From contig JAZSNU010000003.1 of the NCBI GenBank assembly GCA_045536565.1, positions 1-64,000 on the forward strand: a DNA stretch of 64,000 nucleotides. The letters run 5' to 3'. The notes under the pieces were generated by a model. That model searched no databases. It was given only the letters and a program-made list of their open reading frames with translations, and was not told the DNA's origin. Source of the stretch: Clostridia bacterium. GTDB taxonomy: Bacteria > Bacillota > Clostridia > TANB77 > CAG-465. This document shows positions 1-64,000 of the stretch, piece by piece (the first letter of the stretch is position 1; each line of letters opens with the position of its first letter). The translations under genes were made by a program, and so were the position numbers.

Positions 1-2
1 TA

Positions 3-1178
3 GTAAGTAAAGCTGCTAAAAAAGAGAAAAAAAGAGAACTCAAACAAAAAAAACTACAAGAAAAAGAGCAAGGCAAAGAAAATAACGGGTTGTGGCAAAA
101 GATAAAATATGTTTTGATCTTACTTCTAATAGTAGTTATAATATTGTTATTTAAATATAGACATATAATTGGCATAACTTTTTCTAAGGAGATTACCGAA
201 CAAGATGCTATCGTAATAGAAATGACTATGTCTGATAATAAAATATATGAATATCAAAATGAGATATTAGTATATTCAAAAGGAAAGCTTATGACATATA
301 GTAAATATGGTAAAAAGACATGGGAATACACATTTGATGAAACATTTATACCAGAGATAGTTACTAGTGGGAAATATATTCAAGTAGTAAACAAAGATAG
401 TGGATATATATATACTTTTGATAACAAATATGAAAGCAGTAGAAAAAAAATAGATGGAACTATAAAAAGAACAAACATCAATGAAAAAGGACAAAGTGTA
501 GTACACTATTCCAAAGAAGGAATAAAATCAAATATAATGATTTTTGATAAAAAAGGAAGAGAACAATACAAAATCACATTAAAAGAAGAAAACATTGCCA
601 AAATAGAATTATCGAATAATGGCAAATATTTATTGTTATATGAAATTGAAACGCAAGGTATTAGTGCAAACTCAATTGTAAAGGTTGTAGAACTAAAAAC
701 CTCTGAAAAGGTAAAGACAGCGTTAGAAATAAATAACGATATTATATATGATTTAATTTTAAACAATTCGAAAGTATATATACTTACATCAAACAATGTA
801 TATAGTTATAATATACAGGCTGGTAGTTTAAGAGAATATAATATTAGCGATAAAAACATATTAAATATAGCACTTGATGATACAGGAATTGCATATATAC
901 ACAAAGAGTTATCGGATGATAATAATAAAGTTACAATATTAAATAACATGTATGATAATGTTGGGGAATATAAATTTAGTGGAACGGTAAAAGCATTTGA
1001 ATATTGTAACTGTCTTGCATATGTGATAAGTAATAAAGAAATGAATATATATAATAGATGGGGTATGCATGTAAAGAGATTTACTTCTGATAGTATAATA
1101 ACCAATATTGTTATATTTAATAATGGTAAAAACATTGCAATAAACTATTCTAACAGAATAGTAATAGTGGGAATATAA
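3..1178 (+). CDS. Membrane-anchored beta-rich protein (DUF5711-like); 5' end lies outside the window
   Basis: Frame is open from position 3 (VSKAAKKEKKRE...) through the track ORF 90..1178. N-terminal TM segment (YVLILLLIVVIILLF) is followed by beta-propeller-like repeats. Lies directly upstream of cvpA. Confidence 0.6.
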   Translation, partial: VSKAAKKEKKRELKQKKLQEKEQGKENNGLWQKIKYVLILLLIVVIILLFKYRHIIGITFSKEITEQDAIVIEMTMSDNKIYEYQNEILVYSKGKLMTYSKYGKKTWEYTFDETFIPEIVTSGKYIQVVNKDSGYIYTFDNKYESSRKKIDGTIKRTNINEKGQSVVHYSKEGIKSNIMIFDKKGREQYKITLKEENIAKIELSNNGKYLLLYEIETQGISANSIVKVVELKTSEKVKTALEINNDIIYDLILNNSKVYILTSNNVYSYNIQAGSLREYNISDKNILNIALDDTGIAYIHKELSDDNNKVTILNNMYDNVGEYKFSGTVKAFEYCNCLAYVISNKEMNIYNRWGMHVKRFTSDSIITNIVIFNNGKNIAINYSNRIVIVGI

Positions 1179-1192
1179 TAGGGGGAATTTAT

Positions 1193-1852
1193 ATGATTAT
1201 TGATATTACTTTAATATTGATAATTGCTATTGCAACTTTTATAGGATATAAAAAAGGATTTGTAAAAGTAATAATAAAACTAACAACATTAGTTTTAGCG
1301 ATTGTATTGGCATTTATTCTTCAAGGAAGCGTATCTAAGTTTATAGGGGAAAATTTAGGTTTTAAAAACACTATATCAACAGCAATAGAAAGTAAATTAG
1401 TTGGTTTTACAAAATCAGATGAAGAAGGAACTAAAAAAGAAAATCAAATACCTATTTTGGATAAGACAATAAACAATATAAATAAAGCAGCAGATGAAGA
1501 AAAACAATCTATTATAAAAAGTAGTTCTTCTAAAATAGCAGATTTTGTTGTAAAAGGCATGAGCTTTATAGTTATATTTTTAGTTGTAGCAATTACAATG
1601 GGAATAATAGGATTAATTCTTAATACAGTAGTTGAACTACCGGTTTTAAAAACATTAAACGGATTGTTTGGTGGTATTACGGAATTTGTACTAATGTTAT
1701 TTAGAATATTCATAGTTTTAGCTATAATTTCTTTCCTATCACCACTAGAATTGCTATCAAATGTGGTAGATTATATAAACGCTTCATGTATAACAAGATG
1801 GTTATTTGAAAATAATATAATTGTTAGTATAATTGGTAGAAAATTACTATAA
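1193..1852 (+). CDS. cvpA: CvpA (colicin V production) family membrane protein
   Basis: N-terminal IIDI..I...GYKKGFV signature, four TM segments, C-terminal LPVLKTLNGLFGG motif. Confidence 0.8.
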   Translation: MIIDITLILIIAIATFIGYKKGFVKVIIKLTTLVLAIVLAFILQGSVSKFIGENLGFKNTISTAIESKLVGFTKSDEEGTKKENQIPILDKTINNINKAADEEKQSIIKSSSSKIADFVVKGMSFIVIFLVVAITMGIIGLILNTVVELPVLKTLNGLFGGITEFVLMLFRIFIVLAIISFLSPLELLSNVVDYINASCITRWLFENNIIVSIIGRKLL

Positions 1853-1858
1853 TCGGGT

Positions 1859-2785
1859 ATGGTGAATAATTTGAGAAAAGCAAGAAATAAAAATGTGTAT
1901 AAAAAACTATCATCAATATTTATATCATTAAGCATTTTTGGTATTGGGTTATGGATACTATTGTTTGGTGCTAATAATGTAATTAGTAAAGACACATTAG
2001 CCGCTATAAGTGATAGTCTGGTTAGTGAAAATGAAGCAAAAAAAGAATCTGTTACATTTTTGTTAGCTGGAACAAATGATAATTTAACAGATACTATAAT
2101 ATTTGCAAAATATGATACAGTAAATAATAAATTGTATATGATGTCAATTCCAAGAGATACGTATACAACAAATGAGATGTGTAATGGTCATAAAATAAAT
2201 GCTATATATAGAGGTAAAAATTTAGATGCGTTTTTAGGTGAGATAGAAACACTTTTAGATGTAAAAGTTGATTATTATGCAATATTTGATAGTACTTTTG
2301 TAAAAGAGGTAGTAGATGCAATAGGAGGAGTGGAAATATATGTTCCTCAAAAAATGTACTATGTGGGCGGAGATCCTCAAATAGTAATAGATTTAGAAAA
2401 GGGTTTGCAGGTTCTAGATGGAAAAAAAGCAGAACAGTTTTTAAGATTTAGATCTGGATATGCAAATGCTGATTTAGGAAGAGTAGAAGCACAAAGGTCG
2501 TTTATAGAAGCATTTATACAAACAGTATTAGAAAAAGAAAATATAACCAAGATACCTAAGTTGGTAAAAACTGCAATTAACAATACTAAGACTAATGCAA
2601 CAACCAGAGAAATAATGCAATATATAGATGAAGTAAAACAAATTGATATGGACAATATAGAATCTTTAACAATGCCAAATTCACCAGAATATATAAATGG
2701 TTTATCATATGTAATGGCTGATAAGGAAGAGGCTAGAAGAATTATTAAAGAAGATTGGAATATGAACAATAATATAAAAGAATAA
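1859..2785 (+). CDS. LytR-CpsA-Psr (LCP) family cell-wall glycopolymer transferase
   Basis: N-terminal TM; motifs TDTII, SIPRDT, KINA, VDAIGGV, FLRFR and DLGRVEAQ. Confidence 0.9.
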   Translation: MVNNLRKARNKNVYKKLSSIFISLSIFGIGLWILLFGANNVISKDTLAAISDSLVSENEAKKESVTFLLAGTNDNLTDTIIFAKYDTVNNKLYMMSIPRDTYTTNEMCNGHKINAIYRGKNLDAFLGEIETLLDVKVDYYAIFDSTFVKEVVDAIGGVEIYVPQKMYYVGGDPQIVIDLEKGLQVLDGKKAEQFLRFRSGYANADLGRVEAQRSFIEAFIQTVLEKENITKIPKLVKTAINNTKTNATTREIMQYIDEVKQIDMDNIESLTMPNSPEYINGLSYVMADKEEARRIIKEDWNMNNNIKE

Positions 2786-2792
2786 TAAATAG

Positions 2793-2820
2793 AGACCTCA
2801 GCTTTTTTAAGCTGAGGTCT
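2793..2820. terminator. Bidirectional intrinsic terminator between LCP and the carboxypeptidase gene
   Basis: Perfect 12-bp stem agacctcagctt/aagctgaggtct between convergent genes. Confidence 0.75.
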
Positions 2821-2840
2821 TAATATTACAAATTAATTTG

Positions 2841-4229
2841 TTATTTAAGAGTTCTTCGTGGTCTATACGCCGGATGTCTCCTTTTTGACAAATCGTCTGC
2901 ATTATACTGAACATTATTTTTCATCTTTCTTTTCTTTTTTCTAGAAGACTTAGCAAATATTTTAAATAGTATAACAAAAAATACAATTATTAATATACTG
3001 ATGAATATGTATATCAATATGTTTGATACTATTTCAGTCATTGTAAGTGGCATTTCTGAAATGTTTGTAAGAATCAGGTCAAAATCTTTATCATATAAAG
3101 AAGAGTTTTGTATAAAAGTGATAGAAATTGTACCTACTACTTGATTTATATAATCTTGTGAAGTAATATTATATTGTTTTAATTTATCATAATTTAAATT
3201 AACCTCATAAGATATATTTGGAGGCTCAGCAGTTTCGTCGCTGTTAGATAATACAAATACATTTTCTGGTATAGTATAGGTATATATTAATTTACTATCG
3301 TTATCAGAATATGAAAAACAATAATCTTGTTTTTCAAGAAGCTGAGTCTTTTCAAAATTATTAAATCCATATTCAAACAAATTAATTGCATCTGTGTATC
3401 TTAAATCTTCACTTCCAGAAGGGTTTGAATTAAATACACCTAAAATTAAGTTTTTATTATCCTTTTTTCCATATGCAAGTAAAGTTCTTCCTGCCTCTTC
3501 TGTATAGCCGGTTTTTCCACCAATACAATACTCATAATATCTTGACAAATAACTATCATCTTTTGTAAGTATTAATCTATTTGTGTTTTGATATTCTCTT
3601 TTAGTGTTTGTTTTGTTAGTTGCCTCTATCGTATATGATGATGTTGAAAAGATTTTCACAAATTCGTCATTTTTAATAGCATAAGACAATATTTTCATCA
3701 TGTCTGACGGAGTTGTATAGTGATTATCTTCATGATAACCATGAGCATTTGAAAAATGGGAATCTAAACAATTAAGTTCTTTTAATTTTTCGTTCATTAA
3801 AACAACAAAATTATCTATGTTTCCAGATACAGCTTCAGCCAGAACATTTGCAGCGTCATTACCAGATTTAAGCATTAAAGCATATAGCAAATCTTTTATA
3901 CTCATTATTTCCCCTTGCTTTAAAGCAGCATTTGAACTTCCGTAAGGTAGTTTTATAGCAGATTCTGTAACAACTGTTGAAGAGTTAATATCAAGATTTT
4001 CTAAAACCAATATTGCTGTTAAAACCTTTGTTGTACTAGCAGGATACACCCTATCATTTTCACCGTTTTCGTATAAAACTTTACCACTATCATTATCTAC
4101 TAAAATTGCATTTTTACAATTTAATTCTGGATAATTAGTTGCATGTACAAATGAAGAACTGAAAAACAAAATAGATAATGCTAAAATCAAAATTAAATTT
4201 ATTCTTTTAATAAATATATTTCTAGTCAT
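2841..4229 (-). CDS. D-alanyl-D-alanine carboxypeptidase (peptidase S11, DacA/DacB-like) with C-terminal TM anchor
   Basis: SxxK (ASTTK), SxN (SGND) and KTG (GKTGYT) motifs; signal peptide; C-terminal TM with basic tail. Confidence 0.92.
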   Translation of the reverse strand: MTRNIFIKRINLILILALSILFFSSSFVHATNYPELNCKNAILVDNDSGKVLYENGENDRVYPASTTKVLTAILVLENLDINSSTVVTESAIKLPYGSSNAALKQGEIMSIKDLLYALMLKSGNDAANVLAEAVSGNIDNFVVLMNEKLKELNCLDSHFSNAHGYHEDNHYTTPSDMMKILSYAIKNDEFVKIFSTSSYTIEATNKTNTKREYQNTNRLILTKDDSYLSRYYEYCIGGKTGYTEEAGRTLLAYGKKDNKNLILGVFNSNPSGSEDLRYTDAINLFEYGFNNFEKTQLLEKQDYCFSYSDNDSKLIYTYTIPENVFVLSNSDETAEPPNISYEVNLNYDKLKQYNITSQDYINQVVGTISITFIQNSSLYDKDFDLILTNISEMPLTMTEIVSNILIYIFISILIIVFFVILFKIFAKSSRKKKRKMKNNVQYNADDLSKRRHPAYRPRRTLK

Positions 4230-4344
4230 TAATTAATCACCCCTGTAAATAAAAATAATTATACTACATAACACTCAAAAAATAAAGGAGAGGATTAAAA
4301 TAAGTTATATAAAAAAGACCAAAATAGCAAATATAATAAAAGGT

Positions 4345-4914
4345 ATGTTAAGAAATAATGTAAAAAGTAAATATATAATTATGCTATTTCTTGTTATATT
4401 ATCCACTTTCGGAGTAATAATTTTTTGTCCTTCAAAAAACGGAGATGGAAAACTAATTATAAATGGGATAAATATACAGAATATATGCGATAAAAATAAT
4501 ATAGGGGTATATATAGATGGTGAAATAAAAAATCCTGGTTTTATACAAATACCAACAGGTGAAAATTTAGAATATGCGTTAAATAAAATAGGTGGAATAA
4601 CAGATAATGCTGATATACAAAATATAGATTTGAATAAAGTATTAAAAGATGGTGAAAAAATAATTATACCAAGTAAAATCAAAGATTATAAAGAGGATAA
4701 TACGTATAGTGATACTTTAAGTAATAGTATTGTAAATATTAATAGTGCTAGCAAGAATAAATTAAAAACATTGGAGGGAATAGGAGATAAGACAGCAGAA
4801 AATATAATAGAATATAGAAAGAAAAACAAGTTTTATAATATAGAAGAAATAATGAAAGTCAAGGGAATAGGGGAAGGTAAGTACGAAAAAATAAAAAATA
4901 ACATATGCGTATAA
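4345..4914 (+). CDS. comEA: ComEA-family DNA-binding/uptake protein
   Basis: N-terminal TM, SLBB domain (VYIDGEIKNPG), C-terminal helix-hairpin-helix pair (NINSAS...LEGIG...IIEYR...VKGIG). Confidence 0.88.
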   Translation: MLRNNVKSKYIIMLFLVILSTFGVIIFCPSKNGDGKLIINGINIQNICDKNNIGVYIDGEIKNPGFIQIPTGENLEYALNKIGGITDNADIQNIDLNKVLKDGEKIIIPSKIKDYKEDNTYSDTLSNSIVNINSASKNKLKTLEGIGDKTAENIIEYRKKNKFYNIEEIMKVKGIGEGKYEKIKNNICV

Positions 4915-4949
4915 TTTTTGTAAAAAAAATATAACATATGTAAAAAAAG

Positions 4950-4978
4950 TTGAAAAATTTATTTGAATATAGTATAAT
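4950..4978 (+). promoter_or_regulatory. Sigma-A-type promoter of the hypothetical-hypothetical-virD4 operon
   Basis: TTGAAA-17 nt-TATAAT. Confidence 0.65.
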
Positions 4979-5021
4979 ACTTGCGAATAGATTTATGTAA
5001 TCTAAATGGGAGATTGATGAT

Positions 5022-5540
5022 ATGGAATTACAAATGAATAAATTTGAAATTATTGATATGCCAGGAATGGAAACAATAGCTTTTTTAGTAGAAAGAAATG
5101 ATACTGAATACATGAAAGGTAATGCATTATTTACACTACAAAAAATAGAAGCAAGTCAAAGAGAAGAAGATGGGAAAATAAAAAAGACATTTGCTACTCT
5201 ACCAACAGGTGGAGAGAAACAAATGGTAGTACTGCTTACTCTTACTAAATCAAAGGCTATTTTAAGTACTGGTGAAATTACAGAAGAGGGGTTTGTATCA
5301 AGAGATAATGCGGTTCCTTTATCATATGGAACAGTTTTTAATCAAGATGGTGTTGAATATAAAGAATTTGCATATACACCTAATATGAAAAGGCAGTTCG
5401 CTATAATTGATACAAGTACAGGCGAAGAAGTAAAACCAACTTTATATGTTGATAATGTTACAAATGAAGTAAAAGGAAAGTGCAAATTACTTCCTTTAAG
5501 ACCATATATAGTATTAGAGTTAAGATTAGATAGAAAATAG
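5022..5540 (+). CDS. Hypothetical cytoplasmic beta-rich protein
   Basis: 172-aa ORF with GGGAG RBS and host-like codon usage; no motif recognised. Confidence 0.75.
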   Translation: MELQMNKFEIIDMPGMETIAFLVERNDTEYMKGNALFTLQKIEASQREEDGKIKKTFATLPTGGEKQMVVLLTLTKSKAILSTGEITEEGFVSRDNAVPLSYGTVFNQDGVEYKEFAYTPNMKRQFAIIDTSTGEEVKPTLYVDNVTNEVKGKCKLLPLRPYIVLELRLDRK

Positions 5541-5555
5541 TTTGGAGGATTTTTA

Positions 5556-5738
5556 ATGGAAGAAAAGAAACTTACAATAACAGCGGGGGTTGAACAGTTA
5601 ACAATAGATGGGAAAAATATTAATGATATTGACCATAAAGAAACAACAATATCTGATAGAGTTCAAGTACCAGAACGCGATAAAGAAACGAAAAAAGAGG
5701 AAAAAATAGCAAATGACGGAGATGAAAAAATAGTCTAG
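5556..5738 (+). CDS. Small charged hypothetical protein
   Basis: 60-aa ORF with GGAGG RBS, tightly packed in the operon. Confidence 0.6.
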   Translation: MEEKKLTITAGVEQLTIDGKNINDIDHKETTISDRVQVPERDKETKKEEKIANDGDEKIV

Positions 5739-5756
5739 TTGTTTTGAGGAGGATAT

Positions 5757-7781
5757 ATGGAAACAATAAGAAAATTTAAAGGACAACTTATAGCAATAGG
5801 AGTCTTCTACTTAATTCTATGTATAGAAATAGTAGGAGCCTTTTGTGTCGCTAAATCAGTTGTTTTAGAAGAAGGACAAGGTATATTTAGTGATTTTAAT
5901 GGACTTGCAACAACAATGGGAGAGTACATGAAAAATCCATTTAAGATAATTGGTGGGTTATTTAAAGAAGGAGTGCTTGAACAATTTTTTACTGGATGTT
6001 TTTGGCTTTTAATAGCATTTATAGTTATGACAATTTGGTTCCTTATTAAAAACAAGAGTAAACACGAATATGATGGTATAGAAAGCGGTTCAAGTGATTG
6101 GAGTAAAGGTGGAGAAGAATATAGAAAATTAGCAGACGGAAGTGAAGTATTAAATAAAAAAGATGGCTTTATACTTAGTAAAACACACTATTTAGGAACT
6201 GATCTTAAAAAAGTTAGAATTAATAAAAACGTGCTAGTAGTCGGAGGATCAGGTGCAGGTAAATCTGCTTGTTATATTAAACCTAATATATTACAAAGAT
6301 TAGGGTCATATGTAATAACAGATCCAAAAGGCGAGCTATACAGAGAAACTTCCGGGTTTTTAAAAAAAAATGGATATGAAGTAAGAGCATTTAACCTTGT
6401 AAATCCAGAATATAGTGATAGATACAATCCGTTATCACATATAGTTGACCATACAAGTGTGGATATAATAGCACATACAATTGTTCAAGGCGCAACAAAA
6501 GGTGCAGGAAGCAACGACCCTTTCTGGGATGAAACTGCAAAAATGCTATTAAAGGCTTGTATATACTATGTTATATCAGTTCTTCCAAAAGAAGAACAAA
6601 ATATATCAAGTTGTCTTAATATAATAAGGCAAGGGGGAGCAGATCCAGATATATTTAAAAAGTTATTTATAAATGAACTAAAACCAGAACATCCTGGTAG
6701 AAAAGAATATGAAAATTTCAGCACAGCAGCAGACAAAACAATGCAAAGCATAGTTGTTTCTACAATATCAAAAATAACAGCATTTGATACACCAGCAATG
6801 CAAAGAATAACAACTAGTAACAATATAAACTTTGATGATTTAGGACAAAAGAAAGTTGCACTATTTGTTATAACATCTGCGTCTGATAGTACATATGATT
6901 TTATATCAACAATATTTTTCAGTCAAATGTTACAAAAACTATATGTACAAGCAGATAGAAACGGTGGAACACTAAATAATCAAGTATACTTCTTACTTGA
7001 TGAGTTTGCAAATATTGGCCAGATACCAGACTTTAACAAAAAGTTAAGTACAACAAGAAGTTTAGGTATTAGTATATCGATAGTTGTACAGAGTTTGGAT
7101 CAACTTGAAGCGTTATATAAAGAAAATTATGAAAATATACTAGGTAACTGTGATACTCACTTGTTCTTAGGAAGCCAATCAATTAAAACATGTGAATATT
7201 TCTCTAAGAGTTTAGGACAAAAGACTATTAAGTTTGAAAGTAAGACTAAAAACAGAGATAAAGACAACTTAACAACTCAGGGAATTTCGATAGGAGAACA
7301 AAGACAAGGTAGAGAACTTATGACTATTGATGAGTTAAAGAGAATGAATCCTGATGAAGAAATATTGTTAGTAAGAGGTTTAAAACCAATTAAGGCAAGA
7401 AAGGCTTGGTACTATAAGTATCATCCAATGAGAGATGAAGCAAGAAAATATGAAATACACAATATTTCGGAAATGCCGAAAACAGATGATGTTGAAGTAA
7501 GAGTAATGGATGTACAAAAACATATTAATGATAGAATACAAAAAGCAAAAGAAATATTAACATCTAAAAGAGAAGAAATTCCAGATATAGATTTAGGAGG
7601 AAACAACAATAATTCGTTTGATATAGATTTAGGAAGTGATAAACCACAAACATCACCAATAATGCAAGAATCAACACAAAATATAATACAAGAATCACAA
7701 GATGAGATGATGGATTTGCAAAAAGAACTAGAAAGAAAATTTGATGAAATATTTGGTAAATCAGATGATACAGTTGAATAA
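5757..7781 (+). CDS. virD4: VirD4/TraG-family type IV coupling protein (ATPase)
   Basis: Two N-terminal TM segments; Walker A GGSGAGKS; ITDPKGEL, YNPL and DPFW motifs; Walker B LLDEFANIG; QSLDQL; GRELMTIDE. Confidence 0.9.
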   Translation: METIRKFKGQLIAIGVFYLILCIEIVGAFCVAKSVVLEEGQGIFSDFNGLATTMGEYMKNPFKIIGGLFKEGVLEQFFTGCFWLLIAFIVMTIWFLIKNKSKHEYDGIESGSSDWSKGGEEYRKLADGSEVLNKKDGFILSKTHYLGTDLKKVRINKNVLVVGGSGAGKSACYIKPNILQRLGSYVITDPKGELYRETSGFLKKNGYEVRAFNLVNPEYSDRYNPLSHIVDHTSVDIIAHTIVQGATKGAGSNDPFWDETAKMLLKACIYYVISVLPKEEQNISSCLNIIRQGGADPDIFKKLFINELKPEHPGRKEYENFSTAADKTMQSIVVSTISKITAFDTPAMQRITTSNNINFDDLGQKKVALFVITSASDSTYDFISTIFFSQMLQKLYVQADRNGGTLNNQVYFLLDEFANIGQIPDFNKKLSTTRSLGISISIVVQSLDQLEALYKENYENILGNCDTHLFLGSQSIKTCEYFSKSLGQKTIKFESKTKNRDKDNLTTQGISIGEQRQGRELMTIDELKRMNPDEEILLVRGLKPIKARKAWYYKYHPMRDEARKYEIHNISEMPKTDDVEVRVMDVQKHINDRIQKAKEILTSKREEIPDIDLGGNNNNSFDIDLGSDKPQTSPIMQESTQNIIQESQDEMMDLQKELERKFDEIFGKSDDTVE

Positions 7782-7786
7782 AACAT

Positions 7787-7821
7787 ATATGGTATAGATA
7801 CAAATCTATGCCATATTTTTT
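7787..7821 (+). terminator. Intrinsic terminator after virD4
   Basis: Stem atatggtatagat/atctatgccatat followed by a T-tract. Confidence 0.7.
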
Positions 7822-7914
7822 CGCTATTATTAGCAAAATATGGGTCAGTTATTGAAAAAACAACATATAAATGTTAAAATATATTAAGCAAATAAATTTA
7901 AGGAGAAAGTATTT

Positions 7915-8976
7915 ATGTTTGATAAATTAGAAGAAGTAGAAAAAAGATATGAAGAGCTAAATAAATTAATATCTGATCCAACAGTTATATCAGATCAAAA
8001 TAGTTTTAAAAAATATATGAAAGAACAATCTATGCTTACAGATGTTGTAGAAAAGTTTAGAGAGTACAAAAAAGTTAAATCTGCTATGGAAGATGCAGAA
8101 GAATTAATGACTGATCCTGAAATGAAAGAAATGGCGGAAATGGAATACTACGAAAACAAAGAGAAGATACCGGCGCTAGAAGAAGAGTTGAAAATATTGT
8201 TACTTCCTAAGGATGTAAATGATGATAACAATGTAATTATAGAAATTCGTGGAGGTGCAGGTGGCGAAGAAGCTGCATTATTTGCGTATAATTTATATAG
8301 AATGTATTCAATGTATGCCGATAGTATGCATTGGCAAGTAGAAGTATTAGACATTAACGAAACTGGAATTGGTGGAGTAAAAGAAGTATCGTTTATGCTT
8401 AAAGGTAAAGGTGCATACAGCAAACTTAAATTTGAAAGTGGAGTTCATAGAGTGCAAAGAGTTCCTGAAACAGAAGCAAGTGGAAGAATACATACATCAA
8501 CTGTAACAGTAGCAGTTCTTCCTGAAATAGATGATGTAGAAGTAGAAATAAACACAAGTGATTTAAAAGTAGACACATATAGAGCAAGTGGAGCTGGTGG
8601 ACAACACATTAATAAAACAGAATCAGCAGTTAGAATAACACATATACCAACTGGGTTTGTAGTTGCTTGTCAAACTGAAAGATCTCAAATACAAAATAGA
8701 GAAACTGCCATGAAGATGTTAAGATCTAAACTTTATGAATATATGCAAGAAAAACAAATGGCTGAACAAGCAAATGAGAGAAAACTTCAAGTAGGCAGTG
8801 GTGCAAGAAGTGAAAAAATTAGAACATACAATTATCCTCAAAATAGGGTAACTGACCATAGAATTAATTATACAATGTATCAATTAGATTCATTTATGAA
8901 TGGAAATATAATTGATATGGTAGAAGCACTTCAAGCAGCAGATAAGGCTGAAAGATTAAAAATGGGAGAAGAATAA
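7915..8976 (+). CDS. prfA: Peptide chain release factor 1
   Basis: GGQ motif (GAGGQHIN), PxT anticodon mimic (RVPETE), IRTYNYPQ. Confidence 0.97.
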
Positions 8977-8979
8977 AAA

Positions 8980-9016
8980 GACACCTTTCACTCAAAAAGA
9001 GTGAGAGGTGTTTTTT
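8980..9016. terminator. Bidirectional intrinsic terminator
   Basis: Stem acacctttcactc/gagtgagaggtgt with flanking A- and T-tracts, between convergent genes. Confidence 0.75.
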
Positions 9017-9019
9017 GTT

Positions 9020-10876
9020 TTATTTTTGATTCATTTTCTTTAATTCTTCATATCTTTTTATTTTCATTGTTGTAGTTTTAGCAAATTCATCTTCTTTTAT
9101 TTCTAATTTCTTTATAGCTTTGTATGTTGATAATGATTTATTAACTTCTTTTATTTTATTCCAAACTATATCATGTATTTGTTCTTTGCTCAAATCTTTA
9201 CCGTAATTTTCTTCTATATATGAATAGTTAGGGATAAGAAGCGCAGTAATAATTAGTTCTTTTTCTCCTTCTACTTCTTTACCATATACCATACATTCTG
9301 AAATTTCATCTATATCTTTAAGAAGGTTTTCGATTTCTTCGGGATAGATGTTTTTTCCGTTTTGAGTTACTATAACATTTTTTGAACGACCTGTTATATA
9401 TAGGAAACCATCTTTATCAATGTAACCTACATCGCCAGATTTAAAGTATTCACCGTCCATAACTTCTTTTGTTGCTTTTTCATCTTCATAATATCCAAGC
9501 ATAAGAGTAGAACTTTTTATTAATATTTCACCTTCACCATTTTCGTTTGGATTGTCAATCTTTATATCTGCACATATAACTGGTTTGCCGACAGAACCAA
9601 CCTTAGTATCATACTCTGGGGTAAGGGCCGCTATTGGTGCTGTTTCAGTAAGACCATATCCTTGCAAGAATATAATTCCGATGTTTTCTAACCATTTACC
9701 TATTTTAGGATCAATAGGTGCAGCAGCAGAAACTATGTATTTTAAATTCCCGCCAAGATTTTCGTAAATTTCACCAAATACTTTTCTCTTTATATCTATA
9801 TGAGTGGCTTTAAGAGCATTAGTGATTGTAATCATTGAGTTTACTAGTCCCTCTTTTTTACTTTTAACTATATTTCCATATATTTTTTTGTATAAACTTT
9901 CAACAAGAAGAGGTACGGCTAAGATTGCAGTTGGTTTAATCTCTTTTAAATTAGGTACAATATATTTTAAACCTTCGCATACACCAATAGATGCACCAAC
10001 AGAAATTGGTTCTAAGAAACCAACAGTTGATTCATATGTATGATGCAAAGGAAGTACAGAAAACAATCTGTCCTTTTCGGTTAGGTTTACATATGCAGAT
10101 ATTGCATTTACATTTTCGGCTAAGTTTCTATGACAAAGCATAACACCCTTTGCAGAAGATGTTGTTCCAGAAGTAAATAGTAATACCTTAAAAGCCTCTG
10201 GGTCAATTTTTGTTTCCATGAACGAATTGTCACCGGATAAACAGATATCTTTACCTTTATCTATAATATAGTCTATTCCAACAAATCTGCCTTGTATTTG
10301 AGAGTCAGAATCCATTTGTATAAAATATTCAACACCATCTAAACTTTCTTGCAGCTTCTCTATAATATCTTTTTTCCTTGATGAAAAAATAACTGCTTTT
10401 GCTTTCGATCTTTTAATAACATTTTCAACTTCATTTAATGGTAATTCTTTGTCCATTGGAACAGCAATATTTGTACCACATAGTAAAGACATATATGAAA
10501 TGTACCAGTTATAACTTGTTTCTCCATATATTACAACAGGCTTATTATCTAATTTTAGAATCTTTGAAAGCCCAGTACCAAGGCCAATTACATCAGCTCT
10601 AAAATCTGAATATGTATATTCGGTATATGGTTCTTTGTGATCATTTTTATATAATATACATACATTATCTTTATAAACGGTTGTAGATCTTTCAAATATC
10701 TCTTTTATATCTTTATACTCGGCAGGAGTGTATCCCTTAGAGTCTCTTTTCATCGTTTCCTTTGTAGATATGTTTTTTAAATCTAATTCTTCTATATTTC
10801 CTATATCGTTCATTTTGAATTTTGGAAATTTTAAGTTTGGTATTTTAAAATCTTTTAATATTCTCATAGATATCAC
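9020..10876 (-). CDS. Long-chain fatty acid--CoA ligase (AMP-binding family)
   Basis: Motifs FTSGTTSSAKG, LPLHH, QGYGLTET, SGDVG, GKNIYPEEIE and a C-terminal KIKR. Confidence 0.9.
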   Translation of the reverse strand: MISMRILKDFKIPNLKFPKFKMNDIGNIEELDLKNISTKETMKRDSKGYTPAEYKDIKEIFERSTTVYKDNVCILYKNDHKEPYTEYTYSDFRADVIGLGTGLSKILKLDNKPVVIYGETSYNWYISYMSLLCGTNIAVPMDKELPLNEVENVIKRSKAKAVIFSSRKKDIIEKLQESLDGVEYFIQMDSDSQIQGRFVGIDYIIDKGKDICLSGDNSFMETKIDPEAFKVLLFTSGTTSSAKGVMLCHRNLAENVNAISAYVNLTEKDRLFSVLPLHHTYESTVGFLEPISVGASIGVCEGLKYIVPNLKEIKPTAILAVPLLVESLYKKIYGNIVKSKKEGLVNSMITITNALKATHIDIKRKVFGEIYENLGGNLKYIVSAAAPIDPKIGKWLENIGIIFLQGYGLTETAPIAALTPEYDTKVGSVGKPVICADIKIDNPNENGEGEILIKSSTLMLGYYEDEKATKEVMDGEYFKSGDVGYIDKDGFLYITGRSKNVIVTQNGKNIYPEEIENLLKDIDEISECMVYGKEVEGEKELIITALLIPNYSYIEENYGKDLSKEQIHDIVWNKIKEVNKSLSTYKAIKKLEIKEDEFAKTTTMKIKRYEELKKMNQK

Positions 10877-11048
10877 CTTTCAAAATTAATATGTGGTTAC
10901 AATTATATACCCATATTAATAACTTGTCAAATAGATACAAGTTGTAAAACAGACATGCATTATATATTCGTTGCATTGGCTATGTTGTTTTTTATGGCAA
11001 AATTTGATATAATTAGCACACTAAAACAATATAAATGGAGGAATAAAA

Positions 11049-13652
11049 ATGGCACTATCACCAATGATGCAACAATATTTAGATATAAAAGAAAAGAATC
11101 CTGATTCTATTTTATTTTTTAGATTAGGTGATTTCTATGAAATGTTTTTTGATGATGCAAAATTATGTAGTAGAGAATTAGAACTTACCTTAACTGGAAA
11201 AGATTGCGGTTTAGAGGAAAGGGCTCCTATGTGTGGAGTACCATTTCATAGTAGTACAACATATATACAAAAACTAATTGAAAAAGGGTATAAAGTAGCA
11301 ATATGTGAACAGGTTGAGGATCCAAAAGAAGCAAAAGGATTAGTAAAAAGAGATGTAGTTAAAATTGTAACACCAGGAACATTGCTTGATACAAATATGC
11401 TAGATGAAAGAAAAAATAACTATGTTGCAAATATATTTGGAGTAGGTAGAGAGTTTGCATTTTCATATGCTGATGTATCTACTGGGGAATGCTATGTAAC
11501 ATATGCACAAGGAATAGATGCTATTGATAAGATAATAGACGATGTTATTAGAGTGGCACCATCAGAATTTGTGCTGACACAAAGTATATTAAATAATTCA
11601 CATATAATAAATAGCATAACAAAAAGAATAAACACATACATTTCTACATATGTACAAGATGAATCCTTAGAAAATGATACTGTGGAAGTGCTAAAAAAAT
11701 ACAATTTAGATATTACCAACATAGAAGAAAATTCGTTGTTAACACTTCTTGCGTACATATCTGAAACCCAGAAATCAGAGGTTAGCCAGATAAACAAAAT
11801 TGAAAGATATTCATTAGAAAAATTTATGAGATTAGATGTTTCTACAAGAAGAAATCTAGAAATTTTAGAATCAAACAGAGAAAAGACTAAAAAAGGAAGC
11901 TTACTTTGGGTGCTTGATAAAACAAGTACAGCAATGGGTGCAAGACAAATGAAAAAGTGGCTAGAAAAACCACTTTTAAATGCACATGATATAACAAATA
12001 GGTTAGATGCAGTAGAAGCAATAAAGGCAAATATATTTTTTAGAGATGATTTAATAGATTCTTTAAAAGGCGTATATGACATTGAAAGAATAATAGCCAA
12101 AGTTGTTTCTGGAAATATAAATGGAAGAGATTTAATATCACTTAAAAATTCTATTATGCATTTGCCTGAAATAAAAGAAAAACTTTTGAATGTTATAAAA
12201 TATAACGATGGAAAAGATAACACTTATCTTCTTAGATTATATAGTGGTATTGATGAGTTAAGAGATATATATGAGCTCATAGAAGCAAGTATTGGGGACG
12301 ATGTGGGAATCACTATAAAAGAGGGTAATATAATAAAAAGAGGATATAACGAGGAAGTAGACATCTTAAGAAGTGCATCTACCGAGGGTAAAAACTGGCT
12401 TATGCAGTTAGAGGCTGACGAGAAAGAAAAAACGGGTATTAAGAATATAAAAGTAGGATATAACAAAGTTTTTGGCTACTATATTGAGGTTACAAATTCA
12501 TTTTTACCGCTTATTCCAGAAGATAGATATATAAGAAAACAAACATTATCAGGTGGTGAAAGATATATAACAGAAGAACTTAAAAACATTGAAGAAAAAA
12601 TACTAGGTAGCGAAGATAAATTAATAGATTTAGAATATAAATTGTTTGTTCAAATTAGGAAAACTGTTGCGCTTGAAGCACCAAGAGTTCAACAAGCAGC
12701 AGAAATAATAGCAACGCTTGATGTTCTATGCAGTTTTGCATATGTTGCTGAAAGCAATAACTATGTAAAACCGTTGGTAACAGAAGATGGAGTAATTGAA
12801 ATAAAAGACGGTAGACATCCTGTGGTAGAAAAATCTTTAAGAGATATCGAGTTTATACCAAATGATACATACATGGATTTACATGATAGTAGATTTCATA
12901 TTATTACAGGTCCTAATATGGCAGGTAAATCTACATATATGAGACAAGTTGCCGTTATAACATATATGGCACAAGTAGGATGTTATGTACCTGCGTCATA
13001 TGCAAAGATAGGAATAGTGGATAGAATATTTACAAGAGTTGGAGCAAGTGATGATTTGGCAATGGGTGAGTCTACATTTATGGTTGAAATGTCTGAACTT
13101 TCAAATATACTAGATAATGCAACAGAAAATTCATTAATAATATTAGATGAAATAGGTAGAGGAACATCAACATATGATGGATTATCTATTGCTTGGGCTA
13201 CAGTGGAGCATATAACAAATAAAGAAAAATTGGGTGCCAAGACATTATTTGCAACGCATTATCATGAACTTACAGAACTTGGAGATACACAAGAAGGAAT
13301 AAATAACTTTTCTGTTGCTGTTAAAGAAAAAGGTGATGATGTAATTTTTCTTCGTAAAATAGTAGAAGGTGCAGCAGACGAATCTTATGGAATATATGTT
13401 GCAAAATTAGCAGGTGTTCCAAAAAGTGTGTTAAATAGATCAAAAGAACTTCTTAAAAAGCTAGAAGAAACAAATATAACCAAGAAGGCTAAGAAAAACG
13501 AAACAAGAGTAATTGATAACAACATGCAAGTAGACATGTTTAATTACAGATTAGCAGAAGTAGGTAAAATACTAGATAAAATATGTCTAGACGAGCTTAC
13601 AGCAAAAGAGGCTTTAGATACATTATATAAGTTAAAAGATAAAATGAATTAA
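11049..13652 (+). CDS. mutS: DNA mismatch repair protein MutS
   Basis: GDFYEMF mismatch-binding motif; TGPNMAGKST; GESTFMVEM; LDEIGRGTST; FATHYHEL. Confidence 0.98.
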   Translation: MALSPMMQQYLDIKEKNPDSILFFRLGDFYEMFFDDAKLCSRELELTLTGKDCGLEERAPMCGVPFHSSTTYIQKLIEKGYKVAICEQVEDPKEAKGLVKRDVVKIVTPGTLLDTNMLDERKNNYVANIFGVGREFAFSYADVSTGECYVTYAQGIDAIDKIIDDVIRVAPSEFVLTQSILNNSHIINSITKRINTYISTYVQDESLENDTVEVLKKYNLDITNIEENSLLTLLAYISETQKSEVSQINKIERYSLEKFMRLDVSTRRNLEILESNREKTKKGSLLWVLDKTSTAMGARQMKKWLEKPLLNAHDITNRLDAVEAIKANIFFRDDLIDSLKGVYDIERIIAKVVSGNINGRDLISLKNSIMHLPEIKEKLLNVIKYNDGKDNTYLLRLYSGIDELRDIYELIEASIGDDVGITIKEGNIIKRGYNEEVDILRSASTEGKNWLMQLEADEKEKTGIKNIKVGYNKVFGYYIEVTNSFLPLIPEDRYIRKQTLSGGERYITEELKNIEEKILGSEDKLIDLEYKLFVQIRKTVALEAPRVQQAAEIIATLDVLCSFAYVAESNNYVKPLVTEDGVIEIKDGRHPVVEKSLRDIEFIPNDTYMDLHDSRFHIITGPNMAGKSTYMRQVAVITYMAQVGCYVPASYAKIGIVDRIFTRVGASDDLAMGESTFMVEMSELSNILDNATENSLIILDEIGRGTSTYDGLSIAWATVEHITNKEKLGAKTLFATHYHELTELGDTQEGINNFSVAVKEKGDDVIFLRKIVEGAADESYGIYVAKLAGVPKSVLNRSKELLKKLEETNITKKAKKNETRVIDNNMQVDMFNYRLAEVGKILDKICLDELTAKEALDTLYKLKDKMN

Positions 13653-13655
13653 CAT

Positions 13656-13706
13656 ATACAGGTTAGATTATGCATATAACATATAGTCTAACCTGTATAT
13701 TTTTTT
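13656..13706 (+). terminator. Intrinsic terminator after mutS
   Basis: Long stem atatacaggttaga/tctaacctgtatat followed by a T-tract. Confidence 0.7.
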
Positions 13707-13804
13707 AAACATACTAGTTAAATGATACGCAAAATAACTTGAAAAATAGCATAATATTGATATAATATAAATGTAGAATTTAAATTAAATATAGGGGAAG
13801 TTTT

Positions 13805-15703
13805 ATGGGAAATATCGTATTGTTAGATGATTATACAATAAATAAAATAGCAGCAGGTGAAGTTGTGGATAGACCAGCATCTATTGTAAAGGAATTAGTA
13901 GAAAACTCAATCGATGCAGGAGCAACACAAATTAGTATAGAAATAAAAAATGGTGGAATAAAATATATAAAAATTGTAGACAATGGTAGCGGTATTAGAA
14001 AAGATGATGTACAAATTGCATTTGAAAGACATGCTACTAGTAAAATAAGAAAAGAATCAGACATTTTAAATATAACATCTATGGGGTTTAGAGGTGAGGC
14101 ATTAGCATCAGTTGCAGGTATTGCCAAGGCAACTATAATGACAAGACATAAAGATGAAGAAGTAGGCTCAAAATACATAATTGAAGGTGGTAATGAGTTA
14201 CAATTCGAAGATGTAGGATTAAATCAAGGTACAACAATTATAGTAGAAAATGTTTTCTATAATGTTCCTGCTAGATATAAATTTTTGAAGAAAGATTATA
14301 CAGAGGCAGGATATATAGAGGATATAGTCACAAGACTTGCATTAATACATCCCGAAATAAGTTTTAAATATATAAATAACAGTAAGCAAATTATATCTAC
14401 ACCAGGTGATTCTAAAATAGAGACAGCGGTATATAGTATTTTTGGAAGAGAAACAATGCAAAATTTGATACCTGTAAATTATGAATATGAAGGTAGAAAA
14501 GTTACAGGAGTAATAGGAAATCCTAATCTTGCAAGGAATACCAGACAAAATGAATTTACATACATAAATAGTAGATTTGTAAAAGATAAAATGATGAGTA
14601 AAGCATTAGAAGATGCTTTTGAGCAATCACTTAGTATAGGTAAATTTCCTTTTGCTATATTAAATGTTCAAATTAATCCAGCAGAAGTAGATGTGAATGT
14701 GCATCCTGCAAAATTGGAAGTTAAATTTCAAGATGAAGGTGTAATATATAGCACAATATATCACGGTGTAAAAAATGCTGTTAAAAGTTATGAAGAAAGC
14801 ATAAGCCCATTTAGAAACAAAGAAGTAATATATAACAATTCCAAAGTGGATAGCGTGGATAACAAAAGTGAAAAAATAGTGCCAGCATGGACAAGTACAA
14901 TTAATGAAACAAAACAAATCTCTAATATACAAGACATATATAGAATTGCGAAAAAAGATGATAATGAAGAAGAAACAAATCAATATTATAGTTATAATGT
15001 TCCTCAAAATATAGCCATAAATGTAAACGAAGAAAATGATAATGGATATATTACAAATATACAAAATACAATTTTAGAAACTAATATATTAGACCACCAA
15101 GAAAAAATTGCCGAGGTTGAAAAAGCAAAGATTGGGTATAAATTTGTTGGTAATGTGTTTAGTACATATATTATTATAGAAATAAATGATAGAATTTATA
15201 TAATTGATCAACATGCAGCACATGAAAGATTATTGTATGAAAGAATAAAAGATAATTATTATTCTAAATCAAGAGAAACTCAAATGCTTCTTGTTCCTAC
15301 ACTTGTTGAACTAAAAAATTCTGAGAAAGAATTGGTAGAAAACAACAAAGAAATGTTTGAAAATGCAGGATACATAATCGAAGATTTTGGAGATAATGGA
15401 ATAAAGATTGCTGGTGTTCCAAATGTTGGATATGACTTAGACTATAAAGAGATGTTTTTAGATGGAATAGACGAACTTATGGGAGCAACAAAGACAACAA
15501 AAGAGGAAAAGGAAAAAAGGTTTTTAGCAACACTTGCGTGTAAAGCAGCAGTTAAGGGGAATATGAAGATAACAAGTGAAGAACAAATAGCACTATTAGA
15601 TGAAATGATGAAACTGGATAATCCATTTACTTGTCCTCATGGAAGACCAACTGCATATGAAATAAGTAAATATGATATTGAGAAAAAATTTTTAAGAAAA
15701 TAA
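13805..15703 (+). CDS. mutL: DNA mismatch repair endonuclease MutL
   Basis: IAAGEVV, ENSIDAG, GFRGEAL; endonuclease motif DQHAAHER; ACK; CPHGRP. Confidence 0.98.
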   Translation: MGNIVLLDDYTINKIAAGEVVDRPASIVKELVENSIDAGATQISIEIKNGGIKYIKIVDNGSGIRKDDVQIAFERHATSKIRKESDILNITSMGFRGEALASVAGIAKATIMTRHKDEEVGSKYIIEGGNELQFEDVGLNQGTTIIVENVFYNVPARYKFLKKDYTEAGYIEDIVTRLALIHPEISFKYINNSKQIISTPGDSKIETAVYSIFGRETMQNLIPVNYEYEGRKVTGVIGNPNLARNTRQNEFTYINSRFVKDKMMSKALEDAFEQSLSIGKFPFAILNVQINPAEVDVNVHPAKLEVKFQDEGVIYSTIYHGVKNAVKSYEESISPFRNKEVIYNNSKVDSVDNKSEKIVPAWTSTINETKQISNIQDIYRIAKKDDNEEETNQYYSYNVPQNIAINVNEENDNGYITNIQNTILETNILDHQEKIAEVEKAKIGYKFVGNVFSTYIIIEINDRIYIIDQHAAHERLLYERIKDNYYSKSRETQMLLVPTLVELKNSEKELVENNKEMFENAGYIIEDFGDNGIKIAGVPNVGYDLDYKEMFLDGIDELMGATKTTKEEKEKRFLATLACKAAVKGNMKITSEEQIALLDEMMKLDNPFTCPHGRPTAYEISKYDIEKKFLRK

Positions 15704-15719
15704 CAAAGAAGGTGAACTT

Positions 15720-16682
15720 TTGAAGGAAGATAAACCAAATGTAATAGTAGTTGTTGGACCTACTGCTTCTGGCAAGACAAGCTTAGGTATACATATTGCA
15801 AAAGCATTAGATGGTGAAATTGTATCAGCAGACTCTATGCAAATATATAAAGGATTAGATGTTGGAACTGCTAAGGCAACAGAAGAAGAGCAAAAAGAGA
15901 TAAAACATCACTTGATAGATATTTGTGAAATAGAAGAAAAATTTAGCGTTGCAGAATATAAAGAAAAATGCTATGAAAAACTAAATGAAATAATATCAAA
16001 AGGCAAAACTCCTATAATAGTAGGTGGTACAGGGCTATATGTAAATGCAGTTGTTAATAATATGAACTTTGATAGCAACATCCAAGATGAAAATTATATT
16101 AATCAAAAAGAAGAATATAGAAAAGAGTTAGAAGAAATATTAGATAAAAAGGGCAAAGAATATTTATATGATATGCTCCTTTCAATTGATAAAGAGGCTG
16201 CTACAAATATTCATATGAATAATACAAAAAGAGTAATCAGAGCAATCGAAATGGCAAAATTTGAGACTGACAAAAGCACAGTAAATGAAAGAAATGATTT
16301 ATGGAATAAAAATGAAAGTAAGTATAATTTTATAGTTATATATATAGACATGCCAAGAGAAGAACTATATAATAGAATAAACCAAAGAGTAGACATGATG
16401 GAAGAGCTAGGTGTAATAGAAGAGGCCAGAAAACTTAAATCTATGAATTTACAAAGAGATAATACTGTTATGCAAGCAATAGGGTATAAAGAGTTCTTTG
16501 ATTATATAGACGGAAAAACAACATTGGAAGAAAGTTTAGAAAATTTAAAACTAGCAACTAGAAGGTATGCCAAAAGACAAGTAACTTGGTTTAAAAAACT
16601 ACACGGTGATATAGTATATAAACAAGGTCAAAGTGTAGATGAATTAATTTGTGATATAAAGAGGAAGATAAATGAAAAATGA
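15720..16682 (+). CDS. miaA: tRNA dimethylallyltransferase
   Basis: GPTASGKT, DSMQIY, GGTGLY, AIGYKE, YAKRQVTW. Confidence 0.97.
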   Translation: MKEDKPNVIVVVGPTASGKTSLGIHIAKALDGEIVSADSMQIYKGLDVGTAKATEEEQKEIKHHLIDICEIEEKFSVAEYKEKCYEKLNEIISKGKTPIIVGGTGLYVNAVVNNMNFDSNIQDENYINQKEEYRKELEEILDKKGKEYLYDMLLSIDKEAATNIHMNNTKRVIRAIEMAKFETDKSTVNERNDLWNKNESKYNFIVIYIDMPREELYNRINQRVDMMEELGVIEEARKLKSMNLQRDNTVMQAIGYKEFFDYIDGKTTLEESLENLKLATRRYAKRQVTWFKKLHGDIVYKQGQSVDELICDIKRKINEK

Positions 16683-17868
16683 TATAAAAAAGCATGTTCA
16701 AAAAAGTGCTCCAAAAAAACTACACATGTTTATAGTTATATTTTTGTTATCAATAGGAATAATGCTATTATACAAAATTAATAATAAAGAAGAAAAATAT
16801 TTAGTTAATATAGGTAAAATAGAGTATACAACTTCAAATATTGGTTATGTTATAAAGGATGAAACAGTTATAGATGTGGATACTAATAAAGTATTGATAC
16901 CAACTGTATCGGAGGGCTCTAGAGTATCAAGAAACAATATTATTGCAACATATAGAGGACAAGAGTATAATGATTATAAAAAAAGATTGGAAGATTTAGA
17001 TGCAGAAATTTTACTTGCCATGAAAGATATAAATATACAGTATTCAATGGAAATAGCAAATTTAGAGAATCAAGTTATAAATACTGTTATGAACAACATG
17101 GGAATAACAGCTATGGTAGAGATGCAGGAGTGTAAAACAACTGTTGATAATATTTTAAATAAAAGAGCTTCTATTATAGCAGAACTTAGTCCAGAGGATG
17201 CTTATGTTAAAGAGTTAATAACAAAAAGAAAAAATCTAGAAGCAGAACTTACAGCATCATCTACTAATTTAAAAGCTCCAATTGGTGGAATAATATCATA
17301 TACAGTAGATGGATTAGAGGATAAACTTACAGAAGAAACAATATATTCATTAAATTATGAAGATATTAAGGGATTTGTGACATCAAGGGAAGAAGTAACA
17401 TCTAGTAAGATAAGAATAACAAGTAATTATGAGGGGTATATTTTAATTAGAGCAAGTAATATAGATAGTGAATATATTAAACAAGATGAAGAGTACGAGT
17501 TAAGGATTATTGGTGCAGAGCTTGTATCACTAAGAGCAACAATTACTAAGATTACTGAAACAGAGCAAGGATATGAAGTGCTGTTTAGAATAACAAATGG
17601 AGTAGAAAATTTAGTAGATCTTAGGGAATGTGAGATTGAAGTTGTTTGGCAATCTTACGAGGGATTAGTAGTACCTTTAAAAAGTATAACAAAAGATAAA
17701 GATGGAAAAGATTATGTTAAAATTATTACAAGAGGTGACTATATTGATATTCCTGTAAAGGTAAAACAAAAGAATAAAACATATGCAATTGTTGAAAATT
17801 ATGAAAAAGAAAATGGCAATGATTATATTTTAGAAAGATATGATCAAGTGACATTTAGCAAGGAGTAA
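16672..17868 (+). CDS. HlyD-like membrane-fusion/adaptor family protein
   Basis: N-terminal TM; lipoyl-like halves (EGSRVSRN...APIGGIISY..DGLE) flanking a coiled coil; C-terminal GLVVP..I motif. Confidence 0.65.
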   Translation: MKNDIKKHVQKSAPKKLHMFIVIFLLSIGIMLLYKINNKEEKYLVNIGKIEYTTSNIGYVIKDETVIDVDTNKVLIPTVSEGSRVSRNNIIATYRGQEYNDYKKRLEDLDAEILLAMKDINIQYSMEIANLENQVINTVMNNMGITAMVEMQECKTTVDNILNKRASIIAELSPEDAYVKELITKRKNLEAELTASSTNLKAPIGGIISYTVDGLEDKLTEETIYSLNYEDIKGFVTSREEVTSSKIRITSNYEGYILIRASNIDSEYIKQDEEYELRIIGAELVSLRATITKITETEQGYEVLFRITNGVENLVDLRECEIEVVWQSYEGLVVPLKSITKDKDGKDYVKIITRGDYIDIPVKVKQKNKTYAIVENYEKENGNDYILERYDQVTFSKE

Positions 17869-17988
17869 TATTATTAAATTGTTACAAAAATATTAAAATA
17901 TTAAAATATTAACATAAAAGAAAATAAAAATATTGACATATTTAGTAAGTCATTATATAACATTGATATATAACTGTGGGAGGTATAT

Positions 17989-18510
17989 ATGAGCGCGGCA
18001 TTTATTAATAAGTTTTTAGGAGCATTAGGAATATCAGAAGATGTAGACGAAGAAGAATATGAAATGGAAGAAGAATACGAAGCAATAGAAGAAAGTACTT
18101 CGTACAAAAGACCAGCAAGAGCAGGGTATTTTTCAAAAAATGAATCAAAAAAAGATTATGAAGATGAGGCTGTATCTAAAGCAAGACTTCAAACAAAAAT
18201 ATTACCTATGACAAGTACAGTTACTACATCTAAGGTTGTTATAACTCAACCAGAGGCTTATGAAGATGTAGAGGAAATAGGTGAATATATAAGACAAAGA
18301 AAGTCAGTTATAGTTAACCTAGAATCTATAAATAAAGAAGATGGAAAAAGAATACTTGACTTTTTAAGTGGAGCATCATTTGCACTTGAAGGAAATATTC
18401 AAAAAGTGTCAAATTTAATATATTTAATGACACCAAAAGCTGTAGAAATTCAAAATGATATTGAAAGAGCACAATACAGAAGTAAATTATCATTTTCTTG
18501 GCTAAAATAA
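17989..18510 (+). CDS. sepF: Cell division protein SepF
   Basis: N-terminal amphipathic helix, acidic linker, VIVNL...KRILDFLSGA..ALEG.IQKV...YLMTP. Confidence 0.92.
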   Translation: MSAAFINKFLGALGISEDVDEEEYEMEEEYEAIEESTSYKRPARAGYFSKNESKKDYEDEAVSKARLQTKILPMTSTVTTSKVVITQPEAYEDVEEIGEYIRQRKSVIVNLESINKEDGKRILDFLSGASFALEGNIQKVSNLIYLMTPKAVEIQNDIERAQYRSKLSFSWLK

Positions 18511-18522
18511 TAAATGTTAAAA

Positions 18523-18548
18523 AGGCAAGTTATGACTTGCCTCTTTTT
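18523..18548 (+). terminator. Probable intrinsic terminator between sepF and divIVA
   Basis: Stem aggcaagt/acttgcct followed by cttttt. Confidence 0.55.
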
Positions 18549-18573
18549 ATAAAAATTGTAAGGGGGTAATAAA

Positions 18574-19050
18574 ATGTTAACACCAACAGATATAGAAAAC
18601 AAAATATTTAAGAAAACAAAATTTAATGGATATGATATAAACGATGTTGAAGATTATTTAGAAAAAATAATAGTAGATTACGAAAAAATATATAAAGAAA
18701 ATATAGAAATGAAAGATAAAATAGATAATTTACAAGAGTCAGTTGCCTATTATAAATCAATAGAAGTAGGAATAGATCAAACTGTGGGTAATGCGCAAAC
18801 TGAGGCTGAAAATATAAAAGAAGAAGCTTTAAACTTGGCTGACAAAATAAAAAAAGAGGCTATGAAAGAAGTAGCAGAAATTAGAAAAAATGAAGAAGAA
18901 AAAGTGGCAGCTCAGTTAGATGGTTTAAAGAAAGATATAATGGCAAAAGAAATAGAATTAGAAGAAAAGAAAAAACAACTCCAAATATATAAAGTAAAAA
19001 CTATCGCTATGCTTGAAGCACAAATTAAAATTTTAAACGAAGATGAATAA
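18574..19050 (+). CDS. divIVA: DivIVA domain protein
   Basis: MLTPTDIENKIF...GYD..DVEDYL N-terminal signature followed by coiled coil; follows sepF. Confidence 0.88.
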   Translation: MLTPTDIENKIFKKTKFNGYDINDVEDYLEKIIVDYEKIYKENIEMKDKIDNLQESVAYYKSIEVGIDQTVGNAQTEAENIKEEALNLADKIKKEAMKEVAEIRKNEEEKVAAQLDGLKKDIMAKEIELEEKKKQLQIYKVKTIAMLEAQIKILNEDE

Positions 19051-19064
19051 ATAGGTGAAAAACT

Positions 19065-19802
19065 ATGAAATCAATACAAATGATAGCATTAATATTATGG
19101 GTGGCTATATTCGTTGCATTTGCTTTTGTTCTTGGCCAATTTCTTGTTAGTAAAGATATCTTTGATGTTACTGGAATATTTACAATAAATAATGTAGAAG
19201 ATAATAAGCAGGAAAGCAGTAAAGATGATGTAATATCAATAGAAGATGAAGAAATAATAAATAAAATTGGACAAGAAACTGTAAGAATAGGTCAAAATGT
19301 TGCATTTGAATACTTTTCAGCTTATTATAAAGAGTATGTTAATTATATTTTGCAAGATGTGACTAATAAATATCCCATGAATGAAAAGATAACTATTACG
19401 GATGTACTGGCAAGTGATTATGTATTTTATTCCGTATCAAATAGGATGGATGAGGAAAATGATACTATAATAACTGTTCTAGAGGCTGATATAAATGCAT
19501 TTGCAGATAAAATGTTTCAGAAAAAAATAGATGATACATATAAAATGAAAAATGAATATGGATATGACATAAACAAGAAAGAATATAATATAAAGCTAAG
19601 CGATGATAAACAAGAATTTATACAAGAATTGCTGAGTATAAAAAATATAACATCAAATAAGATTGAACTTCAATTTAAATGTCAGAGTACAGAAAAAGAT
19701 AATAACAATAATATGAGTATAAAAAAATATCAAGTAAACATAGATATTGTATATAAGGGTGGAAGATATATAGTAACTGATGTTCAAAAGATAGAAAAAT
19801 AA
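19065..19802 (+). CDS. Hypothetical membrane-anchored protein
   Basis: 245-aa ORF with an N-terminal TM and AGGTG RBS. Confidence 0.7.
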   Translation: MKSIQMIALILWVAIFVAFAFVLGQFLVSKDIFDVTGIFTINNVEDNKQESSKDDVISIEDEEIINKIGQETVRIGQNVAFEYFSAYYKEYVNYILQDVTNKYPMNEKITITDVLASDYVFYSVSNRMDEENDTIITVLEADINAFADKMFQKKIDDTYKMKNEYGYDINKKEYNIKLSDDKQEFIQELLSIKNITSNKIELQFKCQSTEKDNNNNMSIKKYQVNIDIVYKGGRYIVTDVQKIEK

Positions 19803-19803
19803 C

Positions 19804-19841
19804 AATAGGAGGAACTGAGATGAGATCAGTTCCTCCTATTT
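19804..19841 (+). terminator. Strong hairpin/terminator
   Basis: Perfect 15-bp stem aataggaggaactga/tcagttcctcctatt. Confidence 0.7.
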
Positions 19842-19864
19842 ACACACAAAACTTTACATAATTA

Positions 19865-19893
19865 TTGACAAAAAGCTAAAATAGTGATATAAT
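19865..19893 (+). promoter_or_regulatory. Consensus sigma-A promoter of the telA-like gene
   Basis: TTGACA-17 nt-TATAAT with extended -10 TG. Confidence 0.85.
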
Positions 19894-19945
19894 TTTTATG
19901 TCAATTTAATAAAAACAAATTATTTAATAATAAGGAGGATAATAT

Positions 19946-21193
19946 ATGAACACAAATGTGGAAAATATCAAAAAAGAGGCACAGGAAATAGAAGAGGCTC
20001 AAATTGTCGATGTAGTCGACCAAGAAGAAACAACAGATGTTGTTGAACTTAAATCAACAGCACTGGCACATTTTAAAGAAGAGGATCAGAAAGCGATTGT
20101 TGCACTTGCAGATTCTATTGATGTAAACCAGTTTGAAAAAATAATGTCTTATGGAAGTATTCCACTTGTAAAGATATTTGAACAATCTGGAAGAATATTA
20201 AAAGAATTTCAAAACACATCTGCTGACCAAGAAGTAATAAGTCTTGTTCGTGAGCTTGCAAAGAAAGCTAATCAAAGTCAGGAAGAATTTAATCTTGTTC
20301 TTCAAGAACCAAATTTCTTTGAAAAAACATTACAAAAAATCTTTATTAAAATCAAAGAAAGAAATGATGCGGATGCCAAAGTTAAGGCTATTTCTTGCTA
20401 TAAATTGTTAGAACAACTTAGGGATTCATGTGATTCTTGGCTTGAAAGTTTAGCAGATACTCGTGTAAAAATCGTAGATTCTGCATACAGTGATAGAGAT
20501 ACATGTTACGAAATTGAGGAGTATATTGTTGCTGGCCGTATAGCAGAAGAGAGAATTGAAAATGAAATGCTTGCATTAAAAGATGAATACGAGCAAACAG
20601 GACTTACTGATGCAAAAATGAGATATGAAAATTGCAAACGAGGACTTGAAAACTTAAAGGTAAGACTTGTTAATCTTGAAAAATCAAGAGCAGCAAATAT
20701 TCTAGCTATTACAGAATTGGCGTTGCAAGTTAGAACTAACGAGAATATATCACATGCAGTGACAAGTCAGAAAGAAAATAGCTTGGCAGTTGCTGCGCAG
20801 CAACTTAGAAATGCTTTGTTTGATATGAAAAACAGAGAAGCATTAGAAGGTCAGAAATCAATTACTAAACTCAATGATGAACTTATGAAAAAGGTTGCAG
20901 ATGGTGTAGCACTTACAGCAGAGGAATCAGAGAGTATATTATTAAATGGTGTTTATACACCGGAAGCGGCAGTTGTTGCACTCGAAACTGTTAAAAAAGG
21001 TTGTAATGCTATTTTGCAGGCAAGAAATGAACTTATGCCTAAGATAGAAGCAGAAATGGAAAAAGTTCAAAAGTTGCTTGATGAAGTTGATCCAGTTGTA
21101 AAACAAATCAAAGAAAATGTAAACGGTGACGGCATATCACAAGCATTAAATGCACCTCCAAAAAGTTCTTCTACATCAGGACTTACATTCTAA
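19946..21193 (+). CDS. Toxic anion resistance protein (TelA/KlaA family)
   Basis: 415-aa helical protein with IMSYG, EPNFFEK.L.KIF, EEYIVAG, RLVNLE and ELMKK..D TelA-like motifs; adjacent to a TerY-P-type cluster. Confidence 0.72.
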   Translation: MNTNVENIKKEAQEIEEAQIVDVVDQEETTDVVELKSTALAHFKEEDQKAIVALADSIDVNQFEKIMSYGSIPLVKIFEQSGRILKEFQNTSADQEVISLVRELAKKANQSQEEFNLVLQEPNFFEKTLQKIFIKIKERNDADAKVKAISCYKLLEQLRDSCDSWLESLADTRVKIVDSAYSDRDTCYEIEEYIVAGRIAEERIENEMLALKDEYEQTGLTDAKMRYENCKRGLENLKVRLVNLEKSRAANILAITELALQVRTNENISHAVTSQKENSLAVAAQQLRNALFDMKNREALEGQKSITKLNDELMKKVADGVALTAEESESILLNGVYTPEAAVVALETVKKGCNAILQARNELMPKIEAEMEKVQKLLDEVDPVVKQIKENVNGDGISQALNAPPKSSSTSGLTF

Positions 21194-21199
21194 ACAAAC

Positions 21200-21233
21200 G
21201 GAAAGCAAGGTATAAAAATACCTTGCTTTTTCC
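21200..21233 (+). terminator. Intrinsic terminator after telA
   Basis: Stem aaagcaaggtat/ataccttgcttt followed by T residues. Confidence 0.7.
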
Positions 21234-21315
21234 ATGTTTATATGTGTGCTTTCAAAACTATATAAAGATAGGCAAAAAAACTTATACATATAAACATAAA
21301 AAGATTACATAAATA

Positions 21316-21344
21316 TTGATTTTAAAGGCTTTTTATGATATAAT
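21316..21344 (+). promoter_or_regulatory. Sigma-A promoter of the PP2C-vWA-kinase operon
   Basis: TTGATT-17 nt-TATAAT with extended -10 TG. Confidence 0.7.
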
Positions 21345-21398
21345 ATTTGAGTATTATAATAGTATGATTAGATTTTAATAAATTTAAGGAGGAATATT

Positions 21399-22064
21399 AT
21401 GCAAATTTGTAGACAAGGAAATGGTCATTATTTAGATGGCCTAAATAATCAAGATTTTTGTTATGTGGAAAAAAATATAAAAATGCTTACAGATGGATGT
21501 AGTGAAGGTAAGTTTTCAGAAGTAGGAACAAGACTATTTACCCAATGTTTTTCTTTGTTAGAAAATAGATTTGATGTAAATGAATTTGAAAAAAATGTTG
21601 ATGAAACATTTAAAAGAATCATGACACTTATCACTAATAAAGATGAAAAAAGTATTTCTGATTTTATAATCAATAACATGTTATTTACAATACTTGCATG
21701 CTTTGAATTTGAAGATAAATTTATTGTTAAATATCTTGGAGATGGTTATATAGTTACGGTAAATAATGCTGATATGGTAAGTTATACAAGATTATCCTAT
21801 GGAAAAACACCTCCATATTATGCGTACAACTTTATTTCTACAAACACATACAGTGACAAATTACAATTTAAAACTTTTGAACTTAGTAAAAATGATTTTA
21901 AGAAAGTAGGTATAGCTTCTGATGGAATAATGCCGTTGGTAGAAAAGAAAGTACCGGAAGATATTACACCTATAATCTTAGGGAAAAACACAATGTATAC
22001 GGTTGAAGGAATAATAAAATCTAATCAATTAAACTTTTATGATGATGTTACGATATTAATATAG
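21399..22064 (+). CDS. PP2C-family protein phosphatase (TerY-P type)
   Basis: G..H......NQD, TDGCS, LGDG, ASDGI and DDVT motifs; the metal-binding Asp residues are present. Confidence 0.85.
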   Translation: MQICRQGNGHYLDGLNNQDFCYVEKNIKMLTDGCSEGKFSEVGTRLFTQCFSLLENRFDVNEFEKNVDETFKRIMTLITNKDEKSISDFIINNMLFTILACFEFEDKFIVKYLGDGYIVTVNNADMVSYTRLSYGKTPPYYAYNFISTNTYSDKLQFKTFELSKNDFKKVGIASDGIMPLVEKKVPEDITPIILGKNTMYTVEGIIKSNQLNFYDDVTILI

Positions 22065-22075
22065 GAGGGGAAAAA

Positions 22076-22867
22076 ATGATATTTGGAAAAAAAGACGATA
22101 ACAATACTAAAAATGTGGATAGCAAAAATATAAAAGATTCCAAATCAAATTTAACCGAAAAAGAAAACTTATTAAAAAAAGATGATAAGAAAAGTAATAC
22201 CTCAAAGGTTGAAAAAAAGAATCCTTTTATAAGTAGTAAAAAAGGTGATGGTTTAGAAAAACTAGTAGAGACAAAAGAACAAAATGAATCAAAACCATAT
22301 ATACCGTACAATAATTATAGTTATTGGCTTAATAAAAAGACAGTAATATTTTTTGTTATTGAAGACACGGTAGATGTAAAAAAATATGCAAATCAAATAA
22401 ACGCTATAACAAACAGAATTATTAAAGAGAATGACTCAGAGCTATTTTCTTTTATGGTTCCAAATGGGAAAGATACACAGATTAATTTGCTAAGTGCTAG
22501 TTTGATAGAAAGAGATAAACCGGTAGAAACCATTTTAAAATCTGACGATAAAACAGAAAATTCGGTCAAACTATTAGACCCACTTAGAAACATTGCATAT
22601 TTTTTGGAGTATGTTAAAAAGTCTTTTGGTAAAGTATACCGAGGTAAAAGCGAATTTTATATTGAAAAATGCAAAATTATTTTTATTGGTACCGGTGAAT
22701 ATGAGAAAAATTTACAACAGGATGTTACAGAGTTAGTAAAATTTATTAATAATCAAACGCTTGTAAAAACTATGAAATATTTTTGCATGAAAGACAGTCA
22801 GACAGTTAATGCTGCTAAATTAGGATTCCCTGTTATAGGGCATATAGAATATGATTTTTACAAATAA
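22076..22867 (+). CDS. Probable degenerate vWA-fold protein with a Lys-rich disordered N-terminus
   Basis: VIFFVIEDT (at the DxSxS position), KLLDPL (at the T.L..AL position) and KIIFIGTG (at the IFLSDG position); MIDAS is not intact. Confidence 0.5.
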   Translation: MIFGKKDDNNTKNVDSKNIKDSKSNLTEKENLLKKDDKKSNTSKVEKKNPFISSKKGDGLEKLVETKEQNESKPYIPYNNYSYWLNKKTVIFFVIEDTVDVKKYANQINAITNRIIKENDSELFSFMVPNGKDTQINLLSASLIERDKPVETILKSDDKTENSVKLLDPLRNIAYFLEYVKKSFGKVYRGKSEFYIEKCKIIFIGTGEYEKNLQQDVTELVKFINNQTLVKTMKYFCMKDSQTVNAAKLGFPVIGHIEYDFYK

Positions 22868-22880
22868 GGAGGATATCTAT

Positions 22881-24359
22881 ATGTGGCTTCAAAAATTTAA
22901 AAGAATCCTCATTGATATATTTTTTCCAAAAAGTATCTCACAAGCCGAAGTTCAAGATGAAGTGCAAAATGTAGCAGAAGAAACTCATGAAAATGATGAG
23001 AGAAAAATAGATTTTAAACTAAATAATATAATTTTTGATAAATTAAATCATTTAGAACAATATATAAAAATATTTTCTCAAACATTTCCTAAGCAGTATT
23101 CTGAATATTTAATTGCTGTGCAGAGTCTTAGAACAGAATATGAAAGAGAACTTGAAAAATATAAAAAAGGATTTGATGGAAACATTACATTTGCGATTGA
23201 TCCTGAACATGAATCACGCAGACATATAGCAGTTATTAGTTTGGAAAATGAAATCAAAAAATTTGTTGAAAATGAAGTTGGTTTCAAAGTTAGCAAGGAT
23301 AAATTTTCTAAGTTGTGTGGAAGACTAAATACATTCTATAATGCTTTATTTAGAACACAAATAGATATATCTGTTATCTTAAACCAAATTAATAATGCTA
23401 AAAATTCGCTAAATAAAATAGTAAATGAGGCAAAAGAACAAGAATTCTTTAATAAAGATACTAGAAAAAAAGAAGAAATATTAAACTACATTGTTTATTG
23501 TGAATATCTTATTTTTAAATCTCTACTTAGATGTTCTAATGTTAAAAAATTTGATGAATATAAGAATAACATTTCACAAAATTATGATCTTTTTGTTCAT
23601 GAAGAATATGAAAGACTTATATTTAATTTTTTAATAGAAGACTTAGAAGATTTACAAATATATATAAACAACAACTTCAAAAATGAAAGCACATATCAAT
23701 ATATATCTAAAAATTGTCAAATGTTACAAAATGAATTAGACGAATATAACAAAGTGTTTAATGATGATAATTATTTTGCTTCTGTTATAAAGTTTGAAAA
23801 TACAGTTGACAATTTAGCAGAATCTTCGGATATAAAATTTGAAATGAATGTTCCAAGAACTATTCATTTAAATGATAATGACGAAGAAGTTGTTAGCGTA
23901 ATAGATATGGCACTTTCTATACTTAGTTTAATTGACAATAATAAATCAAAACTAGTATATGCTATTATTAAAAACTTCAAGCAGGAAATATCATGGAGAG
24001 AATTTTTCTTCTTAACTAAGATATTTGAACTGTATTCTGATGTTATAGAAACAGCAACAAATACTATTTTTAATGTAATAAGCGAAAAGTTTTTAAAACT
24101 AGATAATAAATATGAGGAATATACAGACAGTTATATTCAAAAAGAAAAAGATAAAATATTAAATTACTCTGGTAGCAAAAGTAAGAAATATATTCATTTA
24201 CTTTATATTGATAAAGAATTTTTGCCGGCAGCGGCAGAAGTTTTAAATGAATTATTTCTTGACTTTGTTATAAAAGGTAATGATGTATATTTAAATCATT
24301 CATATTTTAATGGTTTTAAAAATTTAGAGGAAAACTTTGGAGAATATATAACATTTTAA
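22881..24359 (+). CDS. Hypothetical all-helical protein
   Basis: ATG at 22881 follows an AAGGAGG RBS (the track start 22851 is an upstream extension); no motif recognised. Confidence 0.7.
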   Translation: MWLQKFKRILIDIFFPKSISQAEVQDEVQNVAEETHENDERKIDFKLNNIIFDKLNHLEQYIKIFSQTFPKQYSEYLIAVQSLRTEYERELEKYKKGFDGNITFAIDPEHESRRHIAVISLENEIKKFVENEVGFKVSKDKFSKLCGRLNTFYNALFRTQIDISVILNQINNAKNSLNKIVNEAKEQEFFNKDTRKKEEILNYIVYCEYLIFKSLLRCSNVKKFDEYKNNISQNYDLFVHEEYERLIFNFLIEDLEDLQIYINNNFKNESTYQYISKNCQMLQNELDEYNKVFNDDNYFASVIKFENTVDNLAESSDIKFEMNVPRTIHLNDNDEEVVSVIDMALSILSLIDNNKSKLVYAIIKNFKQEISWREFFFLTKIFELYSDVIETATNTIFNVISEKFLKLDNKYEEYTDSYIQKEKDKILNYSGSKSKKYIHLLYIDKEFLPAAAEVLNELFLDFVIKGNDVYLNHSYFNGFKNLEENFGEYITF

Positions 24360-24377
24360 CTATTTGGAGGTAACATT

Positions 24378-25091
24378 ATGAGTTTTAATTTATCAAATTG
24401 TAAGTATGATTTTGCATCAGACAATATTAACATATTCGTTAATGTGTATGACACATCTTCTTCTATGGATGGAGATATGACTAAGATGCAAGAAGCAAAC
24501 AAAATTTTCTACGACGAATTTATGGGATTTGAAGAAAAAGGTTCAATTGCAATTGCAAAGGCAGTTTTTGCTGACGGTTATGAAATGGGAGATTTTAGAG
24601 ATATAAAAGATTTCAATACAAGTTATAGAGCATATGGAAATACTGCTTTATATAACGCTATTATACAAACAGCAAAAAACACAATTGCATATTATAATGA
24701 AATTGTTAAAAGATTAAATGTAAGACCTAGAATAACATTCTTGGTGTTTAGTGACGGCGCAGATAATAGAGGAACTGCTTTGGATTATAACAAAGCCAAG
24801 GAAATGATAAAACAATTAAATAGCCTTGATGCTACAACCGTTTTTGTCGCTTTCAGAGAAGCAATAGCAAGAGAAGATGGCAAAAGGATGGGATTTACCT
24901 GTACAAAGGACATAAAAGATGCAAAAGACTTGTCTAAGTGTATGGGTAAAGAGTTATCAAGAAGTTGCAGAGAACAATCAAAAAGTGCATATTCATTAAA
25001 ATCTGAATTTTTCTCAAAGGCAGATAAAAATTCAAACGAAGACAAACTTCAAGATCAGATTATCAATGATGATGAATTGTTTGATATTTAA
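24378..25091 (+). CDS. TerY-like von Willebrand factor A domain protein
   Basis: MIDAS DTSSSM, GNTALYNAI and VFSDGADN. Confidence 0.85.
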   Translation: MSFNLSNCKYDFASDNINIFVNVYDTSSSMDGDMTKMQEANKIFYDEFMGFEEKGSIAIAKAVFADGYEMGDFRDIKDFNTSYRAYGNTALYNAIIQTAKNTIAYYNEIVKRLNVRPRITFLVFSDGADNRGTALDYNKAKEMIKQLNSLDATTVFVAFREAIAREDGKRMGFTCTKDIKDAKDLSKCMGKELSRSCREQSKSAYSLKSEFFSKADKNSNEDKLQDQIINDDELFDI

Positions 25092-25103
25092 AAACACTTG
25101 TAA

Positions 25104-25129
25104 TTGCCAGGAGAACTATCTCCTGGCAA
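25104..25129 (+). promoter_or_regulatory. Perfect intergenic hairpin abutting the kinase RBS
   Basis: 11-bp stem ttgccaggaga/tctcctggcaa with a 4-nt loop and no U-tract, followed at once by GGGAGG. Confidence 0.6.
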
Positions 25130-25145
25130 AGGGAGGTATTGTATA

Positions 25146-28100
25146 ATGATGGATTTTACTGGTGAACCATTAAATTCTTTAACAGAATATAATGTAGAGA
25201 CTGGTATGCAATATCAAAAGATAAGTAGTTGGACTTACATGAGAAGTATGTCAAAACTAAAAAAGAAAGATATAGATGTAGATACTGATTTTATTACTGT
25301 TTATGTTGATGAAATGAATAAATCTACATTTGTAATTAAGGATAAAGTCTTATCTGAACTTTTATATCGGGGCATAAAAAGCGAAAAAGCATCTAATAAT
25401 ATGCCACAGGTTTTAAGTTTGCTTAATTTTATGGCTGTTGAGAAAAAAGAAAAAGTTGTATTTATTACTTCAGATAGAGATTTTGATGCGACATACAACT
25501 CTAAACAAAAACCATATGCTTTAACAATTTTTTATGACTTAATAAAGTGGTTTTGCGATACTTTTTCAACACCTGAAAATAGAATATATGTAAATGTTAA
25601 TAAATTTATGAAATGTTTATTAAGGCATAGTAATTCTATTTTTATGAGCTTACTTCTCTCAATATCTTTTGAACCTTATGAACTTACACAGTTAGAAATG
25701 GATGAAATTGTAAACGAATTATTATATTATTGCGTTAATAGTTATTCTTGTCTTACAAAGGAAGAATTACAAGAAGAAATAATAAATTCAAGTAAAGCAG
25801 TTTATCCTTTTATAAAAAACGGTGCTTATGTGCACAGGAATGATGATTACGGATTTAACAAGTTACCAATTTATTTATATACAAATATATTTAAATATAC
25901 TATTAATCCAAATACTTTTAATAATTTGTATGACATTTTTGATAGTTCAAAGGTTGATTTTGCAGAACAGAAATTAGAATCGGAAGATTTTGTGTTTGAT
26001 GAAAAATTACTTGAAACATCAGCAAAAGAGATTCTTGAAAATGAATTTTTTACCAAATATGTGATTAATAAAAATTTTGGCGATGAAACACCTTATTGGT
26101 ATTTAAAACTTAAAAGTCCCCAAGATTTAGACATCATAAATGAGGTAATAGATGTATTAGTAAATAATGGATTAATGATGGCTCCATATTATGTATTACC
26201 ATCACTTGAAAGCGATAATATTTATATAAGATATTATGTGCAGCAAACAGATGATGAGTATATGACAATTACTGATTATGTTGATAAAATAGGTCATGAT
26301 CAGTATAGCCTTGTTAAACTTATATATCTAATAAACGATAAGTTTATAGACAATACTGATCTTAGAAGACTTATTTTTGTTGATAAGAGCATAGATATAT
26401 TATCTCAGTTTAATATTAATGAGTATTATGAAGCTATTAATATTAATGATGCATTTAATATCAACTACAAAAAGACAGAGGAAAACATAGCCTTTAATCA
26501 TTCTCTAATTATTTTAGAAGTTATAAAAAGATTTTTAGAGAATAATAAGGTGGCAGTCGATGACATATATAACTCTGTATTCATGAGAATGTTTTCACCT
26601 GCTTTTGCACTTGATATTGTTAATTACATTAAAGATGGTAGTTATAATCCATCTGGTATGGTTACAAAGTTAAAGGATGTATTCAAATATGAATATATTG
26701 ATCATATTGTATTTGATGAAGATATAAATTTGGATGATCAGGAATTGTTAAGTAGAATTACTTTCTTTGACAGACAAGAACTACCAGAAGGTGGAAGAAA
26801 AATATTTAATGCACAATGTGAAACACCATTTGTCTTTAATAAAAAGAATTTTAAAGAAGCATATTACATTGAAAGTATTAATAATAATTCTTTAACAGAG
26901 TTTCCGCTTACTAAACCCAATATCGATAAAATTATGTATAACTTCAAATTGGGGATTAAGAAAAACTTACTTATGCCAGAAAAGGTTATGATAAGTAAAG
27001 ACAAAGTATATGCTAATAAATATCAAGTAATAGGTATTGTATGGACACATTCAAGAGTATATAAGTTTTCTGAACTTATAAAAAACGGCAGCATAAATAC
27101 ACCGCAGATATATAAAGTTATGGATGAATTAATCAAGTTATATGATCAATATAATTATAGATTATCGTCTAGAACAGGAGGAATTGATGAACTTTTAGTA
27201 GATGATAATCTTACACCTATATTTAATTGTAATTTGATTGATAACAGTCAAGCTTTGTATAGTACTGGTAGGAAAAACAGAAAAAATTACTTTAATTATC
27301 TAAGAGATGCAATAGCTTTAACATATATGATGCATTTAAACAATTTTACAGACTTTGAATACGAAGAGCTATACTCAACTGGTGAGCCAATTGATTTAAG
27401 ATTTTGCAAAGAGCATAACGAGTGGCATAAAAGAGGAGATCTGTGTAGTAAATGTAAAAAAGTGTATCATATAAGAGATAATACAAAAAGTAATGAGTTA
27501 CCTGGTGTTTTACATGATTTTGGAACAAGTGTATTTCGTGAATTTTATGAAGGTGTTTTAAATATACCAGAATATACAGTCGATTATAAATGTGTTAAGA
27601 TTGGTCTTGAAAATAGATTGTATGATAAAATCACAGAATTTTTAAAACCTACACATATATATTTCGAAAGATTTTCTGATTATAAGAGAAGAAAGGCAAA
27701 TGGAATTGTATATACAGATTTCGATTTTGATAGCATTCTTCCTATTAACACCTTTAAAATGATGCAAAGATTAAAGGTCATATTACTCTTATACAAACAG
27801 ATATTACCACTAATATTTTCAGGAGATTTTATGGTATCTAGCGATAAAATATTTAAAACCATGTTTATGGATAAAAACATAAAAGGTAAAATTATTATTC
27901 CTGATATCATATTATTAAAATGTGATGATATATTAAGTTATAAAAATTCACCAAGTCTTGATAAGGTAAATGCTACTTTAAATATATTTAATAACTTTTT
28001 AGAAGAATATATACTAAGTGATGAAACCTTAGCAGAGGAATATAAAAATGGTAATGAGCATATATGCAAAGCATTAGAAAGTATAAAAAAATATGAGTAT

Positions 28101-29942
28101 AGTGTAGAGGGTATAAGAGAATATATAAAAACCAAGGATAGCTTTTGCAGAGTTCACGGAATTCATTATTCGAGTAATGAAGGTATTTGTCCTAAATGTA
28201 TTGAAGACGGTATTACTTGGGATTCAGTTATGCTTCTTAAAAATTCATACTTTAAGAAGTTAGAAAGTGAATCACCTAAATACGAAGGTGGAGAAGCTAA
28301 TCTATATCATCATCTGGATAATAATGATGAAATTATAAAAATATTTAAAGATGATGCTGTAGATATAACTTTTAAATCAAAAATCATTGGTAAGGTTCTT
28401 CAAAAGAGTAAGTTGTTTGAGAAGTTCAATGCTGAACACGATGGGATAAAATTCGTTCAAATAAAAAACATATTATATTCTTATGAAAATAATATTTTAA
28501 ATTTGGAAGGATATGAGGAAGAATATATAGAAGGTTCTTTCAAAATCTCAGCACTTAAAGACAAAAACTTTGTAAGTGAACTTGGATATACTCAAAAAGA
28601 TATTTTAGAGATATTAATTAAAGCTTGCATTGGTATTGAATTCTTACATTCAATTGGTGGTTATATTGGAGATTTGAATGGCGGAAATATTGTCATAAAA
28701 GATAAGGTTGTATACTTTATAGATTATGACGGAATGAGTTTTGATGATGCTAAAAACTTCGTTTATACTCATTTATATATATATCCTCCATCTGTTGAAA
28801 ACAAAAACATCACCGCAGATGATGATTGGTATTCTTTTGCTGTACAGGCTTTCTACTATTTGACATATTCACATCCTTTTAGAGGCATTAGTAATCAAAA
28901 AGAAGTACCTGTAAATGAAGTAGAGAGAATGAAACTAGGTTATTCAATACTTGGTAATCATGGAATCAAAAAACCTAAGATAAGCATAGGTTGGGATTTT
29001 ATGCCAGACGATATGATAACATATTTTATCAATACTTTTGAAGGGGATTTAAGAGAAAGTATGCTTCCAATACTCCAAAATTTATATAATGAGTTAGGAG
29101 GTAGCTTGACATTTAAGTTTGAGGAAATAAAAAGGAAAAGGCCTGTATTGGCATCAGTTAGCGAAACTGCATATGTAGATGGGGAATATAATTTTATTTG
29201 TAATGAAAAAGTAGTATTGAAATTTGATTCCGGTTTTGGGATAAAACAATACGAAGGGGATATATTTGTAGCATTTATGGATAATAAAACACTAGTGTAT
29301 AACGAAAAAACAGGAAGTGCAATAAATTTCGGTAAGAAATATACACTAGAAATGTGTCCAGTAAACAATAAAATATATTATCTGTCTGTTAGCAAAACTG
29401 ATATATATGTTGATGAATATGATTCTAAAACATCGCAGATTTCTACTCATCATATAACCAAGCCAACTAATTATCCAATAATTGATTTTTCTGTAAATGC
29501 TGAAAATAAATTTGTCATAGCTGAGTACAATAGAGATAACGATACTATTGATATTTATTGCAATGCAAGTAAAGTATACAGCATTAATAAAACAGATAGT
29601 ATTACAGTAACAGGAATAAAAATCATATCTGATGGTATTGGCAAAAGATGGCTTGTAAAGTATTTAGATGGTGATGTTACAAAAGCTATTGTAATAGACA
29701 AAACTCAGGCATCATTGTACGAAGAGATAGAACTGCCTGAAAAAATAGAAAGTAAAATTTTCTTCTTCGGTAATTCTATATATTACTTTGAGCAAGGCAA
29801 AATTTGTTATTACAATATCGATAAAAAAAGGCTTAAAAAGAAAGAATGTGATGTGGCCTGTGTAGATTCTAGAATCCAAAAGAAAGCAAGCAAATTAATA
29901 ATCAACAATTCCAAAAGTTCATACAAATACTTTAAATCTTGA
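25146..29942 (+). CDS. Giant Ser/Thr kinase-domain protein (TerY-P type kinase) with two Zn-ribbons and a C-terminal beta-rich domain
   Basis: EGGEA Gly-loop, IIKIF, LHSIGGYIGDLNGGNI, FIDYDG, DDWYSFAV and HPFRG; two CxxH-x7/8-CxxC motifs; ATG at 25146 after GGGAGG. Confidence 0.8.
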   Translation: MMDFTGEPLNSLTEYNVETGMQYQKISSWTYMRSMSKLKKKDIDVDTDFITVYVDEMNKSTFVIKDKVLSELLYRGIKSEKASNNMPQVLSLLNFMAVEKKEKVVFITSDRDFDATYNSKQKPYALTIFYDLIKWFCDTFSTPENRIYVNVNKFMKCLLRHSNSIFMSLLLSISFEPYELTQLEMDEIVNELLYYCVNSYSCLTKEELQEEIINSSKAVYPFIKNGAYVHRNDDYGFNKLPIYLYTNIFKYTINPNTFNNLYDIFDSSKVDFAEQKLESEDFVFDEKLLETSAKEILENEFFTKYVINKNFGDETPYWYLKLKSPQDLDIINEVIDVLVNNGLMMAPYYVLPSLESDNIYIRYYVQQTDDEYMTITDYVDKIGHDQYSLVKLIYLINDKFIDNTDLRRLIFVDKSIDILSQFNINEYYEAININDAFNINYKKTEENIAFNHSLIILEVIKRFLENNKVAVDDIYNSVFMRMFSPAFALDIVNYIKDGSYNPSGMVTKLKDVFKYEYIDHIVFDEDINLDDQELLSRITFFDRQELPEGGRKIFNAQCETPFVFNKKNFKEAYYIESINNNSLTEFPLTKPNIDKIMYNFKLGIKKNLLMPEKVMISKDKVYANKYQVIGIVWTHSRVYKFSELIKNGSINTPQIYKVMDELIKLYDQYNYRLSSRTGGIDELLVDDNLTPIFNCNLIDNSQALYSTGRKNRKNYFNYLRDAIALTYMMHLNNFTDFEYEELYSTGEPIDLRFCKEHNEWHKRGDLCSKCKKVYHIRDNTKSNELPGVLHDFGTSVFREFYEGVLNIPEYTVDYKCVKIGLENRLYDKITEFLKPTHIYFERFSDYKRRKANGIVYTDFDFDSILPINTFKMMQRLKVILLLYKQILPLIFSGDFMVSSDKIFKTMFMDKNIKGKIIIPDIILLKCDDILSYKNSPSLDKVNATLNIFNNFLEEYILSDETLAEEYKNGNEHICKALESIKKYEYSVEGIREYIKTKDSFCRVHGIHYSSNEGICPKCIEDGITWDSVMLLKNSYFKKLESESPKYEGGEANLYHHLDNNDEIIKIFKDDAVDITFKSKIIGKVLQKSKLFEKFNAEHDGIKFVQIKNILYSYENNILNLEGYEEEYIEGSFKISALKDKNFVSELGYTQKDILEILIKACIGIEFLHSIGGYIGDLNGGNIVIKDKVVYFIDYDGMSFDDAKNFVYTHLYIYPPSVENKNITADDDWYSFAVQAFYYLTYSHPFRGISNQKEVPVNEVERMKLGYSILGNHGIKKPKISIGWDFMPDDMITYFINTFEGDLRESMLPILQNLYNELGGSLTFKFEEIKRKRPVLASVSETAYVDGEYNFICNEKVVLKFDSGFGIKQYEGDIFVAFMDNKTLVYNEKTGSAINFGKKYTLEMCPVNNKIYYLSVSKTDIYVDEYDSKTSQISTHHITKPTNYPIIDFSVNAENKFVIAEYNRDNDTIDIYCNASKVYSINKTDSITVTGIKIISDGIGKRWLVKYLDGDVTKAIVIDKTQASLYEEIELPEKIESKIFFFGNSIYYFEQGKICYYNIDKKRLKKKECDVACVDSRIQKKASKLIINNSKSSYKYFKS

Positions 29943-30018
29943 TTTTTATGTAAAATGTGGTATAATTATATTGGATTTTTAAATTATCCAAAATAAATTT
30001 ATTAAGGAGAGAAAAAAC

Positions 30019-30441
30019 ATGGCTAAAAAAAATGATTTTATGGAAAAAATCCAGGGTGTTGCAGATAAAGCAATTGGATTTGCAAAAGAACAGATTGAAA
30101 AAGCAGAACCGTATTTTGAAGAAATGAAAGAACCCGTTGAATTGAAAGTTAGAATCGCTAAATGGGAGTACGAGTTAAAGAAACTTTTTACAAAATATGG
30201 AGAAGCAGTTTTTAACGCTGATGTCCAGGATACAGAAGAAATCTACAAGGAAATTGAATCTTTGCTTGAAGATATTAAGCAGGCAAATGAAAGATTAAAT
30301 GAAATTGAGGTTTCAAAAGAATGTGAAGTTGCAGATGAAGAATTAGAAGGAAAGGGTAATGTTTTCTGTACAAAATGTGGAAACGAGCTTGAACAGGATG
30401 ATGTCTTCTGCAACAAATGTGGAACCAAACTTAAAAAATAA
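30019..30441 (+). CDS. Coiled-coil protein with C-terminal zinc ribbon
   Basis: FCTKCG...FCNKCGTKL; own extended -10 promoter at 29939-29966. Confidence 0.8.
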   Translation: MAKKNDFMEKIQGVADKAIGFAKEQIEKAEPYFEEMKEPVELKVRIAKWEYELKKLFTKYGEAVFNADVQDTEEIYKEIESLLEDIKQANERLNEIEVSKECEVADEELEGKGNVFCTKCGNELEQDDVFCNKCGTKLKK

Positions 30442-30456
30442 AATCAAAAAGAGTAA

Positions 30457-30487
30457 GGGTGCTAGCAAATTGCTGGCACCTTTTTTC
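30457..30487 (+). terminator. Intrinsic terminator
   Basis: Stem ggtgctagcaa/ttgctggcacc followed by a T-tract. Confidence 0.75.
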
Positions 30488-30572
30488 TGCGTGTTTAGTG
30501 CTTTTCCTTGACTTTTGCTTTATTCATTGGTATCATATATGTGTTAAAATATTTTTAAATAGGTGATACAAA

Positions 30573-30773
30573 ATGATAGACAAATTAATATTACTTGCAG
30601 CTATAATATTGTTATTTATAGGGGTAGTATCAATATTTTTAGCAAGAGAACTCGTCAGAAAGAAAAATATAGATAATGAAAATGTAGTCGTCAGAAATGT
30701 TAAAATAGTCGGCTTTCTTATTGTTATAATTTCACTTGTAACAATATATTTTTGTAATTTAGGAGGAGTTTAA
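30573..30773 (+). CDS. Small two-TM membrane protein co-transcribed with valS
   Basis: 66-aa ORF with AGGTG RBS and two hydrophobic segments; ends 3 nt before valS. Confidence 0.65.
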   Translation: MIDKLILLAAIILLFIGVVSIFLARELVRKKNIDNENVVVRNVKIVGFLIVIISLVTIYFCNLGGV

Positions 30774-30776
30774 AAA

Positions 30777-33404
30777 ATGAACATGAATAGTAGATATAAT
30801 CCTCATGATATAGAGGATAGAATATATAAAAATTGGAATGATAAAGGATATTTTAAAGCAAATGTAAACAAGGATAAAGAGCCGTTTACAATAGTTATTC
30901 CACCACCAAATGTAACAGGACAATTACATATGGGACATGCGTTAGATGAAACAATACAAGATATATTTGTAAGACATAACAGAATGCTTGGAAAAGAAAC
31001 TTTATGGCTTCCAGGAACAGATCATGCAAGTATAGCAACTGAAAATAAAGTAGTTGAAAAATTAAAAGCAGAAGGTAAGACAAAAGAAGAATTAGGAAGA
31101 GAAGGATTTTTAGAAGAAGCGTGGGCTTGGAAAGAAAAATATGGTGGCAGAATTCTAGAACAATTAAAAAAATTAGGTGCTTCTTGCGACTGGTCAAGAG
31201 AAAGATTTACAATGGATGAAGGGCTAACAGAGGCAGTTGAAGAAGTATTTATAAAACTATATGAAAAAGGATTAATATATAGAGGCGAAAGAATAGTTAA
31301 CTGGTGTCCTAAATGTAAAACTTCTATATCAGATAATGAAGTTGAATACGAAGAACAAGATTCGTTTTTCTGGCATATAAGATATCAAATAGAAGGAATA
31401 GATAAATATATAGAAATTGCTACAACAAGACCCGAAACACTTTTAGGAGATACAGCAGTTGCGGTTCATCCAGAAGATGAAAGATATAAAGAATTAGTTG
31501 GTAAAAATGTAATACTTCCAATCGTAAATAGACCAATACCAATTGTTGCAGATGAATATGTTGAAATGGATTTTGGAACAGGTGTAGTTAAAATAACTCC
31601 TGCACATGATCCAAATGACTTTGAAGTTGGATTAAGACATAATCTACCTGTAATAAATGTAATGAATGAAGATGCTACAATAGTTGAGGGATATGGTAAG
31701 TATTCTGGCATGACAAGAGAAGATGCAAGAGTAGCAATAGTAGAAGAGTTAAAAGAATTAGGAAACTTAATAAAAGTTGAACCATACAAACATAATGTTG
31801 GTAGTTGTTATAGATGTAATTCAACAGTTGAGCCATATGCTTCAAAACAATGGTTTGTAAAAATGAAGGATTTAGCAGAGCCAGCTATTAAAGCCGTAAG
31901 AGATGGTGAAGTTAGATTTGTACCTGAAAGATTTGAAAAGATATATTTCAACTGGATGGAAAATATAAAAGACTGGTGTATATCAAGACAATTATGGTGG
32001 GGACATAGAATACCAGCATATCACTGTGAAGATTGTAAACATATAGAAGTATCAAGAAATAAAGTAGAAAAATGTAAAGAGTGTGGAAGTAATCATATTC
32101 ATCAAGATGAAGATACATTAGATACTTGGTTTAGTTCAGCGCTTTGGCCTTTCTCAACACTTGGATGGCCTCATAAGACAGAAGATTTTGAATATTTCTA
32201 TCCAACAACAATGCTTGTTACAGGATATGATATTATAACATTCTGGGTAAGTAAAATGATATTCAGTGCTATTGAGCATACTGGAAAAGTACCATTTAAA
32301 GATGTATATATACATGGTCTAGTTCGTGACTCACAAGGAAGAAAAATGTCTAAATCATTAGGAAATGGTGTTGATCCACTTGATGTTATAGATGAATTTG
32401 GTACAGACGCATTAAGATTTTCTTTAACTCAAAATATATCAGCAGGTAATGATATAAGATATATGAAAGAAAAAGTTGAAGCAGGGGCAAACTTTGCAAA
32501 CAAAATATGGAATGCAGCAAGATTTAGTTTAAGTTATATTGAAAAAGTGGATAATGTGGATATTGACATATCAAAACTTATGCCTGAGGATAAATGGATA
32601 TTAACTAAGTTAAATTCAGTTATAGAAGGTGTAACAAATAACATAGCAAATTATGAAATTGGTGTTGCACTTCAAATGATATATGACTTTATGTGGTCTG
32701 ATCTATGTGATGTGTATATAGAAATGTGTAAACCAAGACTTTATGATGAAAATAAAGAGGGGTATAAAGAGGCAGCATGTGTACTTAACTATGTACTTAT
32801 GAATGGATTAAAACTATTACATCCATATATGCCATTTATAACAGAAGAAATATACATGAATTTAAAACATGATGATGAAAGTATCATGATTGCTAAATGG
32901 CCAGAAGTAAATAAAGAATATACTTTTGAAGAAGATAAAAAATTAGTTGATGAAGAGTTAGAACTTATAAGACAAATAAGAAATGTAAGAGCTGAAAACA
33001 ATATTCCAAATAGCAAAAAAGCAGATGCTATATTAGTAAGTCAAAACTATGCAAAAGAGATTACTAAATCATCTGACATGATTTGTAAAATGGCATATAT
33101 AGAAGGTTTAGAAATATTAGAGAGTATAGATGCAAGCAAAATAACTAATATGACAGCGATGCATACACAAAATATAGATGCATACTTAGATTTATCTTCT
33201 GTAATAGATAAAGACAAAGAAAGGGAAAAACTATTAGAAGAAAAGAAAAAAGCAGAAAGTGAACTTGCAAGAGCAAATAAAATGCTTTCAAACGAATCGT
33301 TCGTTGCAAAAGCACCAGAAAAACTTATAGCAAGTGAAAAAGAAAAAGTTAAGAAATATACTGAAATATTAGAGAAGATAGAAGAAAGTTTAGCAAATAT
33401 GTAA
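30777..33404 (+). CDS. valS: Valine--tRNA ligase
   Basis: PPPNVTG.LHMGH, TTRPET, DWCISRQLWWGH, KMSKS and a C-terminal coiled coil. Confidence 0.98.
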   Translation: MNMNSRYNPHDIEDRIYKNWNDKGYFKANVNKDKEPFTIVIPPPNVTGQLHMGHALDETIQDIFVRHNRMLGKETLWLPGTDHASIATENKVVEKLKAEGKTKEELGREGFLEEAWAWKEKYGGRILEQLKKLGASCDWSRERFTMDEGLTEAVEEVFIKLYEKGLIYRGERIVNWCPKCKTSISDNEVEYEEQDSFFWHIRYQIEGIDKYIEIATTRPETLLGDTAVAVHPEDERYKELVGKNVILPIVNRPIPIVADEYVEMDFGTGVVKITPAHDPNDFEVGLRHNLPVINVMNEDATIVEGYGKYSGMTREDARVAIVEELKELGNLIKVEPYKHNVGSCYRCNSTVEPYASKQWFVKMKDLAEPAIKAVRDGEVRFVPERFEKIYFNWMENIKDWCISRQLWWGHRIPAYHCEDCKHIEVSRNKVEKCKECGSNHIHQDEDTLDTWFSSALWPFSTLGWPHKTEDFEYFYPTTMLVTGYDIITFWVSKMIFSAIEHTGKVPFKDVYIHGLVRDSQGRKMSKSLGNGVDPLDVIDEFGTDALRFSLTQNISAGNDIRYMKEKVEAGANFANKIWNAARFSLSYIEKVDNVDIDISKLMPEDKWILTKLNSVIEGVTNNIANYEIGVALQMIYDFMWSDLCDVYIEMCKPRLYDENKEGYKEAACVLNYVLMNGLKLLHPYMPFITEEIYMNLKHDDESIMIAKWPEVNKEYTFEEDKKLVDEELELIRQIRNVRAENNIPNSKKADAILVSQNYAKEITKSSDMICKMAYIEGLEILESIDASKITNMTAMHTQNIDAYLDLSSVIDKDKEREKLLEEKKKAESELARANKMLSNESFVAKAPEKLIASEKEKVKKYTEILEKIEESLANM

Positions 33405-33407
33405 AGA

Positions 33408-33439
33408 AAAAAGTACAGCAAATAATAGCTGTACTTTTT
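33408..33439. terminator. Bidirectional intrinsic terminator
   Basis: Stem aaaaagtacagc/gctgtacttttt between convergent genes. Confidence 0.75.
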
Positions 33440-33476
33440 GTATGCAAAAATAATATATTGTTTAAGTATAAAACAC

Positions 33477-33731
33477 TTAATCTAAAATATTATCTAATTC
33501 TTCAAAGGGTATATTTAAAACTTTAAATAAAGCGATTAATTCAAAGTCTTTTATAATCATTTGATTTGTTTCCATTCTATATAGTTGAATTCTATCGATA
33601 TAAACAGCATGTAATTGTAATTGTCTGCTTACATCTGATTTAGATAATTTTTTCTTTAATCTATATTTTTTTATAATGCTTCCAATAACATTACTTTGGT
33701 TTTCATATTTTTTCAAATATAATTCCTCCAA
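33477..33731 (-). CDS. XRE-family helix-turn-helix regulator
   Basis: IG..IKKYR....LS..DVS..LQL......I....L.RME.......DFEL..L..VL pattern. Confidence 0.75.
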   Translation of the reverse strand: MEELYLKKYENQSNVIGSIIKKYRLKKKLSKSDVSRQLQLHAVYIDRIQLYRMETNQMIIKDFELIALFKVLNIPFEELDNILD

Positions 33732-33735
33732 CTAA

Positions 33736-33792
33736 TTGACTTATTTTTTATTTTATACTAAAATAATCAAAAGAGCGTGTGTAAGACACACG
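33736..33792 (+). promoter_or_regulatory. Promoter plus palindromic candidate operator for the WG-repeat/LemA operon
   Basis: TTGACT-17 nt-TAAAAT (33736-33764) followed by the palindrome cgtgtgt-aag-acacacg (33776-33792). Confidence 0.55.
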
Positions 33793-33886
33793 ATTTGACT
33801 TTAATAAATATATTGTGCTAAAAAACAAAAAATATATCATGTTATTTAGAAAATATATTTGTTATAAAATATAAGGGGGTAATATA

Positions 33887-35602
33887 TTGAAGGTGAAAAG
33901 TAAAAAGGGGATTTCAAAAATATCTATATTATTAATAATTTTAATTATACTAGGTATTGGGGTAGGAATAATGTTTTTTGTAAAACATTCTTTATCACCA
34001 AATAGCGATAGCCTATTTAATATAGGAGAAAGTAAAAATGGTGAAATAAGCTATTCTTTTAATAATAAAGAAAACTATATAGCAGTTAAAAACAAAGATG
34101 AAAAGTATGGTTTTATAGATACTAATGGGAATCAAAAAATTGATTTTAAATATGAGTATGCAGAAGATTATATTAACGGGTTAGCAATTGTACATAATGA
34201 AGATTATGAGGAAGGTATTATTGACACAAAAGGTAATGAAGTAGTTAAATTTGGTGAGTTTAGTAATATTTATAGATATAATGAATCTCAAAATGTAATC
34301 AGTGAATATTCAAATATATTTATAGCTACTACTGATGATGGACAAAAGAAGTTAATAAATAAAGATGGAAAAGTTGTAACATCAAATGCTTATGAGGACA
34401 TTGATGAAAAAAATGGCATAGTATATTTTGAAAACAATGGTAAATATGGATTATTAGATGTAAATGGTAAAGAGATACTTACTAGTAATGAAGAATTTGA
34501 TGTTGAAGATACTTGCGACTCGCTCTCTGTATTAAGCTTTGATAATTGTAATAAAATAATAAATAATACTACAGGTAAAGTACTAAAAGAAATTGAAGCA
34601 GAGTCATATGCTAGTATTAGTAAACATGGGGATTATTATGAAGTACAAAATATAGTAATAATAAAGGATAATAAAGTTGTTTATACAGGAGATGAACATC
34701 ACAGTATTATAGATATAAACGAAGATGAAATAGTACATTTGCAAGGTATAGATAGTTACAATATTGATGAAGATAATAGGTATATTTATGGAGATATATA
34801 TTATAGTTTAAAAATCAATAAAAATATTTTGGAAATTCCAAAAGACGAAGAAGCTAGATTATCAAACACCGCTGTATTGCTAAATAAATTAGTGGTATAT
34901 GAAGAAAATGAGGAACTTTATAGTGTAGATAAAAATGGAAATAAAACAAAAATTTCAAATATAAGTGGGAAAAAGTTGGAAGCAGGAATAGGTGACAATA
35001 TAGTAGTTCTTGGTGACGACAAATATAATTATATTATTATGGATATTGAATCAAAGAAAAATATAAGAGAAGTAGGACATTATATATCAGTACAAAATTC
35101 ATTAGAAAATCTTTATGGTGAAGTTTATGAAGGCCTTTATTATATAAAAGAAAATGAACATTTAATCAATAATGAATATAACGCAGATCCAAACTTAAAA
35201 GAATATGAATATATTGTAGATTCTAATTTAAACAAAATATCTGAGGATGTGGAATGTAGAGCATATTATTCTGCTAATAATGTTTTAGATTTTACATATA
35301 GATTGACAGGAAAAAACTACATATTATTAATGGATAAAAACGAAAAATATGGCTTAATAGATAATAAGGGAAATAATATAGTAGAGTTTAAATATACTGG
35401 TGTACAAAGAGATATGATTTTATATGATAATGTACCAGTTGTTATATTTAATAAAGATAATGGTGTAGATATATATGATTTATCAAAGGAAAAAGTAATA
35501 TTGTCATTAGAGGAGTCAATAGCAATATTATGTGAAAATTATATTAGGGTAGATAATAAAATATATAACTATGATGGAAAATTAATATATACCGAACAAT
35601 AA
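33887..35602 (+). CDS. WG-repeat (KWG-type) membrane-anchored protein
   Basis: N-terminal TM; repeated KYG(F/L)ID..G.......Y motifs (KYGFIDTNG, KYGLLDVNG, KYGLIDNKG). Confidence 0.8.
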   Translation: MKVKSKKGISKISILLIILIILGIGVGIMFFVKHSLSPNSDSLFNIGESKNGEISYSFNNKENYIAVKNKDEKYGFIDTNGNQKIDFKYEYAEDYINGLAIVHNEDYEEGIIDTKGNEVVKFGEFSNIYRYNESQNVISEYSNIFIATTDDGQKKLINKDGKVVTSNAYEDIDEKNGIVYFENNGKYGLLDVNGKEILTSNEEFDVEDTCDSLSVLSFDNCNKIINNTTGKVLKEIEAESYASISKHGDYYEVQNIVIIKDNKVVYTGDEHHSIIDINEDEIVHLQGIDSYNIDEDNRYIYGDIYYSLKINKNILEIPKDEEARLSNTAVLLNKLVVYEENEELYSVDKNGNKTKISNISGKKLEAGIGDNIVVLGDDKYNYIIMDIESKKNIREVGHYISVQNSLENLYGEVYEGLYYIKENEHLINNEYNADPNLKEYEYIVDSNLNKISEDVECRAYYSANNVLDFTYRLTGKNYILLMDKNEKYGLIDNKGNNIVEFKYTGVQRDMILYDNVPVVIFNKDNGVDIYDLSKEKVILSLEESIAILCENYIRVDNKIYNYDGKLIYTEQ

Positions 35603-35614
35603 AGGAGCATATAG

Positions 35615-36922
35615 ATGAATCAAAATATAAAAACATTTGAAGAATTTAAAGAAATATATAATTCTGCTGAATTTAAAGAATTGTTAAAGAAAGCAAATAA
35701 AGTAAAAAAACAATATAGAAAACTTGTTATAATCACACTTATATGGGGAATACCTGCAATATTTTTAATGATGCTAGCACCATTACTTGGATTTGGTTTA
35801 ATGGCAGTAGGTATTATATTTGAAATTATAGTATTTGGTAAGAAATTTATAATAACATATCCTAACTTTTATAGAACTGAAATACCTTTTATGATAGCAA
35901 AATTAAGTGATATAGAGTTATCAACAGTTGATGTACCGGAGAAGAAATATTTTAATGAAGAAGAATATAATAATATGACTATGTCGGAACAATTTAAAGA
36001 AGGTGCAAAAGGTGAAAAAACAAAAAAATACTTAGAAGAATTAGATGATAATATACACAAAATGAGTATTATAAATACAAAGCAATTTGAAACTTCTAAA
36101 ATTGCTCTTGCAGATGAATATTATACTTCTAATATAGCAAGATTTAAGCACAATAATACTGATACAACTATTGATTTTTATTATGCTACTGCTATGAAAG
36201 TAGAGAAAGTAAAACGAAGAAGAAAAAGAGCAAATGCTGAAAATTATAGTGGTGATGATAAGTATGTGACATATACCGAGAGAAAAGAAAAAATTCTAAC
36301 ATCCGGAGTAGTGTTTACATTTGAAAATCTGCATAATATAAATTTAAAAGATTTTAGAATATTAATAAAAGATGATGACACATTACTTTCTCGTTTAACT
36401 GAAAATACTATTGATAATTTAAAAGAAAACAAAAATGAGATAAAATTTAATAGGATTGATTTAAATAAAAGTTTTGATTTTTATGCTTTTAGCGAGGATA
36501 AAAACAAAGATGTAAAAGTAGAAGCACTGCAAATTGTTACACCAGTTGTTGAAGATTTAATATCATATATTAGAAAAAAATATGGTAGATTTAATATGGC
36601 AATTACAAATAATAAAATAGATATAGAGCTTTTAAATACAAGTATGGTAGGTGGAAATAAAAAACATTATAAAGATATAATCATAAAACCTACATTATTT
36701 AGTAATAATGACTTAAAGATAAGTTATTTGTATAGATTTTATGAACTTATCGAAATACAAAAATTAATATTAAAATATTTAAATTGTTATCCTGAAAAAT
36801 ACTTAATAACAGAAGATGATGTTAATGGATTAAAAGAAGCTATAGAAAGTAATAAATTAAGTGATTATGAAATGGACAAGTCTGTTCAAGAAACATATAG
36901 GCAAATTGTAGGGGGTATGTAA
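35615..36922 (+). CDS. Two-TM membrane protein (DUF3137-like) associated with LemA
   Basis: N-terminal TM hairpin; LNKSFDFYA....VEALQIVTP resembles the DUF3137 core; directly upstream of lemA. Confidence 0.5.
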   Translation: MNQNIKTFEEFKEIYNSAEFKELLKKANKVKKQYRKLVIITLIWGIPAIFLMMLAPLLGFGLMAVGIIFEIIVFGKKFIITYPNFYRTEIPFMIAKLSDIELSTVDVPEKKYFNEEEYNNMTMSEQFKEGAKGEKTKKYLEELDDNIHKMSIINTKQFETSKIALADEYYTSNIARFKHNNTDTTIDFYYATAMKVEKVKRRRKRANAENYSGDDKYVTYTERKEKILTSGVVFTFENLHNINLKDFRILIKDDDTLLSRLTENTIDNLKENKNEIKFNRIDLNKSFDFYAFSEDKNKDVKVEALQIVTPVVEDLISYIRKKYGRFNMAITNNKIDIELLNTSMVGGNKKHYKDIIIKPTLFSNNDLKISYLYRFYELIEIQKLILKYLNCYPEKYLITEDDVNGLKEAIESNKLSDYEMDKSVQETYRQIVGGM

Positions 36923-36924
36923 TT

Positions 36925-37491
36925 ATGTGGATAATAGTAGTAATAGGTATAGTGGTTTTACTAGCTATAATAAGCTATAATAGTTTGATTAATAAAAGAA
37001 ATTCAGTAGATAATGCTTTATCTACGATAGATACTTGTTTGCAAACTAGACTAGATCTAATGAGTAATTTATTTGAACAAGTAGATATAGCTTTTGATCA
37101 TGAAAGTAAATTGTATAAAGAAATTGTTGAACTAAGAACTAAACAAGAAGCATTAAAAGAAGAATATAATAAAGAAAACAAAAATGTTGTTGTTATGGAT
37201 AAAGAAATTTCAAAGTTAAATAAAGAATATTTAATTGTTTGTGAAAATTATCCTGAATTAAGGTCAATTGAAGCCGTTACAGTGGCAATGAATGCGAATG
37301 TAGAAGTAGAAAATCAAATAAATGCTGCAAGAAGAAATTATAATAACAATGTTCAAAGTTATAGAAACGGAATACAAAGTTTTCCTAATGTTATATTTGC
37401 AGGAATATTAGGTTTTAGAAATACTTATGAATTATATAAAGCGGAAGAACAAGCCAAAGAAAAAGTAAGGCCTAGTGATTTTATAAAATAA
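36925..37491 (+). CDS. lemA: LemA family protein
   Basis: TM followed by YNSL..KRN.VDNA.S.ID..LQ.R.DL; ENYPEL; ENQI.AARR.YN..V..Y...IQSFP. Confidence 0.9.
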   Translation: MWIIVVIGIVVLLAIISYNSLINKRNSVDNALSTIDTCLQTRLDLMSNLFEQVDIAFDHESKLYKEIVELRTKQEALKEEYNKENKNVVVMDKEISKLNKEYLIVCENYPELRSIEAVTVAMNANVEVENQINAARRNYNNNVQSYRNGIQSFPNVIFAGILGFRNTYELYKAEEQAKEKVRPSDFIK

Positions 37492-37510
37492 TAAAATGAT
37501 GTTTAAATAT

Positions 37511-37543
37511 AATTACTGTATATAAATATATACAGTAATTTTT
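37511..37543 (+). terminator. Intrinsic terminator after lemA
   Basis: Stem aattactgtatat/atatacagtaatt followed by T residues. Confidence 0.6.
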
Positions 37544-37690
37544 ATATATAAATAATTTTAAAAAAAATGCAAATACTATATATTGAAACTATTTAAAAAG
37601 ATTATATAATTTGTTGTAAAAAAGAATGTAATATGATATAAGTAAGTTAAGAAATTTCGTTTAAAAAACATAAGATGAAAGGGAATATAT

Positions 37691-38674
37691 ATGAAAAGAA
37701 AATTTTTGATACGCACAATAATTTTATTATCCTTTATATTTTTAACTATACCTAGAATTTTTGCTATGCCAATATATGTACATACTTTAACAGGGAAACA
37801 AATTATTGTAGAAGTAGAAACTAGTGATACTATTGAAGCAGTGAAGACTAAAATCCAAGATAAAGAGGGAATACCACCAGAGGAGCAAATACTTATTTTT
37901 GATGAGAAAGAATTAGAAGCTGGAAGAACTTTGGCAGATTACAATATTGAAATACAAGACACGGTTAATATAGTTTTAATGTTAAAAAATAACTTTAAAG
38001 TTCAATATAATATAACTAATTTAAAAGTAACTACAAATAATGTAATTACAGATGGGGATTTAGGAAATAATACTTATATTGTTTCAATAACTGAGAACTT
38101 CACGGCAAAATTAGAAGCAAATCAAGGATATAAATTACCTGACATTATTAACATTAAAGTAGGCGAGTTAGCATTAGATAATTCGGAATATACATACAAC
38201 TCTCAAACAGGAGAAATTGTTATAGATAAAGATAATATTACAGGAGACATTACTATTGATGCTACGGCTGTGCAACTTAGTTATAAAGTTGAGTTTGATG
38301 CAAACGATGGAGTATTTAAAGAAAATATAAAAACATTTATAATTCAAGAATGGAAAAGTGGAGATGAAAAAACACTTGAAGAGCCAATTAGAGAAGGATA
38401 TAAATTTTTAGGATATTACACAGAAAGAATAGGTGGAACAAAATTAGAAAGCTATATTGCAGAAGCAGGTATTGATAAAGATCTAACTTTCTATGCACAT
38501 TGGGAAGAGAATTCAAGTCAAGCAGATGGGCCAATTTTAGAAGATGGGAACAGTGAAATAGATAATAATCCTCAAACAAGCGATAATATATTACTGTTTG
38601 TTGTAATTCTGTTTGTATCAGTATTTAGTTTGATAATAACAAGCAAGTCAATAAAAAAATATAATACAAAATAA
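37691..38674 (+). CDS. Secreted cell-surface protein: signal peptide, eukaryotic-like ubiquitin domain, InlB B-repeat-type domains, NPQT sorting signal
   Basis: Residues 26-101 align without gaps to ubiquitin (48/76 identical by manual count); FDANDG...[11 protein letters not shown]...TFYAHW repeat; NPQTSD, TM and basic tail. Confidence 0.88.
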
Positions 38675-38691
38675 GAGAGTGTATAAAATTA

Positions 38692-38737
38692 ACAAACTAT
38701 CACCTTATATCATAAAATATGATATGAGGTGATTTTT
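38692..38737 (+). promoter_or_regulatory. Hairpin occluding the yabG RBS, containing a sigma-K-like promoter
   Basis: 16-bp stem atcaccttatatcata/tatgatatgaggtgat (one G-U pair); ACA-16 nt-CATAAAATA. Confidence 0.55.
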
Positions 38738-38738
38738 A

Positions 38739-39626
38739 ATGTTAAAATTAAAGGTAGGAGATGTAGTAGCAAGAAAATCTTATGGATATGATGTACTTTT
38801 TAAAGTAGTTAATATATATGATGATATGGTGGATTTAGTGGGTATGACGGTGCGTATTTTAGCAGATGCACCAATATATGATTTGAAGATAATGAGTCCA
38901 GATGAAATAAATAGAGTAGTTAAATTGCAAGATGACCATACAAGAATAAAGGTAAATAGGTGTTATTCAAATTTAACAAGTAGGTTTAATATTCGTGATT
39001 TTTCAAATAGTTATAACTATAACAAGTATCAAAAAATGGGGAGAATAGATACTTACCAAAAAGAAAGTATATACAAAAAACCGGGTGTTATTATGCATTT
39101 AGATGGGGACAAGGAATATGCTATAAAATGTAAAGAAACATATAGAAAAATGGGTCTTACAGCACATGCATATCATGTAAAGGAATCAGAACAACCTAAG
39201 TATGTATATAATTTACTAACAAGAATTAGACCGAATATTCTCGTAATGACAGGTCATGATGCGTTTATTCGTAAGAGAAACGATATATATAATATAGATA
39301 ATTACAAAAATTCAAGGTATTTTGTTGAAGCAGTATTAGAGGCAAGAAGATATGAACACAATCTTGATAATTTAGTTATATTTGCTGGAGCATGTCAGTC
39401 ATATTATGAAGCAATACTAAGTGCAGGTGCGAACTTTGCAAGTGCTCCTAAAAGAGTACTTATCGACATGCTTGATCCAATAATTGTTGCAGAATCAGTT
39501 GCATATACACCAGTAGATAAATTTGTGCCACTTGCTTCTATTATCTCGAATACCAGAGAAGGATTAAAAGGTATAGGTGGAGTACAAACAAGAGGTCAAT
39601 ATAGAGAGGGAATGCCAGGATTATAA
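38739..39626 (+). CDS. yabG: Sporulation peptidase YabG
   Basis: GDVVARKSYG.D..F, R..ADAP..DL, HLDGD..Y, TGHD, FAGACQS.YE, GANFAS.P.R. Confidence 0.95.
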   Translation: MLKLKVGDVVARKSYGYDVLFKVVNIYDDMVDLVGMTVRILADAPIYDLKIMSPDEINRVVKLQDDHTRIKVNRCYSNLTSRFNIRDFSNSYNYNKYQKMGRIDTYQKESIYKKPGVIMHLDGDKEYAIKCKETYRKMGLTAHAYHVKESEQPKYVYNLLTRIRPNILVMTGHDAFIRKRNDIYNIDNYKNSRYFVEAVLEARRYEHNLDNLVIFAGACQSYYEAILSAGANFASAPKRVLIDMLDPIIVAESVAYTPVDKFVPLASIISNTREGLKGIGGVQTRGQYREGMPGL

Positions 39627-39735
39627 AAAGTATGGTTGAAAAAATCATATATTTATGTTAATATATATGTATAGGAAGTGTGTAATAATATATTAATATA
39701 TCAATTAGTTATCATTATTTTAATAAAGAAGGTGA

Positions 39736-40113
39736 ATGAATATGGGAAAGATTTATAGTCCTGGCGATATTGTGTTTTTTAAGAATGTGAAATTAATTCA
39801 ATATAATGGTTTAAAAGTGCTAGATACTAGAATTAATGGTCATCCATATATAATATTAAATGATGTGGATGATTTTGGTGAAGTAGCATTTTGTTTGATT
39901 TGTTCATCAAATGAAAAGAATAAACGGAGAAAGAACCATATTCATATTAAGAAAGCAAAAGTTAGAGGCGATAAAACCAGAGAAACATATGTAAATATAG
40001 AAAATGTATATAAATTTGAAATTGATAAAGTTATTGCGCCAGTAGGACGAGTATCCAATATAGTTTTAAATGAATTAAAAGAGAAGGTAAAAAAGAAGAA
40101 TTATTTTAATTAA
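39736..40113 (+). CDS. PemK/MazF-fold-like protein (putative endoribonuclease), no adjacent antitoxin gene
   Basis: The pattern GDIVF...GHPYIIL...CLICSS...TYVNIENVYKF....VGRVS...L..L parallels PemK (GDI...RP.LVIS...PITS...S.V...QI....IG.L). The match is divergent. Confidence 0.5.
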   Translation: MNMGKIYSPGDIVFFKNVKLIQYNGLKVLDTRINGHPYIILNDVDDFGEVAFCLICSSNEKNKRRKNHIHIKKAKVRGDKTRETYVNIENVYKFEIDKVIAPVGRVSNIVLNELKEKVKKKNYFN

Positions 40114-40139
40114 TATTAATATTGATATTACACACACCA

Positions 40140-40178
40140 CCACTGAATATTATTTAATATTCGGTGGCTATTTTTTTT
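40140..40178 (+). terminator. Intrinsic terminator
   Basis: Stem ccactgaatatta/taatattcggtgg followed by a long T-tract. Confidence 0.75.
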
Positions 40179-40291
40179 ATATGGTATGAATTAAAAAATA
40201 ATAGATTTGACACTAAAATAACAGAATGATATAATTTGCTATACATTTGCTAAGAAAAAATATATAATAAATAAAAAGAAAGGAAGATAAT

Positions 40292-41125
40292 ATGCTAGAG
40301 GTTAAAAATGTAAGAAAAAAATTTGCAGAAGTTGTAGCGGTAGATGATGTAAGTTTTAATTTGCAAAAGGGAAAAATACTAGGACTTCTTGGGAAAAATG
40401 GAGCAGGTAAGTCAACAATATTTAGAATTATACTTGGAATATTAGAAGCGGATAATGGACAAGTGTTAATAGATGGCAAAAAATACAGCATAAAAGATAG
40501 TAAGAAGATTGGCTTTTTGCCAGAAGAGGGGAGTTTGTCACAAGAGTTAACAGTATATGAACAATTATGCTTTTACGGCAGTCTTAAAGGTATGTCAAAT
40601 GAAGAAGTATTGGAAAGTTTAAGTAAATGGCTTGTAAAATTTGACATAGTAGAATATATGAATAGAAAGATAAAGGAATTAAGTAAAGGAAATAGACAGA
40701 GAATACAATTTATTGTTTCTATATTGCACAACCCAGACTTAATAATACTAGATGAGCCTTTTTCTGGACTTGATCCGTTAGGTGTTGAAATGTTTAAAGA
40801 AATACTACTTGAATTAAAAAGAGAAGGAAAAGCAATAATATTTTCTTCACATAGAATGGAACATGTTGAGATGTTTTGTGATGATATACTATTAATAGAT
40901 AAAGGGAAAACACTTTGTTATGGAGATTTATTAGATATTAAGAAAAACTATTCTAAACAAAAAGTTATATATATGGAAAATGGTATAAAAAAAGAAGTCG
41001 TGATATCAAAAGAAAAGGTAGAAGAGTATATAGCAGGTGTGGATAACAAAGATAGTATAAAAGTAGAAACATTATCTTTAAATGATATATTCATAGATAA
41101 GGTAGGTGCACATGATGATAAATAA
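40292..41125 (+). CDS. ABC-2 type transporter ATP-binding subunit (NatA/YhaQ-like)
   Basis: GKNGAGKST, LSKGN, ILDEPFSGLD, FSSH. Confidence 0.93.
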   Translation: MLEVKNVRKKFAEVVAVDDVSFNLQKGKILGLLGKNGAGKSTIFRIILGILEADNGQVLIDGKKYSIKDSKKIGFLPEEGSLSQELTVYEQLCFYGSLKGMSNEEVLESLSKWLVKFDIVEYMNRKIKELSKGNRQRIQFIVSILHNPDLIILDEPFSGLDPLGVEMFKEILLELKREGKAIIFSSHRMEHVEMFCDDILLIDKGKTLCYGDLLDIKKNYSKQKVIYMENGIKKEVVISKEKVEEYIAGVDNKDSIKVETLSLNDIFIDKVGAHDDK

Positions 41126-43295
41126 AAATAGTATGAACATAGCAAAATTTAGTTTCATAAATGCTATTAAGAGCAAAGGTTTCATAATATACAACGCAAT
41201 ACTGTTAGTAGTTATACTTATTGCAACAAACTTCACGACTGTAAAAGATATTTTCCAAAGCCATGACATGTTTAAAGGTACAATATATAATGTAAAGGTG
41301 ATAGATGAACAAGGATATATTTATGAAACATTAGAAGAATCTCTTAATGTGGAAAATGTGGACAAGGTAGAAAAAATTTCTAATATTAACGAATATTCAG
41401 AAGAAGATATTAAAAAAGATGAAATAGTTGTTAAGGTGTTAGAAAAAGATTCGGAAAAATACTTGCAAATAGTATCAAAAGAATCATTAGATGGGAAAAT
41501 GTATACACTTATTTCATCTGCATTAAAAGAAGTAAGAAATCATGAGATAGAAACCAAATATGGTATTTCAGCAGAAGACATTGAAAAATACAATTCGGAT
41601 GTGTATATAGAAAAGAAAATATTAGATACAGATAGTGTTGTAAATAGCGACTATTATCTAATAAAAACTATAATGATTATGATTATATATAGTTTGATTG
41701 TTTTTGGAACGTCAGCGGTTGCATCACAAATTGCAAATGAGAAAACTTCAAAAAGTGCAGAGTATATATTTACATCAGTATCAGCAAAAGATTATTTAAA
41801 CGGAAAAGTAATAGGTGCTAATTTAAAGACAATAGCAAATATGGCTTTTATGGTTCTATATCTATTATTAGGACTTTTAGTAAACTCTGCTATTATACAA
41901 ATATTTGGAGTAAATCCAGTGCAGAATGTAAGTCCAGAAACAACTCAAATGGCTAGTATGATATTTAATATAGATCCACTTGTAATAAAATATGTGGTGT
42001 TATCATTTGTATATATATTACTTACATCAACACTGCTTTCATATATACAAGCTGCAATGACAGCTAAGGTAAAAAGCATAAATGAAATGGATAATTCTCA
42101 ATCTATTACCCTTACTCTTATTATAATTGCATATGTTGTATCATTTACAACATCAGAGTTTAATAACATATTTACTAAAATAATAGGTAATATACCTGTG
42201 TTTTCGATGTTTGCAATGCCGTCTAATTATATAAATGGTGTAACAAGTATTTGGGAAGTAGTATTATCAATTGCAATATTAGTAATATCTATCGTTATAG
42301 CAATGAAAGTAGTAAGTAAAAACTTCAAACAAGATATTCTTGATTTAGGACCAAGAAAAGAAGAAAAAAGAGATGAAAATCTTGAAATAATGGAAGAAGA
42401 ATTAAATAAAGTTAAAAAGAACAATACTAAAAGCTTTGCAACTGGCGTGTCGCTTGCACTACTTATGGTTATATTAATACAATCTGTTTTAGGAGTAGCT
42501 ATATCATTTTTAATGCCAAATTTAAGACCAAATCAAAATACAGTAGCTATGTCCATAATATTTATATTATCATTCTTAATACCAATTGTAACATTAAAAG
42601 GTATACTTAATATATCATATAACAAAAAGAATAAAGAAGAAAAGAAGGATATTAAAAAAATATTACTATGGACGATAATGGCAATTCCTGTTATGTACTT
42701 ATCTACATATATTGTTGAACTTGTAATATCAAAGATGGATATGAATCCAACAATGTTAGAAAACGCATTAGTTTTTGATAAGAGTTTATTAGGAGCTATA
42801 TTATTCTTTATAGAAATTGCAATATTACCCGCGATATTTGAAGAACTATTATTTAGAAAAGTAATGTTAGATGGTGCTAAAAAGTATGGCACGGTATTTG
42901 GGATTATATTTACAGCTGTTATGTTTGGCTTAATACATATGAATGTGCCACAAGCAATAAATGCTTTTCTTATAGGGTTAATATTTGCGTATTTAACAAT
43001 AAAAACAGGTAGTATAATTCCTGCGATGATATTACATTTATTAAATAATGGCACACAAGCGTTATTTATGATAAATGAAGGTAATATACTAGCATGTAAT
43101 ATAATATCATATGTAGATATATCACTTGTTGTTATAGGGGGATTACTTCTTGTATATAACATATTAAAAAATAAGAAAGTATTTAATATTGAGAATATAA
43201 CAAAATCAGATATAACAATAAAAGGAATACTATCAAACTATTATATGATTGTATTTATAATATTTGTAATGGTTATGTTTAAAGTTCAAATGTAG
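41112..43295 (+). CDS. ABC-2 permease (NatB/YhaP-like) fused to a CPBP/Abi intramembrane metalloprotease
   Basis: IANEKTSK..E.....V......GK permease motif; CPBP motifs FEELLFR, FGLIH and H..NN in the C-terminal part. Confidence 0.85.
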   Translation: MMINKNSMNIAKFSFINAIKSKGFIIYNAILLVVILIATNFTTVKDIFQSHDMFKGTIYNVKVIDEQGYIYETLEESLNVENVDKVEKISNINEYSEEDIKKDEIVVKVLEKDSEKYLQIVSKESLDGKMYTLISSALKEVRNHEIETKYGISAEDIEKYNSDVYIEKKILDTDSVVNSDYYLIKTIMIMIIYSLIVFGTSAVASQIANEKTSKSAEYIFTSVSAKDYLNGKVIGANLKTIANMAFMVLYLLLGLLVNSAIIQIFGVNPVQNVSPETTQMASMIFNIDPLVIKYVVLSFVYILLTSTLLSYIQAAMTAKVKSINEMDNSQSITLTLIIIAYVVSFTTSEFNNIFTKIIGNIPVFSMFAMPSNYINGVTSIWEVVLSIAILVISIVIAMKVVSKNFKQDILDLGPRKEEKRDENLEIMEEELNKVKKNNTKSFATGVSLALLMVILIQSVLGVAISFLMPNLRPNQNTVAMSIIFILSFLIPIVTLKGILNISYNKKNKEEKKDIKKILLWTIMAIPVMYLSTYIVELVISKMDMNPTMLENALVFDKSLLGAILFFIEIAILPAIFEELLFRKVMLDGAKKYGTVFGIIFTAVMFGLIHMNVPQAINAFLIGLIFAYLTIKTGSIIPAMILHLLNNGTQALFMINEGNILACNIISYVDISLVVIGGLLLVYNILKNKKVFNIENITKSDITIKGILSNYYMIVFIIFVMVMFKVQM

Positions 43296-43301
43296 AATAC
43301 A

Positions 43302-43336
43302 AAAAGAGATTAAACTGTAATAAGTTTAATCTCTTT
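43302..43336. terminator. Bidirectional intrinsic terminator
   Basis: Stem aaagagattaaact/agtttaatctcttt. Confidence 0.75.
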
Positions 43337-43340
43337 AAAA

Positions 43341-43595
43341 TTATTTGCTTAATTTTTTAGCCATATTAGCGATCTTTCTAGATGCAGTATTTCTTTTTAA
43401 TACACCTTTTGACCATGCTTTATCAACGGCACTAGATGCAGCTGTAAATAATTCATTAGCTTTTTTGTCACCGCTTTCAATAGCAGCTTCAAATGCTTTA
43501 ACAGCTTCTCTATATTCTCTTTTTATTTTTCTGTTTTCAAGAGCTTTTGTATCGTTAACTTTTACTCTTTTCTTTGCTGATTTAATGTTAGGCAA
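43341..43595 (-). CDS. rpsT: 30S ribosomal protein S20
   Basis: PNIKSAKKR...N.....D.A..KGV...N.A.RK; TTG start at 43595 after AAGGAGG. Confidence 0.95.
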   Translation of the reverse strand: MPNIKSAKKRVKVNDTKALENRKIKREYREAVKAFEAAIESGDKKANELFTAASSAVDKAWSKGVLKRNTASRKIANMAKKLSK

Positions 43596-43841
43596 TGTTT
43601 GCACCTCCTTAAGTAATCATAAAGTCATTTTTTACATCCGTTATTTTAACACATGTTTTTTTGAAAATCAAGTAATATTACATAATTTGTTGTTACTTGG
43701 GGTGAAATAATTACAAAAACCACAATTTTTTACAAAATTATTTACTTTTAAATGGTGCCGTGATATTATTGGGTAGAAGTAAAAATAGATAAGGGCAATA
43801 ATAAATTTAAGCTACAATAAACTAATTAGGAGGTAAATAAT

Positions 43842-44543
43842 ATGAAAGATAGCAAAATAATTGTTATTGAAGGTACAGATGGTAGCGGAAAACAAACTCA
43901 AACAAAACTACTCATGGAAAGACTTAAAAAAGAAGGCTATGATGTATACACTACTTCTTTTCCAAATTATGATGGTGATTCATCAGCGCTTGTAAAAATG
44001 TATTTGGCGGGTAATATAACTCCTGATGCAAATGGAGTAAGCGCAAAGGCTGCATCTATATTTTATGCAGCAGATAGATATATAACATACAAGCAGCAAA
44101 TCGAGAAAGAATATCATGAAGGAAAGACAATGGTATTTGATAGATATGTCGGATCAAATATTATTCATCAAGGCTCAAAAATCATATCTGAGTTATCTGA
44201 CGAGGATGAGAAAAAAGAAAAATTACAGCAGTTCATATCTTGGCTTGATAATTTAGAACATAATGATTTTGGAATTCCAAGAGCAGATGTTACTATTTAT
44301 CTAAGAGTACCAGTCGAATACACAATAAAACTAAGAGAAGGCAGAAATAACAAATTTACCGGAGGTGAAAAACAAGATATACATGAAGCAGATACAAATC
44401 ATTTAAAGAATGCGGGAATGTCAGGCATGATGGCAGCAGATATGCTAGGTTGGAATGTTGTAGAATGTGTAAAAGACGATTCTATGAGAACAATCGAAGA
44501 TATTGCAGAGGAAGTATATACTATTGTAAAAAATAAAATATAA
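43842..44543 (+). CDS. tmk: Thymidylate (dTMP) kinase
   Basis: IEGTDGSGKQTQ P-loop; FP.Y; YAADR; DRYVGSN; DIHE. Confidence 0.9.
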   Translation: MKDSKIIVIEGTDGSGKQTQTKLLMERLKKEGYDVYTTSFPNYDGDSSALVKMYLAGNITPDANGVSAKAASIFYAADRYITYKQQIEKEYHEGKTMVFDRYVGSNIIHQGSKIISELSDEDEKKEKLQQFISWLDNLEHNDFGIPRADVTIYLRVPVEYTIKLREGRNNKFTGGEKQDIHEADTNHLKNAGMSGMMAADMLGWNVVECVKDDSMRTIEDIAEEVYTIVKNKI

Positions 44544-44559
44544 ACAGGAGGAATTAAAA

Positions 44560-45417
44560 ATGGCAAAATGGGATAACATGTATTTAGATTTGTGCGAAAA
44601 GATTTTAAATGAAGGAGAACTTCATCATAATCGTACAGGAGATGACACATTAAGAATTCTTGGACATACTTTTGAGTTTGATTTATCAGAGGAATTTCCT
44701 ATTCTTACTGTAAAACAGGTTGGTATTAAAGGCCCTGTTATTGAACTTCTTTGGATTTATCAAGCACATAGTAATGATGTATCATGGCTTCGTGATAGAG
44801 GCGTTACTATATGGGATGAATGGGAAGTAGATAGTGACGGTGTGTATAGACAGGATGGCTCAAATAGAATGATAGGAAAAGAATTTGCAGGAACAATAGG
44901 TACAGCATATGGTTATGTGACTGGTAAGTTCGGTTGGCCTGAAAAGAATATTGAGGAGATAAAAAATAATCCAAATAGCAGAAGAAATATAATTGATCTT
45001 TGGCAACCTCAATATTTTGATACGGCGGTGCTTCCACCATGTGTATATGGTAGCCAGTTTATAGTAAGCGGTGATACTCTTCATATAAGAGTAACACAAA
45101 GATCTTGTGATGTAGGCTTGGGCCTTCCATATAATGTTACGCAGTATGCGGCGTTATGCTGTATGATTGCGCAAGTAACAGGTTTAAAACCTGGTAAGAT
45201 GCTTTATCAGATTACAGATACTCATATTTACTGTAAGCATATTCCTGCAATTAAAGAACTTATATCAAGAAGAGATAAAGCAATGCTTGCACCTAAACTT
45301 TGGCTTAATCCTGAAATTGATGATTTCTTTAAATTTGATAATTCAAAAGAACTTAAAGATATTAAGCTTATAGGATATGAACATTTAGGTAAAGTACCTA
45401 TGGAAGTATCTATCTAA
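44560..45417 (+). CDS. thyA: Thymidylate synthase
   Basis: RTG, ELLW, IWDEW, SRR, LPPC, QRSCD..LG.PYN, HIY. Confidence 0.96.
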   Translation: MAKWDNMYLDLCEKILNEGELHHNRTGDDTLRILGHTFEFDLSEEFPILTVKQVGIKGPVIELLWIYQAHSNDVSWLRDRGVTIWDEWEVDSDGVYRQDGSNRMIGKEFAGTIGTAYGYVTGKFGWPEKNIEEIKNNPNSRRNIIDLWQPQYFDTAVLPPCVYGSQFIVSGDTLHIRVTQRSCDVGLGLPYNVTQYAALCCMIAQVTGLKPGKMLYQITDTHIYCKHIPAIKELISRRDKAMLAPKLWLNPEIDDFFKFDNSKELKDIKLIGYEHLGKVPMEVSI

Positions 45418-45429
45418 GGAGGTAATAAT

Positions 45430-45930
45430 ATGGCTATAACAATTATAGCGGCTATTGGTAAAAACAGAGAACTTGGTAAAAAAGGCGACCTTATTTGGCA
45501 TATTCCGGAAGATTTAAAATATTTTAAGGAAAAGACCATGGGGAAAACAATAATAATGGGTAAAAATACTTTTAACTCATTACCTAAACTTTTGCCAGGT
45601 AGAAAACATGTGATTCTTTCAGAAGATGACGACTTTAATAAAGACATTTGTGATTCTATAGTTTTCTATAACAAAGATGATCTTATGGAATATATAAACA
45701 CAGAACTTAAAGATGAAGATGCATTTATTGTAGGTGGCGCAAGCATGTATACAATGTTTGTTGATATATGTGATAAAATGTACCTTACAAGAATAGATGC
45801 AGAAGATAAAGAGGCTGATGTGTATTTTCCAAAGTTTAATCCGGGTGATTGGTATGCTGATATGGAAAAAGAATATATATCTAGTGGAATTAGAGTAAGT
45901 CATACCCGTTGGGAAAGAAAGAATAAGTAA
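45430..45930 (+). CDS. folA: Dihydrofolate reductase
   Basis: W.IPEDL..FK..T, MG..TF.SL...LPGR, GGA..Y, D.YFP. Confidence 0.95.
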   Translation: MAITIIAAIGKNRELGKKGDLIWHIPEDLKYFKEKTMGKTIIMGKNTFNSLPKLLPGRKHVILSEDDDFNKDICDSIVFYNKDDLMEYINTELKDEDAFIVGGASMYTMFVDICDKMYLTRIDAEDKEADVYFPKFNPGDWYADMEKEYISSGIRVSHTRWERKNK

Positions 45931-45934
45931 TACA

Positions 45935-45972
45935 AAAAGAGATGCTTTAAGTGAAACAAAAGCATCTCTTTT
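45935..45972. terminator. Bidirectional intrinsic terminator (folA on +; candidate ncRNA on -)
   Basis: Stem aaaagagatgcttt/aaagcatctctttt with tracts on both sides. Confidence 0.8.
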
Positions 45973-46131
45973 CTTATACAAGTCGTATGTATTCTGTTTA
46001 AAACATACCATCTTAGGTTTAATCTATTAAGATTAAGTTACTCAAAGACTTACTTAAAAGAAGAACGATTTAACAAGGGCGGTTAAACATATTTGCGGGA
46101 AAGGAATAAATCCGCAAATGTCCTTCTTACA
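45935..46131 (-). ncRNA. Candidate ~190-nt structured small RNA (RNA2) with its own promoter
   Basis: Promoter at 46165-46137; no credible ORF; stems 46058-63/46123-28, 46091-98/46112-19, 46069-74/46082-87, 46019-25/46030-36, 45985-90/46003-08 and 45980-84/46047-51; ends at a terminator. Confidence 0.55.
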
Positions 46132-46136
46132 CTTAG

Positions 46137-46165
46137 ATAGTATACTTATTTTATAACAAAATCAA
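46137..46165 (-). promoter_or_regulatory. Sigma-A-type promoter for candidate RNA2
   Basis: Minus strand TTGATT-17 nt-TACTAT. Confidence 0.55.
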
Positions 46166-46217
46166 CTACATTTGTGTTAAATGTATATTACATAAGTGTT
46201 ACAAAAACGCTTGGCAT

Positions 46218-46520
46218 ATAAAAAGTGGTCAAATTCATGACCACTTTCGAAGGCCTAAAATACCTTCTTTTAAATTCTTAAATAGCAATCCGCCCTGATG
46301 AAAAGTTGAGAAGTTTGAGAAGCAAACTTGAAACTTTGAATCAAGGGTAGATTTGGTGTCTTTGCGATAAGAGGTTTTAATTTTTCGCTAACAAAACTAA
46401 AAATATAATTATTCTGGGTGCGAAAAATTACGGACACCAAATTAAAAATAAGTTTTAATAACATTAAAACTAGACATGTTAAAAAATCAAACTATAACAT
46501 GAATAAAATTCGATTGGTAT
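46218..46520 (-). ncRNA. Candidate RT-associated structured ncRNA (RNA1) in the 3' trailer of the RT gene
   Basis: About 300 nt of stems: 46475-81/46495-501, 46451-59/46463-71, 46351-60/46433-42 enclosing 46378-88/46420-30, a long interrupted hairpin 46293-46347 and 46249-53/46263-67; closed by terminator 46222-46247. Confidence 0.62.
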
Positions 46521-47624
46521 TTAAGAATGGATTATATCGTTGATACTTTGTTTAAACCTAACACCTGTTTTCTCTTCGTATTTTGCTATAATCATTTTTA
46601 CATATTCAGGTTCGATATACTCATAGTGTGCAACTTTACCTTGCATTTTTTGTGTTTCTTTTTTATTCCATGTTTTACCGTTTTTGTAATCCATAAGAAA
46701 ACTAAAAATTGTAGCTTTTAAAATTTGTTTGTTATTATGACCTATTGTTATATCGCCATTGCTGTTTAGCATAATTCCCGTAATCCAACAACCATTTGAA
46801 TAATATAAATCATAATATTTACACTTTTTGTTATTGAGTTTTTGAGAAGGTAAACACATATTAAGTCTAGTTATTAGTGTTTTCTTTGTATTAGTAAAAT
46901 CTCTTTTTGCTTTATACGGATTATCAAACGAAACAAATATATCATCTGCATATCTTGTGTAATGATATCTTCCCATATCGTTTGTCACATAGTAATCAAA
47001 AGGTATCATTAAAACATTACTTAGAAATGGAGAAGATGGTGCACCTTGGGCTAGACCTACTTTTCCTCCAAAATCATACATGCAAACTCTAACGATAGGT
47101 TCTAAATATGTTGTGTCTAGTACACAAAAAGGATAAACTTTTTCCATTGCAGTCATTATGCTTTCAAAAGAACAATTTCTAAAGAAATCTTTTAAGTCGT
47201 AATGTAAGATAAGTTTATTTCCTTTATGCACTTTAACAAGTTCTTTCGTATTTTTACCTGGAACATACGCATAAGAAGAACATGGGAATAGTAAATTGAA
47301 ATCATTAACAAACAAATTTACAAATCTTTTCATAAAATCCTTTAAGAATTCACAAGGCTCATCCATTCGCCGAAGACCACCAGATGATTTTCTTTTATAA
47401 TGCGTTTTATATAATTTTTCTATCGTATAGTTTTCCAGAATATGAGAAGCTTCAATTGATAAAGAATAAAATTGTTGTAATAAATATGCATTTACCTTTT
47501 CAATGTTTTTATCGCTTAATTTACTTACTATTCTGGTTTTGACAACACCGTCTGTGTCTTTTGCTGAATAAAAAAATTCTGGCCTTGGTGGAGATAATGT
47601 AATTCCCCATTCACTCGTATCCAT
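46521..47624 (-). CDS. Retron-like reverse transcriptase
   Basis: KRKSSGGLRR...P; SYAYVPGK........H; DLKDFF; GLAQGAPSSPFLSN; YTRYADD; LNNKK; ITGI (at the retron VTG position). Compact 367 aa with no maturase/endonuclease extension. Confidence 0.9.
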   Translation of the reverse strand: MDTSEWGITLSPPRPEFFYSAKDTDGVVKTRIVSKLSDKNIEKVNAYLLQQFYSLSIEASHILENYTIEKLYKTHYKRKSSGGLRRMDEPCEFLKDFMKRFVNLFVNDFNLLFPCSSYAYVPGKNTKELVKVHKGNKLILHYDLKDFFRNCSFESIMTAMEKVYPFCVLDTTYLEPIVRVCMYDFGGKVGLAQGAPSSPFLSNVLMIPFDYYVTNDMGRYHYTRYADDIFVSFDNPYKAKRDFTNTKKTLITRLNMCLPSQKLNNKKCKYYDLYYSNGCWITGIMLNSNGDITIGHNNKQILKATIFSFLMDYKNGKTWNKKETQKMQGKVAHYEYIEPEYVKMIIAKYEEKTGVRFKQSINDIIHS

Positions 47625-47681
47625 AAAATCACTTCCTTCTATAATAAATTTATTAAGAAATTTTATATATCTTACAAAATG

Positions 47682-47710
47682 ATTATACTATTACAAGGTA
47701 CAAAAATCAA
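47682..47710 (-). promoter_or_regulatory. Sigma-A promoter of the RT gene
   Basis: Minus strand TTGATT-17 nt-TATAAT, about 55 nt upstream of the ATG. Confidence 0.75.
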
Positions 47711-47746
47711 GTTTATTAAAATGATATATACAAAAAGGAATGATTT

Positions 47747-47944
47747 TTAAACCATTCCTTTAAGTTCGCTACACTCATCTGCTATTTCTTCTACGGGTTT
47801 GTATCTCCATGCATAGTCCCAGTCCCAATCGTTGTTTTTGTATAACAGAAACTTAGGTGAACAACCATCTGTGGTTACAGCATATACTTTGTATACAGTG
47901 GTATGTTTGCTAGTATCGTATTTTGATATAACTTTAAATAACAT
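47747..47944 (-). CDS. Small hypothetical protein, paralogue family member 1 (one ~50-aa domain)
   Basis: FKV....VYKVYAV.......FLLY.NN.W.W..A....P; AAAGGA RBS. Confidence 0.7.
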   Translation of the reverse strand: MLFKVISKYDTSKHTTVYKVYAVTTDGCSPKFLLYKNNDWDWDYAWRYKPVEEIADECSELKGMV

Positions 47945-47969
47945 GTTTAAAAATTCCTTTCTTTAAGTT

Positions 47970-48137
47970 TTAGTTGACTATATCGCCTAATTCAGCAGTA
48001 TCATCTACATACTCGCAATGGTCCGAATCAATCCATGAAAATGTAAAGTCCCTCCATATCAAAAAGTATGTATACCCATCATCATACCGGGTTGAAAGCA
48101 CTTTATAAATATTGTCATGATATTTAATTTTAAACAT
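47970..48137 (-). CDS. Small hypothetical protein, paralogue family member 2
   Basis: MFKI....IYKV.........FLIW....FSWIDS; ATG at 48137 after GGGAG (the track start 48209 overlaps the promoter). Confidence 0.7.
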   Translation of the reverse strand: MFKIKYHDNIYKVLSTRYDDGYTYFLIWRDFTFSWIDSDHCEYVDDTAELGDIVN

Positions 48138-48144
48138 AAATCTG

Positions 48145-48168
48145 CTCCCTTCAAAATTATTTGTTAGA
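48145..48168. repeat. 24-bp leader repeat, copy 1
   Basis: ctcccttcaaaattatttgttaga; 22/24 identical to 49769-49792. Confidence 0.7.
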
Positions 48169-48188
48169 TTTACATAAAATCTTAATAT

Positions 48189-48217
48189 ATTATATATTTT
48201 GTAGTGCAAAAAGTCAA
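48189..48217 (-). promoter_or_regulatory. Sigma-A promoter of mini-gene block A
   Basis: Minus strand TTGACT-17 nt-TATAAT. Confidence 0.75.
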
Positions 48218-48296
48218 GATTAAATGAATTAAAAGTACGGTATTTAAGTATGTTTTATGGTATACTATATAGGTATAAAAGAGGGGTAATGTTTGT

Positions 48297-49026
48297 ATGA
48301 GTATAGTTTTAGATATTTTAAGAGAACAAAAAGGAATAAAATTAAAAGGAAATATATATTATATAACACAAATTAATTTTGCATATAACAATAATAAAAT
48401 TGAAGGAGGTACTTTAACGAAAGAACAAACTAGATATATATATGAAACTAACACATTGATGTTAGAAGATGGAGAAAAGATAGCGAATGTTGATGATATA
48501 ATTGAAATGTCAAATCATTTTAAATTAGTTGATTATATGTTAGATGTCGCAGATAAAGAATTAACGGAAGATATGATTAAAGAATTCCATAGAATATTAA
48601 AATCACGGTACATCTGATGAGAGAAAAGATTGGTTTAATGTTGGAGATTACAAAAAGTTAGCTAATGAGGTGGGAGGAAATCCAACAGCAAACCCAAAAG
48701 ATGTATCTAATATGATGAAAAAAATAATAGAAGAATTTAATGCTTTGGAAAAAGTTACCGTTGTAGATATAATAAAATTTCATAATGATTTTGAAAAAAT
48801 ACATCCATTCCAAGATGGAAATGGTAGGGTAGGTCGTATTATAATGTTTAAAGAGTGTTTAAAAAATAATATAGTACCATTTATAATTCTAGACAAGGAT
48901 AAGATGTTTTATTATAGAGGACTAAAAGAATATGAAAAAGAAAAAGGATATTTAATAGATACTTGTTTAAATGCGCAAGATCAGTATCAAAAATTGTTAG
49001 ATAAGTATATAAAAGAGTTATTATAA
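48297..49026 (+). pseudogene. Fic-domain protein split by a one-base frameshift
   Basis: The N-part (NN.IEG.TLT...T) ends at 48617; the C-part carries HPFQDGNGRVGR. Skipping one base near 48606 gives a continuous ...LKS-GTSDERKDWFNVGDYKKLANEVGG... Confidence 0.8.
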
Positions 49027-49069
49027 GTAAAAAAGTATACGCCAATTAATAGCGTATACTATTTGCTTT

Positions 49070-49411
49070 TCATTCATCTAAAATGATGCATTTATCATGT
49101 GGTACACTATACCATTTTCCGTTTTTAGAAAAATAAATCACATTGAAGTTTGTTGAGTCCATAGCCGTGGAATAGTGATTATGAATGAGTTCGATTGCTT
49201 GGAAAAAAACGACTTGGTTTGTATCAATGAACCTGCATCTTCTTTGAAGTAGTTCGTCATTCGAGTATGGTATAACCTGTGCAGAATCGATCCATTTTAA
49301 TTTATTATTGACAATTGTTAAAAAGAAAATTCTTCCAAACCTTGACTCTACTGAATAAACATCATAAATTGAATTATCATCCTTCTTGTCTATTCGCTTA
49401 ACTTTAAACAT
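49070..49411 (-). CDS. Small hypothetical protein, paralogue family member 3 (probably two tandem domains)
   Basis: MFKVKR......IYDVYSV.......FL...NN.L.WIDS...P, then a diverged second copy ending IYFSKNGKWYSV. Confidence 0.7.
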   Translation of the reverse strand: MFKVKRIDKKDDNSIYDVYSVESRFGRIFFLTIVNNKLKWIDSAQVIPYSNDELLQRRCRFIDTNQVVFFQAIELIHNHYSTAMDSTNFNVIYFSKNGKWYSVPHDKCIILDE

Positions 49412-49439
49412 AAAATTTCTCCTTTTGATATAAAATAAT

Positions 49440-49760
49440 CTAGTTTGTTTCGTTTGGTGAAATTATTTCATAGATATTTGCATATACCAAATTCCACATT
49501 TTATTTTCATATATCAAATATTTTGTGGGATCGAAACTTGTTTCTTGATGAACAGCGTAAACTTTATTTATGATTTTTTTATCATCTTTTTTGGTTATCT
49601 CGAATAATTCTTTACATTGTGGTTTGAAATTATTGGCATCGACCCAACAAAAAATTTTATCATTTTTATTGTATACCAAGAATAAAGGACAAGTGTGACT
49701 AGGTCTTATCTCATAAACAGTATAGATTTCTTTGTTATTGATTCGCTGAACAGTTAACAT
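49440..49760 (-). CDS. Small hypothetical protein, paralogue family member 4 (two tandem domains)
   Basis: IYTVYEI.......FLVY......F.WVDA..F.P and KVYAV........YLIYEN..W..V.A; ATG at 49760 after AAGGAG. Confidence 0.7.
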   Translation of the reverse strand: MLTVQRINNKEIYTVYEIRPSHTCPLFLVYNKNDKIFCWVDANNFKPQCKELFEITKKDDKKIINKVYAVHQETSFDPTKYLIYENKMWNLVYANIYEIISPNETN

Positions 49761-49768
49761 TTTATTTT

Positions 49769-49792
49769 CTCCTTTCAAAATTATTTTTTAGA
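49769..49792. repeat. 24-bp leader repeat, copy 2
   Basis: ctcctttcaaaattattttttaga; 22/24 identical to 48145-48168. Confidence 0.7.
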
Positions 49793-49814
49793 CTAAATGT
49801 TCAAATTTAGCTAT

Positions 49815-49843
49815 ATTATATCATATGTTTAGATAATTGTAAA
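49815..49843 (-). promoter_or_regulatory. Sigma-A promoter of mini-gene block B
   Basis: Minus strand TTTACA-17 nt-TATAAT with extended -10 TG. Confidence 0.65.
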
Positions 49844-49905
49844 TGACAAATGTTACAAAAATATTACAAAGTATAAAAATATGCTAATTTTTTGGGCAAA
49901 AACAC

Positions 49906-49934
49906 TTGATTTTTTACTTTTTATAGTTTATAAT
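49906..49934 (+). promoter_or_regulatory. Promoter of the S10 ribosomal protein operon
   Basis: TTGATT-17 nt-TATAAT. Confidence 0.75.
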
Positions 49935-49940
49935 ATGAGT

Positions 49941-50150
49941 ATTGATTTGCGTAGAAGTGGGATGTGGCTATCCTGAGAGATAGGGAACTTCCATGGAGCA
50001 TGTCTGATTTAAAATCGGGCGGCAAGTATATAATTTGTATTTGCCAAATTTAAAAACTGTTATTTAGATTTGGCTTTCTTTACGGATTAGTTACGAAACA
50101 CACGGGGTAGTGTAAAACTTGCGAGTCCTTGAAATCATAGTAAAGGAGAG
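49941..50150 (+). promoter_or_regulatory. Structured 5' leader of rpsJ (candidate ribosomal-protein leader)
   Basis: About 210-nt GC-enriched UTR with hairpins ctatc/gatag, ctgattt/aaatcgg, ggcaagtata/tgtatttgcc and gccaaattt/agatttggc. Confidence 0.55.
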
Positions 50151-50156
50151 ATAAAA

Positions 50157-50474
50157 ATGGCAAAAACAAATGTATCTAAAATGAGAATAAGATTAAAAGC
50201 TTATGATCACGTAGTGCTAGAGCAAACAGCATCTAAGATAGTTGACGTGGCTAAAAATTCTGGAGCAGCAGTTTCTGGTCCAATTCCACTACCAACTAAA
50301 AAGGAAATCATAACAATCTTACGTAGTCCTCACAAACACAAAGATTCAAGAGAACAATTTGAAATGAGAACTCACAAAAGAGTTATCGATGTTGTAGCAC
50401 CAAACCAAGCAACAGTTGATGCGTTAATGGCAATAGATATGCCAGCTGGTGTTGAAATCGAAGTTAAACTTTAA
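50157..50474 (+). CDS. rpsJ: 30S ribosomal protein S10
   Basis: [28 protein letters not shown]. Confidence 0.98.
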
Positions 50475-50584
50475 TAATATTTAGTAGTCATCCTGAATAG
50501 TTCAGGCAAGTGACATACCCTATACTAAATATGGCATAAAAGAATAACTTAAAAGTTTAGAGTATTTAAAAGGGAGGAAAAAAC

Positions 50585-51214
50585 ATGAAAGAGATTTACG
50601 GTAAAAAATTAGGAATGACTCAAATCTTTGATCAAGATGGTGTAGCTATTCCAGTAACTGTAATCGAAGTTGAACCTATGACAGTTGTAGCTAAAAAAAC
50701 AGTTGAAAAAGAAGGTTACAATGCAATAGTAGTAAGCTTTGGAGAAATCAAAGAAAAGAATGTAAATAAACCACAAAAAGGAATATTTGCAAAAGCAGGA
50801 GTACCTGTAAAAAGAAATCTAAAAGAAATTAAATTAGATAACGTTGATGAATACGAAATAGGTGCAGAAATTGACCTAACAGTATTTGAAGATGGTGACA
50901 TGGTTGATGTTAGAGGTGTTTCAAAAGGTAAAGGATTCCAAGGAAACATTAAAAGACATGGTCAACATAGAGGACCTTCATCACATGGTTCTAACTATCA
51001 TAGAAGACCAGGTTCTATGGGAGCAACTTCTACTCCAGGTAGAGTATTTAAAGGTAAAAAACTTCCAGGACATATGGGTAACGTAAACAGAGCAGTGCTT
51101 AACTTAAAAGTAGTTAAAGTAGATACTGACAAAAAAGCAATTTTAGTTAAAGGTTCAGTACCTGGTGCTAAAGGAGCAACATTAAATATTAAGAAAAGTG
51201 TAAAATCAAACTAA
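50585..51214 (+). CDS. rplC: 50S ribosomal protein L3
   Basis: [31 protein letters not shown]. Confidence 0.98.
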
Positions 51215-51232
51215 TAGGGAGGAGGAAATATA

Positions 51233-51853
51233 ATGCTTAAAACAGACGTATTAGATATGAAGGGTAAAAAAGTATCAGACATCGAACTAAGTGATGCAGT
51301 TTTTGGTGTAGAAGTAAATGAAATTGCAGTTCATGAAGCATTAGTTAATTTCTTAGCTAATCAAAGACAAGGAACTCAAAGCACAAAAACAAGAGCAGAA
51401 GTTCGTGGTGGTGGTAAAAAACCATGGAGACAAAAAGGAACTGGTAGAGCAAGACAAGGAAGCATAAGAGCTCCACAATGGATAAAAGGTGGTATCGCAC
51501 TTGGACCAAAACCAAGATCATACAGATACTCAATTCCAAAGAAAGTAAGAATGCTTGCTATAAAATCAATACTTACTTCAAAATTATCTGAAGGTAATTT
51601 AGTAGTAGTAGATAAAATAGAATTAAAAGAAATTAAAACAGCGGCTATGGTAAAAGCGCTTAAAGCTTTAAAAGCTGAAAAAGCTTTAGTAATGTTAAAT
51701 GAAAAGAACTTAAATGTTCAAGCATCTAGCAGAAACATAGAAAACGTTAAAACTACATTAGTAAATACAATAAATGTTTATGATTTATTAAAATACGAAA
51801 AATTAGTTATTGACGTTCAAGCTGTAAAGAGCCTAGAGGAGGTGTACGCATAA
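51233..51853 (+). CDS. rplD: 50S ribosomal protein L4
   Basis: [31 protein letters not shown]. Confidence 0.98.
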
Positions 51854-51854
51854 G

Positions 51855-52214
51855 ATGAAATACGCAGAAGATATAATCGTAAGACCAATAATAACTGAAA
51901 AAAGTTATGAAGCAATGGCAGATGGTAAATATACTTTTGAAGTAGCAGTAAACGCTACTAAGTTAGAAATAAAAAATGCAGTTGAAAAATTATTTTCTGT
52001 TAAAGTTAAAAAAGTTAACACTCTTAGATACGATGGTAAAATGAAAAGAGTTGGAGCACACCTAGGAAAAACAAAAGCTTGGAAAAAAGCAATAGTACAA
52101 ATTGATACTAACCCATCTGAAGAAAAATATATGACTAAAGGTGGAAAAGTAGTAACAAGTAATAAAAAATATAAAACAGAAATAGAAGAAATCAGCTCAG
52201 CATTTGCTAAGTAG
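51855..52214 (+). CDS. rplW: 50S ribosomal protein L23 (with C-terminal insertion)
   Basis: P.ITEKS, YTFEV...ATK.EIK.AVE..F.VKV..VNT, WKKAIV. Confidence 0.96.
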
Positions 52215-52232
52215 TAAAAGGAGGAAATCAAA

Positions 52233-53066
52233 GTGGGAATAAAATCATTTAAACCAGTTACTCCATCTAGAAGACAAATGACAGTTTTAACTTATGATGA
52301 AATAACAAAACATGAACCAGAAAAAGCTTTACTTTCAAAAGTTAAGAAAAATGCTGGTAGAAACTCATCAGGAAGAATAACTGTTAGACATCAAGGTGGC
52401 GGTGCTAGAAGAAAATATAGAATAATTGATTTTAAAAGAAACAAAGTTGATATGGAAGCTACTGTAATTGGTATCGAATATGATCCAAACAGAAGTGCAA
52501 ATATTGCTTTAATAGAATATGAAGATAAAACAAGAGCATATATAATTGCTCCAATTGGTTTAACAGATGGTGATAAAGTTATATCTGCAGAAACAGCTGA
52601 TATAAAACCAGGTAACTGTATGCCAATAAAATCAATCCCTGTTGGTACAATGATACACAACATTGAAATGCACAAAGGTAAAGGTGCACAACTTGTAAGA
52701 AGTGCAGGAGATGCAGCACAACTTATGGCAAAAGAAGGAAAATACGCACATGTAAGAATGCCTTCTGGCGAAATGAGATTAATACCTGTTGATTGTAAAG
52801 CAACAATCGGAACAGTAGGAAACACTGATCACTCAAATGTTGTTTTAGGTAAAGCAGGAAGAACAAGACATATGGGAATAAGACCTACTGTAAGAGGTAG
52901 CGTAATGAACCCTTGCGATCACCCTCATGGTGGTGGTGAAGGTAAAGCACCAGTAGGAAGACCAGGACCAGTTACTCCTTGGGGTAAACCAGCACTTGGT
53001 TATAAAACGCGTAAGAAAAACCATAGAACAGATAAATATATCGTTAAGAGAAGAAATAGTAAATAA
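52233..53066 (+). CDS. rplB: 50S ribosomal protein L2
   Basis: [29 protein letters not shown]. Confidence 0.98.
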
Positions 53067-53086
53067 TAGATTGGGAGGTAAAGTCT

Positions 53087-53368
53087 ATGTCAAGATCGCT
53101 TAAAAAAGGACCTTATGTTGACGCTAAGTTACTTGCAAGAATCGAAAAAATGAACGAAGAAGATAAAAAAGTAGCTTTAAAAACATGGTCAAGATCTTCT
53201 ACAATTTATCCTCAAATGATTGGTCACACAATCGCAGTACATGATGGAAGAAAACATGTTCCAGTATATGTAACTGAGGAAATGGTAGGACACAAATTAG
53301 GAGAATTTGCTCCAACAAGATTTTTCAGAGGTCATGCGGGAGATAAAAAAAGCAAATTAAAGAAATAA
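53087..53368 (+). CDS. rpsS: 30S ribosomal protein S19
   Basis: [26 protein letters not shown]. Confidence 0.98.
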
Positions 53369-53393
53369 GAAATTAAGTAAGGAGGAGCCTTAA

Positions 53394-53729
53394 ATGGAAG
53401 CAAGAGCAGAACTTAAATATGCTAGAATAAGTAGCAGAAAAGTTAAGATAGTAATTGACCTTATAAAAGGTAAACCTGCTAAAGAAGCAGCTACAATATT
53501 AAAATATACTAATAAAGCTGCAGCACCAATAGTAGGAAAATTATTAAAATCAGCTATTGCAAATGCAACAAACAACCATAACATGGATGAAACTAAATTA
53601 GTTGTTGCAGAAGCATATGCTAATCAAGGACCTACATTAAAGAGAATTATGCCAAGAGCTCAAGGTAGAGCTTATCAAATAAGAAAAAGAACTAGCCATA
53701 TAACAATCGTATTAAAAGAGGCTAACTAA
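53394..53729 (+). CDS. rplV: 50S ribosomal protein L22
   Basis: [26 protein letters not shown]. Confidence 0.98.
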
Positions 53730-53747
53730 TAAAAGGAGGAACTATTT

Positions 53748-54404
53748 ATGGGTCAAAAAGTAAGTCCACATGGTTTAAGAGTTGGAATTATAAAAGATTG
53801 GTCTTCTAAATGGTATGCAAACAAACAAGATTTTGCAGACAACTTAGTAGAAGATAACAAAATCCGTGTATACTTAAAGAAACTTTTAAAGCCAGCTGGA
53901 ATATCTCAAATAGATATTGAAAGAAAAAATGAAGAAGTAAAAGTTAATCTATACACAGCAAAACCTGGAATGATAATCGGAAAAGGTGGAGCAGCAATAG
54001 AAGAATTAAAAACTAAATTAGACAAAATGACAGGTAAAAACGTATCAATAAATATAGTAGAAATCAAAAACATTGATATGGACGCTACACTTGTTGCAGA
54101 AAACATAGCATTACAACTTGAAAAGAGAATATCTTTCAGAAGAGCTATGAAACAATGCATGTCAAGAACAATGAAAGCAGGAGCTTTAGGTATTAAAACT
54201 CAAGTTTCTGGAAGACTTGGCGGTGCTGAAATCGCAAGAAGCGAACATTATAGTGAAGGAACAATTCCTCTTCAAACTTTAAGAGCAGATATTGATTATG
54301 GATTTGCGGAAGCAAAAACAACATATGGAATAATCGGTGTTAAAGTTTGGATATACAAAGGTGAAGTTTTACCTGCTAAAAAAGAAGTAAAAGGAGGTAA
54401 ATAA
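53748..54404 (+). CDS. rpsC: 30S ribosomal protein S3
   Basis: [32 protein letters not shown]. Confidence 0.98.
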
Positions 54405-54406
54405 TC

Positions 54407-54838
54407 ATGTTATCACCAAAAAGAGTAAAACATAGAAAAGTTCAAAAGGGAGTTGGAAAAGGAAAAGCTACTCGTGGAACTAAATTAGCATTTGGAGATT
54501 ATGGTATTCAAGCATTAGAACCAGCATGGATAACAGCTAACCAAATCGAATCAGCCAGAATAACACTTTCAAGATATACTAAAAAAGTTGGTAAAACATA
54601 CATCAAGATTTTCCCAGATAAACCAATAACTAAGAAAGCTGCTGAAACTCGTATGGGATCTGGTAAAGGTAACCCAGAATACTTCGTAGCACCAGTTAAA
54701 GCTGGAAGAATATTATTCGAAGTAGCAGGTCTTCCAGAAGCAGATGCTAGAGAAGCGTTAAGAAAAGCTATTCACAAACTTCCTATTAGATGTAAAATAG
54801 TATCTAAAGAAGACGTGGGAGGTATAGCTCATGAATAA
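54407..54838 (+). CDS. rplP: 50S ribosomal protein L16
   Basis: [24 protein letters not shown]. Confidence 0.98.
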
Positions 54839-55037
54839 AAATATGGAAAAATACAATAAAATGAGTAAAGAAGATTTACTAAAAGAATTAAAAGAATTAA
54901 AACAAGAGTTGTTCAAATTAAGATTTGGTCTTGCAATGAATGGATTAGACAACCCAAATAAAATAAAGGAAACTAAGAAAAACATAGCAAGAGTAAATAC
55001 AGTATTAACAACATTAGAAAAAGGAAGTAAAGAATAG
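54831..55037 (+). CDS. rpmC: 50S ribosomal protein L29
   Basis: LK.ELF.LRF......L.NP..I...KK.IAR..T; operon position. Confidence 0.95.
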
Positions 55038-55049
55038 GAGGTAAGTTTA

Positions 55050-55304
55050 GTGGAAAGAAATGCTAGAAAAACAAAAATTGGTAAAGTAGTATCAAATAAA
55101 ATGGATAAGACAATAGTTGTAAGAATAGACACTAAGTTTAAACATCCGCTTTATAACAAAATTCAAAATGAGACATTAAAAATAAAAGCTCATGATGAAA
55201 ATAACGAATGTGGCATCGGTGATATTGTAGAAGTAATGGAAACAAGACCACTTAGCCGTGATAAAAGATATAGACTTGTTAGAATAGTTGAAAAGGCTAA
55301 GTAA
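55050..55304 (+). CDS. rpsQ: 30S ribosomal protein S17
   Basis: [29 protein letters not shown]. Confidence 0.98.
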
Positions 55305-55327
55305 TAGAAAAGGAGGTAAAACGCGCT

Positions 55328-55696
55328 ATGATACAACAACAATCATTATTAAAGGTAGCTGATAATACTGGGGCAAAAGAATTAATGTGTATTAGAGTTT
55401 TAGGTGGACACCACAGAAAATGGGGTAACATCGGAGACGTAGTAGTGGCTTCAGTTAAAAAAGCAATACCAGGAGGCGTTGTAAAAAAAGGTGACGTAGT
55501 TAAAGCTGTTATAGTAAGATCTAAAAGAGGTCTTAGAAGAGAAGACGGATCATATATCAGATTCGACGAAAATGCAGCAGTTATAATAAAAGATGACAAG
55601 ACTCCAAGAGGTACACGTATCTTTGGGCCTGTTGCAAGAGAATTAAGAGATGATGATTACATGAAAATCATATCTCTAGCACCAGAAGTACTATAA
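55328..55696 (+). CDS. rplN: 50S ribosomal protein L14
   Basis: MIQ....[26 protein letters not shown]. Confidence 0.98.
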
Positions 55697-55713
55697 TATG
55701 GAGGTGACGAAAG

Positions 55714-56055
55714 GTGAAGAAAAACGTAGTTAACACATCAAAAGTAAAATTAAGAGTTGGAGACACTGTAATACTTGATGTTAAAAATAAAGAAGAAAGA
55801 AAAAAAGGTAAAGTGCTTTCAGTTTTAAGAAAAGAAAACAAAGTTCTTGTTGAAGGTATAAACGTAAGAACAAGACATGTTAAACCAAGAAGACAAGGCG
55901 AAGAATCTGGAATTATAAAAAGAGAAGCACCTGTAAACATATCAAAAGTTAGCTATTTTTGTCCAAAATGTGAAAGAGGAGCAAAATTAGGAATTAAGAT
56001 TGTTGACGGAAAAAGAATAAGATTTTGCAGAAAATGTAAAGAAGAAATAAAATAA
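55714..56055 (+). CDS. rplX: 50S ribosomal protein L24
   Basis: GD.V, GKVL, VLVEGIN...RH.KP, EAP...S.V; carries a CxxC...CxxC motif. Confidence 0.95.
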   Translation: MKKNVVNTSKVKLRVGDTVILDVKNKEERKKGKVLSVLRKENKVLVEGINVRTRHVKPRRQGEESGIIKREAPVNISKVSYFCPKCERGAKLGIKIVDGKRIRFCRKCKEEIK

Positions 56056-56078
56056 GTTAGTAAGGGGGGAAAACCTAA

Positions 56079-56618
56079 ATGAATCTTCAAGAAAGATACA
56101 AAAAAGAAGTTGTACCTGCATTAAAAGAAAAATTTGGATACAAATCAATAATGCAAGTGCCAAAATTAGAAAAAATAGTTATCAACATGGGAGTATCTGA
56201 TGTAAAAGAAAGCTCTAAAGCATTAGAAATTGCTATGAGAGATTTAGAAACTATATCAGGTCAAAAACCAGTTGCAACTAGAGCTAAAAAATCAATAGCT
56301 GCATTTAAATTAAGAGAAGGAATGAATATCGGTTGTAAAGTAACTTTAAGAAGTGAAAAAATGTATGAATTCGCTACAAGATTATTCAACGTTGCACTTC
56401 CAAGAGTTAGAGATTTCAAAGGCGTATCTCCAAAATCATTTGATGGAAGAGGAAACTATGCTTTAGGAATTAAAGAGCAAATGATATTCCCTGAAATAGA
56501 ATATGATAAAGTTGATAAAGCAAGAGGTATGGACGTTATATTCGTAACTACTGCTAAAAGTAACGAAGAGGCTATGGCATTACTTGAAATGCTTGGATTG
56601 CCTTTCGCAAAACACTAG
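56079..56618 (+). CDS. rplE: 50S ribosomal protein L5
   Basis: [42 protein letters not shown]. Confidence 0.98.
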
Positions 56619-56630
56619 GAGGTATTGAGC

Positions 56631-56816
56631 ATGGCAAAAAAATCAATGATTGCTAAGCAACAACGTGAACCAAAGTTCAGCACAAGATACTATAATAGAT
56701 GTAAATTATGTGGAAGACCACATTCATATATGAGAAAATATGGTATCTGTCGTCTTTGCTTTAGAAAATTAGCATATAACGGAGAAATACCAGGCGTTAA
56801 AAAAGCAAGCTGGTAA
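56631..56816 (+). CDS. rpsZ: 30S ribosomal protein S14, Zn-binding (type Z)
   Basis: 61 aa; RC..CGR......CR.CFR; PGV.KASW; ATG at 56631 after AGGAGG. Confidence 0.96.
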
Positions 56817-56842
56817 TAATAAGGAAAAGGAGGTAACAGAGA

Positions 56843-57244
56843 ATGAACGTAAACGTAACAGACTCTATTGCAGATATGTTAACTAGAATAAGAAACGCTA
56901 ACAAACAAAAACATCAAACTGTTGATGTTCCTTATTCAAAAGTTAAAAATGAAATAGCAAAAATACTTCTAGAAGAAGGTTATGTTTCAAATTTTGAAGT
57001 AGCTGAAAATGGAAGTCATAAAACATTAAGAATAGAACTTAAATACGATTCAAACAAACCTGTAATTCAAGGTTTAAAAAGAATATCTAAACCAGGATTA
57101 AGAATATACGCAGAAGCACAAGAACTTCCAAGAGTATTAAATGGTTTAGGAATAGCAATTATTTCTACATCAAAAGGTATCATGACTGATAGAAAAGCAA
57201 GAAACCTTAACGTAGGTGGAGAAGTAATGGCATATGTATGGTAA
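56843..57244 (+). CDS. rpsH: 30S ribosomal protein S8
   Basis: [24 protein letters not shown]. Confidence 0.98.
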
Positions 57245-57258
57245 GGAGGAAATGAAAA

Positions 57259-57795
57259 GTGTCTAGAATAGGAAAGAAACCAATCGAAGTTCCTCAAGGT
57301 GTTGAAGTAACAATTAATGGATCTGATATAACAGTTAAAGGTCCAAAAGGAACTTTATCAAGAACAATAGATAATCACATTACAGCAAGTTTAGAAAACA
57401 ACATTCTTACTGTAAACAGAGAATCTGATGATTACAAAGCACTTCATGGTCTTACTAGAACATTAATTTCTAATATGATAACAGGTGTAACAGCTGGTTA
57501 TGAAAAGAAATTAGAAATTGCTGGTGTTGGATATAGAGCAGCTAAACAAGGAAATAAATTAGTACTTACTTTAGGATTCTCTCATCCAGTAGAATTTGAA
57601 GATAGTGAAGATGTTAAAATCGAAGTACCAGACCAAACTACAATTCTTGTAAAAGGTATTGATAATCAAAAAGTTGGTCAAATGGCAGCTAATATAAGAG
57701 CTAAGAAACCACCTGAACCATATAAAGGTAAAGGTATAAAATACGCTGGTGAAAGAATAATCAGAAAAGAAGGTAAAGCTGGCGGTAAAAAATAA
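57259..57795 (+). CDS. rplF: 50S ribosomal protein L6
   Basis: [24 protein letters not shown]. Confidence 0.98.
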
Positions 57796-57825
57796 TAAAC
57801 CCAAAATGTAAAGGAGGGAAAAACT

Positions 57826-58185
57826 GTGATAAGTAAAAGAGATAAAACAGCTAAAAGAGTAGCTAGACAAAAAAGAGTAAGAGCTAAAGTTAAAGGTACA
57901 GAAGCAAGACCAAGACTTTGCGTATTCAGAAGTTTGAACAATATATATGCTCAAATTATCGATGATACAAAAGGTGTAACACTTGCAGAAGCATCTACTT
58001 TAGATAAAGAAGTAAATACAAAAGCTTCAAACATAGCAGCAGCAACAGAAGTTGGAACATTAATTGCTAAAAGAGCTATTGAGAAGAAAATAGATACTGT
58101 AGTATTCGATAGAAACGGATATTTATATCATGGTAAAGTAAAAGCCCTTGCAGAAGCTGCAAGAGAGGCAGGACTTAAATTCTAA
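57826..58185 (+). CDS. rplR: 50S ribosomal protein L18
   Basis: RPRL.VFRS...[26 protein letters not shown]. Confidence 0.98.
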
Positions 58186-58201
58186 GTAAAGGAGAAAAAG
58201 T

Positions 58202-58693
58202 ATGGTAGAATCAAAACAAGAATTCAAAGAAAAAGTTGTTTATGTAGGCCGTGTAGCAAAAGTTGTTAAAGGTGGAAGAACTTTTAGATTCAGCGTACTA
58301 GTAGTTGTTGGTGACGAAAAAGGTAGAGTTGGAGTAGGTTCTGGAAAAGCATCTGAAGTACCAGAAGCAATAAAGAAAGCTACAGAAGAAGCTAAAAGAA
58401 ATATCATAAATGTTCCAATCGTTAATGGCACATTACCACATGAATATACAACTAACTTTGGTTCATCAAAAGTAATAATTAAACCAGCTGTTGAAGGTAC
58501 AGGTGTTATCGCTGGTGGAGCAGTAAGACCAGTATTAGAACTTGCTGGAGTAAAAAATGTTACAGCTAAAACATTAGGTTCTCGTAATAGCAGAAACATA
58601 GTTCTAGCAACTATGAAAGCTTTAAAAGAAATGAGAACTCCAGAAGAAATAGCTAGACTTAGAGGAAAAACAGTAGCAGAATTATATAATTAA
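58202..58693 (+). CDS. rpsE: 30S ribosomal protein S5
   Basis: [12 protein letters not shown]...[19 protein letters not shown]. Confidence 0.98.
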
Positions 58694-58725
58694 TAAGAAA
58701 TGTTTTAGAGAGGAGGAAAAACCAA

Positions 58726-59166
58726 ATGAAAATACACGAATTGGGACCTGGTGCAGGAGCAAAAACAACTGTTAAAAGAGTTGGTAGAGGTATTGGTTCT
58801 GGACTTGGTAAAACAGCAGGAAAAGGTCATAAAGGACAAAAAGCAAGAACTGGTGGAACAATCAGAAGAGGATTCGAAGGAGGACAAACTCCATTAATGA
58901 GAAGAATTCCTAAAAGAGGATTTAACAACATTTTTGCAAAAGAATATGCAACAATTAATGTTTCAGATTTAGAAAGATTTGAAGATGGAACAGTTGTAAA
59001 TATTGAATTATTATTAAACGAAGGAATAATAAGAAAAGAATTAGATGGCCTTAAAGTATTAGGAAATGGAAATTTAACTAAGAAATTAACAGTTGAGGCA
59101 ACTAAGTTCTCTGCATCAGCTATAGAAAAAATAGAAGCTGCAGGTGGAAAGACAGAGGTGAAGTAA
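58726..59166 (+). CDS. rplO: 50S ribosomal protein L15
   Basis: RVGRG.GSG.GKT.G.GHKGQ, FEGGQ.PL.RR.PKRGF. Confidence 0.98.
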
Positions 59167-59167
59167 T

Positions 59168-60478
59168 ATGTTTCAAACATTGAAAGATTTATTCTCACTT
59201 AAAGATTTAAGAAAGAAAATCTTATACACTTTGTTAATAGTAATCCTATTTAGAGTAGGATCATACATAGTTGTTCCAGGAATAAATAAAATTGCATTTA
59301 ATGAAGCAGTTACAGCATCATCAAATGGTATATTTAGTACAATAAATATAATTGCTGGTGGTGCATTCCAAAGATTTTCAATATTTGCAATGACTATTTC
59401 TCCTTATATTACAGCATCAATCGTTTTAAACTTGCTTCAAGTTGTAATTCCAAGTTTAGAAAGATTAGCAAAAGAAGGAGAAACTGGTAAACAACAATTA
59501 ATGAAATATACTAAATATTTAACAATAGCTTTTGCTGTTGTTCAATCAGTAGGATTATATTTCACATATAAAGATTATTTATTAGCACCACTTAAAACTG
59601 GTATTGGTAAACCATTTGGTATGATACTATTTGTAGTATCACTTACTGCTGGTACTTCAATACTTATGTGGCTAGCAGATAAGATTACTGAATATGGAAT
59701 TGGTAATGGTGTATCTGTAATAATCTTTACAGGTATAGTAGCAAGTGCACCAGATGCATTCTTAGCACTTGTTAGATATGCAAGTCTATCAGTTACAAAA
59801 GCTATAATCGTATCAGCTTTGGTAATTGCTATGGTAATTGTAGTAGGTGGAGTTGTACTTGTACAACAAGCTGAAAGAAGAATTCCTGTAAACTATGCAA
59901 AAAGAGTAGTAGGAAGAAAAATGATGGGTGGTCAAAATACTCATATTCCTATTAAAGTTGCAATGGCAGGAGTTATGCCAATAATCTTTGCTATGTCATT
60001 TATGGTACTTCCAAGTACAATAATTGGAATAGCTACAAAAGGTCAAGCAACAGGATTTTGGAAGGTTGTAGCAGAAATTTGTTCTGGTCAATCTGAAAAT
60101 ATCTGGTTTGTACTTATATATGTTGTAATATATACAGCATTAATTATAATGTTCACATTTGTATACACAATGTTTATGGTAAATCCAGTAGAAATGTCAA
60201 ACCAATTAAAGAAAAATGGTGGCTTTATACCTGGTATAAGAGCTGGAAAAAATACAGCAGACTATATTTCAAAGGTATTAAAAAGCGTTACATGGGCTGG
60301 AGGAATATTCTTAGCAGCAGTTGCAATATTACCTGCACTTATCCAATTTGGAATGAAAGGTCTAACAATTGGATTTGGTGGTACATCAGTACTTATCGTA
60401 GTATCTGTTGCACTTGAAATGCTTAAAAATGTTGAAGGTCAAATGGTTAGCAGACATTATAAAGGATTCTTGGAATAA
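59168..60478 (+). CDS. secY: Preprotein translocase subunit SecY
   Basis: I.PYITASI, ITEYGIGNG.S, AGVMP.IFA, FIPGIR.G, GGTS.LI.V.V; ten TM segments. Confidence 0.98.
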   Translation: MFQTLKDLFSLKDLRKKILYTLLIVILFRVGSYIVVPGINKIAFNEAVTASSNGIFSTINIIAGGAFQRFSIFAMTISPYITASIVLNLLQVVIPSLERLAKEGETGKQQLMKYTKYLTIAFAVVQSVGLYFTYKDYLLAPLKTGIGKPFGMILFVVSLTAGTSILMWLADKITEYGIGNGVSVIIFTGIVASAPDAFLALVRYASLSVTKAIIVSALVIAMVIVVGGVVLVQQAERRIPVNYAKRVVGRKMMGGQNTHIPIKVAMAGVMPIIFAMSFMVLPSTIIGIATKGQATGFWKVVAEICSGQSENIWFVLIYVVIYTALIIMFTFVYTMFMVNPVEMSNQLKKNGGFIPGIRAGKNTADYISKVLKSVTWAGGIFLAAVAILPALIQFGMKGLTIGFGGTSVLIVVSVALEMLKNVEGQMVSRHYKGFLE

Positions 60479-60492
60479 GAATAAAATATATA

Positions 60493-60533
60493 AAAAAGAT
60501 TGCTTAGAGTTTAAAACTTTAAGCGATTTTTTT
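60493..60533 (+). terminator. Intrinsic terminator ending the S10-spc operon at secY
   Basis: Stem aaaaaagattgcttagagtt/aactttaagcgattttttt. Confidence 0.7.
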
Positions 60534-60640
60534 ACGGCAAATACGATATTTGCTAAGTTGACATAATGCGGATGACGTGATATAATATTAACGCAGTATT
60601 TTAAAAACTATTATTATAATTAATAAAGGAGAAATAGAGT

Positions 60641-61489
60641 ATGAAATTAGTAAAAAGTAAATTTAGCAAATGGCATTGGCTAGTAGATGATAATGGAAAG
60701 AGAATAACCAAAAAGTTTGTAAAGCATTTGGATTATGAGTATGGCCCAATTAAATGTTTAATGATGGCATATAAGAATGATAGCCAAATTGGTTATCTTG
60801 TTATAACACCTGATCGCTATTTTTATTCGGAAGAAAGACCTTTTATTAACGATGTTAACAAAAAATATTATAGTGTTTCAACAGGCGTTGACGATAAGCA
60901 AATTAACTTAACTTATAATAAAGAAGGGAAGTTAATTGGTGATGATATGTATATTTACCTTTATTTAGAGCAAGAAGGAATGTGTGCGGTTCAAATTAAT
61001 GATAAAAGTGGTTTTACAGATGAAAATTTAAATTGGATAATTGAGCCCAAATTTTTAAGTATAAAAACTTTCTTCCTTCATAATAGAGCTATTGTAGAAA
61101 TAGATAAAGATAAATGTGTTATTATAGACAAAAAAGGTAATTATATAGGAGAGCCTTTTGAATGTCATGAAACAGCATATATTCCCGATATAGAAATGCT
61201 ATTTAAGGTAGGAATCATAACTTCTAAATCAACTAATGGCTATTCATCGAAAGACGAAGATTTATCTGAATATTGGGGTATTATGGACTTAGATGGCAAT
61301 GTAATAATCCCAACCAAATATCATGAAATTGAAAAAACAGGTAATTATTATGTGTTAAAAAGGAACGGAAAATATGGATTAGCTGACAGCGAGGGAAAAA
61401 CTATTTTGGAATGTATATATCCTGAAATTGTAGAGTTGGATGATAAATTCGTTGTATCTGAGATGAAAGTAGTTGAAAAACAAAAATAA
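60641..61489 (+). CDS. WG-repeat protein (no obvious signal peptide)
   Basis: Repeats SGFTDENLNWIIEPKF, YWGIMDLDGNVIIP.KY and KYGLAD.EGK.IL...Y; TTGACA...TATAAT promoter upstream. Confidence 0.75.
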   Translation: MKLVKSKFSKWHWLVDDNGKRITKKFVKHLDYEYGPIKCLMMAYKNDSQIGYLVITPDRYFYSEERPFINDVNKKYYSVSTGVDDKQINLTYNKEGKLIGDDMYIYLYLEQEGMCAVQINDKSGFTDENLNWIIEPKFLSIKTFFLHNRAIVEIDKDKCVIIDKKGNYIGEPFECHETAYIPDIEMLFKVGIITSKSTNGYSSKDEDLSEYWGIMDLDGNVIIPTKYHEIEKTGNYYVLKRNGKYGLADSEGKTILECIYPEIVELDDKFVVSEMKVVEKQK

Positions 61490-61520
61490 TAACTATCATT
61501 ATAAAGGAGATTTTATAAAA

Positions 61521-62117
61521 ATGAAGAAACGCGTTATTGTTATTATGGCATGTATAGTAATTGTCTGTTTGTTGTCTGTAATGTTATTTTCTTTAGGTTC
61601 AAAAGGAGATATTGGTCCATGCACAGAATATAAATGTGATGTGAAAAATTTTCGGTTAGCAACGACAATAGAAATTAGTAAGGATGGTAAATATTTTTCA
61701 GAAGTTGCAGGGAATTTGTTTAAATTTGTTACTGACCCCCTTACAATGACTGATTATGAAGGAAACAAAATGGCTTATGCTGGTGATACATATCACCTTA
61801 TAGCACAAGATTCTCATGCTATTTTTGTGAATGATAAAGTCAGTGTAGAAATGGTAGGTAAAGTTGAGGTTTTCGGAGAAGAATACGATATTTACAACAG
61901 AGATGGCAAAAAAGTAGCAAATGTTAAATTCAACGCTTTAAATACTGATGGTGAAATGTACGATAGTGACGGAAAGTTGATAGCAGATTTTAATTCGAGA
62001 GTAGGCTTTAATGATTTTAATGTTAGAATAACAGAAAATTGTAATTTGGATGAAAAAACTGTTTTGATGATATTCAGTTCGTATTACAGCGACCAAAAGT
62101 ATGATTCTAATAATTAA
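61521..62117 (+). CDS. Membrane-anchored LURP-one/scramblase (tubby C-terminal)-like protein
   Basis: N-terminal TM; repeated beta-hairpins (.D..G...A); C-terminal buried helix (DEKTVLMIFSSYY); ATG at 61521 after AAGGAG. Confidence 0.5.
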   Translation: MKKRVIVIMACIVIVCLLSVMLFSLGSKGDIGPCTEYKCDVKNFRLATTIEISKDGKYFSEVAGNLFKFVTDPLTMTDYEGNKMAYAGDTYHLIAQDSHAIFVNDKVSVEMVGKVEVFGEEYDIYNRDGKKVANVKFNALNTDGEMYDSDGKLIADFNSRVGFNDFNVRITENCNLDEKTVLMIFSSYYSDQKYDSNN

Positions 62118-62301
62118 GTGATTATAACAAAAATGTAGAGAAAGAGGCTTAAATAGCCTCTTTTTTCTGTATATAATACTGTTATTATATATGCCTTGGG
62201 ATGTTAACATAACTTTACAAGGTTGCATATGTATGATATAATTTATGCATAAATTAATAAATACATATTATTTAATAATATATATGAAAGGAGAGAATAT
62301 T

Positions 62302-63369
62302 ATGACTAAAAAGGGATTCATGACAATAGGCTATGGAAACATGGGAGCAAAAGATTTAGTAAGCAGAATAAAAAAGCTTCGGGTAAATTGCATAATTGAT
62401 GTAAGAACACGGCCATATAGCAAATACAATATATCGTTTAACAAAGAAGAATTAAGAGAAAGGTTAAGCGATGCAGGAATATCATACTTTTGGTTCGGCA
62501 ACAAACTTGGTGCAAAATATGATAAGATAAAATATTGTGATGAAAAAGGAAGAGTTGATTATGACAAGGTGGCACAGTCTGAGACATTTATTGAAGGTGT
62601 AAAAGAACTTGAAAAAATGATAACGAGATATAATGTGTGTGTGTTAGATTCACGGCAAGATCCTCTTAAAAGTCATCGCTTTTTACTTATATCTCGTTAT
62701 ATGAAAAAATATAACATATATCATATAATGCCAGATGGTTCTCTTGTTAAAAACGAGGAACTTGAAAGACAAATGTTAGATTTGTATGGTAATTTAAATC
62801 AAATAACTATGCTAGATAATCAAAGTCTGGAAAGTATATTAGACAAAGTATATAGGGAACAAAGTATCAAATCTGCATATGTAAGTGAAAAAGTAATAAC
62901 TTTGTTATCACAAGGTATTAAAGAAGATGCTGTTCCTAAGGCAAAGGTATATTGTATTGGCACTAAAAGTAAATCTGCTGAAACATTTTTTGAACTACTT
63001 AAAAAGCACAAGGTTAAAAAAGTGGTTGATGTAAGAGACCATATGGTTATGAAAAAAGTGGCTTTTGCAAAACCAGAAGATATATCATACTACTTAAAAC
63101 TTAATGGTATAGAATATGAGAAATATAAAGACCTTATACCTTCATCGCGAGCTTTGTGTGTAAGGGAGTTTCACTCTTTTGCTAGATATCTCAGAATATA
63201 TGAAGAAGAAATATCGGGAAGCAATTCCATACTTTCCTTGATATCTGATGGACTTGAAGGGGTATGTTTATTAGGATATGAGGAAGATTACAAAAAATGC
63301 CATAGAAACACATTAATAAACCAGTTAAAGAAAATTAATCCAAATATTACAGTAAGACATTTAAAGTGA
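62302..63369 (+). CDS. Tandem DUF488-domain protein
   Basis: Two copies of (T/C)IG...DVR......Y...: TIGYG/IDVRTRPYS/DPLKSHR and CIGT/VDVRD/YEEDYKKCHR; ATG at 62302 after AAGGAG. Confidence 0.75.
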   Translation: MTKKGFMTIGYGNMGAKDLVSRIKKLRVNCIIDVRTRPYSKYNISFNKEELRERLSDAGISYFWFGNKLGAKYDKIKYCDEKGRVDYDKVAQSETFIEGVKELEKMITRYNVCVLDSRQDPLKSHRFLLISRYMKKYNIYHIMPDGSLVKNEELERQMLDLYGNLNQITMLDNQSLESILDKVYREQSIKSAYVSEKVITLLSQGIKEDAVPKAKVYCIGTKSKSAETFFELLKKHKVKKVVDVRDHMVMKKVAFAKPEDISYYLKLNGIEYEKYKDLIPSSRALCVREFHSFARYLRIYEEEISGSNSILSLISDGLEGVCLLGYEEDYKKCHRNTLINQLKKINPNITVRHLK

Positions 63370-63379
63370 GGAGATTGTT

Positions 63380-63946
63380 ATGATAAAAAGTATAAGCATA
63401 TTGTTAGAGGTGATTCCGAAGTATGGTGAGATACTAATTGGTGTTGGGTGTGTTTTGTTACAAGAAAATAGTGATATTCTTCAAAACATAGAAGCAAGAA
63501 GAGAACTTAAAGACTTTTTGATAGAAGACGCACCTAAATATAAAACGCTGATGGGACTATCCATGTCTTCTGAATTTCAACGGATTATGTATAAGTATAC
63601 CCGGAAAATGGTAGGAATTGGTGCAGTAACAGGAGATATGTATAAAGATAAAACTGTAAACATATTACTATTGGATTTATTCATTACTACTTTATGGCCA
63701 ACAATTGTGGAAAGATATATTGATAATATTTGTCAGGGAGTAGATACAGTTATAATACCAATTAAAATTAAAAAGAGTGAATATGAAGCAATATATGGCA
63801 ATGATACTAACTTAGTTTTTTCAGAACTCAAAGAGTTTTTTCTGTGCAATGCTATGGTCATTTCAAAATCTGTTATTGAAGCAAACAAAGATATGTCACT
63901 TGATTTAATGATTCCAATGTCACCACACCGTAAGGTTAGTTTTTAA
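63380..63946 (+). CDS. Hypothetical protein co-transcribed with the DUF488 gene
   Basis: 188-aa ORF with GAGGAG RBS, 10 nt after the upstream stop. Confidence 0.65.
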   Translation: MIKSISILLEVIPKYGEILIGVGCVLLQENSDILQNIEARRELKDFLIEDAPKYKTLMGLSMSSEFQRIMYKYTRKMVGIGAVTGDMYKDKTVNILLLDLFITTLWPTIVERYIDNICQGVDTVIIPIKIKKSEYEAIYGNDTNLVFSELKEFFLCNAMVISKSVIEANKDMSLDLMIPMSPHRKVSF

Positions 63947-63953
63947 AACTACA

Positions 63954-63990
63954 AAGTAAAGATGATAAAAATATCATCTTTACTTTTTTT
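63954..63990 (+). terminator. Intrinsic terminator
   Basis: Stem aaagtaaagatgat/atcatctttacttt followed by a T-tract. Confidence 0.8.
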
Positions 63991-64000
63991 GCCATTTATG

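Follow-up and report, generated by a model that had tools for sequence, protein, structure and literature searches.

A ubiquitin-family domain heading a putatively sortase-anchored surface protein in a Clostridia bacterium

The window analyzed here is a stretch of 64,000 nucleotides of a Clostridia bacterium (assembly GCA_045536565.1, contig JAZSNU010000003.1, positions 1 to 64,000), whose genome is small, has a GC content of 28% and carries Spo0A and YabG; the organism is a spore-forming gut Firmicute. The gene under study encodes a signal peptide, a ubiquitin-family domain, a stalk and a sorting signal in succession (Table 1). It is flanked by genes for ValRS, a WG-repeat protein, an unnamed 435-residue protein, LemA, YabG and a MazF-like protein, with LemA and YabG as its immediate neighbors and the MazF-like gene two genes downstream; no E1-, E2- or JAB-type genes were found among the about 6–8 flanking genes scanned. 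The promoter-like site is located 3' of the inverted repeat that closes the LemA gene. On inspection, the internal ATG at 37766, where the ubiquitin domain begins, has no upstream Shine-Dalgarno-like site comparable to that of the start codon.

Table 1. Features of the ubiquitin-stalk gene and its flanks, in window coordinates.
Feature	Position	Strand	Basis
Promoter-like site, TTGAAA-16-TATAAT	37583..37610	+	Consensus scan, 11/12 matched; a consensus match only
Shine-Dalgarno-like site, AAAGGGA	37678..37684	+	By inspection; ATG 6 nt further on
Whole CDS (P0001), 327 aa	37691..38674	+	ORF listing
Signal peptide, residues 1–25, ending IFA before Met26	37691..37765	+	By inspection
Ubiquitin-family domain, residues 26–101, without C-terminal Gly-Gly	37766..37993	+	Pfam, phmmer
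Domain A, residues 102–195, beta-rich stalk module without a named family	37994..38275	+	Pfam null result, model of a homologue
Flg_new/InlB B-repeat domain, residues 196–273	38276..38509	+	PF09479, TIGR02543
Acidic/polar linker, residues 274–292	38510..38566	+	Alignment A1, columns 301–405
Sorting motif NPQTSD, residues 293–298	38567..38584	+	Alignment A1: P294, T296 and D298 conserved at 90% or more
Hydrophobic segment (residues 299–318) and basic tail KSIKKYNTK (319–327)	38585..38671	+	By sequence
Terminator-like hairpin and T run	38699..38733	+	Scan, 1 observed vs 0.2 expected; directly before the yabG start

The signal peptide has a basic n-region (MKRK) and a 17-residue hydrophobic run leading to RIFA. 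In alignment A1, which comprises 34 members of the family to which the protein belongs, this region is conserved in all 34, M26 is invariant and A25 is conserved at 90% or more. The Pfam family PF00240 was matched at residues 28–96 (E 9.6e-21; 73.8 bits, cut-off 25.4; profile positions 1–69 of 72), as it was in each of the 34 members, and a phmmer search of the PDB aligned residues 26–102 without gaps to the repeats of human polyubiquitin. Counted from the printed phmmer midline, 48 of 76 positions are identical to human ubiquitin, and three eukaryotic ubiquitin variants gave 47–51. The hydrophobic patch residues L8, I44 and V70 and the lysines K11, K27, K29, K33 and K48 are kept, while the changes include K6H, K63I, R42I, H68N, R72M, G75N and G76N. 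On all of these points (the 25-residue signal peptide ending IFA, the domain running from Met1 at 37766 to 37993, the gap-free 48/76 match, and the kept and lost residues) the first-pass annotation, made from the sequence without database searches, proved correct, and its view of a true ubiquitin-family domain, ultimately of eukaryotic origin, is likewise supported.

In place of the ubiquitin C-terminal tail the polypeptide reads LMLKNN-FKV, with N-N at positions 75–76. Lacking Gly-Gly and continuing directly into domain A, this ubiquitin cannot be conjugated, just as had been proposed; a conjugatable ubiquitin or ubiquitin-like modifier has a free or processable C-terminal Gly-Gly, and the window protein has neither.

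Two InlB-B-repeat-like domains had been read in the stalk, of which one was upheld. PF09479 was detected at residues 198–270 (E 4e-8, 33.6 bits against a cut-off of 27; 3e-9 when this part was searched alone), and TIGR02543 also matched the stalk (23.0 bits against 20.95). Domain A, however, had no Pfam hit even when the threshold was relaxed to E 10, and the two-repeat reading was dropped because hhalign gave domain A a probability of only 0.6% of sharing a profile with the Flg_new part. Our view of its structure comes from an Atlas model of the homologue P0091 (pTM 0.44, pLDDT 0.70) and not of the window protein itself; residues 100–197 of that model resemble unnamed parts of bacterial surface proteins with TM scores of 0.74–0.83, and domain A also matches repeat units within giant Flg_new proteins. 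The linker that follows varies in length across the family, reaching about 100 residues in alignment A1.

The motif NPQTSD, which begins 35 residues before the end of the protein, precedes a largely hydrophobic stretch of 20 residues and a tail with KK at 322–323; the order of motif, membrane segment and basic tail is as first annotated. Sortase substrates are defined, in the outline given in PMC4155245, by an N-terminal signal peptide and, towards the C-terminus, a motif with a hydrophobic segment and basic tail behind it, and the predicted protein fits this description. All three sortase genes of the genome are of class B (TIGR03064, above cut-off), and each adjoins a candidate substrate; two ORFs of the genome other than the ubiquitin-stalk gene carry NPNTSD and the same tail, one of them next to a class B sortase gene. 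None of the three adjoins the ubiquitin-stalk gene itself, whereas both family members for which DNA context is available (L015 and L016) have a class B sortase gene next to them; that of L015 lies on the same strand and starts 62 nt downstream. The complete sorting signal, the three class B sortases and the Spo0A- and YabG-bearing Firmicute background support the earlier proposal of sortase-anchored display in a Gram-positive organism, and a class B sortase very probably attaches the protein to the wall.

We are highly confident in an overall reading of the gene as encoding a secreted, class B sortase-anchored protein with a Met1-ubiquitin tip on a stalk of domain A, Flg_new repeat and linker, the tip being a codon-adapted, non-conjugatable domain that is ultimately eukaryotic in origin. 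Cleavage of the signal peptide would leave a mature chain starting exactly at ubiquitin Met1, and the three stalk elements would hold the ubiquitin away from the wall. On this reading the domain arrived in this genome within a bacterial gene family, and it has fully adopted host codon usage.

Eukaryotic ubiquitin does contaminate bacterial assemblies: an actinomycete assembly contains an 845-bp contig of plain polyubiquitin (L022). It might be suspected that here, too, an assembly chimera or contaminating eukaryotic sequence has been fused to a bacterial gene, particularly as no public run contains more than 0.10 of the words of the stretch. Against this, the gene is embedded in a contig of 144 kb, its codon composition is native (GC 30% and GC3 0.20 in the ubiquitin part, for a genome GC of 28%), a single unbroken reading frame covers signal peptide, ubiquitin and stalk, and the same junctions are found in 41 independent protein clusters. 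Contigs from three other metagenome runs, 79–93% identical, bridge the passage from the upstream region through the signal peptide into ubiquitin and that from ubiquitin into domain A, and continue into yabG. None of the public runs listed as sharing words with the stretch was an RNA run. The chance of an artefact is in our estimate negligible, and the misassembly that the first-pass annotation had wished to see excluded is ruled out to the extent that contigs allow.

Nor is the gene a lone oddity. The same architecture is present in at least 41 of the 119 other protein clusters listed, and this family falls within a wider class of surface proteins with a signal peptide joined to ubiquitin. 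It had been foreseen that the architecture might prove widespread and already characterized as an inert structural domain; widespread it is, but in the literature searched it is not so characterized. Among 40 relatives searched, five of them congeners, the gene was not found, and its reading as an accessory, patchily distributed gene is supported. A search with the stalk part alone retrieved 9684 proteins at E ≤ 0.001, of which 310 reached E ≤ 1e-30; the majority are giant multi-repeat surface proteins. Three paralogous stalks carry other heads. In P0183 and P0192, where domain A and Flg_new are followed by an NPQTSD/NPSTGD anchor, the heads are BspA-type LRR domains (PF13306, E 1e-60 and 3e-37), and in P0252 there is an unnamed head of 270 residues. 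Since the same stalk bears BspA-type LRR heads in these paralogs, ubiquitin occupies the position of a binding head.

Beyond the stalk family, a signal peptide and Met1-ubiquitin are joined to dockerins (L019, L023 and L026), to an autotransporter beta-domain (L017) and to choice-of-anchor U domains (L018, twice, and L024); a further protein, L028, combines ubiquitin with an IPTL-CTERM signal and has no readable signal peptide. A scan of 80 metagenome loci returned mostly eukaryotic polyubiquitin, with clear signal-peptide-ubiquitin genes only at L097 and L146 and no member of the ubiquitin-stalk family. Across 20 bacterial genes the GC3 of the ubiquitin part tracks the flanking GC (0.12–0.83, r = 0.90), and 180 of the 190 pairs are close to saturated at synonymous sites, while mean pN is 0.144; the substitution figures are qualitative only, as Nei-Gojobori proportions exceed 1 in many lineage pairs and AT-biased codons compress dS within the family. 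Separate acquisitions from eukaryotes could partly account for the low pN and saturated pS among bacterial lineages, because eukaryotic ubiquitin genes differ from one another in the same way. A tree of 72 columns and 66 rows, from which BfUbb and NEDD8 were left out, leaves 39 of 62 inner branches unresolved and so cannot decide between one acquisition and several.

The pattern of conservation bears on whether the domain is merely an inert structural cap, an end domain that is compact and stable, folds fast and resists proteases, with selection acting on its fold alone. Several observations agree with this. The window copy keeps a hydrophobic residue at all 14 core positions (11 identical, 3 conservative) but has drifted on its surface, and its dN/dS relative to L015 is not lower in ubiquitin (0.45) than in domain A (0.28), although these are rough values under strongly AT-biased codon usage. 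Within the family the band around the I44 patch (0.82) and the lysines (0.87) are conserved little above the domain average (0.79), and no single interface is prominent. Other observations speak for more than a fold. No part of the family is better conserved than ubiquitin (mean pairwise identity of 70%, as against 57% for each of the stalk domains), and non-core positions, the core being taken as the hydrophobic core of ubiquitin, are identical to eukaryotic ubiquitin at 76–79% in the family and 85–89% in other bacteria, despite saturated synonymous sites and ameliorated GC3. LRR binding domains fill the head position in the paralogs, and the junction of signal peptide and Met1 is exact in 18 of the 20 bacterial genes, a precision needless for a mere cap. 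We consider an inert cap unlikely.

That the whole surface, and not one patch, stays near eukaryotic ubiquitin in most family members would also suit antigenic camouflage, in which a near-self outermost epitope draws less antibody (secretory IgA, for example) or provokes cross-reactive anti-ubiquitin antibody, with no partner being bound. Those family members whose records are named, like the runs that bridge the junctions, come from animal gut or faeces, and BfUbb, the secreted ubiquitin homologue of Bacteroides fragilis, is described in the available accounts as cross-reactive with anti-ubiquitin antibody and an antigenic mimic (PMC3352274; PMC6194340). However, the signal-peptide-ubiquitin design also occurs in bacteria whose records are labelled sludge, water or marine isolate, where there is no adaptive immune system to evade, and the window copy differs from eukaryotic ubiquitin at 25–29 of 76 positions, mostly on the surface, so that it would not pass as self. 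Camouflage appears to us an improbable explanation.

The window copy is itself an outlier. Among the 66 rows of the tree its head has the longest terminal branch (0.54) and keeps 47 of 72 positions, and its net charge of −9 ties for the lowest, compared with −1 in 13 of the 14 eukaryotic rows and 0 in the other. Around I44 the substitutions K6H, R42I, A46D, G47E, Q49E, H68N and R72M remove the basic rim. Compared with its relatives, the protein is no better conserved in ubiquitin (59% identity) than in the two stalk domains (60% and 58%). For these reasons (branch length, charge and lost rim) the interpretation as a ubiquitin mimic, put forward in the first-pass annotation, suits the relatives better than the window copy, which is the least ubiquitin-like member of the family. 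As the most divergent and most acidic member, its predicted fidelity as a mimic is doubtful; either its partner has altered, or constraint on it is relaxing.

As to mechanism, the reading that we favor, though tentatively and at somewhat below even chances, is that of a display stalk with ubiquitin as its functional head, acting as a ligand or mimic bound by eukaryotic ubiquitin-recognizing molecules. These might belong to the animal host or to gut protists, and the effect might be adhesion or a modulated response of the eukaryote. It counts against such a mechanism that eukaryotic ubiquitin receptors are mostly cytosolic, where a wall-anchored protein would not obviously reach them. Because unrelated lineages use differing anchors for ubiquitin, one may go further and see in the sortase, cellulosomal dockerin, autotransporter and exosortase-type versions a recurrent, undescribed bacterial strategy of engaging a universally recognized eukaryotic surface; this broader proposal is possible, but we would not call it likely. 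Under it, lineages sharing habitats with eukaryotes (animal hosts or grazing protists) might profit through adhesion, by evading digestion or grazing, or through immune tolerance, and the window gene would represent a diverging branch of the class.

Ubiquitin is the classic example of a signal found only in eukaryotes. Here a borrowed ubiquitin is put to a different use, very probably fixed outside Gram-positive cells on a stalk that elsewhere bears adhesin-type LRR heads, and other phyla repeat the design with different anchors. Should the head bind eukaryotic partners, it would offer a handle on how uncultured gut Firmicutes with small genomes deal with hosts or protists, and would raise the question of anti-ubiquitin cross-reactivity; should it serve as no more than a cap, nature would have provided an instance of ubiquitin as an extracellular folding module. 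In the literature searched, bacterial copies of ubiquitin are known solely in Bacteroides, as free toxins, and we found no account of wall-anchored, dockerin-borne or autotransporter-borne ubiquitin; ubiquitin-tipped bacterial surface proteins apparently form an undescribed family, a novelty on which the supplement of PMC11467351, covering bacterial homologues of BfUbb, may bear.

Near parallels among known systems include BfUbb (BUbb) and BoUbb, secreted ubiquitin homologues which, as outlined in PMC11467351, are imported through SusCD and kill related Bacteroides by way of a periplasmic PPIase. With BfUbb the window protein shares a horizontally acquired, non-conjugatable ubiquitin copy behind a signal peptide in a gut bacterium. 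BfUbb is, however, by its description, a free protein of about 76 residues that ends in Cys and is released, whereas here ubiquitin is the N-terminal head of an anchored mature protein of 302 residues without a terminal cysteine. This precedent invites the idea of an interbacterial weapon, a head perhaps released from the wall and toxic to competitors. Yet besides these differences in anchoring, length and terminus, the gene belongs to Gram-positive bacteria whose likely competitors have no route of import through SusCD and TonB, and no immunity-like gene was noted alongside, the neighbors being LemA, YabG and, at one remove, the MazF-like gene; we regard a weapon of the BfUbb kind as very unlikely.

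Eukaryotic ubiquitin and the window head are alike in their gap-free alignment over 76 residues, intact core, L8/I44/V70 patch and five of seven lysines; the head differs in being predicted to lie outside the cell, in its acidic charge, in the loss of K6, R42, H68 and R72, and in having neither Gly-Gly nor a free C-terminus. The free C-terminus of ubiquitin matters for its activity on CXCR4, and in this respect, too, the window head departs from it. In mammals, extracellular ubiquitin is reported as a CXCR4 ligand (PMC10892293), a precedent for the recognition of ubiquitin by a surface receptor outside cells, by analogy with which any binding by the window head would be purely hypothetical. 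A beta-grasp protein in a bacterium is also what the window gene has in common with operons of the Bil/Bub type. The protein of those operons is cytoplasmic, with an exposed C-terminal glycine, and is encoded beside E1, E2 and deubiquitinase genes; the window gene encodes a signal peptide and has no such neighbors among the flanking genes scanned.

With class B substrates (IsdC, NPQTN; C. difficile SrtB, (S/P)PXTG) the protein shares its signal peptide, NPQT-type motif, hydrophobic segment and basic tail, and class B sortase genes often adjoin their own substrates, according to the outline in PMC4155245; it differs in its motif (NPQTSD here, NPxTGD in relatives), in a cargo unrelated to haem uptake and in a cleavage that is predicted. 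With its one repeat it belongs among the Flg_new/Listeria-Bacteroides repeat proteins (PF09479, TIGR02543), which have at least one. Stalk modules and an anchor of this kind are common to the Flg_new/InlB-B surface proteins of Firmicutes, in which the heads are BspA-type LRR domains or unnamed, whereas here the head is ubiquitin.

The open reading frame called in the first-pass annotation is present in the window and codes for 327 residues. As that annotation had proposed, residues 1-25 resemble a signal peptide with IFA at its predicted end, and Met26 aligns with Met1 of ubiquitin. In a search of solved structures, every repeat of human polyubiquitin gave a gap-free alignment over residues 26-102, with the same 48 identities in 76 positions along the midline as in the earlier manual count; Pfam places PF00240 on residues 28-96 (E 9.6e-21; 73.8 bits, cut-off 25.4). 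The residues listed as kept (L8, I44, V70, K11, K27, K29, K33, K48) are all retained and those listed as lost are indeed changed (K6H, R42I, K63I, H68N, R72M), and the replacement of Gly-Gly by Asn-Asn strongly supports the claim of a head that would be non-conjugatable. The proposed pair of InlB-B-repeat stalk domains stood only in part: one Flg_new/InlB-B repeat occupies residues 198-270, and a second repeat was not detected. The beta-rich module between ubiquitin and this repeat (domain A, residues 102-195) matched no Pfam family and, sharing no profile similarity with the Flg_new part, was rejected as a second copy of it. A promoter-like site and a terminator-like hairpin belong to the ubiquitin gene itself, and a Shine-Dalgarno-like AAAGGGA lies six bases upstream of the first ATG; the internal Met26 codon has no ribosome site like it.

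The anchor proposed at the C-terminus was also recovered, with NPQTSD occupying residues 293-298 ahead of 20 hydrophobic residues and the tail KSIKKYNTK. A broader consensus, NP(Q/K)(T/S)(N/G/S)(D/A), also exists for class B sorting motifs. The genome encodes three sortases, all class B (TIGR03064 above cut-off), and in a census of C-terminal sorting signals three ORFs combined NP(N/Q)TSD with a hydrophobic stretch and a basic tail, one being the ubiquitin gene; another adjoins a class B sortase gene on contig 11, and the remaining two sortase genes have candidate substrates as neighbours, whose motifs are TPATGS and EPNTGI. Class B sortases tend to share operons with their substrates, for which NPQTN is a described motif, and the ubiquitin-stalk protein satisfies the published substrate definition of a motif 17-45 residues from the end, a hydrophobic segment and two basic residues (PMC4155245). 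There is strong support for a predicted secreted protein carrying a complete class B sorting signal.

The ubiquitin gene is genuine and native to this genome (1.13 Mb, 28% GC, rated 100% complete), whose genes for Spo0A and YabG place it in a genome-reduced lineage of endospore-formers. The gene sits within a 144-kb contig, and its ubiquitin-coding part has 30% GC and a GC3 of 0.20, similar to the remainder of the gene. The window stretch itself was found in no public run, the best run holding 0.10 of its words; contigs of three other faecal-metagenome runs, 79-93% identical, nevertheless span the junctions of upstream region, signal peptide and ubiquitin and of ubiquitin and domain A, one of them extending to the yabG side. 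With the junctions bridged and the composition host-like, an assembly chimera or contamination is an exceedingly improbable source of the gene. Among the 40 of 328 differences listed for these contigs, all three in the ubiquitin part are non-synonymous, and each gives the canonical ubiquitin residue in the relatives (L15, A28, D52). Some contigs of runs X1 and X3 diverge at the end of ubiquitin, reading ...LRGGKEIDD, which points to a relative that retains Gly-Gly and has another downstream part.

There is strong support for the ubiquitin gene being accessory in this genome. Using the whole protein as query, its ubiquitin part was matched in none of 40 relatives (5 at genus level, 19 at family level and 16 at order level), the matches there being confined to Flg_new segments, and PF00240 exceeded its cut-off in three genomes, the window's own among them, out of a sample of 400 from the class. 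The downstream gene yabG is present in all five congeners. In two of them (G004, G005) only a MazF-like gene of ~120 codons separates the valyl-tRNA synthetase gene from yabG; in the window this interval spans ~5.3 kb and holds the genes for the WG-repeat protein, the 435-aa protein, LemA and ubiquitin. The first three are located elsewhere in congener G003, without the ubiquitin gene, and together with it they form a variable region in the window. A paralogue of the window's MazF-like gene, 41-47% identical, precedes yabG in two congeners.

Positions in the window and in a related locus, and parts attached to ubiquitin in other bacteria (L017-L031 from profile search)
Locus	Source	Coordinates	Feature	Remark
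Window	Clostridia bacterium	33887-37491	WG-repeat protein, unnamed 435-aa membrane protein, LemA	~3.6 kb
Window	Clostridia bacterium	37691-38674 (+)	Ubiquitin gene	
Window	Clostridia bacterium	37766	Met26	
Window	Clostridia bacterium	37979	Divergence of X1/X3 contigs	
Window	Clostridia bacterium	39736-40113	MazF/PemK-like toxin gene, just past yabG	PF02452, E 2e-5
L015	Clostridia MAG	8180-8824	Phage-integrase-family recombinase gene	two genes on, directly past sortase gene
L019, L023, L026	Rumen or gut Clostridia		Dockerin	
L017	Marivivens		Autotransporter beta-domain	
L018 (two genes), L024	Rhodocyclaceae, Halieaceae		Choice-of-anchor U domain	
L028	Ottowia		IPTL-CTERM signal	no signal peptide readable in ORF
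L031			Flg_new repeats	

The protein's membership of a wider family is strongly supported. A protein search returned 649 matches, and at least 41 of the 119 other clusters listed share its build, at 44-65% identity across the full length, the remainder being eukaryotic polyubiquitins; two members, from a Clostridia and a Bacilli MAG, bear the NCBI name 'InlB B-repeat-containing protein'. When 34 members are aligned, Met26 never varies and conservation of Ala25 reaches at least 90%; the anchor reads NPxT(G/S/F)D and the linker runs from a few residues to ~100. Both members with DNA obtained (L015, L016) are labelled as ruminant hindgut MAGs and have class B sortase genes adjoining the ubiquitin-stalk gene; the nearby recombinase gene in L015 hints that this gene pair may be mobile. 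Two ubiquitin types occur in the family, the '[10 protein letters not shown]' type and the 'EPNDSIDAIK' type. The ubiquitin of member P0050 is identical to that of P0091 at 67/72 positions, and its Flg_new part at 32/78, against 65/78 with P0049, which suggests that the head may have been exchanged as a cassette between stalks. Within ubiquitin, Asn25 is found in none of the 34 members and most have Glu24-Ala25, a pair that among the 14 commonest eukaryotic variants sampled occurs only in Cafeteria (a stramenopile); as a pointer to the donor lineage this would be a weak lead.

Searched by itself, the stalk (residues 102-327) matches 9684 proteins at E <= 0.001, mostly giant multi-repeat surface proteins, to whose repeat units domain A is also similar. 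In some short relatives a stalk of this build, with domain A, one Flg_new repeat and an NPQTSD-type anchor, bears another head (for P0183 and P0192, BspA-type leucine-rich repeats, PF13306 at E 1e-60 and 3e-37; for P0252, an unnamed domain of 270 residues), so that ubiquitin takes the position of a binding head and the stalk would be its display scaffold.

A signal peptide running straight into Met1 of a near-eukaryotic ubiquitin recurs in Firmicutes and Proteobacteria, with an anchor of each lineage's own (loci L017, L018, L019, L020, L021, L023, L024, L026, L028, L030, L031, L097, L146, L175, L176). Species-genome and metagenome scans yielded 20 genes with a signal peptide and a single ubiquitin domain, the window's included; 18 have a predicted A-x-A cleavage site immediately before Met1, and the ubiquitin parts of the loci named above match eukaryotic variants at 49-72 of 76 positions. 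Two adjacent genes of 184 and 196 aa (L175/L180; genome G051, contig 46) each encode a signal peptide and ubiquitin, of differing types, with ~85-residue tails of no named family. Separately, an 845-bp contig of an actinomycete assembly (L022) carries a plain plant-type polyubiquitin, probably eukaryotic contamination and a reminder that ubiquitin matches on short contigs call for checking.

Mean pairwise identity within the stalk family is 70% for ubiquitin, 57% for both domain A and Flg_new, and 41% for the tail. Over 72 positions the family matches the common eukaryotic variant at 79%, the other bacterial signal-peptide-ubiquitins at 86%; these means are only slightly exceeded in the I44-patch band (0.82 for the family, 0.92 for the others) and at lysines (0.87 in both), and positions outside 14 core residues are 76-89% identical to eukaryotic ubiquitin. 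GC3 of the 20 bacterial segments ranges from 0.12 to 0.83 and tracks flanking GC (r = 0.90, with some pairs drawn from a shared locus); synonymous proportions reach at least 0.6 in 180 of 190 pairs, with a mean non-synonymous proportion of 0.144. We read this as a ubiquitin probably long resident in bacteria and under purifying selection over the whole domain, although between lineages independent uptake from eukaryotes would leave much the same pattern.

The window's copy is a diverged member: in a poorly resolved tree of 66 rows its terminal branch (0.54) is the longest, and it retains 47 of 72 positions. Its ubiquitin part is 59% identical to relatives, the stalk parts 60% and 58%, and all 14 core positions are still hydrophobic. 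It carries a net charge of -9 over 72 residues, a tie for the lowest value among the 66 rows; 13 of 14 eukaryotic rows have -1 and one 0. The L8/I44/H68/V70 patch, together with R42 and R72, is the surface recognised by E1 and by most ubiquitin-binding domains. Since the basic rim round I44 is gone (K6H, R42I, H68N, R72M), with A46D, G47E and Q49E added, canonical recognition of this copy is probably weakened.

We tentatively propose that the head is displayed to host or protist molecules that recognise ubiquitin, and might serve as ligand, adhesin or mimic. That no single interface is privileged is a weak point of this reading. An inert structural cap is an unlikely alternative. A second weak point is that such receptors are mostly cytosolic and the ubiquitin extracellular; extracellular ubiquitin acting on CXCR4 in mammals provides a precedent (review, PMC10892293). 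Antigenic camouflage by a eukaryote-like head is as doubtful as the cap.

The interest lies in the family as a whole, of which the window's copy is only a diverged member; a literature search covering main texts found no description of a wall-anchored, dockerin-borne or autotransporter-borne ubiquitin. The closest known relative of the ubiquitin-stalk protein is BfUbb/BUbb of Bacteroides, a free secreted homologue 63% identical to human ubiquitin that kills related strains (PMC11467351). A weapon of this kind is very unlikely here: BfUbb is free and ends in Cys, and the window's protein, being neither, is not of that type.

Follow-up and report, generated by a model that had tools for sequence, protein, structure and literature searches.

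A probable retron with permuted gene order and no recognisable effector in a Clostridia bacterium, as predicted from its sequence

The reverse transcriptase locus

The locus lies on contig JAZSNU010000003.1 (GCA_045536565.1, Clostridia bacterium, CAG-465), of which positions 1-64,000 were analysed as a whole and are called the window below. On the minus strand a gene for a retron-type reverse transcriptase (RT) is followed by two structured non-coding units, RNA1 and RNA2. The features are listed here from 5' to 3'.

47682..47710 (-): sigma-70-like promoter TTGATT-17-TATAAT of the RT/ncRNA transcript, from a consensus scan (10/12 matches; a consensus match only)
46521..47624 (-): retron-type RT, 367 aa, YADD catalytic motif, from the ORF, Pfam, PADLOC and PDB relatives
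46528-46274 (-): RNA1, msr-msd-like ncRNA with an a1/a2 stem and hairpins A-D; a 3' terminator follows
46512..46528 (-): a1 arm of the closing stem, ATTCTTAAATACCAATC, 17 nt, from the top-scoring long-range inverted repeat
46511 (-): candidate branching G (priming 2'-OH), the first base after a1 and 10 nt past the stop codon, proposed from its position
46475..46501 (-): hairpin A of the msr region, from the MFE structure; varies between loci
46451..46471 (-): hairpin B, proposed RT recognition hairpin of the msr, with a 9-bp stem, a 3-nt loop and a conserved AAUGUYAUU core
46351..46442 (-): hairpin C, with a 6-bp core UUUCGC/GCGAAA at 46425-46420 and 46388-46383
46292..46347 (-): hairpin D, proposed msd template stem-loop, from the MFE structure; length and sequence vary among loci
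46291 (-): G opposing the candidate branching G, the last base before a2
46274..46290 (-): a2 arm, GATTGCTATTTAAGAAT, from the inverted repeat and the MFE structure; pairing kept with 60-nt flanks
46216..46247 (-): intrinsic terminator of the RT-ncRNA unit, with a 10-bp stem, a 6-nt loop and a T run, from direct reading and fold
about 45935-46165 (-): RNA2, a structured unit with its own promoter and terminator, part of the genus core genome

The first-pass annotation had given the RT a promoter of its own, TTGATT-17-TATAAT, and we find it at 47710-47682 (-) with its -10 box ending 57 nt before the RT ATG. Only 122 nt (47625-47746) separate the ATG from the preceding ORF and the gap folds weakly (z -1.6), which leaves no room for an upstream ncRNA, as had also been noted. 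For the downstream stretch 46525-45930 (-) the folding energy is -153.8 kcal/mol, compared with -102.2 +/- 6.6 in its shuffles (z -7.8, 0/100 as good), in agreement with the approximately 590 nt of structured non-coding sequence described there earlier. Both downstream units had been described as closed by a terminator. By direct reading each does end in a hairpin plus T run, the second at about 45976-45937, but neither is listed by the consensus terminator scan, whose four matches in the region lie elsewhere. We infer that RNA1 is very probably co-transcribed with the RT.

The RT ORF is intact and holds the motifs YADD, QGAPSSP and ITG. Its family was assigned by direct computation: it matches Pfam RVT_1 (E 1.4e-14) and the PADLOC profiles RT_II-A (1.5e-47) and RT_I-A (4e-38), and the retron profiles span residues about 60-353. 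Retron RT profiles are matched by all 15 aligned family members, with RT_II-A as the best in every one (best E 3.9e-54). The nearest solved structures in the PDB are retron RTs of the Ec78/Ec83/St85 family (E about 1e-21, residues 67-350), and the nearest annotated relatives, at no more than 28% identity, are St85-family and Ec78-type retron RTs with the order msr-msd-RT-effector; plasmid-borne annotated relatives named 'retron St85 family' show 26-28% identity. The matches to all 15 members and to these structures substantiate the earlier view of the RT as retron-like. It should be noted that the NCBIfam model retron_St85_RT scores 166.3 bits, below its cut-off of 235, and that Drt2 (39.3/390 bits), Drt3a (51.5/200) and group_II_RT_mat (54.3/300) are all below cut-off as well.

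The NAxxH motif and the VTG triplet are given as retron-specific RT features in the legend to Fig. 1 of PMC7736814. In the present RT, LVKVH stands under the NAAAH of Ec78 with the H alone kept, and ITG aligns under VTG, the G of the triplet (G283) being invariant in the family. In the alignment of 15 sequences D227 and D228 of YADD are likewise invariant. The 32 RT differences listed against a contig about 95% identical (24 synonymous and 8 non-synonymous) show that purifying selection acts on the RT. The family is rare: a search of 1.84 billion proteins gave about 20 representatives above 195 bits. A single-protein scan of the genome contigs found no relative and an alignment-based scan was needed to find them; longer or fused forms were not found among the relatives searched.

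Anatomy and conservation of RNA1

RNA1 had been given a start at 46520, which we correct to 46528, inside the last RT codons. The a1 arm overlaps these codons and the TAA stop (46523-46521), and extending the fold by 60 nt at either end leaves the a1/a2 stem in the MFE structure, with a pairing probability of about 1.0. A covarying outer stem of 5 bp (46430-46426 with 46382-46378) encloses the core of hairpin C, and hairpin D adjoins a2, as msd does in retrons. Stems of 7-10 bp and loops of 3-10 nt are quoted for msr hairpins, and hairpin B (9 bp, 3 nt) is within this range. With its anatomy and position computed directly, RNA1 looks like a retron msr-msd. The Rfam msr model RF00170 found no match at E <= 1 in window positions 43000-50500 nor at E <= 0.01 in the six other family loci, while its positive control, the type I-A reference locus L195, scored 79.9 bits. 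A small ORF from the AUG in the loop of hairpin B is not conserved (64 aa here, 4 codons in L011, 8 in L013 and no AUG in L103).

Further we compared the RNA across seven family loci, computing conservation and covariation directly. RNA1-type RNA lies downstream of the RT in six of them, as expected from the earlier claim of a structured RNA 3' of the RT. In the seventh, L012, the ncRNA forms a separately terminated unit ahead of the RT, in the order ncRNA, terminator, promoter, RT, and a search of the sequence before this ncRNA found no trace of an RT gene. The ncRNA segments fold with z from -4.2 to -6.8 in all seven loci. The upstream gaps give z -0.4 to -3.0, except for L013, whose upstream stretch contains a gene end and two terminators.

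In 4/7 loci no inverted repeat scores higher than the a1/a2 stem, and in a fifth the stem ranks fourth; the arms in L011 and L013 were identified by eye, and the stem persists in the MFE structure with 60-nt flanks in every locus. By a blind MFE rule, G is found on both sides of the inner end of the terminal stem in four loci (G frequency 0.12-0.21). The other three have a G.G mismatch just inside the MFE terminal stem, with helices read by eye, which brings the by-eye total to 7/7. A blind search for G/G-flanked perfect helices did no better than shuffles, because those beside the G.G measure only 3-7 bp. In all six downstream loci the 5' G comes 3-10 nt past the RT stop codon.

Hairpin B is present in all seven loci, the full set available for covariation, with 62/63 cells paired and 5/9 pairs changed on both sides, and its covariation score was reached by 0/500 shuffles. 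The core of hairpin C follows 27-33 nt past hairpin B in 6/7 loci with compensatory changes; these were counted by script, since MAFFT failed on the stretch from B to C, where loop lengths differ. The sequence, pairing and spacing of hairpins B and C are conserved across loci whose proteins are only 35-46% identical. Inspection of the 3' flanks of homologues had been put forward as a check, and the downstream RNA and the covarying hairpin B are what it returned.

Between strains, the ncRNA changes listed for the about 95% identical contig (2 substitutions and 1 insertion) all fall at unpaired positions. In a related strain 46295-46437 is replaced by 147 other letters, with hairpin B and a2 kept.

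The 596-nt flank gave no nhmmer match to the other loci. With blastn the matches were weak, and the strongest of those in RT loci was to L015 (76% over 55 nt). RNA duplex folding of long flanks produced loop-ridden, meaningless duplexes. The hairpin B model found no convincing copy beyond its seven training loci in 59 sources (phage-clade loci included), the rest of the genome or the type I-A reference locus; the next best hit was 24.6 bits (E 0.041) at window positions 1265-1307. A combined DNA pattern of hairpins B and C gave 25 matches in the genome contigs, of which only two, the already known L013 and L015, stand beside a family RT; the other 23 look like chance.

Neighbouring genes and possible interpretations

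By direct computation, no effector gene is common to the seven loci. The neighbours are unrelated housekeeping genes (PAP2, MarR, aminotransferase, G5-SLT, LemA, HAD hydrolase and DUF5050 across the loci, DHFR in the window), which accords with the remark in the first-pass annotation that no cognate effector was obvious. Genes for a PtuA-like ATPase or a PtuB-like HNH protein are absent from the window and the other six loci, and no NDT-like (nucleoside deoxyribosyltransferase-like) effector adjoins the RT in any of the seven. In the window the cassette sits within a 3.6-kb variable island together with a Fic gene (PADLOC candidate-defence PDC-S04) and four orphan small ORFs. A template RNA gene directly 3' of the RT CDS, with no partner toxin gene, is an unusual minimal layout for retrons, which are known as antiviral systems.

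The locus had been proposed as an undescribed RT-ncRNA system. Since RNA1 has the defining msr-msd anatomy, namely the a1/a2 stem, the opposing G, short hairpins of msr type and a variable 3' stem-loop, we suggest instead that the locus is probably a minimal retron with permuted gene order. Judged by sequence, the retron would be rare, natural, order-permuted and apparently effector-less, with a predicted msDNA product and a predicted function.

We propose that the promoter at 47710-47682 would give a single transcript with the RT ORF, then msr-msd (46528-46274), ending at the terminator 46247-46216. The 17-nt a1 over the last RT codons and stop would pair with a2 220 nt downstream, bringing G46511 and G46291 face to face where the stem ends on its inner side. 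The RT would recognise the conserved hairpins B and C as the msr part, prime from the 2'-OH of G46511 and copy stem-loop D, perhaps with part of C, and the product would be a branched msDNA of several tens of nucleotides. We infer that the role is most likely phage defence or exclusion, which the RT-msDNA complex might exert with a factor encoded elsewhere or with no factor.

A retron is described as RT, ncRNA and effector by Mestre 2020 and in PMC12548924, and an effector-less one departs from this. The locus might then be a standard three-part retron whose effector is not adjacent, being encoded elsewhere, an unrecognised small or variable neighbour or a housekeeping protein, which the RT-msDNA complex would serve as antitoxin or sensor. 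The Fic gene and the four orphan ORFs of the island would offer such neighbours, but the genome G005 has the Fic gene, split as it is here, and no RT, none of the other RT loci has the small ORFs, and the neighbours of the seven loci have nothing in common. The lack of longer fused RT forms points the same way, as weak evidence. We regard this explanation as unlikely.

It is quite improbable that the downstream RNA templates a DRT-like product, that is a concatemeric or unbranched cDNA, rather than branched msDNA. A functional ncRNA 3' of the RT gene is documented for DRT3, and the Rfam msr model does not match RNA1; against this, the RT scores far under the Drt3a and Drt2 cut-offs given above, the retron profiles span it end to end, and RNA1 has the retron-specific closing stem and opposing G residues.

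The downstream structure could also be a mere 3' UTR stabiliser or terminator of the RT mRNA or, as a variant, part of a decaying relic cassette, in keeping with the rarity of the element. We consider this very improbable: hairpins B and C hold their spacing across the diverged proteins, the separate upstream RNA of L012 with its own terminator would be senseless for a 3' UTR element, and the purifying selection on the RT speaks against a relic.

Last, that RNA1 and RNA2 serve one new RT system as a bipartite RNA, as earlier claimed for these two adjacent, terminator-closed, structured units on the same strand, is exceedingly improbable, as 5/5 same-genus genomes without the RT retain RNA2 together with its promoter and terminator (74-87% identity), RNA2 there directly adjoins the S10 leader, the island's left junction with core-genome DNA (about 46206) separates RNA1 from RNA2, and no RNA2-like sequence occurs in the other six RT loci. 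By this comparison RNA2 is outside the RT system.

Returning to the permuted retron, we speculate on a joint reading, distinctly unlikely as a whole, of a self-sufficient effector-free retron with cis-coupled msDNA synthesis, a swappable msd and possible circular mobility. The synthesis of msDNA would be tied in cis to translation of its own RT: the terminating ribosome would cover a1, so the a1/a2 stem, which would present the branching G, would form only afterwards, beside fresh RT. The msd, whose block is exchanged between strains that retain the msr hairpin and a2, would on this reading serve as an interchangeable specificity cassette under diversifying selection. The order in L012, taken as a circular permutation, hints that the 1.5-kb cassette may move via a circular intermediate.

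In our literature search no natural retron with a downstream msr-msd was found, though the per-RT ncRNA supplements of Mestre 2020 might record such cases. The lineage keeps the hallmark RNA anatomy, but the RNA sits in the 3' UTR of the RT, over the stop codon, and with no recognisable effector. Its length of about 1.5 kb would make it a very compact retron, and one with which to ask whether retrons can work without a dedicated toxin. A survey restricted to the upstream side of retron RTs can overlook the RNA that belongs to them.

Comparison with known systems

The standard retron cassette has msr-msd immediately upstream of the RT on one transcript. This order was not found in the family: the RNA is downstream in 6/7 loci, and L012, where it comes first, has it as a separate, independently terminated unit.

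The closest solved and annotated RTs are those of retron type I-A (Ec78/Ec83). They share with the present system YADD, a thumb-like C-terminal region and terminal inverted repeats that close the ncRNA. The type I-A reference L195 has the order msr (RF00170, 3246-3310), msd, RT (3432-4367), PtuA, PtuB, whereas here the RNA is 3' of the RT, RF00170 is unmatched, PtuA and PtuB genes are missing, and the RT is longer by about 45 residues at its N-terminus. Retron type II-A (Sen2/St85, Eco1) provides the best PADLOC profile, RT_II-A, for all 15 family members, but the present locus differs from it in having no NDT-like effector, a sub-cut-off score for the St85 model (166/235 bits) and a downstream ncRNA.

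A phage-borne sister clade (IMG/VR and metagenome loci L016, L023-L040 and L104-L108) belongs to the same RT lineage at 28-35% identity, keeps the N-terminal extension and has a similar length of 344-397 aa. Its RTs lie on phage contigs, mostly behind a conserved ORF of 217-246 aa with a Rossmann-like N-terminus, and with a gap of 280-470 nt upstream of the RT. In 4/14 loci the top inverted repeat of this gap is flanked by G/G and stops 5-20 nt short of the RT start, as in the standard order; the hairpin B model found nothing in this clade.

DRT3 (UG3 and UG8 RTs) has a structured ncRNA downstream of the RT gene and required by the RT. It differs from the present locus in its RT class, with Drt3a far below cut-off here, in its two RT genes and in an RNA without a1/a2 stem and branching G.

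Finally, retron operons of 'inverted architecture', with the RT followed by the ncRNA, have been engineered to test RT-DNA production in a preprint on a retron census (10.1101/2024.01.25.577267). They share with the present locus the arrangement of promoter, RT and then ncRNA on one transcript. Those operons are synthetic and made for standardisation, whereas here the order is natural, kept in 6/7 loci and with a1 laid over the RT stop, and the locus would be a natural precedent for the RT-then-ncRNA layout chosen by retron-tool engineers.

Identity and rarity of the reverse transcriptase

The reverse transcriptase (RT) described in the first-pass annotation, with its YADD, QGAPSSP and ITG motifs and a promoter of its own, is present in the window, and its ORF is matched by Pfam RVT_1.

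47624-46521, minus strand: RT ORF, 367 aa, uninterrupted
47710-47682, minus strand: RT promoter TTGATT-17-TATAAT, from a consensus scan

The annotation had left no room for an upstream ncRNA; indeed the gap between the RT ATG and the preceding ORF is only 122 nt, and its fold is no better than chance (z -1.6). PADLOC retron profiles span RT residues ~60-353 (RT_II-A 1.5e-47, RT_I-A 4e-38), and the sole extra part of the protein is ~45 N-terminal residues. Among solved structures the RTs of retrons Ec78 and Ec83 come closest, along with 'St85 family' chains (E ~1e-21, residues 67-350), and in annotated plasmids the nearest genes carry the name retron St85 family RT, at 26-28% identity. Judged by these matches the protein is an RT of the retron lineage and stands nearest to the I-A/II-A group. 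It falls outside every named family when curated thresholds are applied; it scores 166 bits with NCBIfam retron_St85_RT, under the cut-off of 235, and far under the respective cut-offs of the NCBIfam Drt2, Drt3a and group II intron models.

A word-indexed protein search returned 29 proteins at E <= 0.001, of which 16, query included, reach at least 225 bits. The other 15 of these are 33-77% identical to the query and sit mostly on contigs of 1-4 kb. The RT family alignment holds 15 of the 16, the 208-aa fragment P0003 being left out. Exhaustive comparison with 1.84 billion representatives brought up 210 proteins at E <= 1e-30, of which some 20 score above 195 bits. The RT is absent from all five other genomes of the genus (97-100% complete). 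Scans of public contigs added six usable core-family loci to the window: L011-L015 from MAGs labelled Clostridia or Bacilli (RTs of 36-46% identity) and L103 of metagenome origin (36%).

The RNA downstream of the RT

The structured non-coding sequence postulated downstream of the RT was confirmed, as the 596 nt 3' of the RT stop fold at -153.8 kcal/mol versus -102.2 +/- 6.6 for dinucleotide shuffles (z -7.8). Both terminators claimed there can be read in the sequence as a hairpin plus T-run, though the consensus terminator scan listed neither. The window, L011, L013, L014, L015 and L103 have 360-570 nt without an ORF after the RT, and in each locus a terminator on the RT strand closes the RNA unit. 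In the window this RNA (RNA1, 46528-46274) is delimited by two arms.

46528-46512, minus strand: a1 arm, ATTCTTAAATACCAATC, pairs with a2
46290-46274, minus strand: a2 arm, GATTGCTATTTAAGAAT, pairs with a1

The a1/a2 stem is the top-scoring long-range inverted repeat in four of the seven loci and ranks fourth in L015, while the arms of L011 and L013 were located by eye. With 60-nt flanks added on each side the stem is kept in the MFE structure of all seven, at a pairing probability of ~1.0 in six loci and 0.74 in L011. We applied a blind rule, taking the last pair of the MFE terminal stem and then the next base on each side; both bases were G in four of the seven loci, in RNAs with a G content of only 12-21%. 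The other three, with helices read by eye, carry a G.G mismatch just inside the MFE terminal stem. In all six loci with a downstream RNA the 5' G is found 3-10 nt past the RT stop, and therefore a1 always covers the last RT codons.

Hairpin B, with the core AAUGUYAUU, was found in the window, L011, L012, L013, L014, L015 and L103, where the core reads AAUUUCAUU. In the seven-sequence alignment all but one of the 63 cells of its 9-bp stem are paired, and five of the nine pairs are changed on both sides. The covariation score was reached by none of 500 shuffles and the count of doubly changed pairs by 27 of 500, and sliding the partner strand by 1-3 columns lowers pairing to 18-51%. As G-U pairs occur in the stem and the covariance model gives 35.6 bits for the RT strand versus 20.4 for the opposite one, the RNA is read from the RT strand. 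Hairpin C has a 6-bp core of UUU[U/C]G[C/U] paired with [G/A]C[A/G]AAA, follows hairpin B by 27-33 nt in six of the seven loci, and is imperfect in L012. Two core positions show compensatory changes, and the outer pairs covary.

Hybridising terminal repeats, one to three short msr hairpins, a 3' msd stem-loop and two opposing G residues are described as msr-msd anatomy in passages of the retron literature (PMC7736814; 10.1101/2024.07.21.604473). RNA1 shows all four parts, and a retron msr-msd is by anatomy its best-supported reading. The Rfam msr model found no match in the RNA of any of the seven loci, so the downstream RNAs form an RNA family of their own. In the putative msd region of L011 (~1580-1720) we observed tandem copies of a ~45-nt unit (AAATTTRAACTTCGTTCAAAGGTGTTTT...), and this region is therefore much longer than that of the window.

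Further, contigs of public DNA runs were compared with window positions 46150-47750. One 8.6-kb contig spans this region with 74 differences in 1601 nt. It should be noted that its listed RT differences are only part of all differences; of these 32, 24 are synonymous and 8 are not. The differences listed for its 255-nt RNA comprise two substitutions and a 2-nt insertion, each in unpaired MFE positions. A 548-nt piece from a second run differs from 46150-46697 at 13 places; ten of these are listed, and therefore at most five can fall within the RNA. A contig from two runs of another study carries 147 unrelated letters between 46294 and 46438, where the window has 143. Hairpins C and D are replaced by this block; hairpin B, the a2 arm, the terminator and the junction of the island are kept, and the RT of this lineage shares ~82% DNA identity. 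Conservation of a recognition part beside a swappable template part is what would be expected of msr and msd.

RNA2 and the variable island

The second structured unit (RNA2) had been tentatively coupled to the RT as the second part of its downstream RNA. This was not borne out, as RNA2 is kept in all five congeners, which lack the RT.

45914-46207: RNA2 conserved block with promoter and terminator, 74-87% identical in all five congeners
45935-46165, minus strand: RNA2, ~200 nt, own TTGATT promoter, strong terminator, 79-86% identical in the five congeners
46207-49849: variable island, 3.6 kb, flanked by the folA/RNA2 block and the S10 leader
47747-47944, 47970-48209, 49070-49411 and 49440-49778, all minus strand: small ORFs of 65, 79, 113 and 112 aa
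48297-48617 and 48670-49026, plus strand: Fic ORFs, two consecutive, HPFQDGNGRVGR motif
49944-50025, plus strand: S10-Clostridia ribosomal protein leader (Rfam RF03136, 38.9 bits versus gathering score 35.1), before rpsJ

RNA2 lies antisense between folA and the S10 operon and is single-copy in all six genomes of the genus, source genome included. Its alignment fold predicts conserved helices with seven doubly changed pairs. It has no Rfam match, and BLAST beyond the genus detected one 26-nt match, in G035. RNA2 is a small-RNA candidate at the level of the genus, unconnected with the RT.

DNA homology with the five congeners runs from thyA-folA to ~46206 and resumes at ~49849 before the S10 leader; the RT cassette sits at the left end of the island thus delimited. 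One congener (G004) has only 78 nt between the two homologous flanks, and another (G005) a different 1.7-kb insert and a Fic gene. A short contig of run X1 departs from the window at 46204, as would be expected of a variant without the island.

The Fic ORFs match PADLOC PDC-S04, a candidate-defence family, at profile positions 5-104 and 126-238 of 244. Fic is in the same two-ORF state in G005 (79% DNA identity), and locus L188 has two consecutive ORFs (750-1067 and 1087-1473); the split could be normal for a gene in two parts or the result of a shared disruption. The four small ORFs form two promoter-terminator units and are weakly paralogous (26-37% identity to one another, E 5e-5 to 5e-3). 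Pfam, PADLOC and PHROG gave them no match, and the other six RT loci lack them.

Conserved unit, RNA position and known systems

The absence of an obvious cognate effector, as first proposed, holds across the seven loci. Genes adjoining the seven cassettes are unrelated to one another (DHFR; PAP2 and MarR; an unknown secreted-looking protein; an aminotransferase and tRNA; a G5-SLT protein and LemA; a HAD hydrolase, tRNA and DUF5050), and a search for longer fused RT relatives found none. The conserved unit is therefore promoter, RT, msr-msd and terminator (~1.5 kb). tRNA genes directly adjoin two cassettes (L014 3653-3725 and L103 4505-4577, both minus strand) and are possible integration sites; there was no sign of an integrase.

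The RNA follows the RT in six of the seven loci. In L012 it precedes the RT (3402-3690) with its own extended -10 element and terminator, and 3' of these the RT has a promoter and ribosome-binding site to itself. The a1 arm of L012 is similar to the 3' end of the L015 RT coding sequence, and a search for a further RT remnant before the ncRNA found none. As an idea rather than a finding, the L012 order (ncRNA, terminator, promoter, RT; 3300-3860) might be a circular permutation of the common one.

A broader RT clade of 28-35% identity (L016, L017, L023-L040, L104-L108) sits in phage contigs, mostly behind a conserved ORF of 217-246 aa with a Rossmann-like 'GVGAIGS' N-terminus and followed by an ORF of ~140-165 aa. 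A gap of 280-470 nt precedes these RTs, and in 4 of 14 loci its top-scoring inverted repeat has G on either flank and stops 5-20 nt short of the RT start. The ncRNA of this clade appears to be in the standard upstream position, and the downstream position therefore looks derived within the small core clade.

Passages in reviews call the upstream order standard or frequent for retrons, and the literature searched, supplementary tables with possible exceptions apart, described no natural retron with RT-then-ncRNA order. Engineered operons with the RT before the ncRNA are described as built to test RT-DNA production in a census preprint (10.1101/2024.01.25.577267). A downstream ncRNA is documented for DRT3, but its RTs are unrelated to the retron-lineage RT of the window. 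The type I-A plasmid reference locus (L195) has the order msr, msd, RT, PtuA, PtuB, and the Rfam msr model scores 79.9 bits directly before its RT, whereas the model has no match in the window family. Of the proposed undescribed RT-ncRNA system with a bipartite downstream RNA, the downstream RNA stands; the bipartite nature fell with the genus-core RNA2, and the undescribed kind gave way to retron msr-msd anatomy. The cassette is best read as a variant of the retron with its RNA downstream of the RT, one which would make msDNA from its own 3' UTR.
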